This document shows positions 1 to 38,268 of a DNA stretch of 38,268 nucleotides, one piece after another (the first letter of the stretch is position 1; each line of letters opens with the position of its first letter). The stretch is taken from NCBI GenBank assembly GCA_020346825.1, contig CP070791.1, forward strand, positions 1,128,887 to 1,167,154. The letters are read 5' to 3'. A model generated the notes under the pieces. The model had not been told where the DNA came from and ran no database searches. It saw only the letters and a list, made by a program, of their open reading frames with translations. A program made the translations under genes and the position numbers. Source of the stretch: Candidatus Bathyarchaeota archaeon (GTDB lineage Archaea > Thermoproteota > Bathyarchaeia > Bathyarchaeales > Bathyarchaeaceae).

Positions 1-696
1 TAACAAAGCTTTCTCTTCTATGATGCCCCCTCTTGCCGTGTTTATCAAGTAAGCTCCATCCTTCATTTTACCAATCTCACTTTTTCCAATCAATCCCCTA
101 GTTTCGTCGGTTAAAGGAGCGTGTATAGTTATAAAATCCGCTGTTTTCAGAAGTGTATCCAAGTCTACAACAACTTCATTTTCTTTAACGTAAGGGTCGT
201 AAGCAATAACATTGATTCCAAGCGCAGAAGCCATTCTATCCACTTCCTTTCCGATCCGGCCATAGCCAATTATGCCCAGAGTCTTGCCCTTTATGCGACA
301 GCCCTTCAACGCTTTCTTCTTCCATTCTCCTCGCTTCATCGATCTGTCTCCTTCTACAAGATTTGTGGAGTGCGCTAAGATGAAAGCGATAACTCCCTGC
401 GCAAGGTCGTAGGATTGAACGGGAACGTTATGAAAGCGTATCCCTTTTTCTTCTAAATAGTCCAAATCTACGTGATCTGTGCCATGGGTGGCACTTATTA
501 CACAACTTAAACTCTGCATTCTGTCAACTAGTCTTTTGTTAACCTTAGTTTTACTTCTAATTACAAGGATGGTGATATCGTCTAGTTGAACAGCCTCATC
601 ATTGGCAGATGCTCTGACAACCTCTCCCCACTTGGTTAGTTCATCAAAGAATTTCTCGCCGTAATTTCCAGCTACTAAGATCTTGTGTCTGTCCAT
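1..696 (-). CDS. D-isomer-specific 2-hydroxyacid dehydrogenase (phosphoglycerate dehydrogenase-like); C-terminal end cut by window edge
   Basis: It is absent from the ORF track because it runs off the window. Reverse translation from the ATG (complement of 694-696) reads MDRHKILVAGNYGEKFFDEL ... CRIKGKTLGIIGYGRIGKEV ... ITIHAPLTDETRGLI. That gives the GxGxxG NAD fold and the family-typical layout. Confidence 0.85.
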   Translation of the reverse strand, partial: MDRHKILVAGNYGEKFFDELTKWGEVVRASANDEAVQLDDITILVIRSKTKVNKRLVDRMQSLSCVISATHGTDHVDLDYLEEKGIRFHNVPVQSYDLAQGVIAFILAHSTNLVEGDRSMKRGEWKKKALKGCRIKGKTLGIIGYGRIGKEVDRMASALGINVIAYDPYVKENEVVVDLDTLLKTADFITIHAPLTDETRGLIGKSEIGKMKDGAYLINTARGGIIEEKALL

Positions 697-830
697 CTAT
701 GTCGCCCGGTACATGGAGCCAATCTCGTGGTCTCCACACCTACTTAGCATGTGTCCATATTAAGATTGTGTGAATAGTTTTTTTTGGTTGTGTGAGATCT
801 TTGTTTCTTGGTATGTGCCAAAAAAAACGC

Positions 831-842
831 TTATAAATTTTT
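831..842 (+). promoter_or_regulatory. TATA-box-like element upstream of the 867-2946 operon
   Basis: TTATAAATTTTT follows an A-rich BRE-like AAAAAAACGC. It lies about 25-35 nt upstream of the ATG at 867, which implies a very short leader. Confidence 0.4.
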
Positions 843-866
843 GCAGAGCACTAATTCACGGTAAAA

Positions 867-1091
867 ATGTCTTTAGAAGGATTTAGCGAGTACAAACGGA
901 GAGAATTCTGCAACGATATAAGATGCCCTGTGCAGATGGAGCTAAATAAACAAATGGAAAAATCAGGAGAATACGAGAGAATCAGACAAACATGTAGAAA
1001 GGGGTGCAGATACACCACGTGGCAGTTTCACCACTGGCTCATGGAGAAAGGTTATTTGATTCTGAAACGAAAAGCTTTTGGAGGGAAATAA
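867..1091 (+). CDS. small Cys-rich hypothetical protein (74 aa; CX4C...CX3C)
   Basis: The ORF has an ATG start and ends 3 nt before the aldolase start, on the same strand. Four cysteines (FCNDIRC ... CRKGC) suggest a metal site. I do not recognise a family. Confidence 0.55.
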   Translation: MSLEGFSEYKRREFCNDIRCPVQMELNKQMEKSGEYERIRQTCRKGCRYTTWQFHHWLMEKGYLILKRKAFGGK

Positions 1092-1094
1092 GAG

Positions 1095-1892
1095 ATGGAG
1101 TGGGGAATTAGGAACAGGTTGGCTCAACTAATACAAAAGGATGGTAGAGCTCTTTTTCTACCTATAGATCATGGGTACTTCCAAGGACCAACCCGGAAAC
1201 TGGAAAAACCTGGCGAAACCATAAAACCTTTGTTACCTTATGCAGACGCTATAATGCTGACAAGAGGCGTTTTGAGAAACTGTGTGGACCCAGTTGACAC
1301 AAAACCGGTAATACTACGCGTTTCAGGTGGAACGAGTGTCGTGGGAGAAGATCTAGCCAATGAAGGACTGATAACATCAATCATGGAAATTGTCAGGCTA
1401 AACGCCAGCGCCGTTTCGATGTCCGTGTTTGTGGGAAGCAAGTACGAACATCAAAGTCTCATAAACTTGGCAAGGCTTGTAGACGAGTGTGAAGACTACG
1501 GAATACCTGTGATGGCAGTAACAGCGGTGGGAAGAGAACTTGAAAAAAGAGAAGCGAGGTATCTAGCGTTGTGTTGCCGAATAGCTGCAGAGCTAGGTGC
1601 TAGAGTGGTGAAAACCTACTACTGCTCAGAAGACTTCCACAAAGTTGTCGAAGGATGCCCAGTGCCAGTAGTAATCGCAGGAGGACCCAAAGTAGACTCA
1701 GAACTGGAGGTGTTCGAATTTGTCTATGACGGCATACAGAGAGGCGCCATCGGGGTGAACCTTGGAAGAAACGTTTGGCAGTCAGAATACCCAGTAGCCA
1801 TGATCCGTGCAATAAGGGGCATAATCCACGAGAATTGCAAGCCGAAAGAAGCTCAAGACTTGTTCCAGCAGGTAAAAGCAGGAAAAGACTAG
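1095..1892 (+). CDS. class I aldolase of the DhnA/FbaB family (archaeal FBP aldolase / ADH synthase AroA'-like / LsrF-like)
   Basis: The 265-aa product has LPIDHG, the Schiff-base lysine context ARVVKTYY, and GCPVPVVIAGGPK...GVNLGRNVWQ...IIHEN. The pattern closely matches my recollection of the M. jannaschii ADH synthase/FbaB family. Confidence 0.85.
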   Translation: MEWGIRNRLAQLIQKDGRALFLPIDHGYFQGPTRKLEKPGETIKPLLPYADAIMLTRGVLRNCVDPVDTKPVILRVSGGTSVVGEDLANEGLITSIMEIVRLNASAVSMSVFVGSKYEHQSLINLARLVDECEDYGIPVMAVTAVGRELEKREARYLALCCRIAAELGARVVKTYYCSEDFHKVVEGCPVPVVIAGGPKVDSELEVFEFVYDGIQRGAIGVNLGRNVWQSEYPVAMIRAIRGIIHENCKPKEAQDLFQQVKAGKD

Positions 1893-1917
1893 TGACTCCG
1901 CGTTTCCAGGTGAAACT

Positions 1918-2946
1918 ATGCTTGTAGCGGTATACTACAACAACAGAGATATAAGAATCCAAGAAATGGCTAAACCAGAAATCGCTTCTGATGAGATCCT
2001 AGTAAAGGTCATGGCTTGTGGCATATGTGGAAGCGACGTACTAGAGTGGTACAGAGCCGCAAAGGCTCCGAGAGTCTTGGGGCATGAAGCCACAGGAATC
2101 ATACAGAAGATTGGAGAAAAGGCAACACGATACAAAGTTGGAGATAGAGTTTTCGTATCGCATCATGTACCATGCAACAAATGTCAATATTGTCTAAAAG
2201 GGCACCACACGGCCTGCGAAACTCTACACACAACAAACTACGATCCGGGAGGATTATCTCAATACATACGCGTGGCAAAAATCAACGTCGAACGTGGTGT
2301 ATACAAACTACCATCAGACATGTCCTATCAAGATGGAACCTTCATTGAACCCCTTGCATGCGCAATCCGAGGCCAACGGCTTGCAGCAATCCAAAAAGAG
2401 GACACGTTGCTAGTAATTGGAAGCGGAATATCGGGAATACTGCACATTCAGCTAGCAAAACTGAAGGGGGTCCAAAGAATAGTTGCAGCAGACATAAACC
2501 CATGCCGCTTGAAGCTAGCTGCACAATTTGGAGCTTGCCACACGATAAATGCGAAAGAAAACCTTCCCCAAAAACTAAGAGAAATAAATGATGGAAAACC
2601 AGCAGACCAAGTAGTGATATGCACAGTAGCAAAACAAGCAGCCCTAGCAAGTTTTGAATGCGTCGACAGAGGCGGAACAATCCTGTTTTTTGCCGCGCCG
2701 GATCCCACAGTAAACGTTCCAGTACCTTTCACTCAATTCTGGAGAAACGAAATAACCATAAAAACCTCCTATGGCGCAGCACCCTACGATCTGGAGGAAT
2801 CTCTGGAGATTCTAGCGCAGAAGAAAGTAAACGTAACAGATATGATAACTCACCGATTAGGCCTTCTGCAGACAGCAGAAGGTTTCAAACTCGTGGCAGA
2901 TGCAAGCAAATCCCTAAAGGTAATTATTGAACCCAACAGGGTTTAG
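1918..2946 (+). CDS. zinc-dependent alcohol dehydrogenase (MDR superfamily; threonine/sorbitol dehydrogenase-like)
   Basis: The 342-aa product has CGICGSD, GHEATG, the structural-Zn cysteines CNKCQYC, and the Rossmann motif VIGSGISG. Confidence 0.88.
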   Translation: MLVAVYYNNRDIRIQEMAKPEIASDEILVKVMACGICGSDVLEWYRAAKAPRVLGHEATGIIQKIGEKATRYKVGDRVFVSHHVPCNKCQYCLKGHHTACETLHTTNYDPGGLSQYIRVAKINVERGVYKLPSDMSYQDGTFIEPLACAIRGQRLAAIQKEDTLLVIGSGISGILHIQLAKLKGVQRIVAADINPCRLKLAAQFGACHTINAKENLPQKLREINDGKPADQVVICTVAKQAALASFECVDRGGTILFFAAPDPTVNVPVPFTQFWRNEITIKTSYGAAPYDLEESLEILAQKKVNVTDMITHRLGLLQTAEGFKLVADASKSLKVIIEPNRV

Positions 2947-3078
2947 TCATGCGCCCGCGCATGTTACCTGCTAATACCCAGTGTCATTCTTCTATGTATT
3001 TCCTTGAGATTATGGATAGTAGCCCGCTTCTCAACGGCAAATGATAACCGCGAGATTAACCGCGACCACGAAAACGTA

Positions 3079-3357
3079 TTACGCTACGAGAAAAGAGGGT
3101 ATTATAGTGAAAACCTTGCGTACGATTTGCCCTCCATGGGAACCAACTGCTTTCTTAGCTATTACATATAAAGCTCCAAAGACTAATACCAAACCAATCT
3201 TAATCCAAGCGTAAAGAAAGATTCGTATTTGCCCCCAAAGATGCAGCGTAACTGGGTTGACTTCGTACAATGGCGAAGTTGTCGCTATATCAAGGATATT
3301 CAATAGGAAGAGCGGCGTAAACCAAACTTCAAGAGACGATAACGATAACCACTTCAT
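3079..3357 (-). CDS. small membrane protein, DUF5658-like
   Basis: The hydrophobic ORF has LNILDIATTSPLYEVNPV, matching the D..tT...E.NP pattern I associate with DUF5658. I prefer the ATG at 3357. The ORF could extend to a GTG at 3405. Confidence 0.55.
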   Translation of the reverse strand: MKWLSLSSLEVWFTPLFLLNILDIATTSPLYEVNPVTLHLWGQIRIFLYAWIKIGLVLVFGALYVIAKKAVGSHGGQIVRKVFTIIPSFLVA

Positions 3358-3513
3358 TTTCAGCTTCAAGCTATGGCCTCTTGAGCAATTAGTCAGTATT
3401 CCCACCTACGTTAGGAAATCGTATTCGTGTGCACACCAATATATTCGCATTCTTAAGTGAGAAAGGATTTTAGTGAGAAACATAGTCTATGGTTTTGTTG
3501 TGAAGGTGTGCTG

Positions 3514-5139
3514 ATGGCTAAGTTTATTTTTGTGACTGGGGGCGTGCTTTCTTCCGTCGGAAAGGGCATTGTCACTTCTTCTATTGGCAAGATGCTGCAG
3601 GTTAGGGGCTTCAAGGTTACGGTCATAAAGATAGATCCTTATGTAAACGTTGACGCGGGAACCATGAATCCTTACATCCATGGCGAAGTCTATGTTACGG
3701 ACGATGGAGGCGAAACAGACCTTGACCTCGGTGGATATGAAAGATTCCTAAACCTCAATCTACCCAAGGACAATAATATCACAACTGGGCAAATATATCA
3801 AACAGTCATCAACAAGGAACGGCGGGGCGACTTTCTAGGCAGATGTGTTCAGATAGTTCCTCACGTCACTGACGAGATTAAGCGTCGCGTTCGTATGGTT
3901 GCTGAACGGTCGAAGGTCGACGTTGTTTTGACAGAATGTGGAGGAACTGTTGGGGACATAGAAGGATTGCCTTTCCTCGAAGCGATCCGTCAGATGCGCC
4001 TAGAAGAAGGGTTTGACAACACGCTTTACGTTCATATTGCCCTTGTTCCGATCTTGGATGTCACAGGTGAAATGAAAACTAAGCCGCTCCAGCACAGCGT
4101 AAACGAGTTACGTCGCATAGGCATCCAACCAGATACAATCGTTGCCAGATGCAGGAAAATGATCGATTCCGAAGCTCTTCGGAAAGTAGCGCTTTTTGGC
4201 ACGATTCCCGAAAACGCAGTTTTTTGCTCCTACAACGTTCCATCCATCTATCAGGTTCCTTTAGTCTTGGATGAACAAGGTATGGGCAATTATGTATGCA
4301 AACGACTGCTTCTTCCAGAACGAAATCCCCAATGGAGTGAATGGAAAGAGTTTGTAAACTCTTTTGAAAACCCACAGTTTGAAGTTAAAATAGCGTTGGT
4401 TGGCAAATACGCAGGCTTAGTTGATAGTTACGTGAGTATGAACGAAGCTTTTCGACATGCCGGGGCTGCCTGTCAAACACAAGTGTTGATAGATTACATT
4501 GAAGCAGAAGATTTGGAGAAGACTCGGAGCAAATTGAAACTTCTAGAAGAATATGACGGAATCTTTATTCCCTACGGGTTTGGCTCCCGGGGAACTGAAG
4601 GAAAAATGAAGGCAATTCGTTTTTCCCGCGAAAATGACCTGCCTTTTCTAGGAGTTTGTTATGGTTTTCAGTTGGCGGTCGTTGAATTCGCACGCAACGT
4701 TTGCGAACTGAAGGAGGCTTACAGCACCGAAGTTAACCCCGAGGCTCTACATCCTGTGATCGACCTGATGCCAGAACAAAGGGGCGTCAAACGTAAAGGG
4801 GCGACTATGCGTTTAGGCGCACACAAGATCATAATTAAGACGGGGACGTTAGCACATAGACTCTACGGCGCTGAAGAGATCTATGAGCGCCATCGCCACC
4901 GATGGGAAGTGAATCAAGATTATTGGAAAACCCTAGAGAAGCACGGATTGGTCTTCTCTGGCAAGAGTCCTGACGGCAGAAGAATGGAGATTCTGGAATT
5001 GCCTGACAGATATTTCTTCTTTGCCTCCCAGTTCCACGGAGAATTCAAAAGTAGACCTGGAAAGCCTGATCCAGAATACTACGGTTTTGTCAAGGCATGC
5101 CTAGACAAGAAAAAGAGAAAAGCAAAACCAGAATTCTAG
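3514..5139 (+). CDS. pyrG: CTP synthase
   Basis: [18 protein letters not shown] is the canonical N-terminus, and the GATase motif is LGVCYGFQ with HRHRWEVN. I chose the ATG at 3514. The ORF track begins at an upstream GTG at 3457. Confidence 0.95.
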
Positions 5140-5191
5140 GTGACGCGAGTAATTCTTGAGCTACCTTAAATCTCCGTGAATTGAAAACTTG

Positions 5192-6049
5192 ATGGGGCGC
5201 GCTTTGGTGCACATTGTTGTTTCCAAATATGGGAAAATCGACAATGAAGAAGTGTCTAAAGTTTTTGAGGCAATGGAAGAGTGTTATAGCCAACTGGCTC
5301 CACATGATGTTTCTCTCGTCGATTTATACCTGTTTGAACGATCTTCTTCGGTTATAGCCTTTTTTGCAAAAGAGTACCGAAAATTCGGAGTTGTTTCCGC
5401 GCACTTCGATGAACGATTTTTCGCTATGCACGATGCTTGGCGGGGGATCCCTCGAATCACCCTCTCCTTCGAGAAAATGAAGGAGTTGCCAGAGCTAGTT
5501 AGAATCGGAGGAATCCGTCATGAGGTAGGGCACTCGGTCCTGCATGGCAATCTACGTTATTATATTCTTTCAGCTCCTCCTGCTCTTCTGGAGATTGCTG
5601 ATCGCTTCAACCTCTCCTTTGAGTGTGTGACAAACCTGCTTTATCTGGTGTCTATCGCGGTAAAAGATTACGAGGTGACTCGCCTTCTTCATCAGCGAGG
5701 TTATATTGAAGACCAAATAAACTACGCGAAACATTTGTTACAGGTTTCTGAAGAGGAACGGCTTTCATGGGAGCTATCACGAGGTAAGCCGGCGGCTGAA
5801 GCCCTGTGCTTGATCTCCTATTTAAAAACTGGCGGGTGTGCTGTCCCTTTTTTGCTTGACAAGAAGTTTGGCGAAGAAATGAAGCAGCGTCTTATGGAAA
5901 GTCGATCTTACCTCCCTTCAGACCGCTCAGCTCTTCTTTTGAAGGTGATTGAGGAAGGGTTCACCTCTTTGGAAACAGATACTTTAGAAAATGTTGCTCT
6001 AATGACAGGTAAATGTAAGCCCATTTTTGAAGCAGTATTCAACAGATAG
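5192..6049 (+). CDS. hypothetical protein with an HExxH motif (putative zinc metallopeptidase-like)
   Basis: The ORF is 285 aa with a single HExxH in GGIRHEVGHSVLHG. I see no signal peptide or TM segment and recognise no family. Confidence 0.6.
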   Translation: MGRALVHIVVSKYGKIDNEEVSKVFEAMEECYSQLAPHDVSLVDLYLFERSSSVIAFFAKEYRKFGVVSAHFDERFFAMHDAWRGIPRITLSFEKMKELPELVRIGGIRHEVGHSVLHGNLRYYILSAPPALLEIADRFNLSFECVTNLLYLVSIAVKDYEVTRLLHQRGYIEDQINYAKHLLQVSEEERLSWELSRGKPAAEALCLISYLKTGGCAVPFLLDKKFGEEMKQRLMESRSYLPSDRSALLLKVIEEGFTSLETDTLENVALMTGKCKPIFEAVFNR

Positions 6050-6229
6050 ACTAGAAAGTCAGGCAAAGGATAACATGCGTGCAGGGTGGATTGGGCGGAG
6101 CGTTGGCAGAAGTTCCGGGAAACATATCGCGCGCGCCTTTTAGGAATTCTCATAGCCGTTGTTTTACGAAGAAGACGGCCTGAGATCCTGAAACAATGAA
6201 CATTGTTTGGAAAAGGTTCGGGCATTCTT

Positions 6230-7252
6230 TCATTTGTCTGTGAGTTGTTTTGCAAGGGCAGCCCAGAGATGGTCACTAGCCGGCCTGACCAAATTGATTA
6301 GTACTCCTTTCTTCGTGATCATTTTTCTTCCTAGGCTGTGTTTTGTTACCTCGCCTATTACCGATGCGCAGATGTCGTTTTGCGACAATTCACATAGGAT
6401 TTCTTCTGTCTTCTCTTCCTTGGCTACTATGAGCAATGACCCGGAGCTAATGAGTTGAAGAGGATCTATTTCGAAGTATGCACATATCCTTCTTGTTTCC
6501 TCAGGAACCGAGATTCTTTCTTCGTATACTTTAAAGCCAACGTTTGCGGCGTCAGCTAATTCATGTAACCCACCGGCCACTCCTCCTTCTGTTGGGTCGT
6601 GCATCGCTGAAACTCCACCTGTCTTAAATGCCTTGATGGCGTCGTTAACCACGCTGATCTTTTCAAAGAATCGCGTAGCTCTTTTGACGAAGCTTTCATC
6701 GAATGCTTTGAGAAGCTCCCGTCTCCGGTCCGAAGCCAATATGGCGGTTCCTTCTATTCCAGACCCTTTGGTCAGAATGATCTTGTTTCCTATCTTCGCT
6801 CCGCTGGAGGTCACAAATTTTCCGTCTTCTGCCACACCCATGGCGTAACCAGTTACGATCGAGTGTTCTAAGCCTAGCGTAATTTCGCAGTGACCCCCTA
6901 TAATGGCTATGTTCAATTGATCCGCAGCTTTGCTCATTTGACTGCAAATTTTGTCAATAAGTTCTTCTTTCGAATCTCTATGTAGAAGTATGCTGGAAGT
7001 AAACCATCGAGGTTGAACCCCGCATGTCGCAACATCGTTTGCGCTAACATTTACGGCTAACCACCCCAACCACTCTTCTGCTCCGGTTATCGGATCAGCC
7101 GCCATCACGAGAATTTCTTTCCCAGCCTTGACTATGGCTGCGTCTTCGCCGATGGAAGGGCCAAGAATAACATCGTCTCTTTTTGTTCCTAGACGTTTGA
7201 ACACTATCTTTTGCAAAACTTCTGTTGGCACCTTACCTGGAAGAAAATCCAT
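6230..7252 (-). CDS. AIR synthase-related (PurM/HypE/ThiL-like) protein
   Basis: MDFLPGKVPTEVLQKIV...GEDAAIV...LVMAADPITGA is typical of the PurM-like ATP-binding fold. It lacks the HypE C-terminal PRIC motif. I chose the ATG at 7252; the track uses a GTG at 7258. Confidence 0.8.
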   Translation of the reverse strand: MDFLPGKVPTEVLQKIVFKRLGTKRDDVILGPSIGEDAAIVKAGKEILVMAADPITGAEEWLGWLAVNVSANDVATCGVQPRWFTSSILLHRDSKEELIDKICSQMSKAADQLNIAIIGGHCEITLGLEHSIVTGYAMGVAEDGKFVTSSGAKIGNKIILTKGSGIEGTAILASDRRRELLKAFDESFVKRATRFFEKISVVNDAIKAFKTGGVSAMHDPTEGGVAGGLHELADAANVGFKVYEERISVPEETRRICAYFEIDPLQLISSGSLLIVAKEEKTEEILCELSQNDICASVIGEVTKHSLGRKMITKKGVLINLVRPASDHLWAALAKQLTDK

Positions 7253-7347
7253 TTTCACTCCTGCTCTTTGTATATTTCAAGAGCTTTAAAGAGATTAAGG
7301 TATATCTTTCTCTCTATACAGAACAGAGAGCAGAAGGCGAGTTTGCT

Positions 7348-8106
7348 TTGAACGTTCCAACAAATTTAGTGTTCACTGCAAAGGATGTTGCTAAGGCGGT
7401 TCAAAATGGAGATGTAATCATCGTTATCGATGCCTTTAGATGCAGTTCCACCATTGTTACAGCCTTGGCGAACGGTGCTGAAGGAGTGATTCCAACAAGA
7501 ACTGTCAAAGAAGCTCGTAGGCTTCATGAGAAGCACCCCGAGTTTATATTAGCTGGCGAGAGGAGGGGAATCAAACCAAGAGGATTCGATTTAGGAAACT
7601 CTCCGCTTGAATTCATTCCTCAAAAGGTCAGGAAAAAATACGTAATTTTGACTACCACAAGCGGCACAAAAGCCATAATTTCATCCAAAAACGCGAAGCA
7701 CGTATTGACTGGGTCCTTTTTAAACGCTGAAGCTACTGCAAAAGCCGCTCTAGAGATTGCCCAGCAATCAAAGACTGGAATCTCTGTTCTCCCAGCAGGA
7801 ACGAATGGACGCTTTTCTCTAGAAGATTTCATTTGCGCCGGAGCAATTGCTGAGAATTTTCTAGTAAACAATTTTGAACACTCAGACGCTGTTTCGGCGG
7901 CATCCTTAGCTTTTCAACGGGTACGCACATCACTGGACAGAGTACTTCAATCTGGACAACACGCACGATATCTCACAAGCCAAGGATTCAAGGAAGATGT
8001 GAAATTCTGCTCACAATTAAACGTCTTCAGAATTGTTCCTTCTTTGAAAGGGGAGACCGTCATCCCTCTAAATGAATCGTCTTTATCTCATCGACATGAG
8101 TCTTAG
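7348..8106 (+). CDS. comB: 2-phosphosulfolactate phosphatase (ComB family)
   Basis: VIIVIDAFRCSSTIVTALANGAEGVIP and GERRGIKPRGFDLGNSP are ComB hallmarks. The start is uncertain. TTG 7225 would overlap the divergent neighbour's start, so I prefer TTG 7348 (or GTG 7369). Confidence 0.8.
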   Translation: MNVPTNLVFTAKDVAKAVQNGDVIIVIDAFRCSSTIVTALANGAEGVIPTRTVKEARRLHEKHPEFILAGERRGIKPRGFDLGNSPLEFIPQKVRKKYVILTTTSGTKAIISSKNAKHVLTGSFLNAEATAKAALEIAQQSKTGISVLPAGTNGRFSLEDFICAGAIAENFLVNNFEHSDAVSAASLAFQRVRTSLDRVLQSGQHARYLTSQGFKEDVKFCSQLNVFRIVPSLKGETVIPLNESSLSHRHES

Positions 8107-9126
8107 TTTCAACCTGAAATCCTGCAAGGTGGGTTGAACGTCATTTCTTATGAAGCCTTTGTCTATAAGTTCAAAATCCCTTACGCGTCTCCTAGACTGT
8201 ATCAACACCCTCTTCACCCATATGCTTCTGAATCCTGTCATTGAGCTTAGCAATCCTTTCAGGGTTGCTTTGGCTTCACTCGACTTCTTCAAAACAAGAA
8301 AGCCAACCGAAACCATGGACATTAGAAAACTCAAAACCAAGAATCTCCACCAAAGATTTCTAAACTCAAAGTTCTTTAACAGAGTGCATATCCGGTTCTT
8401 GGCAGAATGATAAACGGTATTTTGGTCAATTCCCCTCATGACGCTGCCGTGATGGACTATAACCGAGGACGGTACGAGGAGTACTCTGTATCCAAGCAAT
8501 CTTGCTCGGAGAGAAAGGTCGGTATCATCATCGTAAATGAAGTAGTCTGAGTCGAAGCCTCCAACTTCATAAAAAACGTCTCTATTGACTATGCAACAAC
8601 CGGATGATGCAGCCAAAATCTCAAAATTCTCTTCGAGTTCCTCTTCTTTCAAACCATAAGTTGCAGTCCAAGTTCCAAGCGCATCGATACCCATGCAAAC
8701 ATAGTCTAGCCGACGCGGGTCTTCAGCCAATACAACTTTTGCCTGCGCAACGCCAATGGACTCGTCGCTTTCCATAACTCTGACTAATTCCCAAAGCCAA
8801 TCTTCATCCTTTGGTTCTGTGTCACTATCCAAGAAAACAAAATATCTCCCTTTGGCTTCTCGCGCCCCAATGTTGCAGCCCTCAGCATGCCCCAAGTTCT
8901 CTTGATTTTCAACAATCTTCAACTTGGAATGTACGCCGAACATCTTTTCTAACGAACGTACGCTTCCGTCTGTCGAAGCATTGTCAACAACGATGATCTC
9001 AAAGTTGGGGTATTTGGTAGCTAAGAGAGCCCCTACGCAAGATTCCAAGAGTTCTTTTCCATTGAAGTTAACAATTATGGTTGAAACCGAAGGACAATGC
9101 TCATCCTTCTTAAGCATAGTTGCCAT
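8083..9126 (-). CDS. family 2 glycosyltransferase
   Basis: VSTIIVNFNG...IIVVDNASTDGS...FLDSDT is a GT-A fold with a DxD motif, followed by a C-terminal TM segment. Its 3' end overlaps the convergent comB gene by 24 nt. Confidence 0.88.
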   Translation of the reverse strand: MATMLKKDEHCPSVSTIIVNFNGKELLESCVGALLATKYPNFEIIVVDNASTDGSVRSLEKMFGVHSKLKIVENQENLGHAEGCNIGAREAKGRYFVFLDSDTEPKDEDWLWELVRVMESDESIGVAQAKVVLAEDPRRLDYVCMGIDALGTWTATYGLKEEELEENFEILAASSGCCIVNRDVFYEVGGFDSDYFIYDDDTDLSLRARLLGYRVLLVPSSVIVHHGSVMRGIDQNTVYHSAKNRICTLLKNFEFRNLWWRFLVLSFLMSMVSVGFLVLKKSSEAKATLKGLLSSMTGFRSIWVKRVLIQSRRRVRDFELIDKGFIRNDVQPTLQDFRLKLRLMSMR

Positions 9127-9272
9127 CAATTACGGGATCCTCGGTCTTGCTCCAAGTTTTGTTTACCTGCAAGGTTCTAAAACTTGTTGATTTGGCTGAC
9201 TTAAAGCCTTTTTTACGCAAAAAATAAATTGGGTGGGGTCGCTTCCTACCAAATGTGGACGAAGCGATAGTA

Positions 9273-10295
9273 ATGGAAAGTATCAAGTCGCAGCCTTCAG
9301 TATCGGTCATAGTTCCTGTGCGAAACGGAGAACCAACAATAGACCCTTTGCTTGAGTCTCTCCAAAGACAAGACTACGACAAGAAGAGAGTAGAAGTAAT
9401 CGTGGTTGACGGAAACTCGACAGACAAAACTAGAGACATAGTCAAGAAACATCCCGTGAAGTTGGTTGTAGAGAGAAGGAAAGGACTAAACGCTGCAAGA
9501 AACACGGGAGTAAAGGATAGCAACGGTGACATTGTCGCATTCACCGACTGCGACTGTGTAGTACCTAACAATTGGATTACAAAAATCGTGGAGAACTTTA
9601 AGGATCCCCACGTCAGTTGCGTAGGAGGAAGCGCAAAAGGACTCAACGGCGACTTCATATCTCAATACGCCGATAACAGCATAGTGCCTCTAATGCCGTT
9701 CTTCGATAAAAGAGAGGAGCTTACCACGGTGAAACCGTTTCTACGTCATCCAGCAGGATGCAACATGGCTTTCAGACGAAAAACAGCGGACGAAGTTGGG
9801 TGGTTTGACGAAGATATTCAGTATGGCTTTGATGAAGTCGAGTTTAGTGAAAGAGTGTGCAAAGCTGGTTACAAAATGGTCCTGGATCCTAACGTTTTTG
9901 TCTGGCATAAACATAGGTCAACACTCAGAGAGTTCTTGAAGCAGAATTTTCAATACGGCAGGGGAAGTGGAGTCTTGCTCAAGAAAGGAAGGATGAAAGA
10001 CGCCGTTTCTACATGGTCTTTCCTAAGCCTCATGGGTTTCATGACTTGGTTGTTAATAGTTGGATCGTTGTCTTTTCTGACGTTTACCTCTAATTGGATC
10101 GTTTTCCCCCTACTTCTGTTTGGGTTCACAGTAGTACCCATACTTGTTCCTATGATAGTCTATGCTCACAGAGCAATAGAGAATAGACGGTATGCGAGGG
10201 CAATCACTTATCCGTTCATTGATTTCCTTAGGGTGTTCTCTTTCTGTCTGGGGGAAATCTTTGAACTTTTCAAGAAATCTGAACAAATTATGTAG
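9273..10295 (+). CDS. family 2 glycosyltransferase with C-terminal membrane domain
   Basis: VSVIVPVRNGE...VIVVDGNSTDKT...FTDCDC is a GT-A/DxD region, followed by about 3 TM helices. I prefer the ATG at 9273; the track uses a GTG at 9255. Confidence 0.88.
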   Translation: MESIKSQPSVSVIVPVRNGEPTIDPLLESLQRQDYDKKRVEVIVVDGNSTDKTRDIVKKHPVKLVVERRKGLNAARNTGVKDSNGDIVAFTDCDCVVPNNWITKIVENFKDPHVSCVGGSAKGLNGDFISQYADNSIVPLMPFFDKREELTTVKPFLRHPAGCNMAFRRKTADEVGWFDEDIQYGFDEVEFSERVCKAGYKMVLDPNVFVWHKHRSTLREFLKQNFQYGRGSGVLLKKGRMKDAVSTWSFLSLMGFMTWLLIVGSLSFLTFTSNWIVFPLLLFGFTVVPILVPMIVYAHRAIENRRYARAITYPFIDFLRVFSFCLGEIFELFKKSEQIM

Positions 10296-10432
10296 TGAGA
10301 CAATATGACCGTTTTTTTCTATTGCGCTATCAGCAAGTCTACATGGCCCTGCCTCGCGCCCGCGGCATTCTGGCCTTTCTGTGGCTAGGAAAAGTTATTG
10401 CGTAATGTTTCGAATTCTTTGGTGCTTCCATT

Positions 10433-10915
10433 TTATAATTTGTACCCAATTCTTCTGAGAAAGATCTTTCTAGTCTTGACGTCTTCTTCGGTTTCGATTC
10501 CCTTGCTTCCAGAACCGTCGACAACTCCTAGAATGCCTCTGCCCTGTTCTGTCTCCGCTACTATGACCTCCAAAGGATTGGCTGATGCAGCGTGGATGCA
10601 GCAAACTTCGGATACTTGCCGGATTTTGTGCAAAACATTAATTGGAAAAGCATTCTTCAGGAAAATAAGGAAACAGTGGCCGCACCCCAACGCGAAAGCT
10701 TGCTGTGAAACTAGGTTCTTCAATTCTTCATCATTGCCTTCGCACCGAACCAAGCAGGATCCGGAGCTTTCACAAAAACCTATGCCAAATTTGATGTTTG
10801 GAACGGAGGTGACTAACGCTTCGTACAGATCTTCAACTGTCTTGATGAAATGGGCCATGCCCAATATTACGTTGCAGTCTTTAGGTGTTTCTATTTTCAC
10901 TATTTTGAACTCCAT
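10433..10915 (-). CDS. adenosine-specific kinase family protein (PF04008-like, formerly DUF355)
   Basis: [34 protein letters not shown]...[19 protein letters not shown]...[14 protein letters not shown]...[10 protein letters not shown] matches my recollection of this family. Alternative upstream starts are at 10933 and 11002. Confidence 0.7.
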
Positions 10916-11080
10916 TCTTGTTGTCTCCTCCATATTCTTGGTACTTTCACCAATAAAATTTTTAACAGACAATTGATCCCTGTAAAAATGCAAGGTGCGC
11001 AATCTACGTTAACATGCGTCTAATCTCAAGGGAGAAAGGAGCTCCCGGGTGATTGCTACCCAATTTGTCGGTCGTTTGCA

Positions 11081-12508
11081 CTAGTCCCGCCGGATTGCTT
11101 GACGCAGTGTCTCATTGAATTGTTTGAAGTTGACGATGTTGTTGAGGATGGCTGCAATTCTGAAGGGACTCTTTGAAGTTCGCAACATCTCTGTTAACAA
11201 CCGTCTAGGGCGAAGATAAAAAGCTTGGAAATACTTGTATACCAGCGAGCGCACTTCTTCGTAAGGAACTGGAGTGGACAAATCTTTGGGGATGCAAACT
11301 CCAGTTTCCCAATATCTTTCCTCGTCGATTAGTCCTTTTGCCACGAGATCGTTCCATATGTCGATTCCGGTGTGAGCCCCTAAAATGTTGACATCGGGCA
11401 CGTCAATATCCAATTTGTTTGCGAATTGCAACGTATTAATTATCTCGTTCCTAGTTTCGTCAGGGGCTCCGACAATGAAGGATCCTACAATTATGTCTAT
11501 ACCCGATTTTCTAGCCTTGCGGACAGCCCTTTCAGTCTGTCTTGGAGTAATTCCTTTGTTATAATAGTCTAAGATTCTTTGGTTTCCGCTCTCAATTCCA
11601 AAGAAGATGCATTTACATCCAGCCTTCACCATTTCCCTAAACAAATCATAGCTGACGTGGTCTACCCGGGAGTCGCAGAACCATTCAATATCTATTTTCT
11701 CCTTTCTCATTTCTTGACAGAACTTTGATACTCTCTTGGCGTTGAGAGTGAAGTTGTCGTCTGCGAAAAGAAATTGTTCATATCCTTCACTCTGCAAATA
11801 CTGCAATTCTTCAATAACGTTTTCAACTGATCTTGGTCTCCACATTCCTCGAGCAAATTTTCTGATTCCACAAAAGCTACAGTTAAAGGGGCACCCGCGT
11901 GACGAAATGAGGGTAGTGAATTTTTTGGTGTTCACCTTCACTCCAAAGATTGTTGAAGTATATTGAGTGCCTGTTAAATTGCGATCTGGAAATGGAAGAC
12001 TGTCTATTTCTCTACTCAATGTCCTGTCAGGAGTGGAAACTATTTTGCCGTCTTTCCTGAAGGTTATGCCTTCAACTTCCTTCAGGTCTCCTCTCTTTTC
12101 TAGACACTTTGCGAGTTCAAGGCTAGTGTGTTCTCCTTCACCTCTAGCAACTACGTCAACAGAAGGATATTTCTTGAGGATTCTTTCAGCATTGAAGGTT
12201 GCATGGTGACTTCCCAAAATGATCGTGATGTTGGGGTTTTCTGCTTTCACGCGTTCTGCAATTCTTGGTGCCTCCTTTGCAGCACTCAGTAATACTGAGA
12301 AGCCTAGAATGTCTGGATCTTCCTTTTTCACCCAACTCACGGCTTGGTTCAAAGAAAGGTTCCTTGCAGGTTGATCAAGTATGGAAACCACGATTCCCTC
12401 CTTCATCAAGACCCCTGCGCAGTATAAGATGCCCAAAGGAGGCCACGCCGTGGGAACCATGTGCATTGATTCTGAGGAAGGAGTGGGATTTATGAAGGAA
12501 AACTTCAT
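11081..12508 (-). CDS. B12-binding domain radical SAM protein
   Basis: The 475-aa product has an N-terminal cobalamin-binding-like domain (ILGFSVL..., IILGSHHAT) and the radical SAM cluster motif SSRGCPFNCSFCG. Confidence 0.9.
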   Translation of the reverse strand: MKFSFINPTPSSESMHMVPTAWPPLGILYCAGVLMKEGIVVSILDQPARNLSLNQAVSWVKKEDPDILGFSVLLSAAKEAPRIAERVKAENPNITIILGSHHATFNAERILKKYPSVDVVARGEGEHTSLELAKCLEKRGDLKEVEGITFRKDGKIVSTPDRTLSREIDSLPFPDRNLTGTQYTSTIFGVKVNTKKFTTLISSRGCPFNCSFCGIRKFARGMWRPRSVENVIEELQYLQSEGYEQFLFADDNFTLNAKRVSKFCQEMRKEKIDIEWFCDSRVDHVSYDLFREMVKAGCKCIFFGIESGNQRILDYYNKGITPRQTERAVRKARKSGIDIIVGSFIVGAPDETRNEIINTLQFANKLDIDVPDVNILGAHTGIDIWNDLVAKGLIDEERYWETGVCIPKDLSTPVPYEEVRSLVYKYFQAFYLRPRRLLTEMLRTSKSPFRIAAILNNIVNFKQFNETLRQAIRRD

Positions 12509-12632
12509 TTTGATCGCATTCAGCCTTTAGAACCCGAATAAAATAAACTTTGCCAAAAACCGGCAAGATGAAGTAGGTGTCTTCTCTTTGAGGAGAATAG
12601 TTATAGAATACCCAAGAGGCAAAAAGGGGTAG

Positions 12633-12733
12633 CGGGCCCGCGGGGATTTGAACCCCGGATCTCCGGCTCCGAAGGCTTGCGCGCCACTCTTTTGGATGGC
12701 TCAACGCCTTAATCCTGGCTAGGCTACGGGCCC
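12633..12733 (-). tRNA. tRNA-Arg(UCG) with a 25-nt intron at non-canonical position 29/30 (intron 12677-12701); no encoded CCA
   Basis: Hand-folded. The acceptor is GGGCCCG/CGGGCCC, the D arm is GCCT-AGCCAGGATTA-AGGC, and the T arm is CGGGG-TTCAAAT-CCCCG. Removing AGCCATCCAAAAGAGTGGCGCGCAA gives the anticodon arm UUGGC-CUUCGGA-GCCGG. A bulge-helix-bulge can be drawn around both junctions (see finding). Confidence 0.8.
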
Positions 12734-12942
12734 CGAAATAACTTGCTGAATAAACGATTAAAGGATTTGCTTCGGGACAAACAGTTACTTGTGCTCGACA
12801 GGTAATTGTTAAATCCTACGCGCGCAGCAGAGGAGTACCATTGATTAGACGCGCATTGTCTATTCCTGAGATATCAGAGAACGTTTGCCAGAAGAAACAC
12901 CATTAAGCTTTATTGTTGTGTGCGTGGAAAGGCAAAAGTAGT

Positions 12943-12952
12943 ATAAATAAAT
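12943..12952 (+). promoter_or_regulatory. TATA-box-like element upstream of pyrI
   Basis: TATAAATAAA lies about 36-45 nt upstream of the ATG at 12988. Confidence 0.4.
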
Positions 12953-12987
12953 TCGTTACTCAGTAACATTAGTACAGGATTCGGGAA

Positions 12988-13461
12988 ATGGTTAGCATGA
13001 CCAAGAGAACTTTGCGGGTCTCTAAAATCAAAGATGGCACCGTAATAGATCATATTACGGGCGGTCACGCGTTGGATGTAATAAAGATCTTAGGAGTCAC
13101 AGGTCGCGTGAATGGAGTTGTAACAGTTGCAATTAATATCCCCAGCAAAGCTCTAGGCATGAAAGACATGGTTAAGATTGAAGGGAGAGAACTGAAATCT
13201 GAAGAGGTAGACAAAATAGCGTTGTTGGCCCCACACGCCAGCATCAACATTGTTAGAAACTACAAGGTTGTTGAAAAGCAGCGGGTTAAACTACCCAGCA
13301 TTATACGGGGAATAGTGGAATGTGCAAATCCTGTATGCATTTCAAACAGCAAGGAGCCAGTGCAACCCACCTTTTACGTGGATAGTGAAGAGCCTTTACG
13401 CTTAAGATGTCATTACTGTGGCTACATCGTGGAAAAACAAGACATCCTCAAACAATTCTAA
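12988..13461 (+). CDS. pyrI: aspartate carbamoyltransferase regulatory subunit
   Basis: LRVSKIKDGTVIDHI..GHALDVIKILG is followed by the C-terminal Zn domain CANPVC...CHYCG. Confidence 0.93.
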   Translation: MVSMTKRTLRVSKIKDGTVIDHITGGHALDVIKILGVTGRVNGVVTVAINIPSKALGMKDMVKIEGRELKSEEVDKIALLAPHASINIVRNYKVVEKQRVKLPSIIRGIVECANPVCISNSKEPVQPTFYVDSEEPLRLRCHYCGYIVEKQDILKQF

Positions 13462-13658
13462 CAGGTGTGTTGTAGATTAAGAGGTAGAGAAGAACGCTGG
13501 TGAGTATTGATATACTGTGTTCAAGGCCGAGAAGAATAACTAGGCGCTTCAAACGCGGTTCAAAAGCATGCGCATGCATGAAAGGCCTTCTTTTGTTAAA
13601 GATGGGAAAGACGTAAAACACCCGTAAGAATATGACAACAAAGAGCGTTTAGTACTGG

Positions 13659-14006
13659 TCAGCCTTTTGTCTGGAGAAGAAGAATCGCCTTAGCCAAGTC
13701 ACCTTCACTCTCTTCTAGTGCCTTTTTCGCCTCTTCCATAGTTTTTCCAGTCTGATCTGCAACAAGTCTGGCGTCTTCTTCGGGAATAATTATCTCTGCT
13801 TTCTCGCTCTTAGTTGCACTTTCAGTGATCCGTTCTCCTGTAACTTGAAAGATTTTCTGTCCTTGGAGGTCAAGTATCGCGACATGCGGGTTCTCAACAG
13901 TGATTTGTTTCTCGCTGGTTTTGAAGATTACTTCTCTAACATCAGGCATTTCTCCCATGTTCATGCCCATTCGTTGCATCATCCTCTTTGCTTCCCTTGA
14001 ACTCAT
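13659..14006 (-). CDS. nac: nascent polypeptide-associated complex protein (archaeal NAC)
   Basis: It has a NAC domain (VREVIFKTSEKQITVENPHVAILDLQGQKIFQVTG) and a C-terminal UBA-like domain (EEDARLVADQTGKTMEEAKKALEESEGDLAKAILLL). I prefer the ATG at 14006; the track uses a TTG at 14018. Confidence 0.9.
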   Translation of the reverse strand: MSSREAKRMMQRMGMNMGEMPDVREVIFKTSEKQITVENPHVAILDLQGQKIFQVTGERITESATKSEKAEIIIPEEDARLVADQTGKTMEEAKKALEESEGDLAKAILLLQTKG

Positions 14007-14058
14007 TCTTCTCCGCAATCCAGTTTCCTCCTTTTCACATCTATTCTGTTGTGCTTTC

Positions 14059-14550
14059 TTAACTTTCTTCCGCTGCGCCCCTCCTTACGCGCACAGCCAC
14101 ACCCCGCCTATACGCCTTCATTTCCCTTCCAGAAAGCATAGCCCGCCCCACAGCCAAAACCGCACCCTTTTCGTTTATGACAGCAACTTCTTCTCGGGGC
14201 CTTATCTCTTCATCGGCATCAGTGACGTGCTTTGCAAAAACACTCCTTCCCTTGACGACAAAGGCCGTGGCTTCCTTATTGATGTTAACCCACAACCTTC
14301 GCGGTTTTGCGTGTTCCATTATTCGTTTAGCTCCCGTGATTGTTAGAGAAAAAAGGCCGTCGGTAGGTCGTAGAGTGGCCAACATTTTCTGTTCCAAATA
14401 TATGTGGCGTATTCTGCCTGTTCTTTTCGAGTAAACGATTATAACTTCCTTTGGGAAGAGCTTTCTTCCAGCTCCTTTCCCAAACTGGTAGTTCGCTATG
14501 CTCCTAATTTTCTGGAGCGCGTTAAATATGCGCGCAGGTTTATCTCCCAT
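14059..14550 (-). CDS. PUA domain-containing RNA-binding protein (COG1370-like)
   Basis: The 163-aa product has a C-terminal PUA-like segment, VVKGRSVFAKHVTDADEEIRPREEVAVINEKGAVLAVGRAMLSGREM. It starts with ATG. Confidence 0.75.
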   Translation of the reverse strand: MGDKPARIFNALQKIRSIANYQFGKGAGRKLFPKEVIIVYSKRTGRIRHIYLEQKMLATLRPTDGLFSLTITGAKRIMEHAKPRRLWVNINKEATAFVVKGRSVFAKHVTDADEEIRPREEVAVINEKGAVLAVGRAMLSGREMKAYRRGVAVRVRRGAAEES

Positions 14551-14922
14551 GTTTTCACCATAACATTCTGCACAAATATTAATTGGCTGGCATGTTTTTT
14601 CTTTTTAGACCTCTTTATGTAACTCTATTAACTGAAATCTGTTATTTGGTGCTGATACAGGCATGTATGCATAATGTATAACGTCGCGACGTTGTCTTTC
14701 TTTTCCAAGATTGTGGTTTCATAGTTCACTTGAATCCAGTCTACATGCATTTCATGCATTAGACTCTTTCTTGGTAGTTCTCTTTGTTTTAAGGTTTGTG
14801 CGGTCGAAAAGCCGCGGGTGTATTTACAGAGACCAAAGCATCTGCGCAATGATTAAGTCTCACAATCCCGATTGGTATATGGAATAGGCTTGTAATATTA
14901 TAGTTCAGGGTGATGGTGCTTC

Positions 14923-15447
14923 TTGCAATGTGAGGTCTGCGGCCGGCGGATACTAGGTAAATCCCACAGGACAATAATTGAAGGGGCTAAGATGATCGCC
15001 TGCAGTGAATGTACCACGCTGGGTTCTGGTTATTGGGAACCCAAATCTAAGCGTAGCACAAGAATAATTGCAAAGACTCGGCCGAAGCTTTCTGTTCTCA
15101 GAAAAAAGCATCGTCCAACTGTAACAGAATCCTTAGAACTTGTGGGCGACTTTGGCGTACGGGTAAGGCGAGCGAGAGAAGAATTGGAACTAAACCATGA
15201 AGATTTAGGTAGAAAAATTGGAGAGAAAATTTCTGTTCTCAGGAAAGTTGAAAGCGGCAAAATGACTCCGGATCTTATGCTTGCAAAAAAGCTGGAACGC
15301 GCACTTAGAATAGAATTGCTTGTCCCTATTTCAGAATCTAGAACCCAAGCAATAGTTTTGTCTCAACCCCGCGAGATCACTTTGGGAGAGCTAGTTCGAC
15401 TAAAGGAAGAAAAGACGGAGGCAACTAAAGAACGAAAGCAATCATAG
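14923..15447 (+). CDS. mbf1: archaeal multiprotein bridging factor 1 (aMBF1; Zn ribbon + XRE-type HTH)
   Basis: MQCEVCGRRI...IACSECTTLG is the Zn ribbon and the HTH is HEDLGRKIGEKISVLRKVESGK. It starts with TTG. Confidence 0.88.
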   Translation: MQCEVCGRRILGKSHRTIIEGAKMIACSECTTLGSGYWEPKSKRSTRIIAKTRPKLSVLRKKHRPTVTESLELVGDFGVRVRRAREELELNHEDLGRKIGEKISVLRKVESGKMTPDLMLAKKLERALRIELLVPISESRTQAIVLSQPREITLGELVRLKEEKTEATKERKQS

Positions 15448-15602
15448 TTCAACGGCGACTTCCCTCGGAACGTTCCAGCCTAGAAGAACTCAAAAACCTT
15501 GCCGAATCAGCGGGATACACCGTTGTTGCCTCTCTTGAACAAGTTAGAGTTCGCGATTCCCGCTATCAGATTGGAAGCGGGAAGACAAGGGAACTAGCTG
15601 AG

Positions 15603-16694
15603 TTGGTTAAAAAAAGCGGTGTTAAAAAGACCATATTTGACAACGAACTAACGCCTGTTCAAGCTCACAACCTAGCCAAGGCAACCGGTGCAGCGGCAAT
15701 TGACCGCTTTCAACTTATCCTCGAAATCTTTGCGACGCGAGCTTCAACCTACGAAGCACACCTTCAGATTCGGTTAGCCGAACTACGGTACGAATTGTCT
15801 CGTGCAAAAGAAAGGGTGAGATTGGCAAGAATGGAAGAACAACCAGGCTTTATGGGGCTGGGAAAGTATGAAGTAGACCTCTACTATGAAACCGTAAAAC
15901 GGCGAATTCGTTCAATTCAAGAGAAATTGAAGAAGAAACAAGAGAAGAGACGCCTACATCGCGATCGAAGAACCGAACTAGGATTCTCTTCAATTTCTCT
16001 GGCAGGATACACAAACGCCGGGAAGAGTTCGTTGTTTAACATGCTTGCAGAAGAGATGGTTCCAGTAAACCCAAGCCTATTTACCACACTTTCCACAACA
16101 ACTAGAGCGATGCGCCTTTCCAAAAGAAAGGTGCTGCTGACAGATACCGTGGGTTTCATTGATCGATTGCCCCTAATGCTCATTCAAGCCTTTCGCTCAA
16201 CTCTTGAAGAAACCGTTTTCTCAGATTTGATTCTTCTCGTTGTTGACATAAGCGAACCAAATGAAGACATTAAAAGAAAGCTTTCATCTTGCCTTGAGAC
16301 TATACAGAGAATTGGTGCAGCCGGAATACCCGTTGTAACCGCGCTCAACAAAATGGATTTGCTACCGGAAAACGGGATGGACGATAAGGCTGAACTTTTG
16401 AAGGGTGCTGCTCCAAGCCCGGTTCTCATCTCGGCTCTTAATGGAACCAATATAAACCGCCTCAAGCAGGAGATAATTAAACACCTTGAAGACTATATGC
16501 AAGCCACGTTTTCTCTTCCAGTGACGAACGAAACAATGTCCTTCGTTTCGTGGCTGTTCGGACGCGCTAGCGTACAAGACGTGGAATACGAAGCAGATAA
16601 CGTAAAAGTCGTTATCAAAGCGGTGCCTTTATTTGCAGACAAAGTCAGGGGACGTGTAGAACAACTTGGTGGAACCTTTAACACATATAGTTAG
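15603..16694 (+). CDS. hflX: GTPase HflX; coordinates give the longest ORF from a canonical start, but homology continues upstream to about 15429
   Basis: G1 is GYTNAGKSSLFN, G3 is DTVGF and G4 is NKMD. The same frame upstream of TTG 15603 is open back to TAA 15426-15428. It encodes KAIIVQRRLPSERSSLEELKNLAESAGYTVVASLEQVRVRDSRYQIGSGKTRELAEL, the conserved HflX N-domain, and contains no ATG/GTG/TTG. Confidence 0.9.
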   Translation: MVKKSGVKKTIFDNELTPVQAHNLAKATGAAAIDRFQLILEIFATRASTYEAHLQIRLAELRYELSRAKERVRLARMEEQPGFMGLGKYEVDLYYETVKRRIRSIQEKLKKKQEKRRLHRDRRTELGFSSISLAGYTNAGKSSLFNMLAEEMVPVNPSLFTTLSTTTRAMRLSKRKVLLTDTVGFIDRLPLMLIQAFRSTLEETVFSDLILLVVDISEPNEDIKRKLSSCLETIQRIGAAGIPVVTALNKMDLLPENGMDDKAELLKGAAPSPVLISALNGTNINRLKQEIIKHLEDYMQATFSLPVTNETMSFVSWLFGRASVQDVEYEADNVKVVIKAVPLFADKVRGRVEQLGGTFNTYS

Positions 16695-16719
16695 AAAAGC
16701 GGGAGATACAGAAACGAAA

Positions 16720-17259
16720 TTGCCAAAGGTTGCCGTTTTAAGATGGGGGCATCGAGTCCGAGATAAAAGACTTACTGCTCATGTTGCTCTAACTGCCCGA
16801 GCACTAGGTGTCTCCAAATTCATTTTGGCAGATGTCAAAGACGAAAAAGTCAAGAAAACAGTCGAAAAGGTTACAGAAAAGTGGGGAGGCGCCTTCCACT
16901 TTAAGATGGGGGAAAACTGGAGACAAATTGTTAAAGACTGGAAGACAACAAACGGTATCGTAGTTCATCTCACCGCTTACGGAGAAAACATTCAAACAAG
17001 CAACGTCCTACAAAGGATTAAGAGTACGGGAAAAGATTTGCTCGTAATTGTGGGCTGTCAGAAAGTCCCGTCAGCATTCTTCTCGAAGACAGTTTCAGAT
17101 TTCAATGTTGCTATAGGAAATCAACCTCATTCTGAGTGTTCGAGTTTAGCTATTTTTCTGGATCGTTTTTTTGAAGGCCGAGAACTGTCAAAGGAGTTTG
17201 AGAGAGCGAAAGTCACGCTGATTCCTCAGGTGAGAGGAAAGAAGATGGTTGAAGTTTAG
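16720..17259 (+). CDS. trm56: tRNA (cytidine56-2'-O)-methyltransferase (aTrm56, SPOUT)
   Basis: KVAVLRWGHRVRDKRLTAHVALTARALGVS is the family N-terminus. The start is uncertain: TTG 16720 gives MPKVAVLRWGHR, while the track ORF begins at TTG 16666 and overlaps hflX by 29 nt. Confidence 0.85.
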   Translation: MPKVAVLRWGHRVRDKRLTAHVALTARALGVSKFILADVKDEKVKKTVEKVTEKWGGAFHFKMGENWRQIVKDWKTTNGIVVHLTAYGENIQTSNVLQRIKSTGKDLLVIVGCQKVPSAFFSKTVSDFNVAIGNQPHSECSSLAIFLDRFFEGRELSKEFERAKVTLIPQVRGKKMVEV

Positions 17260-17335
17260 TCTGCCGACTTGATTTGATAAGAGATTTAAGTTTTGTTTCC
17301 CATTTAATCTGGTGAGAGCAAGCAGAGGCGTTTCA

Positions 17336-17848
17336 ATGTTATCCTTTGTTGATGATAAAACTTTGGAAAAGGTCGCTGAAGCGTTTGGCAGTGAAGAAGC
17401 TGTCAGAATTATCGAAGCTCTTAAAGGAACCGGCGAAACCACGGATGAGCAGATAGCAAACCAAACCGGAATACGACTCAACTCGGTTCGCAAAATCCTC
17501 TACAAACTTTACGACCACGCTCTTGTAGGTTTGAGGAGGTCCCGTGACAAGAATACTGGATGGTTCATTTTCCATTGGAGATTTCAGCCAGATCAGCTTG
17601 AAGGGTTCATCTTGAACCAGAAACGGCGTGTTCTCGAAAAACTAGAAGCTAGGCTACTATATGAACAAAAACATGAGTTCTATTACTGCTACACAGCGGG
17701 ATGCAAGCGAATTCCCTTCGAAGAGGCTATGGAACGCGTTTTCCGCTGTCCAACATGTAATAAACCACTAATGCACTTCGAGAACGGCAAAATCGTCAAC
17801 GTTTTGACCAAAAAAGTAGTGCGGTTGAGGAAGGAACTAGGTGAGTGA
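17336..17848 (+). CDS. tfe: transcription factor E (TFE alpha; TFIIE-alpha homologue)
   Basis: It has a winged helix (TDEQIANQTGIRLNSVRKILYKLYDHALV...WFIFHW) and a Zn ribbon (CYTAGCKRIPF...FRCPTCN). It starts at ATG 17336. Confidence 0.9.
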   Translation: MLSFVDDKTLEKVAEAFGSEEAVRIIEALKGTGETTDEQIANQTGIRLNSVRKILYKLYDHALVGLRRSRDKNTGWFIFHWRFQPDQLEGFILNQKRRVLEKLEARLLYEQKHEFYYCYTAGCKRIPFEEAMERVFRCPTCNKPLMHFENGKIVNVLTKKVVRLRKELGE

Positions 17849-17867
17849 AGAATTGCCATCTCCTCAG

Positions 17868-18395
17868 ATGGCGCTGAAGCTTCTTTTTCAAACTGGATGT
17901 TCCAGAAGGGTTGTAGCCCATTGTAAAGCTGTGGCAGCCCTCGCGGTGCAAATCGCTGTAGCATGCGAGAACAAGGGATTGAGTGTCGACACCAAACTCG
18001 TTGAAATAGGCGCTCTTTTACATGATATTGGTCGCTCAAAAACTCATGGAGTTGACCACGTAGTTATTGGCGCAGAAATCAGTAGATCCTTGAACATGCC
18101 AGAAGCCGTTGTGTCCATTATTGAGCGCCATGCTGGTGGCGGCATAGCCCCTGATGAAGCTGAAAGACTCGATTGGCCAGCCAAATGTTATATTCCAAAC
18201 AGTTTGGAGGAAAAAATTGTGACTTATGCCGACAAGTTGATTGAGGGACAGCGAACGGTACCGGTTGAGCGAACTCTAAGAAAGCTTTCGAAGGAATTAG
18301 GAGAGAATCATTCGTCGGTTGTGAGAGTTAAGAACTTACATGAAGAGATTTCATCTCTAATAGGAGATTTGGATGCCAACAGCCACGTTGCTTGA
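17868..18395 (+). CDS. HD/HDIG domain phosphohydrolase (TIGR00295-like)
   Basis: Motifs present are HCKAV, LLHDIGRSKTHG, ERHAGGG and YADKL. I prefer the ATG at 17868. GTG 17841 would overlap the tfe stop. Confidence 0.85.
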   Translation: MALKLLFQTGCSRRVVAHCKAVAALAVQIAVACENKGLSVDTKLVEIGALLHDIGRSKTHGVDHVVIGAEISRSLNMPEAVVSIIERHAGGGIAPDEAERLDWPAKCYIPNSLEEKIVTYADKLIEGQRTVPVERTLRKLSKELGENHSSVVRVKNLHEEISSLIGDLDANSHVA

Positions 18396-19149
18396 AAAGG
18401 TTTATGGTTCCTTTTCTTCAGAAATCCTAGAACCTGTCTTCTCTACTCTATGTAAAGCGCTAAAAGTCAAGCTGAGAGTTGTTGGCGAAACGAATCGCGG
18501 ATGGGTTCAGATAGAAGTCTCTGGTGAAGATGAAGTTGCAGCGTTGCATTTCCTTGACCGAGAAGTTGGGTTGGCGCCTGTTTCTCTGAGAAACATAGGA
18601 AAGTTTTCTGTTGTCGGAGGCCGAGTTGTCTTCTCAGGAAAAGACGAAACGGGGCTTTATGTAGACATAGGCGTTTATTCTCCGGAAACAAAGGACGCCT
18701 TTATTCCAGTGCAAAGGCTGCAGATTCAGCTAGCTGACGGAAAAAAAGTTCCGCTTCGAAGACTGGTCGAGGTGTTTTGCCTGCAGAACAATTTGCCGCT
18801 TGACGTTAAACTTGTGCAAGATGTTGACGCGCAGAAAAGTTGGGTTGTGGCTGAACTGTCGGAAGCGCAACTCTATCAAATTGTGTCTTGGGTTCGTTTC
18901 AGTTTCGATCGGTTGATCGTCTTAGGTGCGTTTTTTCCTGATGTTGAGCGTGCCGTGAAGCTGTCAAAGCACTTTCGCGATGTAATCAGAATTGAGTCCT
19001 TAGGAACGCTTGAACAGGTTATTCTTTGCAAGTTGGGAACTGACGCTGTTGGACTCATATCGAATCTTGGACGTTTTCTTCCTGATGCCACTCTTGTTCC
19101 GTTCTCTCCAAGAAAAATTCAGCAACTTATTGGCAAACCGTTTCTCTGA
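18373..19149 (+). CDS. conserved archaeal hypothetical protein (possibly DUF2110 family)
   Basis: The 258-aa ORF starts with ATG, overlaps the upstream HD gene by 23 nt and is co-oriented with it. The family assignment comes from memory of the N-terminal pattern only. Confidence 0.6.
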   Translation: MPTATLLEKVYGSFSSEILEPVFSTLCKALKVKLRVVGETNRGWVQIEVSGEDEVAALHFLDREVGLAPVSLRNIGKFSVVGGRVVFSGKDETGLYVDIGVYSPETKDAFIPVQRLQIQLADGKKVPLRRLVEVFCLQNNLPLDVKLVQDVDAQKSWVVAELSEAQLYQIVSWVRFSFDRLIVLGAFFPDVERAVKLSKHFRDVIRIESLGTLEQVILCKLGTDAVGLISNLGRFLPDATLVPFSPRKIQQLIGKPFL

Positions 19150-19157
19150 CCAGTAAT

Positions 19158-19721
19158 TCAGGTTAGATGTAGATGTATGGTGTCATTCAGTGATATCCAG
19201 TCTACGAGTGTGCTAACGCAACCATCGCGAAGTAGGGCGATGCCAAGGCCTATGACCCCTAGTTTTTCGCAGAGAAAGCTTCCAAGTACTAGTTCTTTAA
19301 AGCAAGCAACGCCAAGAGATGCTTTTGGTTTCATTTCGAGGAAGATTTTTTTTGCTATGCTACCGCCGGGGAGGATGAAGGTTCCTTTGTATCCTAGCGT
19401 TTTTGTCAATTGGATTATCTTTCGTATATTACATTTTCCACATTCTTGGCACTTGTAGCCGTGTTCTCCCAATTCTGCTGGACACTCTTTGGACCGTAGG
19501 CATTGTGGTAGAAGTAATATCCTCTCGGTGTATGGTGTAGATGCGAATTGTTCTTTAGATGCGTTATTTTTTGTCTTCACGTAAAGTTGAAAGAGTTCTT
19601 TTTCGTCTACGCCCATCTTGGCTGCGAATTGTTCCAATTTTTGAATAGCAATACCGCTGAATTTCGATTCTGAAAGTCTTTCTATCACACGCATGACGGA
19701 ACCACTTTCTCTTCCTTTCAT
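19158..19721 (-). CDS. DUF116 domain-containing protein
   Basis: ILLLPQCLRSKECPAE...GYKCQECGKCNI...LGYKGTFILPGGS...GVACFKEL is the Cys-rich DUF116/COG1852 pattern. Confidence 0.75.
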   Translation of the reverse strand: MKGRESGSVMRVIERLSESKFSGIAIQKLEQFAAKMGVDEKELFQLYVKTKNNASKEQFASTPYTERILLLPQCLRSKECPAELGEHGYKCQECGKCNIRKIIQLTKTLGYKGTFILPGGSIAKKIFLEMKPKASLGVACFKELVLGSFLCEKLGVIGLGIALLRDGCVSTLVDWISLNDTIHLHLT

Positions 19722-19820
19722 ATGTTCTCGGCGTCTCCAGTCGCTGATCTTCAGTCCAACTTTTTATGTTGATCCTCTACCTCTTTTCGTTGGTTCGATA
19801 TAAATGTTAAGTGAAGATTG

Positions 19821-19898
19821 TGGTGGGCCGGGCAGGACTTGAACCTGCGACCTCAGCCTCGTAAGGGCTGCGTCCTAACCGAGCTAGACTACCGGCCC
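19821..19898 (-). tRNA. tRNA-Val(UAC), CCA encoded
   Basis: Hand-folded. The acceptor is GGGCCGG/CCGGCCC, the anticodon arm is CAGCC-CUUACGA-GGCUG, and the T arm is GCAGG-TTCAAGT-CCTGC, followed by A-CCA. A TATA-like TTTTATAAAT lies at 19926-19935, upstream in the gene's sense. Confidence 0.92.
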
Positions 19899-20103
19899 AT
19901 TGTCCAAAAATTATGGTATCAGATGTTTTATAAATGGTGCGTGCAACTCGCGTTCGCGGTTTCGAAGAAGTTCTTTGATGCGCGCGCTTCTCTTCAATTT
20001 GTTACTGAAAAAGAGACCTCCTTCTTCTCCAAGATCCATAAATGCGTCTATAACACTTACATGCGTGGACGTCCAAAAAAAGCGAATCACAAACTCGAGG
20101 ATA

Positions 20104-20847
20104 TTAATGCGATCTCGTTTTCCCTTCCGCAAACGCGCAAGCAGCAATCCTGCAGGCGTAGCAAATTCTTTCATGATCCCACTGAGATAGAGATATCCGC
20201 GCAAACAGCCAAAAAAGAATTAGAGCTACTAAAAACAGGTCAATTATTAGACTCTGAACCAGATTGTCGCCTCCAACCAAGACCAAAAAAGTGCCTAAAA
20301 CGAAGAAGGTGTTAAGAAACAAACGGATAAAACGTCTAAACTCAAACTGGAGCAGACCAAGACCAACTCCCACTGCTCCAGTCCAAACCATTAATGAGCT
20401 ACTCTGTTCAAACCCCAAGTCACCAAAGAAATAGAGAAGGGCACCAACAAGGGCCAAAAATCCTCCCAAAAACAACCCTGTGCAAGCGGCACAAAATATC
20501 CGGTCTCCTATTCTAAAAACGTGACCAGCGTAGTGTTCGCACGGAGGATGGTGCCCTTTCAAAGAGGAGGAAGCCCCGTGGGAAGACAAGCTACTGTGGT
20601 AGGGACGCTTGCTTTTCCCTCCCTTTCCGAAATCGAAAACCCGCGAACATTTTGTTGGGAAAAATACAGCTAAAATACCAAAAATGCAAAGTATTCCAAA
20701 AATAGAGCCAATCAAAGGTTTTCGCCAAGAAAGAGTTTCCTGCACATTTGGTGGATAAAGAGTGAACATTCCTGCAAGAAGTATTCCGAGAAACGACACA
20801 ATAAGTAGATATGTTACGTTGGAGGTGCGAGAGAAGCTCTGGAACAC
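20104..20847 (-). CDS. polytopic membrane protein, DUF2085-like
   Basis: There are about 6 hydrophobic segments. HHPPCEHYAGHVFRIGDRIFCAACTGLFLGG resembles the CHQ..R.F....CARCTG motif of DUF2085. The C-terminal tail is Cys-rich (ICYACRIAACAF). It starts with GTG. Confidence 0.65.
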   Translation of the reverse strand: MFQSFSRTSNVTYLLIVSFLGILLAGMFTLYPPNVQETLSWRKPLIGSIFGILCIFGILAVFFPTKCSRVFDFGKGGKSKRPYHSSLSSHGASSSLKGHHPPCEHYAGHVFRIGDRIFCAACTGLFLGGFLALVGALLYFFGDLGFEQSSSLMVWTGAVGVGLGLLQFEFRRFIRLFLNTFFVLGTFLVLVGGDNLVQSLIIDLFLVALILFWLFARISLSQWDHERICYACRIAACAFAEGKTRSH

Positions 20848-20925
20848 GATCAGGCACTTCCTAAAACACTGTTTTAAACGGGTTTGCGATATATTGAGTA
20901 GACAGACACCAATAGACTTTTCTCC

Positions 20926-21200
20926 TTAATTTATTTCTTGAGAAGAGTCCTTAATTCTTCTACTCCAAGAGGCGAAAAAACGGTTGTAATACTCGTAAAG
21001 CTCCTCCTGCACCTCTTCTCTCAGAAGTGAGTCTGTAGGCGTTATGGCGTGAACCATGTCATAATTCACCCAATTCCAATCTTCTATCCACCCATTTTGC
21101 TTAGCTTCCTCAAATACCTCGGTTCATGTACGCATTCGATTAAAAGCACCTTCGCTTGCGCTACAACCCCCAAGGATTTCCCATTATCCACCTTGCTTCT
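20926..21200 (-). pseudogene. decayed 3' remnant of a B12-type radical SAM gene
   Basis: A minus-strand frame ending at TAA (20926-20928) reads TEVFEEAKQNGWIEDWNWVNYDMVHAITPTDSLLREEVQEELYEYYNRFFASW. This parallels the C-terminus of the intact radical SAM protein at 11081-12508 (IWNDLVAKGLIDEERYWETGV...PYEEVRSLVYKYFQAFY). Upstream it continues only in another frame (...VLLIECVHEPRYL) and is then closed by stops. No start or CxxxCxxC region remains. Confidence 0.4.
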
Positions 21201-21340
21201 TCGGGCTGATTACATTTTCGTTCACCTATCGAGCGCGTGCGACATATGGCTGTTGCTTGTTGCTGAAACCCTTTGTAAAGCCTGAAGCGGCACCACAAAA
21301 ACCTGTGAACGAGACCAGAAGGCCAATGGCTTTGGGAAGT

Positions 21341-21622
21341 TTATTTCTTGGTGCCCACTATTGTCAATCTCTGTTGCCCAGAACCAGTTAACTTCCAAAT
21401 GTATGGTCGTTTGCCCTTGCAGGTGAGGATGTTTTCAGCCTCAAGCAGATGAAGGTGATGGAGAACAGACGCATATTTTAGACCGGTTTCCTGCGCAACT
21501 TCTTTTGCATTAGAAGCGTTCTTCTCAAGAATCAAGATTGTTTGCGTTCTAGCCAACAATCCCCTTTGAACATTTCTCTTCAACGTCAAAAAAGCCTTAG
21601 GATGATAGGGCACCTTAAACAT
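21341..21622 (-). CDS. ArsR-family winged-helix transcriptional regulator
   Basis: The HTH region is RTQTILILEKNASNAKEVAQETGLKYASVLHHLHLLEAENILTCKGKRPYIWKLT. I prefer the ATG at 21622; the track uses a TTG at 21631. Confidence 0.8.
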   Translation of the reverse strand: MFKVPYHPKAFLTLKRNVQRGLLARTQTILILEKNASNAKEVAQETGLKYASVLHHLHLLEAENILTCKGKRPYIWKLTGSGQQRLTIVGTKK

Positions 21623-21674
21623 GATCCTCAAAATAAAGTAAACTTTAACACAAAAAAGGTTTCCAGTAGTGCTG

Positions 21675-24600
21675 TTAAGCGACGAATTTTGTGAGGCTAA
21701 TTTGTTTAGGTTTGTTACCTTCGAACAAGGATCGTATTTCTTCTTCGACTAGGAAAAGTCGTTGAGTATAATAGTCGGAGAGACCATATTTTTGAACTAT
21801 TTGGTGTGCTGCTTCTAGATACTTTTCAATTCCTCCACGGTACACAGTTAGGACCACTGCGCCTCCACAACCAGGACACTTTCCGAGGAGCGGCGGGCGT
21901 CTAAACCGTCTGTTGCAAGATTTACATCTAAAGTTTTGGGTGGTGAAAGCTCTTAGGTTTCCCGCGATGTCACGGATAAAATGTGTCGTCAGAACTTTTT
22001 TCGCAACCATCTCCGCGTCGACAGCTTCAATCTTTTCCGCCAACTCAAGTTGACTATGCAACTTTTTAACCATCCGCCCCAGTCTCTTATACACACTCTC
22101 TTCATTACCAATATTGATGTCAGAAACGGGAATTGTATACTTGAACCCTTGAAACTGTGCTGCGGTGTTCAATCGATGTTCAATAAGGTCTATGAGTTCA
22201 CTCACTTTCTGCGGGGACTCTTTGTGCTCAGTTCTTTCATAGAAGGCGGATGGATATTTTGCTGCAACATCAACTTCATGAGCTTGTCGCTGCACTTCTA
22301 GTGGATTCACAACCGGAATTATGAACAACGGGGCATCCATTATTCCCCCTATCTGAGCAGGTAAATAGGCTTTAGAGAAGTTTAAGATCGCGTCCAAAGT
22401 GAGTATTAGAGAGTCCTCGTCACCATCACAGTCTCTACGCTTTGCTGAATGCCATAATGGATGAGCATAACAAACGTTCAAGCGAGTGAAGCCAATGATC
22501 CTCCCGAGGATGCCTACGGAGGTGTGTGGTGCCAAACCTACCACTAGATGCCCGATCAAGTCATCGGCGCGTTTAATGTTGTAATATGACGAAAGCCCAT
22601 ACGCTTTTTCTAGGAGTTCATCTAGGAAGTTGGCAACGCGAACGAAGTATTCTGCGCTCTTCAGCGGGATAATCACGTCTTGCACTTTAAGCTCACATAG
22701 CTGGTGGGCGCCAGACAATTTGTTTCCATTGCAATCGTAGCGGTAGCCAAGTTGCCGAAGATTTTCTACAGGCACACCAATTTCTGCAGCCATAAAATGC
22801 GTCAAAGGAGTGTTTGTAATATCGAACCGCATTGTTCCGTCCTTGAAAACAGACAAGTCGTGTTTCGCTCGCAGAATTCCCTTTTCAAGGATTTCAGGTG
22901 TTTTTGTTTCGTTCGTCAGACCCTTTACACCCTTCACTAGTTCGGGGATGGGAAGGTTCAGCTTCTTGCAGGCTTCATTCATCATCTCTTTAAGATCAAC
23001 TGATTGTTTGTTGTAGCTCCTTGTTGGAATCCTGCAAACGGGACAGAAAACGTCTTTTAGACGTCTTTTGCATTGGGGACAAAAATGTTCTACCAACGTG
23101 TCTGTTCCACATTTGAGACATTTCGTTCTGTAGGATGTTTCGTTACATTCTGAACAACGACGACTAGCGAGGTCAATATCGATTGTGGCACTGTTCAATG
23201 CTTCAGTAAGGTTTCGTCGAGAACCTCCTGCGAGCCCAATGGGGAAGAGGACGTGAACAAGTGGCCTCATCTCTCGCCTTTTCGCCTTTTCTGGGCGCCC
23301 CATTCTGGCGCCGATAAAGGTGGGAGCCTTTTTTCGCATAGGAATGCCTGTGAGGTTCTGAATGATTTCAAAGGCGTTTTTTGAGTGGACTATCTTTGTT
23401 TTAGTGGTGGGCGGTCCAAGACTATAAGCTAAAACATACGCCTCATCGTTTCTTATCCTAATTTTGTTTTCGCTGACTTCATGTGGAATACAAATCCTTT
23501 CAAGTATCTCTTTTACCGCCTCGTTATATACGCCAGTTATTTCTTGATCAATGTTGGCTTTCTTTTGCCTTTCGGAATTCAAAACCCATTTCCTTAACAT
23601 ATTAAATTCTTTACCCGAAACATTGCGCCAAAAAAAGGTGAAAGAAGGGTGAAGAGGTATCTTAAGCGCTAAAGATAATGCTATTGCCTCTTTGGCGCTC
23701 GGCTTGTTTTTGAAGGGATTCTTTAGGAAATCGTCAAGACGAGCTGTACAAATTTTGACGGTTGCCGCCGCCTTTTCTAGACTACCATGAAAAGCCTGTT
23801 TGATGAGCGATTGAAGCTCTTCACGCCACCATTCCTCAGTGTACCCGGAAGGAAGGAGAGGTTTATTATTATATAGAAAGTCGCCGAATCCGATGAGAAT
23901 GTCTCCAAGAAATAGAATTTTTTCAATTCGGTTTCTTATTTCTTTGAAGTTTTGAAGCGTGACACGAACAACGGATCCGTTTCTTAATCGTACAATCGGG
24001 GGTTCTATCGCGTCTACAGGAACAACAACCCCGGCTTTTCCGGGTCCTTCGATGCGAATCTGTGTTCCTGCGGCGAGAAAATTTTGGAGAACCATCATAG
24101 TCACCGGGTGTATGCCCACTGCTGCAAGGCCGGTATTCCTGGCTCTTCCATAGCGAAGCCTGAAGCCTCCTTGCCTTGACGGAAACGAAAAAATAGGACG
24201 GCCAGCTATGACGTCTTCCATAAAACCGGCCGTCTTCTTTTTCTCGATTTCTCTTATTTGCCTCAACCAACCCCATCCCTCGATTCCCAGTTTCTCGACG
24301 ATCGTCCAAACTTTTGCGGAGCGTCCTACAACTCCGTCATTTACAACTCGAAGAGCTCCGCCTCGAATTCTGTTTGTTTCAATTCGCGGAAGGTTGCGGA
24401 AGGATGAAACTTCAATTGGGTCGGACTCGGTGCCAGTGACTTCCACAGGAATAAATTGAATAGCTCTTTTCAATTCCTCGTCTGAAACATGATACTGGAA
24501 TCTTGCTACCGCCCGCTCGAATAGTCGTACTTCTTCTGTGAAACGTTTGATTTCCTCCTCGGTTGGCTTATAACGATCTAATCCGATCAGCCGGCGAACA

Positions 24601-25076
24601 AAATCTCCAATCACAAGGGTCAAGGCTTGTTCAGTGCCGCCTGCTGAACGTATTGGGCCAGCATAATAGATTGCCAGATATTTTGTTCGATCCGGGTTGG
24701 ATTTTATTGCTACTCGTGCCACACCTTGTAGTGGGGCCGCAGTGATTCCTTCAGTTAATATTGCGAGAGCGGTTCTTATGGCTTGCTCAGCTGCTTCACG
24801 TGCATCCATGTGCCCAAATTTTCCATAGACAATCTGCTCCGCAACTTTGAAAGCAAGCTCTTCTCGTGGTAGTTTCTTGCTTAAATCTCGTATGCTTTCG
24901 GCGACTCCGGAAGGACCTACAAGCCCCTCGACAAGCTTGGCTAAATCCTTCGCAACTTCAGGCTCAGGTCTAAGAGCCGGGTCTAGCCCGAGTGCTCTTG
25001 CTTTTCTTGCGACAGCATACAGGTTCTCTAGTTTCTTTTCTAAAATAGCCGTGTATTCTTGGTACTCTTTGCTCAT
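21675..25076 (-). CDS. polC: DNA polymerase D (Pol II) large subunit DP2
   Basis: The product is about 1133 aa. It has the N-terminal YAVARKARALGLDP, internal Cys4 clusters (CSECNETSYRTKCLKCG, CPQCKRRLKDVFCPVCR) and a C-terminal Zn module (FRCKSCNRRFRRPPLLGKCPGCGG). I prefer the ATG at 25076; the track uses a TTG at 25088. Nothing suggests an intein insertion. Confidence 0.95.
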   Translation of the reverse strand: MSKEYQEYTAILEKKLENLYAVARKARALGLDPALRPEPEVAKDLAKLVEGLVGPSGVAESIRDLSKKLPREELAFKVAEQIVYGKFGHMDAREAAEQAIRTALAILTEGITAAPLQGVARVAIKSNPDRTKYLAIYYAGPIRSAGGTEQALTLVIGDFVRRLIGLDRYKPTEEEIKRFTEEVRLFERAVARFQYHVSDEELKRAIQFIPVEVTGTESDPIEVSSFRNLPRIETNRIRGGALRVVNDGVVGRSAKVWTIVEKLGIEGWGWLRQIREIEKKKTAGFMEDVIAGRPIFSFPSRQGGFRLRYGRARNTGLAAVGIHPVTMMVLQNFLAAGTQIRIEGPGKAGVVVPVDAIEPPIVRLRNGSVVRVTLQNFKEIRNRIEKILFLGDILIGFGDFLYNNKPLLPSGYTEEWWREELQSLIKQAFHGSLEKAAATVKICTARLDDFLKNPFKNKPSAKEAIALSLALKIPLHPSFTFFWRNVSGKEFNMLRKWVLNSERQKKANIDQEITGVYNEAVKEILERICIPHEVSENKIRIRNDEAYVLAYSLGPPTTKTKIVHSKNAFEIIQNLTGIPMRKKAPTFIGARMGRPEKAKRREMRPLVHVLFPIGLAGGSRRNLTEALNSATIDIDLASRRCSECNETSYRTKCLKCGTDTLVEHFCPQCKRRLKDVFCPVCRIPTRSYNKQSVDLKEMMNEACKKLNLPIPELVKGVKGLTNETKTPEILEKGILRAKHDLSVFKDGTMRFDITNTPLTHFMAAEIGVPVENLRQLGYRYDCNGNKLSGAHQLCELKVQDVIIPLKSAEYFVRVANFLDELLEKAYGLSSYYNIKRADDLIGHLVVGLAPHTSVGILGRIIGFTRLNVCYAHPLWHSAKRRDCDGDEDSLILTLDAILNFSKAYLPAQIGGIMDAPLFIIPVVNPLEVQRQAHEVDVAAKYPSAFYERTEHKESPQKVSELIDLIEHRLNTAAQFQGFKYTIPVSDINIGNEESVYKRLGRMVKKLHSQLELAEKIEAVDAEMVAKKVLTTHFIRDIAGNLRAFTTQNFRCKSCNRRFRRPPLLGKCPGCGGAVVLTVYRGGIEKYLEAAHQIVQKYGLSDYYTQRLFLVEEEIRSLFEGNKPKQISLTKFVA

Positions 25077-25225
25077 CTCGCTGTCCAAAACCGGTCTCCT
25101 TCAATAGGATATTTGGCAGCGGATATTGAGTCTTTCTGACATAAAGCAGATAAAAAGCAAGGATGCGTTTTCGCGAGTTTAGAATGAAAGGAGAGTGGAT
25201 CCCGTTTCTGTGAGTGTTCCTTCAC

Positions 25226-25981
25226 TTATTCTACGTTTGGGTGTTTCGTGTTTTTTACCAATTCTCTGATTTTATCTGTCGCCGTGTACTCTTCTACAAT
25301 GGTGCCTGTAACAATGATGTCTGCCCCAGCGGTTGCTGCTTGTTTTACTTGTTCACCCGTTTTTATGCCTCCACCTACCACTAAACGCAGATTGGTAACG
25401 CGCTTTACACTTTGTATCATTTCGGGCGGTACTGGTTGTTTTGCGCCAGATCCCGCCTCCAAGTATACGAAACGCATTCCAAAATACTCTGCTACCAAGG
25501 CATGTGCAACAGTGAGTTCAGGTTTGTCATATGGAATAGGAATGGCCCGTCCAACGACGCTAGCTACGCGGCCTTCTCCCACGATTATATAACCTAATGG
25601 AATTGGCTCCAGATTAAATCTTTTGATGAGTGGTGCGCCCAGAACATGGGCTCCAATAATGAAGTAAGGATCTGTGGAATTTAGGAGCGACATGAACCAT
25701 ATGGCGTCGGCATATCTGCTAATACCCGTTACATTGTTGGGAAAAAGAATTACAGGAATCTCCACCGTCCTTTTTATAGCCTTTACAATCCGATCTAATC
25801 GTGAAGTGGATACAATCGTTGATCCGCCGACCATAATGGCCGCTGATTGACAGGACTCCGCTTCTTGAACTATGCGAGCTGCAGATTGAGGACTGGTCAT
25901 TTCAGGATCAACTAGAGTCATATGAAGGGTTCCTTCTTTCTGTATCTTTTCTAGAAGGTATTCTTCCACTTTACCAATCAT
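25226..25981 (-). CDS. geranylgeranylglyceryl phosphate synthase (GGGPS/PcrB family)
   Basis: Motifs are LHMTLVDPE, AIMVGGS, YLEAGSGA and VVGGGIKTGEQ. It starts at ATG 25981. Confidence 0.9.
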   Translation of the reverse strand: MIGKVEEYLLEKIQKEGTLHMTLVDPEMTSPQSAARIVQEAESCQSAAIMVGGSTIVSTSRLDRIVKAIKRTVEIPVILFPNNVTGISRYADAIWFMSLLNSTDPYFIIGAHVLGAPLIKRFNLEPIPLGYIIVGEGRVASVVGRAIPIPYDKPELTVAHALVAEYFGMRFVYLEAGSGAKQPVPPEMIQSVKRVTNLRLVVGGGIKTGEQVKQAATAGADIIVTGTIVEEYTATDKIRELVKNTKHPNVE

Positions 25982-25992
25982 ACAGAGTCCCA

Positions 25993-26235
25993 CTAGACGT
26001 TAGTTGCGCCCGAATAGAATTTGTCTGTGAATTGACAGTATATGTCGATCTCTTGGAAGGCGGGGCGGACAGACAGTTCATCCGTTAAGCCGCAACTTCC
26101 ACATCGCACCCTTGCGTTGTCTTCACCTGGCCGCAGCTCAACCCTGATAGCTTCTTTACCACATTTAGGGCACAGGTAAACCTTGGGCAACTTCGCTTTA
26201 GGGATCCGAACAACCTTTCTTCGTCTTCTACCCAT
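25993..26235 (-). CDS. elf1: Elf1-like transcription elongation factor (zinc ribbon)
   Basis: The 80-aa product reads [29 protein letters not shown]...VRCGSCGL...[14 protein letters not shown] basic N-terminus, a C4 ribbon and the (D/E)(V/I)Y..(W/F)(I/T)D tail match eukaryotic and TACK Elf1. Confidence 0.8.
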
Positions 26236-26403
26236 ATCAAAGTCCCCAGTACTAGTGTAAAACCTTAAGCTACTACTAAATTACCCGTGTCCAAATACAG
26301 CTTAATGGCTTAAATATTTGTCTTAGAAGCCGGACTTTACGAGATTAAAATGAATGGAAAAACACGACTTATTAAAAAGGAGACGCGATAGTAGAAATGC
26401 AAG

Positions 26404-27255
26404 GTGTACACATTGAAGATAACGCCTAGCGTTCTGAAATTGGATTTGCCACTGGTTGAAAATAGAATTGAGGGGTTCATTAAAGATTACGTAGAAAAAT
26501 GTGGGACCGAGGGAGTGGTCTTAGGTGCATCCGGTGGACTTGACAGCTCAACAACGCTGGCTCTCGCCTCTCTTTCTTTAGGAGGCGACAGAGTGCTGGG
26601 CATTGCGATGCCCGAGCAGGAAACACACAACGCCACAGATATTCAACACGCAAAACTTCTTGCAGAAGAATTTGGCTTCAATATCCAAGTCGTTGACATC
26701 TCGTCAACGCTAAAAACGTTCTTCCACACGCTCCCAATTTACGATGCCACAAACAAACTTAGTAAAGGTAACGTAAAGGCGAGAATTAGAATGGTTTATC
26801 TCTACTATTATGCCAACAAACTTAACAGACTGGTGTGTGGCACCTCCGACAAATCTGAAACCATGATGGGTTACTTCACAAAGTGGGGAGACGGGGCTGC
26901 CGACATTTCACCCATCATGGATCTTTACAAGACCCAAGTTATGCAACTAGCTTCACATGTAGGTGTTCCAACCGGAATTGTGACGAAGCCGCCCTCTCCT
27001 AGGCTTTGGCCGAACCAGCTAGCGGAAAAAGAGTTAGGTATCAAGTATGAGATTCTAGATTTGATTCTGTTCGGCTTGGAACATTTTATGAAGCCTCAGG
27101 AAATCTCCGGGCAACTAAATCTGCCTATGGCCTTGGTTGAAGCCGTTAAGAGCCGGTGGCTAGCCTCAGAACACAAAAGGCAACCACCCTTAACAACAAA
27201 ACTTGGATTCAGAACCGTTGGAAAAGACTTTAGAGTTCCCCGGGGACTACACTAA
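26404..27255 (+). CDS. nadE: NAD+ synthetase, single-domain (PP-loop ATP pyrophosphatase)
   Basis: Motifs are GASGGLDSS, GTSDKSETMMGYFTKWGDG and SPRLWPNQ. It starts with GTG. Confidence 0.92.
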   Translation: MYTLKITPSVLKLDLPLVENRIEGFIKDYVEKCGTEGVVLGASGGLDSSTTLALASLSLGGDRVLGIAMPEQETHNATDIQHAKLLAEEFGFNIQVVDISSTLKTFFHTLPIYDATNKLSKGNVKARIRMVYLYYYANKLNRLVCGTSDKSETMMGYFTKWGDGAADISPIMDLYKTQVMQLASHVGVPTGIVTKPPSPRLWPNQLAEKELGIKYEILDLILFGLEHFMKPQEISGQLNLPMALVEAVKSRWLASEHKRQPPLTTKLGFRTVGKDFRVPRGLH

Positions 27256-27299
27256 ATCTAACAAAACTCCCCACAATTATGGGTTTGTAGAGGAACTGT

Positions 27300-28133
27300 G
27301 TGTTGAATAAAGTTAATGTAGCTCTTGCGCAAATGATGTGCAAAGTTGGAAGCAAAAAAAGCAATCTAGATATAATGAAAAGGAATATTGAACAAGCAAA
27401 GAAAAGGAACGCAAATCTCGTTATTTTTCCAGAGCTCTCATTAACAGGCTACTCGAATCGAGATCTTACATACGAGTTGGCTGAGTCCGTTCCAGGCCCT
27501 TCCACTCGTTTTCTAGAGGAGATAGCAAAGAAAGAGGAGCTATACGTAGTGTTTGGAATGCCGGAACATAGCGAAAAAGCACGCGCAGTTCTATTCAATA
27601 CCGCGGTTTTGTTGGGTCCTAACGGATTGATCGGCAAGTACCGAAAGATGCACTTGCCAACTCACAGCGTTTTCGAAGAAAAACGCTATTTTCGACTAGG
27701 ATATAAGGCACCAATTTTCGAAACAGAAATCGGAAAAATTGGTTTAACGATTTGTTATGATCTGTTTTTCCCGGAAATGTCCCGTTTGCTGAGAATGCAA
27801 GGTTCACAACTCATAATCTGTATATCCGCCTCGCCAGGCGTGAGGAGCAGGTTCTTTGAGGTATTCACCGTCGCGAGGGCCATTGAAAACACCGTTTTTC
27901 TAATCTATGTGAACCTTGTTGGAGTTGAAAACGGGCTACAATTTTGGGGAGGAAGCAGAATAATAGACCCCCGTGGAAACCTCCTCACTAAGGCCAAGTA
28001 TGATGAAGAAGATTTAGTAGTAGGTCACATTGACTACTCAGATTTAGAACATACAGAAACCTTTGTACCCACGCTTCGCGACTTAAGACCCGAACTATTC
28101 GCCTCCTTACGTGATCACGCAGAAACCCTTTGA
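27300..28133 (+). CDS. carbon-nitrogen hydrolase (nitrilase superfamily), candidate glutaminase partner of NadE
   Basis: VALAQM...LVIFPELSLTGY supplies the catalytic Glu, YRKMHLP the Lys and GLTICYDLFFPE the Cys. It lies 44 nt downstream of nadE on the same strand. Confidence 0.88.
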   Translation: MLNKVNVALAQMMCKVGSKKSNLDIMKRNIEQAKKRNANLVIFPELSLTGYSNRDLTYELAESVPGPSTRFLEEIAKKEELYVVFGMPEHSEKARAVLFNTAVLLGPNGLIGKYRKMHLPTHSVFEEKRYFRLGYKAPIFETEIGKIGLTICYDLFFPEMSRLLRMQGSQLIICISASPGVRSRFFEVFTVARAIENTVFLIYVNLVGVENGLQFWGGSRIIDPRGNLLTKAKYDEEDLVVGHIDYSDLEHTETFVPTLRDLRPELFASLRDHAETL

Positions 28134-28208
28134 GACATACCTGCCCGCGTAGATAGACCTCAAGATCTGCCTGATAAAGAGCTCCTACCTAAGGCCTGTC
28201 ACGGTTTT

Positions 28209-28265
28209 GGTGCTTGTGATAATCACACGTGATCTTCTTGTGATCAAAGAGATCACAAAAGCACC
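28209..28265. promoter_or_regulatory. compound palindromic operator-like element (TGTGAT/ATCACA half-sites nested in the GGTGCTT/AAGCACC inverted repeat)
   Basis: The sequence is GGTGCTTGTGATAATCACACGTGATCTTCTTGTGATCAAAGAGATCACAAAAGCACC. TGTGAT-A-ATCACA is at 28215-28227, GTGATC at 28229-28234, and TGTGATC-N5-GATCACA at 28239-28257. A TATA-like GATAAAGA lies about 35 nt upstream. Confidence 0.6.
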
Positions 28266-28631
28266 CCTTTGGAAGTTGTTCTCGCGAAAGGCTGTTACGC
28301 CCGGAACATCGCAATATCAATTGAACCCACGAAAAAAAAAGGGGCGTGTTATGTCGCTATATTCTCCTGGCTGGAAACTAAAACTTTGCGTTTTTTGTGA
28401 CTGTTGGTTCCAAACAGTGAATGCAACCGAAATAAACTGTATGAGCAGAAAAGAAACAAAGAACCAAGAGAAGGCAATCCACAATCTCGCGTAAGATGTT
28501 TGAAAACAGCGTGTTTAGGTGCTCAAAGCTTCAATTATATAAGAAGTTCCCAGGTATTTACGCATTCTCATACATTGTGGCCCAGGCACCCGCGCAAGAA
28601 CCCATTAATGACGAAACCATAAATCTTTAGT

Positions 28632-29159
28632 ATGCGCGTATACAAAAGCGTATCCCTCAGACACTCCTCCGGGGGAAAAAGGTTGCGCTCAAAAGAAAGG
28701 GCCCAAAAGTGGATAAAAAGCTTACTAGAAGATCCAATTGCGAAGGTGCTGGCAAAAAACAGCACTCTAACCAAAACACAGCTAGAAACGCTTCTAATCG
28801 ACTATCTAGCCGAAAGTCTGTCTGGAAAAGAACTAAAATACGACGAGAAGGCTAGATTAAGGATTTCGGCCGTGAGTCGTGGCGCTTTCAACAGAACTCT
28901 GCGGCAAGCCAGATGGAATGTCATCCAATCCCTCTACACGATCTTCCTTCTAGGATATTTGGGGGTTTTTGAGGACACGCGATTGGATCATTATCTAGAG
29001 GTTTCAAACAAACTAAAAACCTACATGAAGGCCCGCAGAAACCTCGTAACAAAAGAGGGGACAAACCAACACTTGAAAATCATAAGCGCATTACATGAAG
29101 AACTTAAAACAAGCCTAGAACACTTATCTAAACCAAGAACCAGGTCAAGCAAACTGTGA
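28632..29159 (+). CDS. orphan small DNA-binding protein (sigma-70 region 4 / Tfx-like HTH, tentative)
   Basis: The 175-aa ORF starts with ATG and has a basic N-terminus. LSGKELKYDEKARLRISAVSRGAFNRTLRQARWNVIQSL resembles an r4/LuxR/Tfx-type HTH. This is pattern recollection, not a search. Its stop codon lies inside the palindrome TGTGATATCACA. Confidence 0.6.
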   Translation: MRVYKSVSLRHSSGGKRLRSKERAQKWIKSLLEDPIAKVLAKNSTLTKTQLETLLIDYLAESLSGKELKYDEKARLRISAVSRGAFNRTLRQARWNVIQSLYTIFLLGYLGVFEDTRLDHYLEVSNKLKTYMKARRNLVTKEGTNQHLKIISALHEELKTSLEHLSKPRTRSSKL

Positions 29160-29173
29160 TATCACACATCACA
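29155..29173. promoter_or_regulatory. perfect 12-bp palindrome TGTGATATCACA plus a third ATCACA half-site
   Basis: The sequence is TGTGATATCACACATCACA. It overlaps the TGA stop (29157-29159) of the preceding CDS. Confidence 0.55.
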
Positions 29174-29412
29174 GTGTTGTTACAACAGAAGATTTGCAGG
29201 CGCATAAAAACCAACGATCCCAGAGACAGAGAAACTCAATTTTATGGAGTCGCGTTCGGCGGTTTTTGAGGTTATATTTGGCGTCCTTTTTAAAAATAAA
29301 GCGTCTTTCGCGTTACTTCGGTTCGAAAGAGTTACCAAGTATAGGTGCAACAGTGGAAAGGAACTATGTCAAGGCGTGCCTTCTTCAAGGAGGGAGTTTT
29401 TCAAGGAATGGG

Positions 29413-29550
29413 TGTGATATGTGATGTCACGGCTACAAAGGTCTTCGTGCTCCCCAATTTAACATAAAACTTAAGTTTATGCATATAATAATGTGATGTG
29501 TGATCAGGCTATGGAGATCACATGGTATCACATACGAATCACAAGTGATC
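29413..29550. promoter_or_regulatory. array of eight TGTGAT(C)/(G)ATCACA-type sites around a TATA-like box, upstream of the 29618 gene
   Basis: TGTGAT is at 29413 and 29420. TGTGAT is at 29492 and TGTGATC at 29499. GATCACA is at 29516, and ATCACA at 29527 and 29538. GTGATC is at 29545. The TATA-like GCATATAATAA is at 29481-29491. An SD-like GGGAGAGGTG lies at 29600-29609, before the ATG at 29618. Confidence 0.6.
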
Positions 29551-29617
29551 CTACGCCTTTTTTTCCACTTCACAAAGCATCTCCAATTCATCCTAAAAGA
29601 GGGAGAGGTGCGGCCTT

Positions 29618-30328
29618 ATGTATCCAGACCTTCTTTTGATTGTCGTATCCGCTCTGTTGCTCATCACGATTGGAGTGTCTGCCCTCTATTACGCGCGAAT
29701 AAAGGAGGTTCGAGAGGAATATGACACGGCAAAGAACACAGTGCGTGATGTTGTCTCGAGCTTCAACAGGCAATTTCAGAGACAAGAGGACAAACTCCAT
29801 GCCGTTACTCATAAGATAGAGGCCCTCTCTTTATATAACGAAAAAGGCGTGATGACGGTAGAAACAGTTGGTGAACAATTAGCGACTCTTGCAGACAGAA
29901 TTGAAGATGCCAAAAAAATCGAAAGAAAAGTGTCTACACAAATTCAAGATATGAACAAGAAGATTGATGATGTAAAAAGGGACCAAAACAAGGCAACCCA
30001 AAGAATCAATGAAGTTGAAAAAGTGAAATATCGATCACTCGTGTCCGAAGCAAAAATAGAAGCGGCTATCCCAATCAAAAAGGAAAAGGCCTTGGCTCCT
30101 TTAACGGAAACCGAACTGATGGCGCTTGAAATCGTCGCTGGAGAGGGTGAGAAGACGGCGCCAGAAATCAGAGAAAGAATAGGACTGACAAGGGAACATA
30201 CTGCGCGCCTAATGAAAAAGCTCTATGAAGCTGGTTATTTGGAAAGGGACACTCATAAGATGCCATATACCTACCGCCTAAAGGAAGAAATGCGGAAAAT
30301 CCTAAAGAAGAGGGAAGCCAAGACCTAG
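29618..30328 (+). CDS. membrane-anchored coiled-coil protein with C-terminal MarR/TrmB-like winged helix
   Basis: The 236-aa product has one N-terminal TM helix (LLLIVVSALLLITIGVSALYYA) and a charged heptad-like region of about 150 aa. The C-terminal wHTH is LTETELMALEIVAGEGEKTAPEIRERIGLTREHTARLMKKLYEAGYLERD. Confidence 0.7.
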   Translation: MYPDLLLIVVSALLLITIGVSALYYARIKEVREEYDTAKNTVRDVVSSFNRQFQRQEDKLHAVTHKIEALSLYNEKGVMTVETVGEQLATLADRIEDAKKIERKVSTQIQDMNKKIDDVKRDQNKATQRINEVEKVKYRSLVSEAKIEAAIPIKKEKALAPLTETELMALEIVAGEGEKTAPEIRERIGLTREHTARLMKKLYEAGYLERDTHKMPYTYRLKEEMRKILKKREAKT

Positions 30329-30438
30329 CCCTCGGCTTTAGCAACCAAAGAAGTTCCTGCCGCTTCCTTTCATCCCAAAAAATATCAAAAGAGCAGGTGC
30401 TTTGGAGCTGAAGGGGCATTACCGGTTGGGGTTTCCTT

Positions 30439-30879
30439 CTATCTATTACCTTTCACAAAACTTGATCCTTTGGATATGTTGGTAAGAATCCGGAACCGTC
30501 GGCGATTAGAGCCTCTGTTTTTGGCGAGGAGTCCGCGATTAGTCATTCTAGACAAATATGTCGAAACAGTACTCAGGCTAACGGGTTCTCTAAACTCTTC
30601 TTCATACGCAAATTGAATATCCTTAGAAGAAAACCACCCAATTGGGAACCGTCTTTCAACTACCAAACGAAGTTTATCAATTTTGGATAACTCCGATGGA
30701 GATGTATTCCACCCGATATTTGCGGTGGGCGCTCCTCCTAGTAGTTCAACTAGATCCAGTAGTTGAAGAGCCTTTTCCCTTGTCACTCTACCTTCAAAAG
30801 TTATGGTATACCGCTCTCCTATGCCAGTATAGATTTCTACACGTATTTTTCTAGCAGGCATCTCACTCATCCACAACAT
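30439..30879 (-). CDS. orphan winged-helix protein (N-terminal beta-rich domain + C-terminal wHTH)
   Basis: The ORF is about 146 aa and the C-terminal half has PVSLSTVSTYLSRMTNRGLLAKNRGSNRRRFRIL. Candidate starts are ATG 30879, 30870 and 30861. It is transcribed away from oriC. Confidence 0.6.
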   Translation of the reverse strand: MLWMSEMPARKIRVEIYTGIGERYTITFEGRVTREKALQLLDLVELLGGAPTANIGWNTSPSELSKIDKLRLVVERRFPIGWFSSKDIQFAYEEEFREPVSLSTVSTYLSRMTNRGLLAKNRGSNRRRFRILTNISKGSSFVKGNR

Positions 30880-30892
30880 CAAGAGTTTTTAC

Positions 30893-30912
30893 AAGTTAAC
30901 ACTTCACAAGTT
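30893..30912 (+). repeat. copy A of a 18-20-bp direct repeat, AAGTTAAC(AC)TTCACAAGTT
   Basis: AAGTTAACACTTCACAAGTT matches 31155-31172 (AAGTTAACTTCACAAGTT) apart from a 2-nt indel. Confidence 0.7.
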
Positions 30913-31062
30913 ATAGGACTTACGGTGAAGAAGTTATGGAAGAAGAACCCGAGAAATAGCCTTAAAATAGAAACTAACGTAAATTTGCATTTTATTAGGT
31001 TTACAAACTTCACACCCGCTTGTTTTTCTAAAACGAAGAATAAAGGTTCCGTGAACTCCGTT

Positions 31063-31085
31063 TTCCAGTAGAAATCCAGGGGTCG
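31063..31085 (+). promoter_or_regulatory. origin recognition box ORB-1
   Basis: TTCCAGTAGAAATCCAGGGGTCG shares the TCCA-N3-GAAAT-N2-AGGGGT core with the two other boxes. Confidence 0.75.
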
Positions 31086-31154
31086 TCTCTTTACACAAAA
31101 CGATACAAAATAGAGTTAATTTTCAGGTGAAGAAAGAAAAAAGGAGATATCCAA

Positions 31155-31172
31155 AAGTTAACTTCACAAGTT
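31155..31172 (+). repeat. copy B of the direct repeat AAGTTAACTTCACAAGTT
   Basis: See copy A. It contains the 10-bp palindrome AAGTTAACTT. Confidence 0.7.
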
Positions 31173-31286
31173 TTCACGATTAGTCAACTGTTTGTATAAC
31201 AAAATTCAGATTGCAAGGTGAGTATTCAACATAATACTGTGTGTCTTCATGACTCTTTTTATGTTTCTTTGACGAGAACAACACTT

Positions 31287-31309
31287 CCACCCCTCTATTT
31301 CCTTTGGAC
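31287..31309 (-). promoter_or_regulatory. origin recognition box ORB-2 (inverted)
   Basis: The reverse complement reads GTCCAAAGGAAATAGAGGGGTGG. Confidence 0.75.
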
Positions 31310-31469
31310 TTGCTAACTGGACACTAAATCTTTGACTGATTTTTTGCCAAAAAAACATATGATATACTCTAAAATATTTTATAATAAATATTAAGTATAA
31401 AGAAATTTTATAACCAGCGGAGTCTTATTCTTTCAGAATTTACTTTACACTTCTTTTTACGAGACTTAT

Positions 31470-31492
31470 TTCCAGCGGAAATTTAGGGGTGT
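31470..31492 (+). promoter_or_regulatory. origin recognition box ORB-3
   Basis: The sequence is TTCCAGCGGAAATTTAGGGGTGT. A degenerate partial copy (ACCAGCGGAGTC) lies at about 31414-31425. Confidence 0.75.
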
Positions 31493-31668
31493 GAGAGTGA
31501 AAAGGCGTGGGTTCTTTGTCAACATTCTTCTTCAATTCGTTTTTCTAGTAAATTACGGGTTGACTTTAGGTTTCTTTGTGATTTGTCTAATTTTTTCTAT
31601 GATAGTTCTTATCTATTGGAGTTGAAACGGAGGTATTACCTCTGCAACTCCCTGCAGGTGACCATTAC

Positions 31669-32919
31669 ATGGATGAACCTAGCATGATTGACACTGTTTT
31701 TGAACGATTTCTAAAAGGTACTCATATTTTTAGGAACAGAGACGTGCTACGCCACGATTATGTTCCCCATAAGCTTCCACATCGTGAAAAACAGATTCAT
31801 TGTCTGGGCGAAATAGTAGCTCCTGTTCTGAAGGGTTCTCGATGTTCCAATGTCTTTATCTACGGCAAAACGGGTACAGGAAAAACGGCAGCTACGAAAT
31901 ATGTGCTGAGTAAACTTTCTCAAAAATCAGGTGAATTGAGAGCACCTATTGAGGTTTGTTATGTAAACTGTCACTTGGCTGGCACAGAATATAGGGTCCT
32001 CTCAAGTTTATGTAATGCTTTAGGTGTGAGAGTTCCCTTTACGGGTTTGGCTGTAGGAGAGGTCTTTGATAGATTCAAAAAAGGATTAGATTTACGAAAA
32101 AATATTTTTATTGTTGTTCTTGATGAAATCGATGCACTAATAAAAGCGCGAGGAGACGTGTTACTTTACGAACTAACCAGAGTAAACGAAACTCTTCGTC
32201 ATGGTAGAACATCAATAGTAGGAATATCAAACGACCTTCGATTCAAAGAGTTTCTGGATCCTAGAGTTTTGAGTTCTCTTAGCGAAGAGGAAATAGTTTT
32301 CAGTCCGTATGATGCTGCTGAACTTCAGGATATCCTGTGGGAGCGTTCTCAACTAGCCTTTCTTGAGGGAGTACTTCTTGATAGCGCAGTTGGTCTGTGC
32401 GCTGCCTTGGCTGCTGCGGAACATGGAGACGCTAGAAGAGCTTTAGATCTACTTCGCGTTGCAGGTGAGGTGGCAGAGCGAGAAGGAGCCCCGTGTGTTA
32501 CTGAAGAGCACGTGCGTCAGGCTGAGAAGAGGGTTGAACACAATCGAATTATCGAAGTTTTGGTGAACCTTCCGCTACACTCAAAGTTGGTCCTATCCAG
32601 CGTTTACTTGTTGGGCAAGGCCAAGGTTAGTTGCGCCATCACTGGCGACATTTATGAGATTTATTGCGAGCTCTGTGATCAGTTTAGCCTTTCTCCGTTG
32701 ACTCAGAGGAGGGTTAGCGGGTTGATCAACGAATTGGATATGGTGGGGTTGCTGAACGCGCGGGTTGTGAGCATGGGGAGATATGGTCGCACGAAAAAGA
32801 TTCGCTTGGGTATTAACCGCGGTCTAGTTAGAAACGTATTCACTACTGATGATAGACTTGGGCGGTTGATTAATTATGTTCCCAAGTGTTTGGAGGGAGT
32901 TTCGGCTAGTAAGCGTTGA
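31669..32919 (+). CDS. cdc6: Orc1/Cdc6 replication initiator
   Basis: Walker A is IYGKTGTGKTA and Walker B is VVLDEIDAL. Sensor motifs and the DARRALDLLR arginine finger region are present, followed by a C-terminal winged helix. Confidence 0.95.
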   Translation: MDEPSMIDTVFERFLKGTHIFRNRDVLRHDYVPHKLPHREKQIHCLGEIVAPVLKGSRCSNVFIYGKTGTGKTAATKYVLSKLSQKSGELRAPIEVCYVNCHLAGTEYRVLSSLCNALGVRVPFTGLAVGEVFDRFKKGLDLRKNIFIVVLDEIDALIKARGDVLLYELTRVNETLRHGRTSIVGISNDLRFKEFLDPRVLSSLSEEEIVFSPYDAAELQDILWERSQLAFLEGVLLDSAVGLCAALAAAEHGDARRALDLLRVAGEVAEREGAPCVTEEHVRQAEKRVEHNRIIEVLVNLPLHSKLVLSSVYLLGKAKVSCAITGDIYEIYCELCDQFSLSPLTQRRVSGLINELDMVGLLNARVVSMGRYGRTKKIRLGINRGLVRNVFTTDDRLGRLINYVPKCLEGVSASKR

Positions 32920-33122
32920 AGACAGAGGGGATTTAAGTAAATATAACTTGGTAGTGTCCACAACCGTCTTTTTGTGTGCGCGGGGCCTGCGCAGGATTGA
33001 ATTTGGTGAACCCCCCTTGTTTTCGAAAGATTTGAGAAACCCGCAATTGTCCTTGCGAGAGACGCGCATTTGCTGTTGGATTCCTGAACCTATGCGGGTA
33101 GCTAAGGGCATCACGCAAGCAC

Positions 33123-34688
33123 TCACCCATACACCTCTGTAAAATTAATTGTTGAGACGTGCAGTGTTTGGAGATTTACAATTGGCACAATTCCCGGGGT
33201 AGGTATAACTCCCATTCTCTTTTGATAGTCTGTCTGCCCCTGCCAGGCACCAGAGTTGACCAAAAGAGTTCCCCGGTATGTGTCACATTTCAACACATGC
33301 ACATGTCCAGCATGAAAGATGTCTGGCACTCTTTCTATGACTATGAAGTCTTTGGTTTCCGGGGCGATGGGTGTTCTTTCACCATAAATTGGTGCAAGGT
33401 GTCTACTCTGCAACAAAAGCTTCATGGATTTGTTGGGGGTCTGAACGCTTACGTTTGGGGCAACAGCGGCGACATCGTCTAAGCTTCGTCCATGATACAA
33501 AAGTAGTTCAACTTCGTGTAGGCTAATTGTGCAAGGATTTCCGAGAGAATACATCTTTCGCGCTTCATATAGCGGTTCTGCGTAGTCTCGCGGTATTGCT
33601 GGTTGCGGCAACGCCTTTCTGGAAGCGTCATGGTTGCCCGGTATAATTACTACTTCGATATAATCTGGAATTTGTGCGATGAGTTTCGCCACTTCTCGAT
33701 ATTGTTCATAAATATCTTGTATCACCAGTTCTTCCATCTGCCCCGGATAAACACCTATCCCGTCCACGAGATCCCCGGCAATAACTACATATTTAACGTG
33801 GCTGGCCAAGTTTCTTGCGTGTTTGTTTCCAAAGTTTCCGTTCAGCCATGACACAAAGCGGTTGAATTCGTTCTCCATGAACATTTGGCTCCCTGTATGC
33901 AAATCTGATATGAGGGCTGCGTAGACGGGAAGTGACGCTTTATGCGGGGTTTTCTGAGGAACATCTGGCCAGATGAAATCTTTTGCGATAAATAGCTTGT
34001 TCCTTCCTTTTATGGCGCTTACGCAAATAACCTGATCCAATAAGAGAGTTTGGGCTTTTTCCATAGCCTCTTTGCCTATGTTATGGGGAACAAGAACAGT
34101 AACACTGGCTTCCAAATCCTCGAATTTCAAGAAGAGCCGCTTTTTAGACTCCCTCTTTTCCGTGACCATACCGATTATTTTAACTTTTGAATTAACTGGC
34201 GCCTTAAGGGCTTCCGAGATGGGCATGGCACTTTTTGTGTCGATCCTCCGCCTTAGAATTTTCTTTATCTTTTTGAAGCGATCTTGAAAGTACTGTAAAT
34301 ATTCCTCAGCGGATCCTGTCGTGCAGACTTTATCCGTTGGATCATCAAGCACTTTTATGTTGGCATCCGTATCTTTTGCATATGGACGAAAGGATTTCCT
34401 CGTTTCAAGGATGGGTCTCGGAGAACCAGACGAAGCGGGCTTCCCCTTCTGGAAAACGTCTTTAGCCATTTCTTCCAGAAGTTTGCGATCTACGAATAAC
34501 GGGTTTTCAGGCAATCCCGCAAGTTTTTCAATAGTTCTTTCCATCAAACTAAGGGGGTCTTCCTTTTTAGAAAGCGTGGTCAGAAAGTCGAAGGCCTCCT
34601 TGTCTAACTGGTAGCCCGCGGCGATCGTGAAGGAAACCGCTCTTTGGAGCTTCTCACCTTCACTCATAGCGGTCGCCTTCTCCAGCAT
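33123..34688 (-). CDS. polB: DNA polymerase D small subunit DP1 (Mre11-like phosphoesterase exonuclease)
   Basis: The 521-aa product has an OB-fold region (KIIGMVTEKRESKK) and calcineurin-like motifs: ISDLHTGS, VIAGDLVDG, IIPGNHDA and FHAGHVH. Confidence 0.93.
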   Translation of the reverse strand: MLEKATAMSEGEKLQRAVSFTIAAGYQLDKEAFDFLTTLSKKEDPLSLMERTIEKLAGLPENPLFVDRKLLEEMAKDVFQKGKPASSGSPRPILETRKSFRPYAKDTDANIKVLDDPTDKVCTTGSAEEYLQYFQDRFKKIKKILRRRIDTKSAMPISEALKAPVNSKVKIIGMVTEKRESKKRLFLKFEDLEASVTVLVPHNIGKEAMEKAQTLLLDQVICVSAIKGRNKLFIAKDFIWPDVPQKTPHKASLPVYAALISDLHTGSQMFMENEFNRFVSWLNGNFGNKHARNLASHVKYVVIAGDLVDGIGVYPGQMEELVIQDIYEQYREVAKLIAQIPDYIEVVIIPGNHDASRKALPQPAIPRDYAEPLYEARKMYSLGNPCTISLHEVELLLYHGRSLDDVAAVAPNVSVQTPNKSMKLLLQSRHLAPIYGERTPIAPETKDFIVIERVPDIFHAGHVHVLKCDTYRGTLLVNSGAWQGQTDYQKRMGVIPTPGIVPIVNLQTLHVSTINFTEVYG

Positions 34689-35006
34689 CCTTCCGTTGGA
34701 ACAAAGATATTGCCTTCATCCTCATCTCCTACTACCTCTGTTTTTCCCTGCAAGTAAAGATATCCTGTCAACGCCGTCCTACACCCCTTAATATTCCATG
34801 GGAAACCGCGTTTTTAGTTCCCTTTTAGGTAAGTTACGCGAAGGGTCTATCACGAGCAAAACAGGGCTAATCTCCCACAAATCCTGAGACGCCCTAGTCC
34901 TTGTGAAGGTGACAAGTGAAGATCGCCTTTGTTTCTTAGTACGGCATATCCGGTTGGAGTTGTGTCCATCCTAACCAATCTATACATCTTGCGGGCTTTC
35001 TTCACT

Positions 35007-35036
35007 TTTCTGATATTCTCGTTTCGCTTTCTGATA
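35007..35036 (+). promoter_or_regulatory. two direct TTTCTGATA repeats 21 bp apart, just upstream of a TATA-like TTTTTATT (35042-35049)
   Basis: TTTCTGATA occurs at 35007-35015 and 35028-35036. The phoU-like ATG is at 35084. Confidence 0.35.
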
Positions 35037-35083
35037 GTATGTTTTTATTCGATGCAGCAATATGTCTGTTGAGGATTAAGAGT

Positions 35084-36064
35084 ATGGACCTCCGCAAGAT
35101 TCAAAGGACAAGTGGAGGGACTTTTTTTGTTTGTCTCCCAAAAGAGTGGGCTGAGCGAAACGGACTTGACCGAGGATCTGTGGTTTCTGTAACTGAAACG
35201 GCTGATGGTCTACTTGCCGTTAACCCAAAATATGGCATAGAACGCGCTCCACAGGTAGCCGTGATTACCCCGACTCCCCTTTTGGATCGTGAGATCATTG
35301 AGAAATATCTGTTGGGCTACGACAGTATACACATTGAAGGGAAAGGAAGAATAAGCCCCGTCGATCGCGAACGCTTGAAACAAGCGGCAAGTCGTTTGGT
35401 TGGTTTGGAGATTGTTGAGGAAGACTACTCCAAAATTGTTATGCAATGCCTTTTGGAGCCTTCTACGTTTCCACCACAAAAGATTCTTCGCCGGGAATAC
35501 TCTATTGCCTCAGGGATGCATCGGGATGCCGTGACTGCCCTAACCGAAGGCGCCGTGCATCTAGCCAAGAATGTAGTTGCTAGGGACAACGAGGTCAACC
35601 GGTTATATTTTCTTTTGGTCCGAACTCTTAGAACGGTGATTCAAAATCCGGGGTTGAGTAGCAAACTCGGGATTCTTCCCATTGATTGTTTGGACTACCG
35701 TTTAACAGCGAGTCTAGTTGAATCAATAGGCGACCAGTCTGCGTGTATTGGTGAAAAAGCAATCGAACTGCAGGGAGCAAAAATAGAGGAAAACCTTCTG
35801 CAGCTTATCTTAAACTTTCACACCGTTGCGTTTGCTTCTCACGAAAACGCAATAAACGCGGTGTTTTCGCGTGATGTTTCCATGGCAGAAGCTGTACGAT
35901 TGGAAGAAGAGAAGGTGGCAACGATGTTCCGTGAACTTGAAAAGGCTATTCGCGGCCAGCCTGCAGAAGTTGGTCCTCACATGCTTGCTGTGGCCTCTTC
36001 TATGAACCGAATTTACGATAACAGTCTGGACATCGCGGACTTGGTCATGCCGAAGCTCCTGTAA
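35084..36064 (+). CDS. PhoU-family phosphate uptake regulator with N-terminal AbrB/SpoVT domain
   Basis: MDLRKIQRTSGGTFFVCLPKEWAERNGL is AbrB-like and is followed by two PhoU-like helical repeats. I prefer the ATG at 35084; the track starts at 35039. Confidence 0.85.
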   Translation: MDLRKIQRTSGGTFFVCLPKEWAERNGLDRGSVVSVTETADGLLAVNPKYGIERAPQVAVITPTPLLDREIIEKYLLGYDSIHIEGKGRISPVDRERLKQAASRLVGLEIVEEDYSKIVMQCLLEPSTFPPQKILRREYSIASGMHRDAVTALTEGAVHLAKNVVARDNEVNRLYFLLVRTLRTVIQNPGLSSKLGILPIDCLDYRLTASLVESIGDQSACIGEKAIELQGAKIEENLLQLILNFHTVAFASHENAINAVFSRDVSMAEAVRLEEEKVATMFRELEKAIRGQPAEVGPHMLAVASSMNRIYDNSLDIADLVMPKLL

Positions 36065-36198
36065 GAAGCGGTCTATTTCAAGCGGTCCAACGGCAAAATA
36101 GAAAGACGGGGCTGTTGAAAATTTAACGAATTTTTTTGTAGTCCAAACTCAAAACGGTGTTCGAATAATACGTGTGTATGATAGTGAAGCAGAGGAAA

Positions 36199-36762
36199 CT
36201 ACTGTTTCTTGAATTCTGCAACTATTTCGTTTACGGTCTTCACTTCTGCGTTGTAGACTTCTTCTAGGTATTTCAATCCTTCTTCGTGGTCCTTTTGGCT
36301 GAACGCTTCCACTCCGTCGCTAGCAATTTCTATTCTGTAGCCTCTGAAAAAGGCGTCAGCAGACGTGTGTCTGATACATATGTGGGTGTGTAGTCCCCCC
36401 AAAATAACGGTGTCCACGCCCTTGCCTCCATAAAGGCTTCGGAGAAGTAGTTCAAGTCCAGTTTCATAAAAACCACTGTAGACTCTCTTCTCAACGATGA
36501 AGGCGCCTTCTCTCGGTGCAAGTTCTCGAATAACTTGGGCGCCTAGCGTGTCTTTTATGGCGTGATCACCCCACTTGCGGACAACCTCAAAGTCGTGCTT
36601 ATAGTGAGCATCGTTGGAATATATTACTGGTACGCCATGCTCTCTGGCTTTTTCAACGAGTTTCTTGAGGTTTGGAACGATCGTTGCGGCTCGTTCGGTT
36701 TTCAAATCGCCGGTGACGAAGTCGTTTAGCATATCTACAATTATGACTGCCTTGTTTGACAT
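36199..36762 (-). CDS. isochorismatase-family cysteine hydrolase (nicotinamidase-like)
   Basis: Motifs are AVIIVDMLNDFV, HAIKDT and the catalytic-Cys context GGLHTHICIRHT. Confidence 0.85.
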   Translation of the reverse strand: MSNKAVIIVDMLNDFVTGDLKTERAATIVPNLKKLVEKAREHGVPVIYSNDAHYKHDFEVVRKWGDHAIKDTLGAQVIRELAPREGAFIVEKRVYSGFYETGLELLLRSLYGGKGVDTVILGGLHTHICIRHTSADAFFRGYRIEIASDGVEAFSQKDHEEGLKYLEEVYNAEVKTVNEIVAEFKKQ

Positions 36763-36921
36763 GCTTCCACCGTTCTTGTTGCATGATTCTGCTCTCTTAT
36801 TTGGGTTGCGTTTCTAGATAAGACAATAACCAAGGGGCGGCAACGTTCTCGATTAAGCATTGCTGCATCTTGATTTATTGGCTTGGGAGCGCGTAGGGTA
36901 ACGCTCACTTTCTAGTGAGCA

Positions 36922-36933
36922 CTTTTATTAATG
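36922..36933 (+). promoter_or_regulatory. TATA-box-like element upstream of tRNA-Ser
   Basis: CTTTTATTAATG is centred about 30 nt upstream of the tRNA 5' end at 36959. Confidence 0.45.
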
Positions 36934-36958
36934 GCAATTGGCTCTAACAAAAATGGGC

Positions 36959-37070
36959 GCCGGGGTGACAGAGCGGTAATGTGCCGGCCTCGAGATGCAC
37001 GAATGTGGGGTCCAGAAGACAGCCGGTGGCGCTTTGCGCCTCAAGGGTTCAAGTCCCTTCCCCGGCGCCA
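36959..37070 (+). tRNA. tRNA-Ser(CGA), class II, with a 26-nt intron at or near the canonical 37/38 site (36995-37020); CCA encoded
   Basis: Hand-folded. The acceptor is GCCGGGG/CCCCGGC and the discriminator is G. The anticodon arm is CCGGC-CUCGAG[intron]A-GCCGG. The long variable arm is GGCGC-TTT-GCGCC and the T arm is AAGGG-TTCAAGT-CCCTT. Confidence 0.85.
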
Positions 37071-37090
37071 CTTTTATTCAAGCGTGATCT

Positions 37091-37666
37091 CTAGCTGTTT
37101 CTTGGTTTTGCGAGTATTTCCCTGATTTTGAGGTTGAAAAAACGGGATGCCGTTGCTGGCTTTAGAACCATAGCCGTGTCGGCACCTCTGCCCGTCCCTC
37201 CTATGGCTATGACCTCTTCATCAACAGGGATTAGGCCGGCATCTGCAGCCATAATAGTAATCTCTACACAAACTTTAGTTCCTTCACCAAATAACCGAAG
37301 GGTGTGGGCTAAAAGTTCGAGGGGCATAACGGTTCCAAATTTTTTTCGGATCGCCCTCTCTACACCACTAAGCGCATGAGTTGCAGTCAAGATCTTGGCT
37401 CCATTATCCAGAATTCTTCTGTGATTTTCGTCTGTCAGTTCCCGTATCCCTGGCTCTTTAAAGCCTACGTGGTGGGAAACGACTATAACGTTTAGGCCTT
37501 TAAAGACACGCGTAGCCCTCACTCCGGTATCACCGGTGGTGGAGGCAACCACCACAGCTTTTATTCCTTCCGTTTGAGCATAGTTTTTCACCAAGTCAAG
37601 CAGGATTTTAGTGTTCTGTTTTCCAGGGGTCTCGAAATAGATGGTTTTACGTTCAACGGACTTCAT
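37091..37666 (-). CDS. pyruvate kinase C-terminal (alpha/beta) domain-like protein (COG1751-like)
   Basis: MKSVERKTIYFETPGKQNT...AVVVASTTGDTG...VVSHHVGF...IAIGGTGRGADTA matches the stand-alone PK_C-like family. I prefer the ATG at 37666. Confidence 0.75.
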   Translation of the reverse strand: MKSVERKTIYFETPGKQNTKILLDLVKNYAQTEGIKAVVVASTTGDTGVRATRVFKGLNVIVVSHHVGFKEPGIRELTDENHRRILDNGAKILTATHALSGVERAIRKKFGTVMPLELLAHTLRLFGEGTKVCVEITIMAADAGLIPVDEEVIAIGGTGRGADTAMVLKPATASRFFNLKIREILAKPRNS

Positions 37667-37679
37667 ACAAGGTCCCACT

Positions 37680-38081
37680 TCAAAGAGAGGTTTTTCTAAG
37701 GGGCTTCCTCTTAAGTGTGGTGCCGCAGACCTTGCAGACCTTAAGCTTGTGATCTGGAGGGTATTTCCGGTGGCAGGCGGGGCAATACTGAATCCAATTG
37801 AAACGAAATTTGATTCCGTACGTCAAAAGCGAAGTGAAGTCTACGCCAATTTGATTGGCAACATTTTGGATGGAGTAATCGTCAGTAACGATCATTGGAT
37901 ACAAACCCCGGCGTTTCAATTCTAGGGCTAGTGCCAAGACTTGGAAATCTGTTTCGGAAAGATAACGTTCGTCCCCAACCTTTTTGGAAGCTTCTTTGAC
38001 TTCGTGAAAAAAGACATCTCTCGACGTCCTGACTTTTAGCCGTTTGCTTTCCACCGCGGCGTTAAATCGAACCCAAGGCAT
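37680..38081 (-). CDS. nob1: Nob1-like endonuclease (PIN domain + Zn ribbon); coordinates from the first canonical start, but the conserved PIN N-terminus continues upstream to about 38207
   Basis: The PIN motif is IVTDDYSIQNVA and the ribbon is CPACHRKY...CKVCG. The same frame upstream of ATG 38081 is open to TGA 38208-38210 and encodes RKVIVLDTSAFIAGFNPFSVTEKQYSVPSVKKELVLNS. That stretch includes the first PIN acidic residue and contains no ATG/GTG/TTG. Confidence 0.85.
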   Translation of the reverse strand: MPWVRFNAAVESKRLKVRTSRDVFFHEVKEASKKVGDERYLSETDFQVLALALELKRRGLYPMIVTDDYSIQNVANQIGVDFTSLLTYGIKFRFNWIQYCPACHRKYPPDHKLKVCKVCGTTLKRKPLRKTSL

Positions 38082-38268
38082 GGAGTTTAGAACAAGCTCC
38101 TTCTTAACCGAGGGAACAGAATATTGTTTTTCGGTGACTGAAAAAGGGTTAAAACCCGCAATGAAGGCAGACGTGTCCAGTACGATGACCTTCCGTGTCA
38201 GAGACCCTCACCTCTGGAGAAGAGAAGTCTACCTTTAAGGCGATTGTAAAAATTGTTCCCAAAGCGAA

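Follow-up and report, generated by a model that had tools for sequence, protein, structure and literature searches.

A dense array of TGTGAY/RTCACA half-sites surrounds the gene of a small helical protein, ORF158, and runs up to the gene of a membrane-anchored winged-helix protein, TMwHTH, in a Bathyarchaeia chromosome, and the same clusters are found at the same relative positions around orthologous genes in 80 Bathyarchaeia species. Judged by comparison of these loci, the array is conserved and is under selection as DNA. We are inclined to view the clusters as an ancient conserved binding-site array of one sequence-specific DNA-binding protein, forming a multi-site repressor operator, and hold this reading to be somewhat better than an even chance. 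The array would most likely serve an uncharacterised DNA-binding protein that controls the gene of the membrane-anchored regulator. Bathyarchaeia are abundant sediment archaea, mostly uncultured, and to our knowledge essentially nothing is known of their gene regulation and chromosome biology. In the open-access literature, we found no earlier description of the motif or of membrane-anchored archaeal wHTH proteins, and no description of Bathyarchaeia origins.

A conserved array of TGTGAY half-sites

Within the window, by which we mean the whole 38-kb stretch of DNA that was analysed, TGTGAT occurs 25 times on the two strands, and 14 of these hexamers fall in a 1.33-kb span (28215–29543), with starts at 28215, 28222, 28239, 28252, 29155, 29161, 29168, 29413, 29420, 29492, 29499, 29517, 29527 and 29538. 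Dinucleotide shuffles give an expectation of 0.61 hexamers for this span (Poisson P(≥14) = 6.5e-15). The hexamer coordinates listed in a preliminary description of this DNA were all right on read-back from the sequence, as was its impression of scattered single copies elsewhere in the window, the remaining 11 hexamers being isolated singletons. When the 5-bp core GTGAY/RTCAC is counted, the region holds 13.2 sites per kb compared with 2.6 per kb elsewhere, and of all 150-bp windows in the 38 kb, the three densest coincide with the clusters. Altogether the array has about 18 half-sites, grouped into four clusters that span 1.3 kb. Each half-site is TGTGAY/RTCACA, with GTGAY as the core, and three half-sites combine into the 19-bp composite that is repeated, TGTGAY·RTCACA-n-RTCACA, in which a pyrimidine–purine step always occupies the centre of the 12-bp palindrome. 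Half-site spacings are mixed (0, 2, 7, 10–11 and 18 bp). A variant palindrome that had been counted with the array (CGTGATCACG, 28110–28119) lies inside a carbon-nitrogen hydrolase coding sequence and was dropped, as it is retained in 0 of 65 orthologues.

Over the roughly 10 kb compared per species, ATCACA/TGTGAT is the most enriched hexamer at the locus (18-fold), with 790 copies in 81 kb versus 312 in 579 kb of flanks, and in those flanks it occurs as singletons only. An alignment of the loci shows that the conserved islands consist of the sites and a TATA-like box, while the spacers are unconserved and of variable length. The motif is dyad-symmetric, far above chance, and conserved while the surrounding non-coding DNA diverges, as would be expected of an operator. 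Sites, orientation and positions are kept in about 80 species, and the motif is conserved in relatives that retain the flanking genes; this fits the multi-operator array for a sequence-specific, probably dimeric DNA-binding protein that had been suggested from the window. The dispersed repeat that had been named as the opposing outcome did not materialise, the motif being dispersed neither within the window nor within the ~10-kb stretches of relatives. When viral and metagenome collections were scanned with the 19-mer, the matches were orthologous loci and isolated chance occurrences, together with a satellite of the GTGTCACAT type (L103) and telomere-adjacent eukaryotic sequences. One archaeal-looking 19-mer match (L184) has a different gene context.

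Sites overlaid on an aminotransferase gene

Cluster 1 (28215–28257) is made up of TGTGAT at 28215, ATCACA at 28222, a GTGAT core at 28229, TGTGAT at 28239 and ATCACA at 28252. Its minus strand reads TGTGATCTCTTTGATCACAAGAAGATCACGTGTGATTATCACA, and the translation of this strand, VISLITRRSRVII, matches VTSLITDKSRVII of an aminotransferase encoded at this position in relatives. In 36 loci, representing as many species, the cluster 1 array lies within the aminotransferase coding sequence on the antisense strand. Over the sites, valine is encoded by GTG in 36/36 species (24% elsewhere in the gene), serine by TCA in 36/36 (15% elsewhere), arginine by CGT in 31/35 (19% elsewhere) and isoleucine by ATC in 28/28 (21% elsewhere), and the adjoining L, K and D codons are randomised. 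On this codon evidence, the sites in the aminotransferase gene are kept by extreme synonymous-codon constraint, with selection acting on the DNA and not on the protein. At loci without the aminotransferase gene the cluster 1 block persists as non-coding DNA, and the window is such a case, having lost the gene and retained the sites.

Cluster 1 is surrounded by an outer inverted repeat, GGTGCTT...AAGCACC (28209–28265; arms 28209–28215 and 28259–28265), which folds well (z = -4.6 versus shuffles). The repeat is present as it had been described, but it proved to be lineage-specific and outside the conserved array: it is absent in loci L001–L005, and in a 94%-identical relative (L219) both arms have changed, with no compensation.

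Geometry of the sites at the predicted TMwHTH promoter

Cluster 2 (29155–29173, plus strand) is an exact match to the 19-bp composite, TGTGAT·ATCACA-c-ATCACA. It overlaps the stop codon of ORF158, as had been noticed earlier, with the TGA at 29157–29159 contained in its first hexamer, and a composite of the form [TC]GTGAY RTCAC-A-n-RTCAC is found at this stop codon in 79 of 81 loci. Cluster 3 (29413–29431, minus strand) is an inverted composite that reads CGTGACATCACATATCACA on the minus strand, with one mismatch to the pattern where 0.15 matches are expected by chance, and it is kept in the alignment of related loci as well as in distant loci. Some 50 bp separate it from the TATA-like box downstream, the start of its tandem preceding the box by a median of 42 nt. 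The box itself (CATAAAACTTAAGTTTATGCATATAATAA, 29463–29491, plus strand) resembles a BRE/TATA element and forms a conserved island in aligned and distant loci, and a similar box is carried by the ORF158 promoter. We infer the position of the TMwHTH promoter from this conservation and from standard archaeal promoter geometry; scans for sigma-70 promoters and intrinsic terminators were uninformative, the host being an archaeon. Cluster 4a (29492–29504, plus strand) is a conserved tandem, TGTGAT-g-TGTGAT, at the predicted transcription start, and the distance from the start of the box to the start of this tandem is fixed at 28–29 nt in 23 of 24 scorable loci. Cluster 4b (29517–29550) contains ATCACA at 29517, 29527 and 29538 and an inverted GTGATC at 29545. 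That these three copies are phased at 10 and 11 bp had been seen before, and such phasing is general, since across 81 loci 104 of the 128 RTCAC gaps before the wHTH start measure 10 or 11 bp. As the preliminary description had it, sites lie around the box upstream of the membrane wHTH gene; they also bracket the predicted start of this gene and run up to the wHTH start codon, and their geometry relative to the conserved box is fixed.

This arrangement suggests a route to repression. With one composite ~50 bp ahead of the TMwHTH gene's TATA-like box, a tandem pair on the predicted transcription start, and then 2–4 more half-sites presented on one helix face by their 10–11 bp phasing up to the start codon, cooperative occupation of the sites would shut off transcription initiation of the TMwHTH gene. 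Two distal composites, one at the ORF158 stop codon as an inverted copy of the promoter-proximal composite 240–300 bp away and the other 0.9–1.3 kb upstream, would probably raise occupancy by looping, or may be roadblocks or insulators around ORF158. Some features sit less easily with an operator. The ~18 half-sites over 1.3 kb exceed the needs of simple autoregulation, one cluster lies inside another gene, at least 650 bp from any promoter, and another is fixed on a stop codon, and the mixed half-site spacings are unusual for a classical MarR dimer.

Candidate DNA-binding proteins

The TMwHTH gene (29618–30328, plus strand) encodes a protein of 236 aa with a conserved N-terminal transmembrane helix, a long coiled coil and a C-terminal, cytoplasmic winged helix of the MarR/TrmB type (Pfam HTH_27, MarR and TrmB at residues 162–221), and has no sensor domain. 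We collected 2,426 homologues. Its recognition helix, TREHT[AS]R, has been kept across as wide an evolutionary span as the motif, Nitrososphaeria-like orthologues included.

ORF158 (28683–29159, plus strand), an all-helical protein of 158 aa, belongs to an uncharacterised family. An earlier assignment of the coding sequence to 28632–29159 had the stop right, but the start is probably the TTG at 28683 and not the ATG at 28632. The gene had also been called an orphan HTH gene, which is wrong, as the family numbers more than 3,400 homologues and is conserved across two archaeal classes (3,421 homologues, mostly 156–158 aa, with 307 representatives at 50% clustering). Searches for ORF158 gave no Pfam, NCBIfam or PDB sequence match. 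A first AF2 model was poor (pLDDT 56), and a second, built from a more diverse alignment, reached a pLDDT of 83; compared with the PDB by Foldseek, the latter returned nothing below E = 0.9, and Foldseek gave weak recurrent matches to sigma-70 region 4 and Rpb4. The putative HTH of ORF158 is a reading of a sequence pattern (VSRGAFNRTLRQA) and not a result. The ORF158 promoter carries a separate operator-like palindrome that is unlike the TGTGAT motif (GTATACAAAAGCGTATCC, 28638–28655, plus strand). This palindrome, GTATAC-N6-GTATCC, is ultra-conserved, being exact in 55 of 80 loci, each with a single copy whose position relative to the start is -45 or -54. Its interpretation as codons for VYKSVS was rejected, as many loci have in-frame stops after the palindrome. 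Since ORF158 has its own distinct palindromic operator, two regulators with two operators appear to be involved.

The third member of the conserved trio, ORF147 (30439–30882, minus strand; 147 aa), shows a weak C-terminal winged-helix signal and weak Pfam matches (Penicillinase_R 0.011, Cdc6_C 0.012). It adjoins oriC, is syntenic in most loci, and its orthologues at distant loci match at 1e-20 to 1e-28. TMwHTH, ORF158 and ORF147 are equally conserved. Neither the motif nor any of the candidate recognition helices varies, so that covariation of motif and protein cannot assign the binder. It is most likely one of the two proteins that are always adjacent to the array, TMwHTH or ORF158. Autoregulation by TMwHTH is the assignment we would tentatively place at the head of the candidates, ORF158 is a possible binder that we would name after it, and another factor is rather unlikely.

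Replication island and Nitrososphaeria-like loci

The locus is chromosomal and syntenic, and always lies within the replication island DP2...oriC-Cdc6-DP1. In the window, the array is 1.5 kb from the ORB-type repeats of oriC (31062–31083, 31281–31308 and 31469–31490) and its AT-rich stretch. The array had been described as next to oriC, and this holds in the present lineage but not in most relatives, where HerA and NurA genes (~2.6 kb) intervene. In 38 loci, the interval between ORF147 and cdc6, searched up to 900 bp upstream of cdc6, has no conserved TGTGAT sites. A scan of 15 neighbouring genes of the window showed no ParA-type partition ATPase, no Rep gene is present among the neighbours, and the HerA-type ATPase near the locus in relatives is of a different family from the partition ATPases.

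The orthologous gene trio is also present in contigs that we label Nitrososphaeria-like (L210–L218) from gene context (Snf7, CorA), TARA source and low GC only. These loci have merely 1–4 sites, placed exactly at gene starts. GTGAT/ATCAC sites occur between a TATA-like stretch and the wHTH start codon, and GTGAT sites occur at the start of the PolD subunit gene DP2, the latter in Nitrososphaeria-like loci only; in Bathyarchaeia the DP2 start as a rule has no sites (zero in 48 of 64 loci). At the position of the ORF158 palindrome, the Nitrososphaeria-like loci carry TTATAC-N6-GTATAA.

Relation to known systems

One of the closest known recognition sequences is that of TrmBL1, a TrmB-type wHTH protein that recognises TATCAC-N5-GTGATA and, when bound downstream of the TATA box, represses by blocking the recruitment of RNA polymerase (PMC4706686). 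The Thermococcales glycolytic motif (TGM) bound by TrmBL1 has the half-site GTGAT(A)/(T)ATCAC in common with the array, and TrmBL1 has a TrmB/MarR-type wHTH, as does the array's neighbour TMwHTH. The likeness is confined to the half-site, as the TGM spacing ATCAC-N5-GTGAT has 0 matches in the window, and the array instead has spacings of 0, 2, 7 and 10–11 bp and a unit of three half-sites. In Thermococcales, TrmBL1 is a global regulator that is soluble and senses sugars, and its sites are single and dispersed, whereas TMwHTH is membrane-anchored, lacks a sugar-binding domain and adjoins sites massed at one locus; by eye, the two recognition helices are unlike. Autoregulated MarR-family repressors resemble the array in having dyad-symmetric sites over the core promoter that are conserved together with a winged-helix gene. 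Compared with these, the array is far larger (~18 half-sites, four clusters, 1.3 kb), it has distal clusters at the stop codon of a neighbouring gene and within or behind a further gene, and TMwHTH has a transmembrane anchor and coiled coil in place of the MarR dimerisation fold.

Short palindromic motifs repeated near an origin are also known from RacA/ram, ParB/parS and RicO/ricS in bacteria and from the SegB sites of Sulfolobus. RicO is a bacterial membrane-anchored DNA-binding protein that binds origin-proximal motifs (bioRxiv 10.64898/2026.03.06.710092), and TMwHTH, if it is the binder, would similarly be a DNA-binding protein able to contact the membrane. The array differs from these tethers and centromeres in having no adjacent partition ATPase, in being confined to ~1.3 kb, and in its promoter-linked geometry, and the protein families are unrelated. 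The ORB and mini-ORB elements bound by Orc1/Cdc6 are repeated elements of the same replication island, but the array differs from them in sequence, lies outside oriC and is not arranged around an AT-rich unwinding element.

Alternative explanations

The number and spread of sites, well beyond what a promoter needs, and the retention of one block both in a gene and after that gene's loss might also be accounted for by an origin-proximal membrane tether or centromere-like site, at which TMwHTH would fasten the origin neighbourhood to the membrane for positioning or segregation and repress its own gene as a side effect. The transmembrane helix, coiled coil and sensor-less wHTH of TMwHTH, the constant location in the replication island and the existence of bacterial analogues such as RicO (bioRxiv 10.64898/2026.03.06.710092) are in keeping with such a role. 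We nevertheless consider it unlikely, as a pure tether would not need the fixed geometry of sites around the promoter, the scanned neighbours encode no partition ATPase, and the Nitrososphaeria-like loci have just 1–4 sites, exactly at gene starts. A more far-reaching proposal, that the array is the chromosomal attachment site of TMwHTH and holds the replication island (PolD, Cdc6 and oriC) at the Bathyarchaeia membrane, with a simpler ancestral Nitrososphaeria-like form that also gates the DP2 gene, is about as unlikely.

Far less probable is a replication element, meaning iterons or an auxiliary module of the origin, to which an initiator or an accessory protein of the initiator would bind. 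The 1.5-kb distance to the ORB-type repeats and AT-rich oriC stretch in the window, the weak Cdc6_C match that makes ORF147 one candidate (E = 0.012) and the marking of the DP2 polymerase gene in Nitrososphaeria-like loci all point in that direction. An iteron-type origin has tandem direct repeats of ~17–22 bp by a Rep initiator gene, together with an AT-rich unwinding element. The half-sites of the array are 6 bp long, point both ways and sit at promoters or start codons, with no Rep gene and no AT-rich unwinding element beside the clusters; the array is parted from oriC by HerA and NurA (2.6 kb) in most species, and no conserved TGTGAT sites are present between ORF147 and cdc6 (38 loci). The terms "iteron-like" and "origin-auxiliary" of the preliminary description find no support in these results. 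We give as little credence to an element acting in RNA, in which hairpins in the wHTH 5' leader, or a terminator or stabiliser after ORF158, would be conserved for structure or for an RNA-binding protein. Clusters 1 and 3 do fold better than shuffles (z = -4.6 and -2.95), and in some species T/C in GTGAY matches A/G in the facing RTCAC of clusters 4a/4b, but what is invariant is the sequence and not the pairing, which shows no compensatory change and is broken in L038 and L049. Cluster 4 folds no better than shuffles (z = -1.2), the central palindrome is loopless, and the outer stem of cluster 1 is unconserved, as are the spacers. The motif moreover occurs at different genes and in both orientations, its positions including the antisense strand of a coding sequence and the DNA ahead of the TATA box, and there is no Rfam match at E ≤ 1 for 28100–29650 or at gathering thresholds for the window. 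An 18-nt inverted pair (29161–29178 and 29487–29504, 89% complementary) can be read as terminal inverted repeats, yet a dispersed repeat, MITE remnant, or chance or compositional artefact has a negligible likelihood: the array is a single locus, syntenic in ~80 species and a second class, with nothing but singletons in the rest of the window and the 579 kb of flanks, composite scans of metagenomes and viruses gave orthologous loci, isolated chance matches and eukaryotic satellites, and the chance probability is P = 6.5e-15.

Significance

The analysis provides a precisely defined cis-element, with a half-site, a 19-bp composite, a fixed geometry and two or three candidate proteins. The element is class-wide in Bathyarchaeia; Nitrososphaeria-like archaea have a simpler version of it, which is also found at the start of DP2, a gene of the replicative polymerase. 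Its codon-maintained block of sites, which outlives the aminotransferase gene, is a clean natural case of a regulatory code laid over a protein code. Were the attachment-site proposal true, the locus would represent a previously unknown archaeal system of origin tethering and replication-coupled control, built from two small regulators and two operators (TGTGAY arrays and GTATAC-N6-GTATCC). Should the membrane-anchored TMwHTH prove to be the binder, a locus adjoining oriC would be physically tied to the membrane, and such a tie, if true, would bear on how origins are positioned in archaea without known partition systems.

Site density and genomic setting

The window contains 25 copies of TGTGAT on both strands, 14 of which lie within 28215-29543; from dinucleotide-preserving shuffles (17.5 copies per window), 0.61 would be expected in these 1.33 kb (Poisson P(>=14) = 6.5e-15). 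The remaining 11 copies are scattered singletons. The 5-bp core GTGAY/RTCAC reaches a density of 13.2 sites per kb in the array region versus 2.6 per kb outside it, and the clusters make up the top three 150-bp windows by core density in the entire window. A read-back of 27900-29700 confirmed the position of every site listed in the preliminary description, which had proposed a multi-operator or iteron-like array beside oriC.

The window is archaeal, and homologues of the local proteins bear Bathyarchaeota or Bathyarchaeia names. The minus strand encodes PolD DP2 (21675-25088), the GGGP synthase PcrB (25226-25993) and, in a small ORF upstream of pcrB, an Elf1-type zinc-ribbon protein (25993-26235; PF05129, E = 1e-15); NAD synthase (26404-27255) and carbon-nitrogen hydrolase (27300-28133) genes follow. 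Cluster 1 (28215-28257) comes next, then ORF158 (28632 or 28683 to 29159; 175 or 158 aa, no family), clusters 2-4, and TMwHTH (29618-30328), whose 236-aa product has a transmembrane helix at its N-terminus, a coiled coil and a winged helix of the MarR/TrmB type. Beyond these lie ORF147 (30439-30882, minus strand; 147 aa, weak winged-helix signal), an ORB-type oriC, Orc1/Cdc6 (31669-32919) and PolD DP1 (33123-34688, minus strand). The earlier oriC call is supported, as three ORB-like repeats (TTTCCAGnnGAAAT..AGGGGT; 31062-31083, 31281-31308 on the minus strand, and 31469-31490) flank a very AT-rich segment at 31355-31400 between ORF147 and cdc6. Elsewhere in the window, a 109-nt Rfam tRNA match at 36959-37067 (+), where ARAGORN makes no call, probably represents an archaeal tRNA gene that contains an intron. 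The element TTTTATCT..TTT.TGT[CT]AGAAAGACTCAATA[TC]C is strongly conserved before the DP2 start in Bathyarchaeia (window ~25100-25135, minus strand); it is unrelated to TGTGAT and probably represents either the promoter of DP2 or a further operator.

Conservation across Bathyarchaeia

The comparison covered the region around the ORF158 orthologue in 80 Bathyarchaeia species, with a single locus for each. Gene order between DP2 and DP1 is maintained across the class apart from optional extra genes: before ORF158, a 110-aa ORF that is itself conserved and a minus-strand aminotransferase of class I/II; between TMwHTH and ORF147, HerA (DUF87) and NurA genes spanning about 2.6 kb. It is unusual in its own right for HerA and NurA to be paired next to oriC with no Mre11/Rad50. 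Most relatives have these extras; the window has none of them (28134-28630 and 30329-30438; compare the relative loci L001, L006 and L019), and its array therefore lies unusually near oriC.

The site clusters keep their positions around orthologous genes in the 80 species, with TGTGAT/ATCACA gathered at the same four places in nearly every locus: upstream of ORF158 (-400 to -690), at the end of ORF158 over the stop codon (+469 to +488) and in two groups before TMwHTH. ATCACA/TGTGAT is the top enriched hexamer around ORF158 (790 in 81 kb versus 312 in 579 kb of flanks, 18-fold, 80 loci pooled), and related enriched words define the core as GTGAY/RTCAC. In a 12-species alignment of the ORF158-TMwHTH spacer, the sites and a BRE/TATA-like box stand out as near-invariant islands, and the sequence between them is unconserved and differs in length; this pattern is the signature of protein-binding DNA sites and not of structured RNA. 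The variant palindrome at 28110, which the preliminary description listed beside the clusters, is kept in 0 of 65 orthologues and is not part of the array, and the outer GGTGCTT/AAGCACC inverted repeat enclosing cluster 1 is confined to the window's lineage.

Architecture of the array

The repeating unit of the array is a 19-bp composite of three half-sites, TGTGAY:RTCACA-n-RTCACA (TGTGATATCACACATCACA; the tandem sequence is TGTGATGTGTGAT), in which the central step of the palindrome is always pyrimidine-purine (TA, CG or CA). In 79 of 81 loci a copy lies over the stop codon of ORF158. In the window this copy is cluster 2 (29155-29173), an exact plus-strand match to the composite; cluster 3 (29413-29431) is a minus-strand match with a single mismatch, against 0.15 matches expected by chance, and the two clusters are therefore inverted copies, 240-300 bp apart. 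Cluster 3 begins a median of 42 nt before a conserved box, CATAAnnnTTAAR, and the tandem TGTGATnTGTGAY of cluster 4a (29492-29504) begins 28-29 nt after the start of this box in 23 of 24 scorable loci. Archaeal promoters usually have the TATA box centered ~26 nt before the transcription start, and by this geometry cluster 4a is predicted to lie on or just before the start. Downstream of cluster 4a, two to four RTCAC sites (cluster 4b, 29517-29550, in the window) precede the start codon of TMwHTH, spaced 10 or 11 bp apart in 104 of 128 gaps.

Several other readings of the array were considered. The array does not lie in oriC, and no conserved sites are found upstream of cdc6 in 38 loci. The inverted repeats could alternatively fold as RNA, but no known RNA family matched, good hairpins form only at cluster 1 (through its lineage-specific outer stem) and cluster 3, those at cluster 4 are no better than shuffles, and compensation does not maintain pairing. 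A dispersed repeat or MITE, the alternative raised in the preliminary description, is not borne out by composite scans of viral and metagenome collections, which returned orthologous loci, isolated chance matches and eukaryotic satellites. Matches to the 19-mer included a GTGTCACAT/ATGTGACAC-type satellite and sequences beside TTAGGG telomere-like repeats, on low-GC, eukaryote-looking metagenome contigs (L103 1-1300; L129, L102, L112 and L195); these are unrelated to the archaeal array. Finally, the array shares its half-site with the Thermococcales glycolytic motif, the TrmBL1 operator TATCAC-N5-GTGATA (PMC4706686), but it lacks the N5 spacing and is not this motif.

ORF158 and a second operator

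ORF158 had been described as an orphan gene starting at 28632; it is not an orphan, and that start is probably wrong. It has 3,421 homologues (E <= 0.001), most of them 156-158 aa, with 307 representatives at 50% clustering, and many orthologous loci have in-frame stops just after the stretch read as 'VYKSVS'. Most homologues start where TTG 28683 stands, which is the likely start, and the 17 codons before it (28632-28682) are probably non-coding; the 'VYKSVS' stretch is an ultra-conserved DNA element. The ORF158 promoter contains no TGTGAT sites and carries an imperfect palindrome, GTATACAAAAGCGTATCC, at 28638-28655; 55 of 80 loci match its pattern GTATACAAAANNGTATCC exactly, each with one copy at a fixed distance from the start. 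In its length of 18 bp and in its symmetry, this GTATAC palindrome is what one would expect of a site for a wHTH or HTH dimer, and we regard it as a putative second operator, distinct from the TGTGAT array. Two distinct conserved operators side by side imply two regulators. The AF2 model of ORF158, built from a diverse alignment, is all-helical and confident (pLDDT 83); it has no significant structural neighbour, with only weak recurrent matches to sigma-70 region 4 and Rpb4.

The upstream cluster within an aminotransferase gene

Thirty-six species have the full aminotransferase gene, and in these the upstream cluster falls within it on the coding strand, at the codons for V[MT]SL[IV]T..SRV[IM]I (positions -18 to -6 counted in codons from the NPTG motif). 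We compared codon use at these positions with the rest of the same gene. V(-18) is GTG in 36/36 (24% elsewhere in the gene), I(-14) is ATC in 28/28 (21%), S(-10) is TCA in 36/36 (15%), R(-9) is CGT in 31/35 (19%) and V(-8) is GTG in 32/33 (24%), whereas the intervening L, D/K/E and K codons use all synonyms. The conserved entity is therefore the nucleotide sequence, GTGAYGTCAC..ATCAC....TCACGTGTGAT. Species without the gene retain the same site block in non-coding DNA, as in the window, where the minus strand at 28218-28256 still reads VISLITRRSRVII; the counterpart in L019 is VTSLITDKSRVII. The simplest history would be that the sites were encoded into the aminotransferase by codon choice and have outlasted the gene.

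Relatives beyond Bathyarchaeia

The same gene island also occurs in contigs whose ORF158 homologues are divergent and 129-135 aa long; it is composed of DP2, PcrB and Elf1 (on one strand), ORF158-like, TM/coiled-coil/wHTH and ORF147-like genes, with CorA (absent in one), Cdc6 and DP1 following in 5 of the 7 contexts shown. Gene context (Snf7, CorA), TARA sources and a GC content of 26-49% suggest that these contigs (L210-L218) are Nitrososphaeria. The Elf1-PcrB-DP2 order is common to both groups. The two neighbours of the ORF158-like gene are true orthologues (blastp 1e-10 to 1e-28), with conservation of TREHT[AS]R, the recognition helix of the wHTH.

In these contigs the second palindrome takes the form TTATAC-N6-GTATAA in front of the ORF158-like gene, and GTGAT/ATCAC sites stand in front of the wHTH gene, reaching its start codon. 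The palindrome TGTGATATCACA or related pairs also lie at the DP2 start codon (L210, L212 and L214-L218; for example L214 4836-4847 and L212 4782-4793), which suggests that the same factor may control the replicative polymerase there. The Bathyarchaeia DP2 start is without sites. Conserved GTGAT...ATCAC pairs within pcrB were seen in L212 and L214 only. As the pairing of motif and genes is found in both groups, it is older than their split, and the Bathyarchaeia array is an expanded version.

Candidate binder and possible function

The putative DNA-reading segments are conserved in each of the three neighbouring proteins, so covariation is uninformative for choosing the binder. TMwHTH may bind its own promoter array, which is our tentative first choice; ORF158 is a nearly equal candidate, and another factor is somewhat less likely. 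Cross-regulation and double autoregulation are equally plausible.

A TGTGAY-recognising protein would occupy the composite that precedes the TATA-like box, the tandem at the predicted start site and the phased leader sites of TMwHTH, and this occupancy would block initiation. The inverted composite at the ORF158 stop codon and the upstream block could make occupancy more cooperative by looping, or could serve as roadblocks flanking ORF158. Blocked initiation does not account well for the number and spread of the sites or for the tenacity of the distal block, which keeps alive a reading in which the array is a membrane tether. In Staphylococcus, RicO ties origin-proximal DNA to the membrane (bioRxiv 10.64898/2026.03.06.710092).

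A multi-site operator array adjoining its regulator genes is an already known type of system; we found no description of this motif, the two protein families or their arrangement in the open-access literature. The interest of the system lies in its class-wide conservation, its location in a replication island and its directly testable predictions, and it offers a clear case of regulatory sequence superimposed on coding sequence. If the sites are bound by TMwHTH, with its membrane anchor, the array would necessarily link the island near the origin to the membrane, much like RicO.

Follow-up and report, generated by a model that had tools for sequence, protein, structure and literature searches.

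Short repeats near a promoter can serve both as operator and as nucleoprotein assembly site, as in plasmid centromere/operator arrays such as parC-ParR of R1 and in iteron arrays. Regulators of the ToxR and CadC type sense outside signals, and ArnR, which controls archaellum genes, combines an N-terminal HTH with C-terminal transmembrane (TM) helices. In Sulfolobus acidocaldarius, ArnR and ArnR1 act as one-component transcription factors bound to the membrane (PMC6396743). Winged helices of the TrmB family read a GTGAT half-site, as in the TGM element TATCAC-N5-GTGATA bound by TrmBL1/Tgr (PMC4158304). Repressing TGM sites sit downstream of TATA. Bacteria have tethers that link the origin to the membrane or the pole; for Staphylococcus aureus, a preprint describes RicO, in which a sequence-specific DNA-binding domain and a membrane-binding element bridge origin-proximal sites to the membrane (bioRxiv 10.64898/2026.03.06.710092).

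The locus described here lies in a window of 38,268 nucleotides, the whole stretch of Candidatus Bathyarchaeota archaeon DNA that was analysed (contig CP070791.1). Its genes and domains are as follows.

28625..28655, plus strand: promoter/operator-like element CTTTAGTAT-N4-GTATACAAAAGCGTATCC, of invariant columns, just 5' of the true P158 start
28683..29159, plus strand: P158, a basic protein modelled as all-helical (the former 175-aa frame, start corrected)
29618..30328, plus strand: P236, a predicted single-pass membrane protein with a C-terminal winged helix
P236 domains: TM helix aa 5-23; heptads aa 22-70 and 78-135; invariant linker aa 144-167; wHTH aa 162-214
30439..30861, minus strand: P140 (the former 146-aa frame, start corrected)
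P140 domains: N-terminal beta-beta-alpha domain aa 3-40; variable linker; C-terminal winged helix aa 60-125
31669..32919, plus strand: orc1/cdc6 initiator (Pfam Cdc6_lid, Cdc6_C, AAA)
33123..34688, minus strand: small subunit (DP1) of DNA polymerase D (Pfam DNA_pol_E_B, Metallophos), convergent with orc1

A preliminary description had called three open reading frames here, and all three are present. That of P236 stands unchanged at 236 aa, but the starts of the other two were wrong. In 26 relatives the 175-aa reading is interrupted by stop codons among its first 9-19 codons, so the true start is TTG 28683, which yields the gene caller's product of 158 aa (P0121). The residues VYKSVS of the longer reading correspond to a conserved DNA element, GTATACAAAA (28638-28647, 64/79 loci). 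P140 begins at a conserved ATG at 30861 (MPARK...), giving 140 aa.

The TM helix of P236 has a Kyte-Doolittle 19-residue mean of 2.82, and a second hydrophobic segment is absent. Among 118 full-length representatives at 50% identity, 105 carry an N-terminal TM-grade segment and none a second one; K+R is higher after the segment than before it in 102 of these 105, and the positive-inside charge bias predicts a cytoplasmic C-terminus. One reading of the locus is that of an ordinary local regulatory circuit, in which this anchor would let the protein sense a signal or be sequestered, in the manner of one-component regulators bound to the membrane; we regard this as a substantial, if minority, possibility. 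ArnR provides an archaeal precedent for such regulators (PMC6396743), whereas the outside tail of P236 is next to nil (median 3 residues), which argues against outside sensing of the kind seen in ToxR- and CadC-type regulators. P236 resembles ArnR as an archaeal HTH protein with a permanent, here predicted, membrane anchor. The order is reversed (TM helix first, winged helix last), P236 adds a coiled coil and an origin-linked position, and no sequence relationship to ArnR appeared in any search run, Pfam and PDB profile searches included.

Behind the anchor, the heptad contrast is 0.605 against 0.280 +/- 0.047 in shuffles (z = 6.9). The heptads occupy two segments of proline-free helix totalling ~110 aa, short of the 150 aa or so first suggested, and a PDB profile search returned coiled-coil proteins only, as weak matches. 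On these heptad statistics and profile matches, P236 is predicted to form a coiled coil. Aa 162-214 score above the Pfam gathering thresholds for HTH_27 (29.7 bits against 22.2), MarR (26.0 against 24.6) and MarR_2 (27.2 against 27), in keeping with the C-terminal MarR/TrmB-like wHTH originally proposed; the match covers the HTH core only (~50 aa, profile positions 1-52 of 59). The TrmB profile (PF01978) reached 23.5 bits, under its 25.6 cut-off, the TrmB C-terminal sugar-binding domain was not found, and the wHTH is itself C-terminal; P236 does not classify as a TrmB family member. Nor is it a canonical six-helix MarR protein of ~140 aa with dimerisation helices, and the family profile gave no MarR match in the PDB. 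P236 shares the wHTH core with TrmBL1/Tgr but, in place of the MarR dimerisation helices and the TrmB sugar-binding domain, has a TM anchor and a coiled coil; the rest of the protein outside the wHTH is TM helix, heptad repeats and linker. At E <= 1e-10 the family falls into 279 representative clusters. Its recognition helix has the signature REH[TS][AS]R[LIM]M in 94/118 representatives, and this signature does not vary where overall identity is 29%.

P158 is strongly basic (pI 10.0), as had been noted. The sigma-r4/Tfx-like HTH first assigned to it was not confirmed on closer analysis: 36 family members gave no HTH family among their Pfam matches at E <= 10, a PDB profile search found no sequence match, the AlphaFold2 model is all-helical (pLDDT 54.5), and Foldseek gave no match at E < 1. 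The motif VSRGAFNRTLRQAR is invariant and precedes the hydrophobic helix WNVIQSLYTIFLLGYLGVF; the helix SRGAFNRTLRQAR is invariant too. P158 is proposed, on this model, to be a basic helical partner in the module.

For P140, the C-terminal wHTH of the earlier description is confirmed by AlphaFold2 (pLDDT 82-90 over aa 60-125, a canonical H-S-H-H-S-S winged helix) and by Foldseek, whose top matches are AntR (ArsR family), RosR, MecI and Fur. Matches to Penicillinase_R occurred in 35/35 family members (best E = 5e-5), all under the family threshold (16.6 bits for the P140 of the window against a cut-off of 22.6), and the extra domain is N-terminal, not C-terminal. P140 shares a canonical winged helix, as modelled, with ArsR, BlaI/MecI and Fur but has neither a metal site nor the BlaI C-terminal dimerisation region, carrying instead a unique and conserved N-terminal beta-beta-alpha domain. 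As modelled, this domain is new and the winged helix generic. Cdc6_C also matched 31/35 members, below threshold (16 against 25.1 bits); derivation of P140 from the winged helix of the neighbouring Orc1 was rejected, with an hhalign probability of 0.1% against a Bathyarchaeia Orc1 alignment. We propose for P140 the role of a soluble winged-helix regulator bordering oriC, with its own ACTTCACAAGT element in its promoter.

None of the three proteins gave a confident match to a characterised regulator, and none is related to another of the three. They are not the orphans they were first taken for, since database searches returned 3014 homologues of P158, 2426 of P236 and 2917 of P140. Two genome-collection scans, one seeded with the most divergent representatives, placed the families in Bathyarchaeia only. 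A few records in these scans were labelled Thermoproteota, Nitrososphaerota or, in one case, as a bacterium, each with the full archaeal module. A defence system or mobile element was also considered and rejected: PADLOC gave weak generic coiled-coil and wHTH matches only (generic HerA matches for the ATPase of relatives), and 2.9 million viral contigs contained no relative.

Rather than being scattered, the homologues are tightly linked to orc1 and oriC. Across 123 distinct Bathyarchaeia loci the order P158-P236-(nurA/herA)-P140-oriC-orc1-polD(DP1) is nearly invariant. The P158 gene lies upstream of, and co-occurs with, the P236 gene in 115/115 loci, orc1 is <=6 kb away in 98/99, and the P140 gene was found in 93/99; linkage is kept across the class down to 29% identity. 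Within the local circuit reading, adjacency to oriC would simply be inherited and would carry no mechanistic weight in replication or segregation. Polymerase D DP1 is retained in 51/52 relatives and even nadE in 78%, and synteny of the whole block through DP1 means that the oriC linkage may reflect inherited gene order rather than selection. Against this, the trio is more tightly linked to orc1 (98-100%) than are its metabolic neighbours, nadE and CN-hydrolase (the latter 76%), and its linkage outlasts inversions and insertions throughout the class (L081/L082, nurA-herA).

The insertions are of two genes, one NurA-like (328 aa) and one HerA-like (519 aa), which follow directly 3' of P140 on its strand in 49/99 unique loci, those of the closest relatives of the window included. 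P140 heads this nurA-herA operon in about half of the relatives, where the pair puts 2.6 kb between P236 and oriC. The trio could be primarily regulators of this origin-adjacent end-resection/DNA-pumping operon, left over in the lineage of the window after the operon was lost. This seems very improbable: the half of the lineages without the pair within reach, the window among them, keep trio and arrays under strong conservation, and the arrays described below lie on the side of P236 facing away from the operon.

The spacers around these genes contain arrays of TGTGAT/ATCACA, which bracket the P158 gene and precede that of P236.

28215..28257, no strand: cluster A, TGTGAT-A-ATCACA, GTGATC and TGTGATC-N5-GATCACA, ~430 nt 5' of the P158 gene
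29155..29173, no strand: cluster B, perfect palindrome TGTGATATCACA plus one ATCACA, overlapping the P158 stop; invariant
29413..29430, no strand: cluster C, TGTGAT-A-TGTGAT-GTCAC
29461..29477, plus strand: AACATAAAACTTAAGTT block of invariant columns, with cluster C on one side and cluster D on the other; a candidate BRE/TATA element of the P236 gene
29492..29550, no strand: cluster D, TGTGAT twice at 7-nt spacing, ATCACA three times at 10-11-nt spacing, then GTGATC

Cluster A is an invariant block in the alignment of relatives, and the P236 start codon follows cluster D at a distance of 68-126 nt. Adjacent sites are 7, 10-11, 21 or 30 nt apart, and the arrays are phased with the DNA helix. 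Of the 25 copies in the window, 14 are concentrated in 1 kb of intergenic sequence (binomial P = 3e-16). In relatives, density reaches 16.9/kb in the spacer 5' of P236 and 3.9/kb 5' of P158, against a background of 0.50/kb, and the module accounts for 204 of the 205 clusters in 2.6 Mb. When 185,579 species genomes were scanned with a composite array pattern, 25/25 Bathyarchaeia matches among those listed lay in the module, and the absence of other Bathyarchaeia sites holds for this sample; viral contigs contained no arrays. The motif clusters alone are conserved in the long spacers (28258-28620 and 29176-29412), where a small gene or conserved RNA was looked for and rejected (Rfam empty; no blastn or peptide conservation in 80 loci).

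Several features of the arrays recall described operators. The repeated hexamer shares the GTGAT half-site of the TGM and, like repressing TGM sites, the arrays follow a TATA-like block; the TGM is an N5 palindrome, whereas most array sites repeat in the same orientation at a spacing of 7 or 10-11 nt. As with parC-ParR and iterons, phased repeat clusters flank a promoter, and a dual operator/assembly role would be possible. Here, however, the conserved module has no partition NTPase or replication initiator gene, and the arrays are chromosomal and class-wide.

Arrays are present in loci without P140 (L031, L110, L120), which points to P236 or P158 as the binder. The putative recognition helices of all three proteins are equally invariant across the class, as is the motif, so co-variation of motif and helix is uninformative on this point. 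It is conceivable, if rather unlikely, that P158 binds the arrays through a new helical fold and that P236 is its membrane partner or antagonist, an anti-factor-like tether of free P158; the winged helix of P236 would then bind elsewhere, for example at oriC or the P140 promoter. Arrays at both ends of the P158 gene are consistent with this, as are cluster B, which in L081 keeps to the 3' end of the inverted gene, the basic character of P158 with its invariant helix, and its unfailing co-occurrence with P236. The lineages with the fewest exact TGTGAT copies, L081 and L082, also have the most substitutions in the SRGAFNRTLRQAR helix. On the other hand, TGTGAY is the top repeated hexamer even in the most divergent lineages, these two included, every search for a DNA-binding fold in P158 was negative, and it is the TrmB/MarR-type winged helix that has a documented GTGAT half-site preference.

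The region on the far side of P140 has the features expected of an archaeal origin.

30883..31668, no strand: putative oriC, GC ~0.36, intergenic, next to orc1/cdc6
30901 and 31161: ACTTCACAAGT palindromes
31063-31082: ORB-like TTCCAGTAGAAATCCAGGGG
~31340-31410: AT-rich stretch
31470-31481: ORB-like TTCCAGCGGAAA

Two words with one mismatch each to the ORB core, TTCCAGTAGAAA (31063) and TTCCAGCGGAAA (31470), flank the AT-rich stretch, and the equivalent spacer in 71 loci (673-868 bp, mean GC 0.34) has the same ORB-like words and geometry. GC skew added no information. The region is on these grounds a predicted oriC, and the trio lies next to it, as the preliminary description had it. Array density inside it is 0.46/kb, at the background level, by which the arrays were rejected as ORB-type origin elements. 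In the window they lie 1.3-1.6 kb from the ORB elements, and in relatives with nurA-herA inserted between P236 and oriC the distance is ~4 kb.

Based on this comparison, our leading reading, to which we give slightly less than an even chance, is a Bathyarchaeia-wide autoregulated module in which the winged helices of membrane-anchored P236 bind the arrays, so that origin-proximal DNA is held at the membrane. P236 would be inserted by its N-terminal signal-anchor helix with ~4 residues outside, and the two-segment cytoplasmic coiled coil of ~110 aa would oligomerise it and present the C-terminal MarR/TrmB-type winged helices. These would bind the TGTGAY arrays around the P158 gene and 5' of the P236 gene and would repress or tune transcription of both genes, as is proposed because arrays lie between the TATA-like block and the start codon. 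With every bound P236 anchored, the bound stretch of DNA would be held at the cytoplasmic membrane. RicO, a single protein bridging DNA and membrane, is the closest functional analogue of such a tether; it is bacterial and not homologous, its DNA-binding domain is N-terminal, and it has an amphipathic helix at the C-terminus in contrast to the integral TM helix of P236. Within this reading, the domain architecture, the conservation, the synteny and the presence and specificity of the arrays are shown, whereas the pairing of protein with site, oligomerisation and any influence on replication or segregation are inferred.

The local regulatory circuit is nearly as likely as this tether module. 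Under it, the two winged-helix proteins, and perhaps P158, would auto- and cross-regulate their own genes and, in loci that have it, nurA-herA. Three conserved elements match the three proteins (the TGTGAY arrays, GTATACAAAA 5' of P158 and ACTTCACAAGT 5' of P140), and the arrays occupy promoter and flank positions, not oriC. Since these are ordinary operator positions and density in oriC is at background, autoregulation alone would explain the arrays; since they are also the only dedicated cis-elements found, the circuit is favoured at least as much as tethering. The 6-14 helically phased sites spread over 1.3 kb nevertheless far exceed the need of a simple operator. Of the earlier suggestion that a membrane-anchored DNA binder could tether or organise the origin region, what holds is that P236 is a predicted, conserved membrane-anchored DNA binder next to the origin; the location of the arrays outside oriC favours at least as much the local circuit that was offered as its alternative.

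A stronger form of the tether module, which we consider unlikely, is that P236 and its arrays form a motor-free, centromere-like attachment of the origin to the membrane, universal in Bathyarchaeia and coupled to a HerA-type DNA pump in many lineages. The arrays bound by P236 would then position or segregate the newly replicated origin region without a ParA-type motor, and P158 and P140 would regulate the system. The window ORFs that were scanned with Pfam include no ParA/SegA-type NTPase, and neither does the conserved block; the locus does not classify as a Par/Seg partition locus, and the HerA-like protein of relatives is the only ATPase nearby.

Bathyarchaeia rank with the most abundant of Earth's archaea, yet to our knowledge their cell biology is almost undescribed. 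Likewise, we know of few systems for archaeal chromosome positioning or segregation beyond those of Sulfolobus and haloarchaea. The module gives a concrete entry to origin-region biology, being kept by oriC with a predicted membrane DNA-binder and exclusive phased arrays. Even if it proves to be a circuit alone, it adds three new class-wide protein families, one without detectable fold relatives, a new domain architecture of TM helix, coiled coil and winged helix, and a TGTGAY cis-element that would serve as a marker for oriC in metagenome-assembled Bathyarchaeia genomes. That essentially all sequenced relatives have this set at the same position points to an as yet undescribed function in the regulation or positioning of the origin region.

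An integral-membrane protein with a coiled coil and a winged helix (P236), a soluble winged-helix protein (P140) and a basic helical protein (P158) are kept beside the replication origin class-wide in Bathyarchaeia, the archaeal class from which the window derives. Two of the three genes have, at their promoters and flanks, phased repeats exclusive to this module. Loci with similar proteins are all labelled Bathyarchaeia/Bathyarchaeota, bar a few evidently mislabelled bins; amino-acid identity to the nearest of them, JAOUPL010000002, runs at 72-88% over this region.

Gene order and cis-elements (window coordinates)
21675-25088, minus strand: polD large subunit DP2
25226-25993: GGGP synthase
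25993-26235: Elf1-like zinc ribbon gene
26404-27255, plus strand: nadE
27300-28133, plus strand: CN-hydrolase
28215-28257: TGTGAT/ATCACA cluster A
28683-29159, plus strand: P158
29155-29173: cluster B, palindrome TGTGATATCACA, exactly on the P158 stop codon
29413-29430: cluster C
29492-29550: cluster D, a direct pair spaced by 7 nt, followed by three inverted copies at 10-11 nt intervals
29618-30328, plus strand: P236
30439-30861, minus strand: P140
30883-31668: AT-rich spacer, putative oriC (786 bp, GC ~0.36)
31063: ORB-like TTCCAGTAGAAATCCAGGGG, in the spacer
31470: ORB-like TTCCAGCGGAAA, in the spacer
31669-32919, plus strand: orc1/cdc6
33123-34688, minus strand: polD small subunit DP1

Archaeal origin recognition elements share the core TTCCAGTGGAAA, from which TTCCAGTAGAAATCCAGGGG and TTCCAGCGGAAA differ by one mismatch each, and a very AT-rich stretch separates the two. 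The equivalent spacer in 71 relatives measures 673-868 bp, with a mean GC of 0.34 and the same ORB-like words. GC skew at the spacer was uninformative. We accept 30883-31668 as oriC at the level that sequence can show. PolD DP2, orc1 and polD DP1 form a replication island within 13 kb around it (21675-34688). Farther downstream, Rfam reports a 109-nt tRNA (46 bits; 36959-37067, plus strand) that ARAGORN does not call and that is probably an intron-containing archaeal tRNA.

The three proteins had been described as orphans; the database holds 3014 homologues of P158, 2426 of P236 and 2917 of P140. Two scans of one-genome-per-species collections, one seeded with the most divergent members, yielded 158 loci (123 distinct) spanning Bathyarchaeia, Hecatellales and Bathycorpusculum included. 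The module also occurs in Ca. Bathyarchaeum tardum M17C (locus L024), an archaeon available as an enrichment (PMC10477458). Neighbours were counted as loci with the gene over loci with enough contig around P236. The 158-aa gene lies at most 2.5 kb upstream of P236 in 115/115 loci and orc1 at most 6 kb downstream in 98/99; the 140-aa gene is nearby in 93/99, polD DP1 in 51/52, nadE in 80/103 (78%) and the CN-hydrolase in 78/103 (76%). The linkage also holds where the 158-aa gene is inverted and an XRE-CBS gene has been inserted (loci L081/L082), and whether or not a 2.6-kb nurA-herA pair separates P236 from P140. Synteny with orc1 and oriC, a check proposed beforehand, therefore held.

Some individual loci depart from the common arrangement or label. 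In the deep-branching L081 (7275-7910) and L082, the 158-aa gene is inverted and the XRE-HTH and CBS-domain gene, with palindromes of TGTGAY (the degenerate repeat) at its start, lies directly upstream of P236 and is probably co-transcribed with it. Among the 99 loci with enough downstream sequence, only L089 (CP070820.1, 398246-414935) carries neither orc1 nor P140 at 6 kb or less from P236; the chromosome may be rearranged or imperfectly assembled there. A contig filed as 'Candidatus Krumholzibacteriaceae bacterium' (L049/L138, DATKLC010000071.1) has the whole Bathyarchaeia module, and a shorter one filed as 'Nitrososphaerota archaeon' (L127, JAITCR010000101.1) has nadE, CN-hydrolase, P158 and P236, after which the contig ends; both are likely mis-binned or mislabelled. 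Three scaffolds in one MAG (L077, L097 and L157; JAWBOE01, bin HHBFW-2_201803_bins_186) each hold P158, P236, P140 and orc1 at differing identities, L097 and L157 also polD DP1, and a mixed bin is more likely here than three origins.

For P236, the TM helix and winged helix of the preliminary description were borne out, and its coiled coil shrank from 150 to about 110 aa. A single TM-grade segment (aa 5-23, Kyte-Doolittle 2.82), followed by basic residues, comes before heptad periodicity over aa 22-70 and 78-135 (z = 6.9), an invariant linker, and a winged helix (aa 162-214) that scores above threshold for Pfam HTH_27, MarR and MarR_2. The family (279 clusters at 50% identity, E <= 1e-10) is mostly full-length, at 215-250 aa; among 118 full-length representatives, 105 have the N-terminal TM segment (median outside tail three residues) and 94 the recognition-helix signature REH[TS][AS]R[LIM]M. 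By its HTH core, P236 belongs to the MarR-superfamily winged-helix kind. Neither a canonical MarR nor a canonical TrmB regulator fits: their dimerisation and effector domains are missing from P236, and its domain order is different.

The 175-aa start first assigned to P158 was too early: stop codons break the first 9-19 codons in 26 relatives, where the DNA over them is still conserved, and the supposed residues 'VYKSVS' are a conserved DNA element, GTATACAAAAGCGTATCC. The database product has 158 aa, from TTG 28683, which a GGGGG Shine-Dalgarno-like run precedes. P158 is basic (pI 10.0), and its AlphaFold2 model is all-helical, with seven helices, at low confidence (pLDDT 54.5). A sigma-r4/Tfx HTH could not be confirmed, because Pfam, NCBIfam, PDB profile and Foldseek searches gave no match and the Pfam hits of 36 family members included no HTH family. 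Its sole recognisable feature is the invariant VSRGAFNRTLRQAR motif with a hydrophobic helix behind it, and relatives beyond the P158 family itself were not detected. P140 likewise shortens, from 146 to 140 aa (start ATG 30861), and keeps its C-terminal wHTH: the AlphaFold2 model (pLDDT 69.9 overall, 82-90 in the C-terminal half) has a disordered linker joining a beta-beta-alpha domain to a canonical winged helix, with ArsR/AntR, RosR, MecI and Fur as nearest solved structures. The winged helix is of a generic ArsR/BlaI-like type, and the N-terminal domain is new. P140 is not a duplicate of the winged helix in the adjacent Orc1.

Fourteen of the 25 window copies of TGTGAT/ATCACA fall in 1 kb, in the long spacers on either side of the 158-aa gene (binomial P = 3e-16). 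Alignments with relatives show cluster blocks A-D to be invariant, separated by unconserved DNA that gave no coding or Rfam signal. Across relatives, the P158-P236 spacer has 16.9 copies per kb and the DNA upstream of P158 has 3.9. With a cluster defined as at least 4 sites per 120 nt, 204 of 205 clusters in 2.6 Mb belong to the module, and the remaining one adjoins a relocated accessory 110-aa ORF. A composite array pattern run against 185,579 species genomes gave at least 25 Bathyarchaeia matches, all at the module among the matches listed, and TGTGAY is the top repeated hexamer even in the most divergent lineages. Adjacent sites prefer spacings of 7, 10-11, 21 and 30 nt, a helical phasing typical of cooperative nucleoprotein arrays. 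Conserved elements also lie upstream of P158 (GTATACAAAA) and 17-46 nt upstream of P140 (ACTTCACAAGT, with a second window copy inside oriC).

The accessory 110-aa ORF, which has no Pfam match, sits between the CN-hydrolase and cluster A in 16/80 loci (e.g. L001:7800-8132). The L015 copy has been relocated by 9 kb (19405-19719), taking a TGTGAT cluster (19267-19370) along; the window is without the ORF, yet retains cluster A.

The class-wide linkage invites an origin role, but the arrays lie outside oriC and gene order near the origin is generally conserved, both of which counsel against over-reading it. TGTGAT density across relatives is 0.46/kb in oriC and 0.50/kb elsewhere, with no enrichment in their oriC spacers. 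A lone window copy at 31577-31582, ~90 nt upstream of the orc1 start codon, is within chance expectation. A local circuit with incidental origin adjacency is a real possibility, if a lesser one.

Since arrays are still present in loci without P140, P236 or P158 is the likely binder. We infer that P236 would oligomerise via its coiled coil and bind the TGTGAY repeats. Its HTH is of the MarR/TrmB group, in which TrmBL1/Tgr recognise TATCAC-N5-GTGATA, a site with the same GTGAT half-site as the arrays (PMC4158304). P158 as the array binder, with P236 as its membrane partner, is a reading that we regard as quite unlikely. Binding by P236 would place P158 and P236 under autoregulation; a conserved TATA-like block on one side and the P236 start codon on the other put cluster D in the classical archaeal repressor position (PMC4158304). 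It would also hold array DNA at the membrane, because each bound P236 would be membrane-embedded; that DNA is 1.3-1.6 kb from the ORB elements in the window and ~4 kb where nurA-herA intervenes. Array binding, autoregulation and membrane holding of origin-proximal DNA, taken together, are put forward tentatively, at a little under even likelihood, and an origin-membrane tether as such is doubtful. No partition NTPase was found among the window ORFs scanned.

NurA-like (328 aa) and HerA-like (519 aa, DUF87) genes follow the 140-aa gene on its strand in 49/99 distinct loci, the closest relatives included, between that gene and P236 (e.g. L001:10250-12782, minus strand), which suggests an origin-adjacent P140-nurA-herA operon in those relatives. 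Regulation of nurA-herA by the trio would fit such loci and is most improbable overall; tblastn found no trace of the pair in the 38-kb window. Explanations outside those listed carry very little weight.

The literature searched contained nothing linking Bathyarchaeia with Cdc6/oriC and no description of P158, P236 or P140. Functional precedents, neither homologous to P236, are ArnR, a membrane-bound archaeal transcription factor (PMC6396743), and RicO, a bacterial origin-to-membrane bridge (bioRxiv 10.64898/2026.03.06.710092). The module as a whole amounts to a variation on an established theme: DNA-binding winged-helix proteins that are anchored in the membrane and accompanied by phased operator arrays. 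Its conservation and its arrays make it a good target for experiments on the mechanism that we infer.
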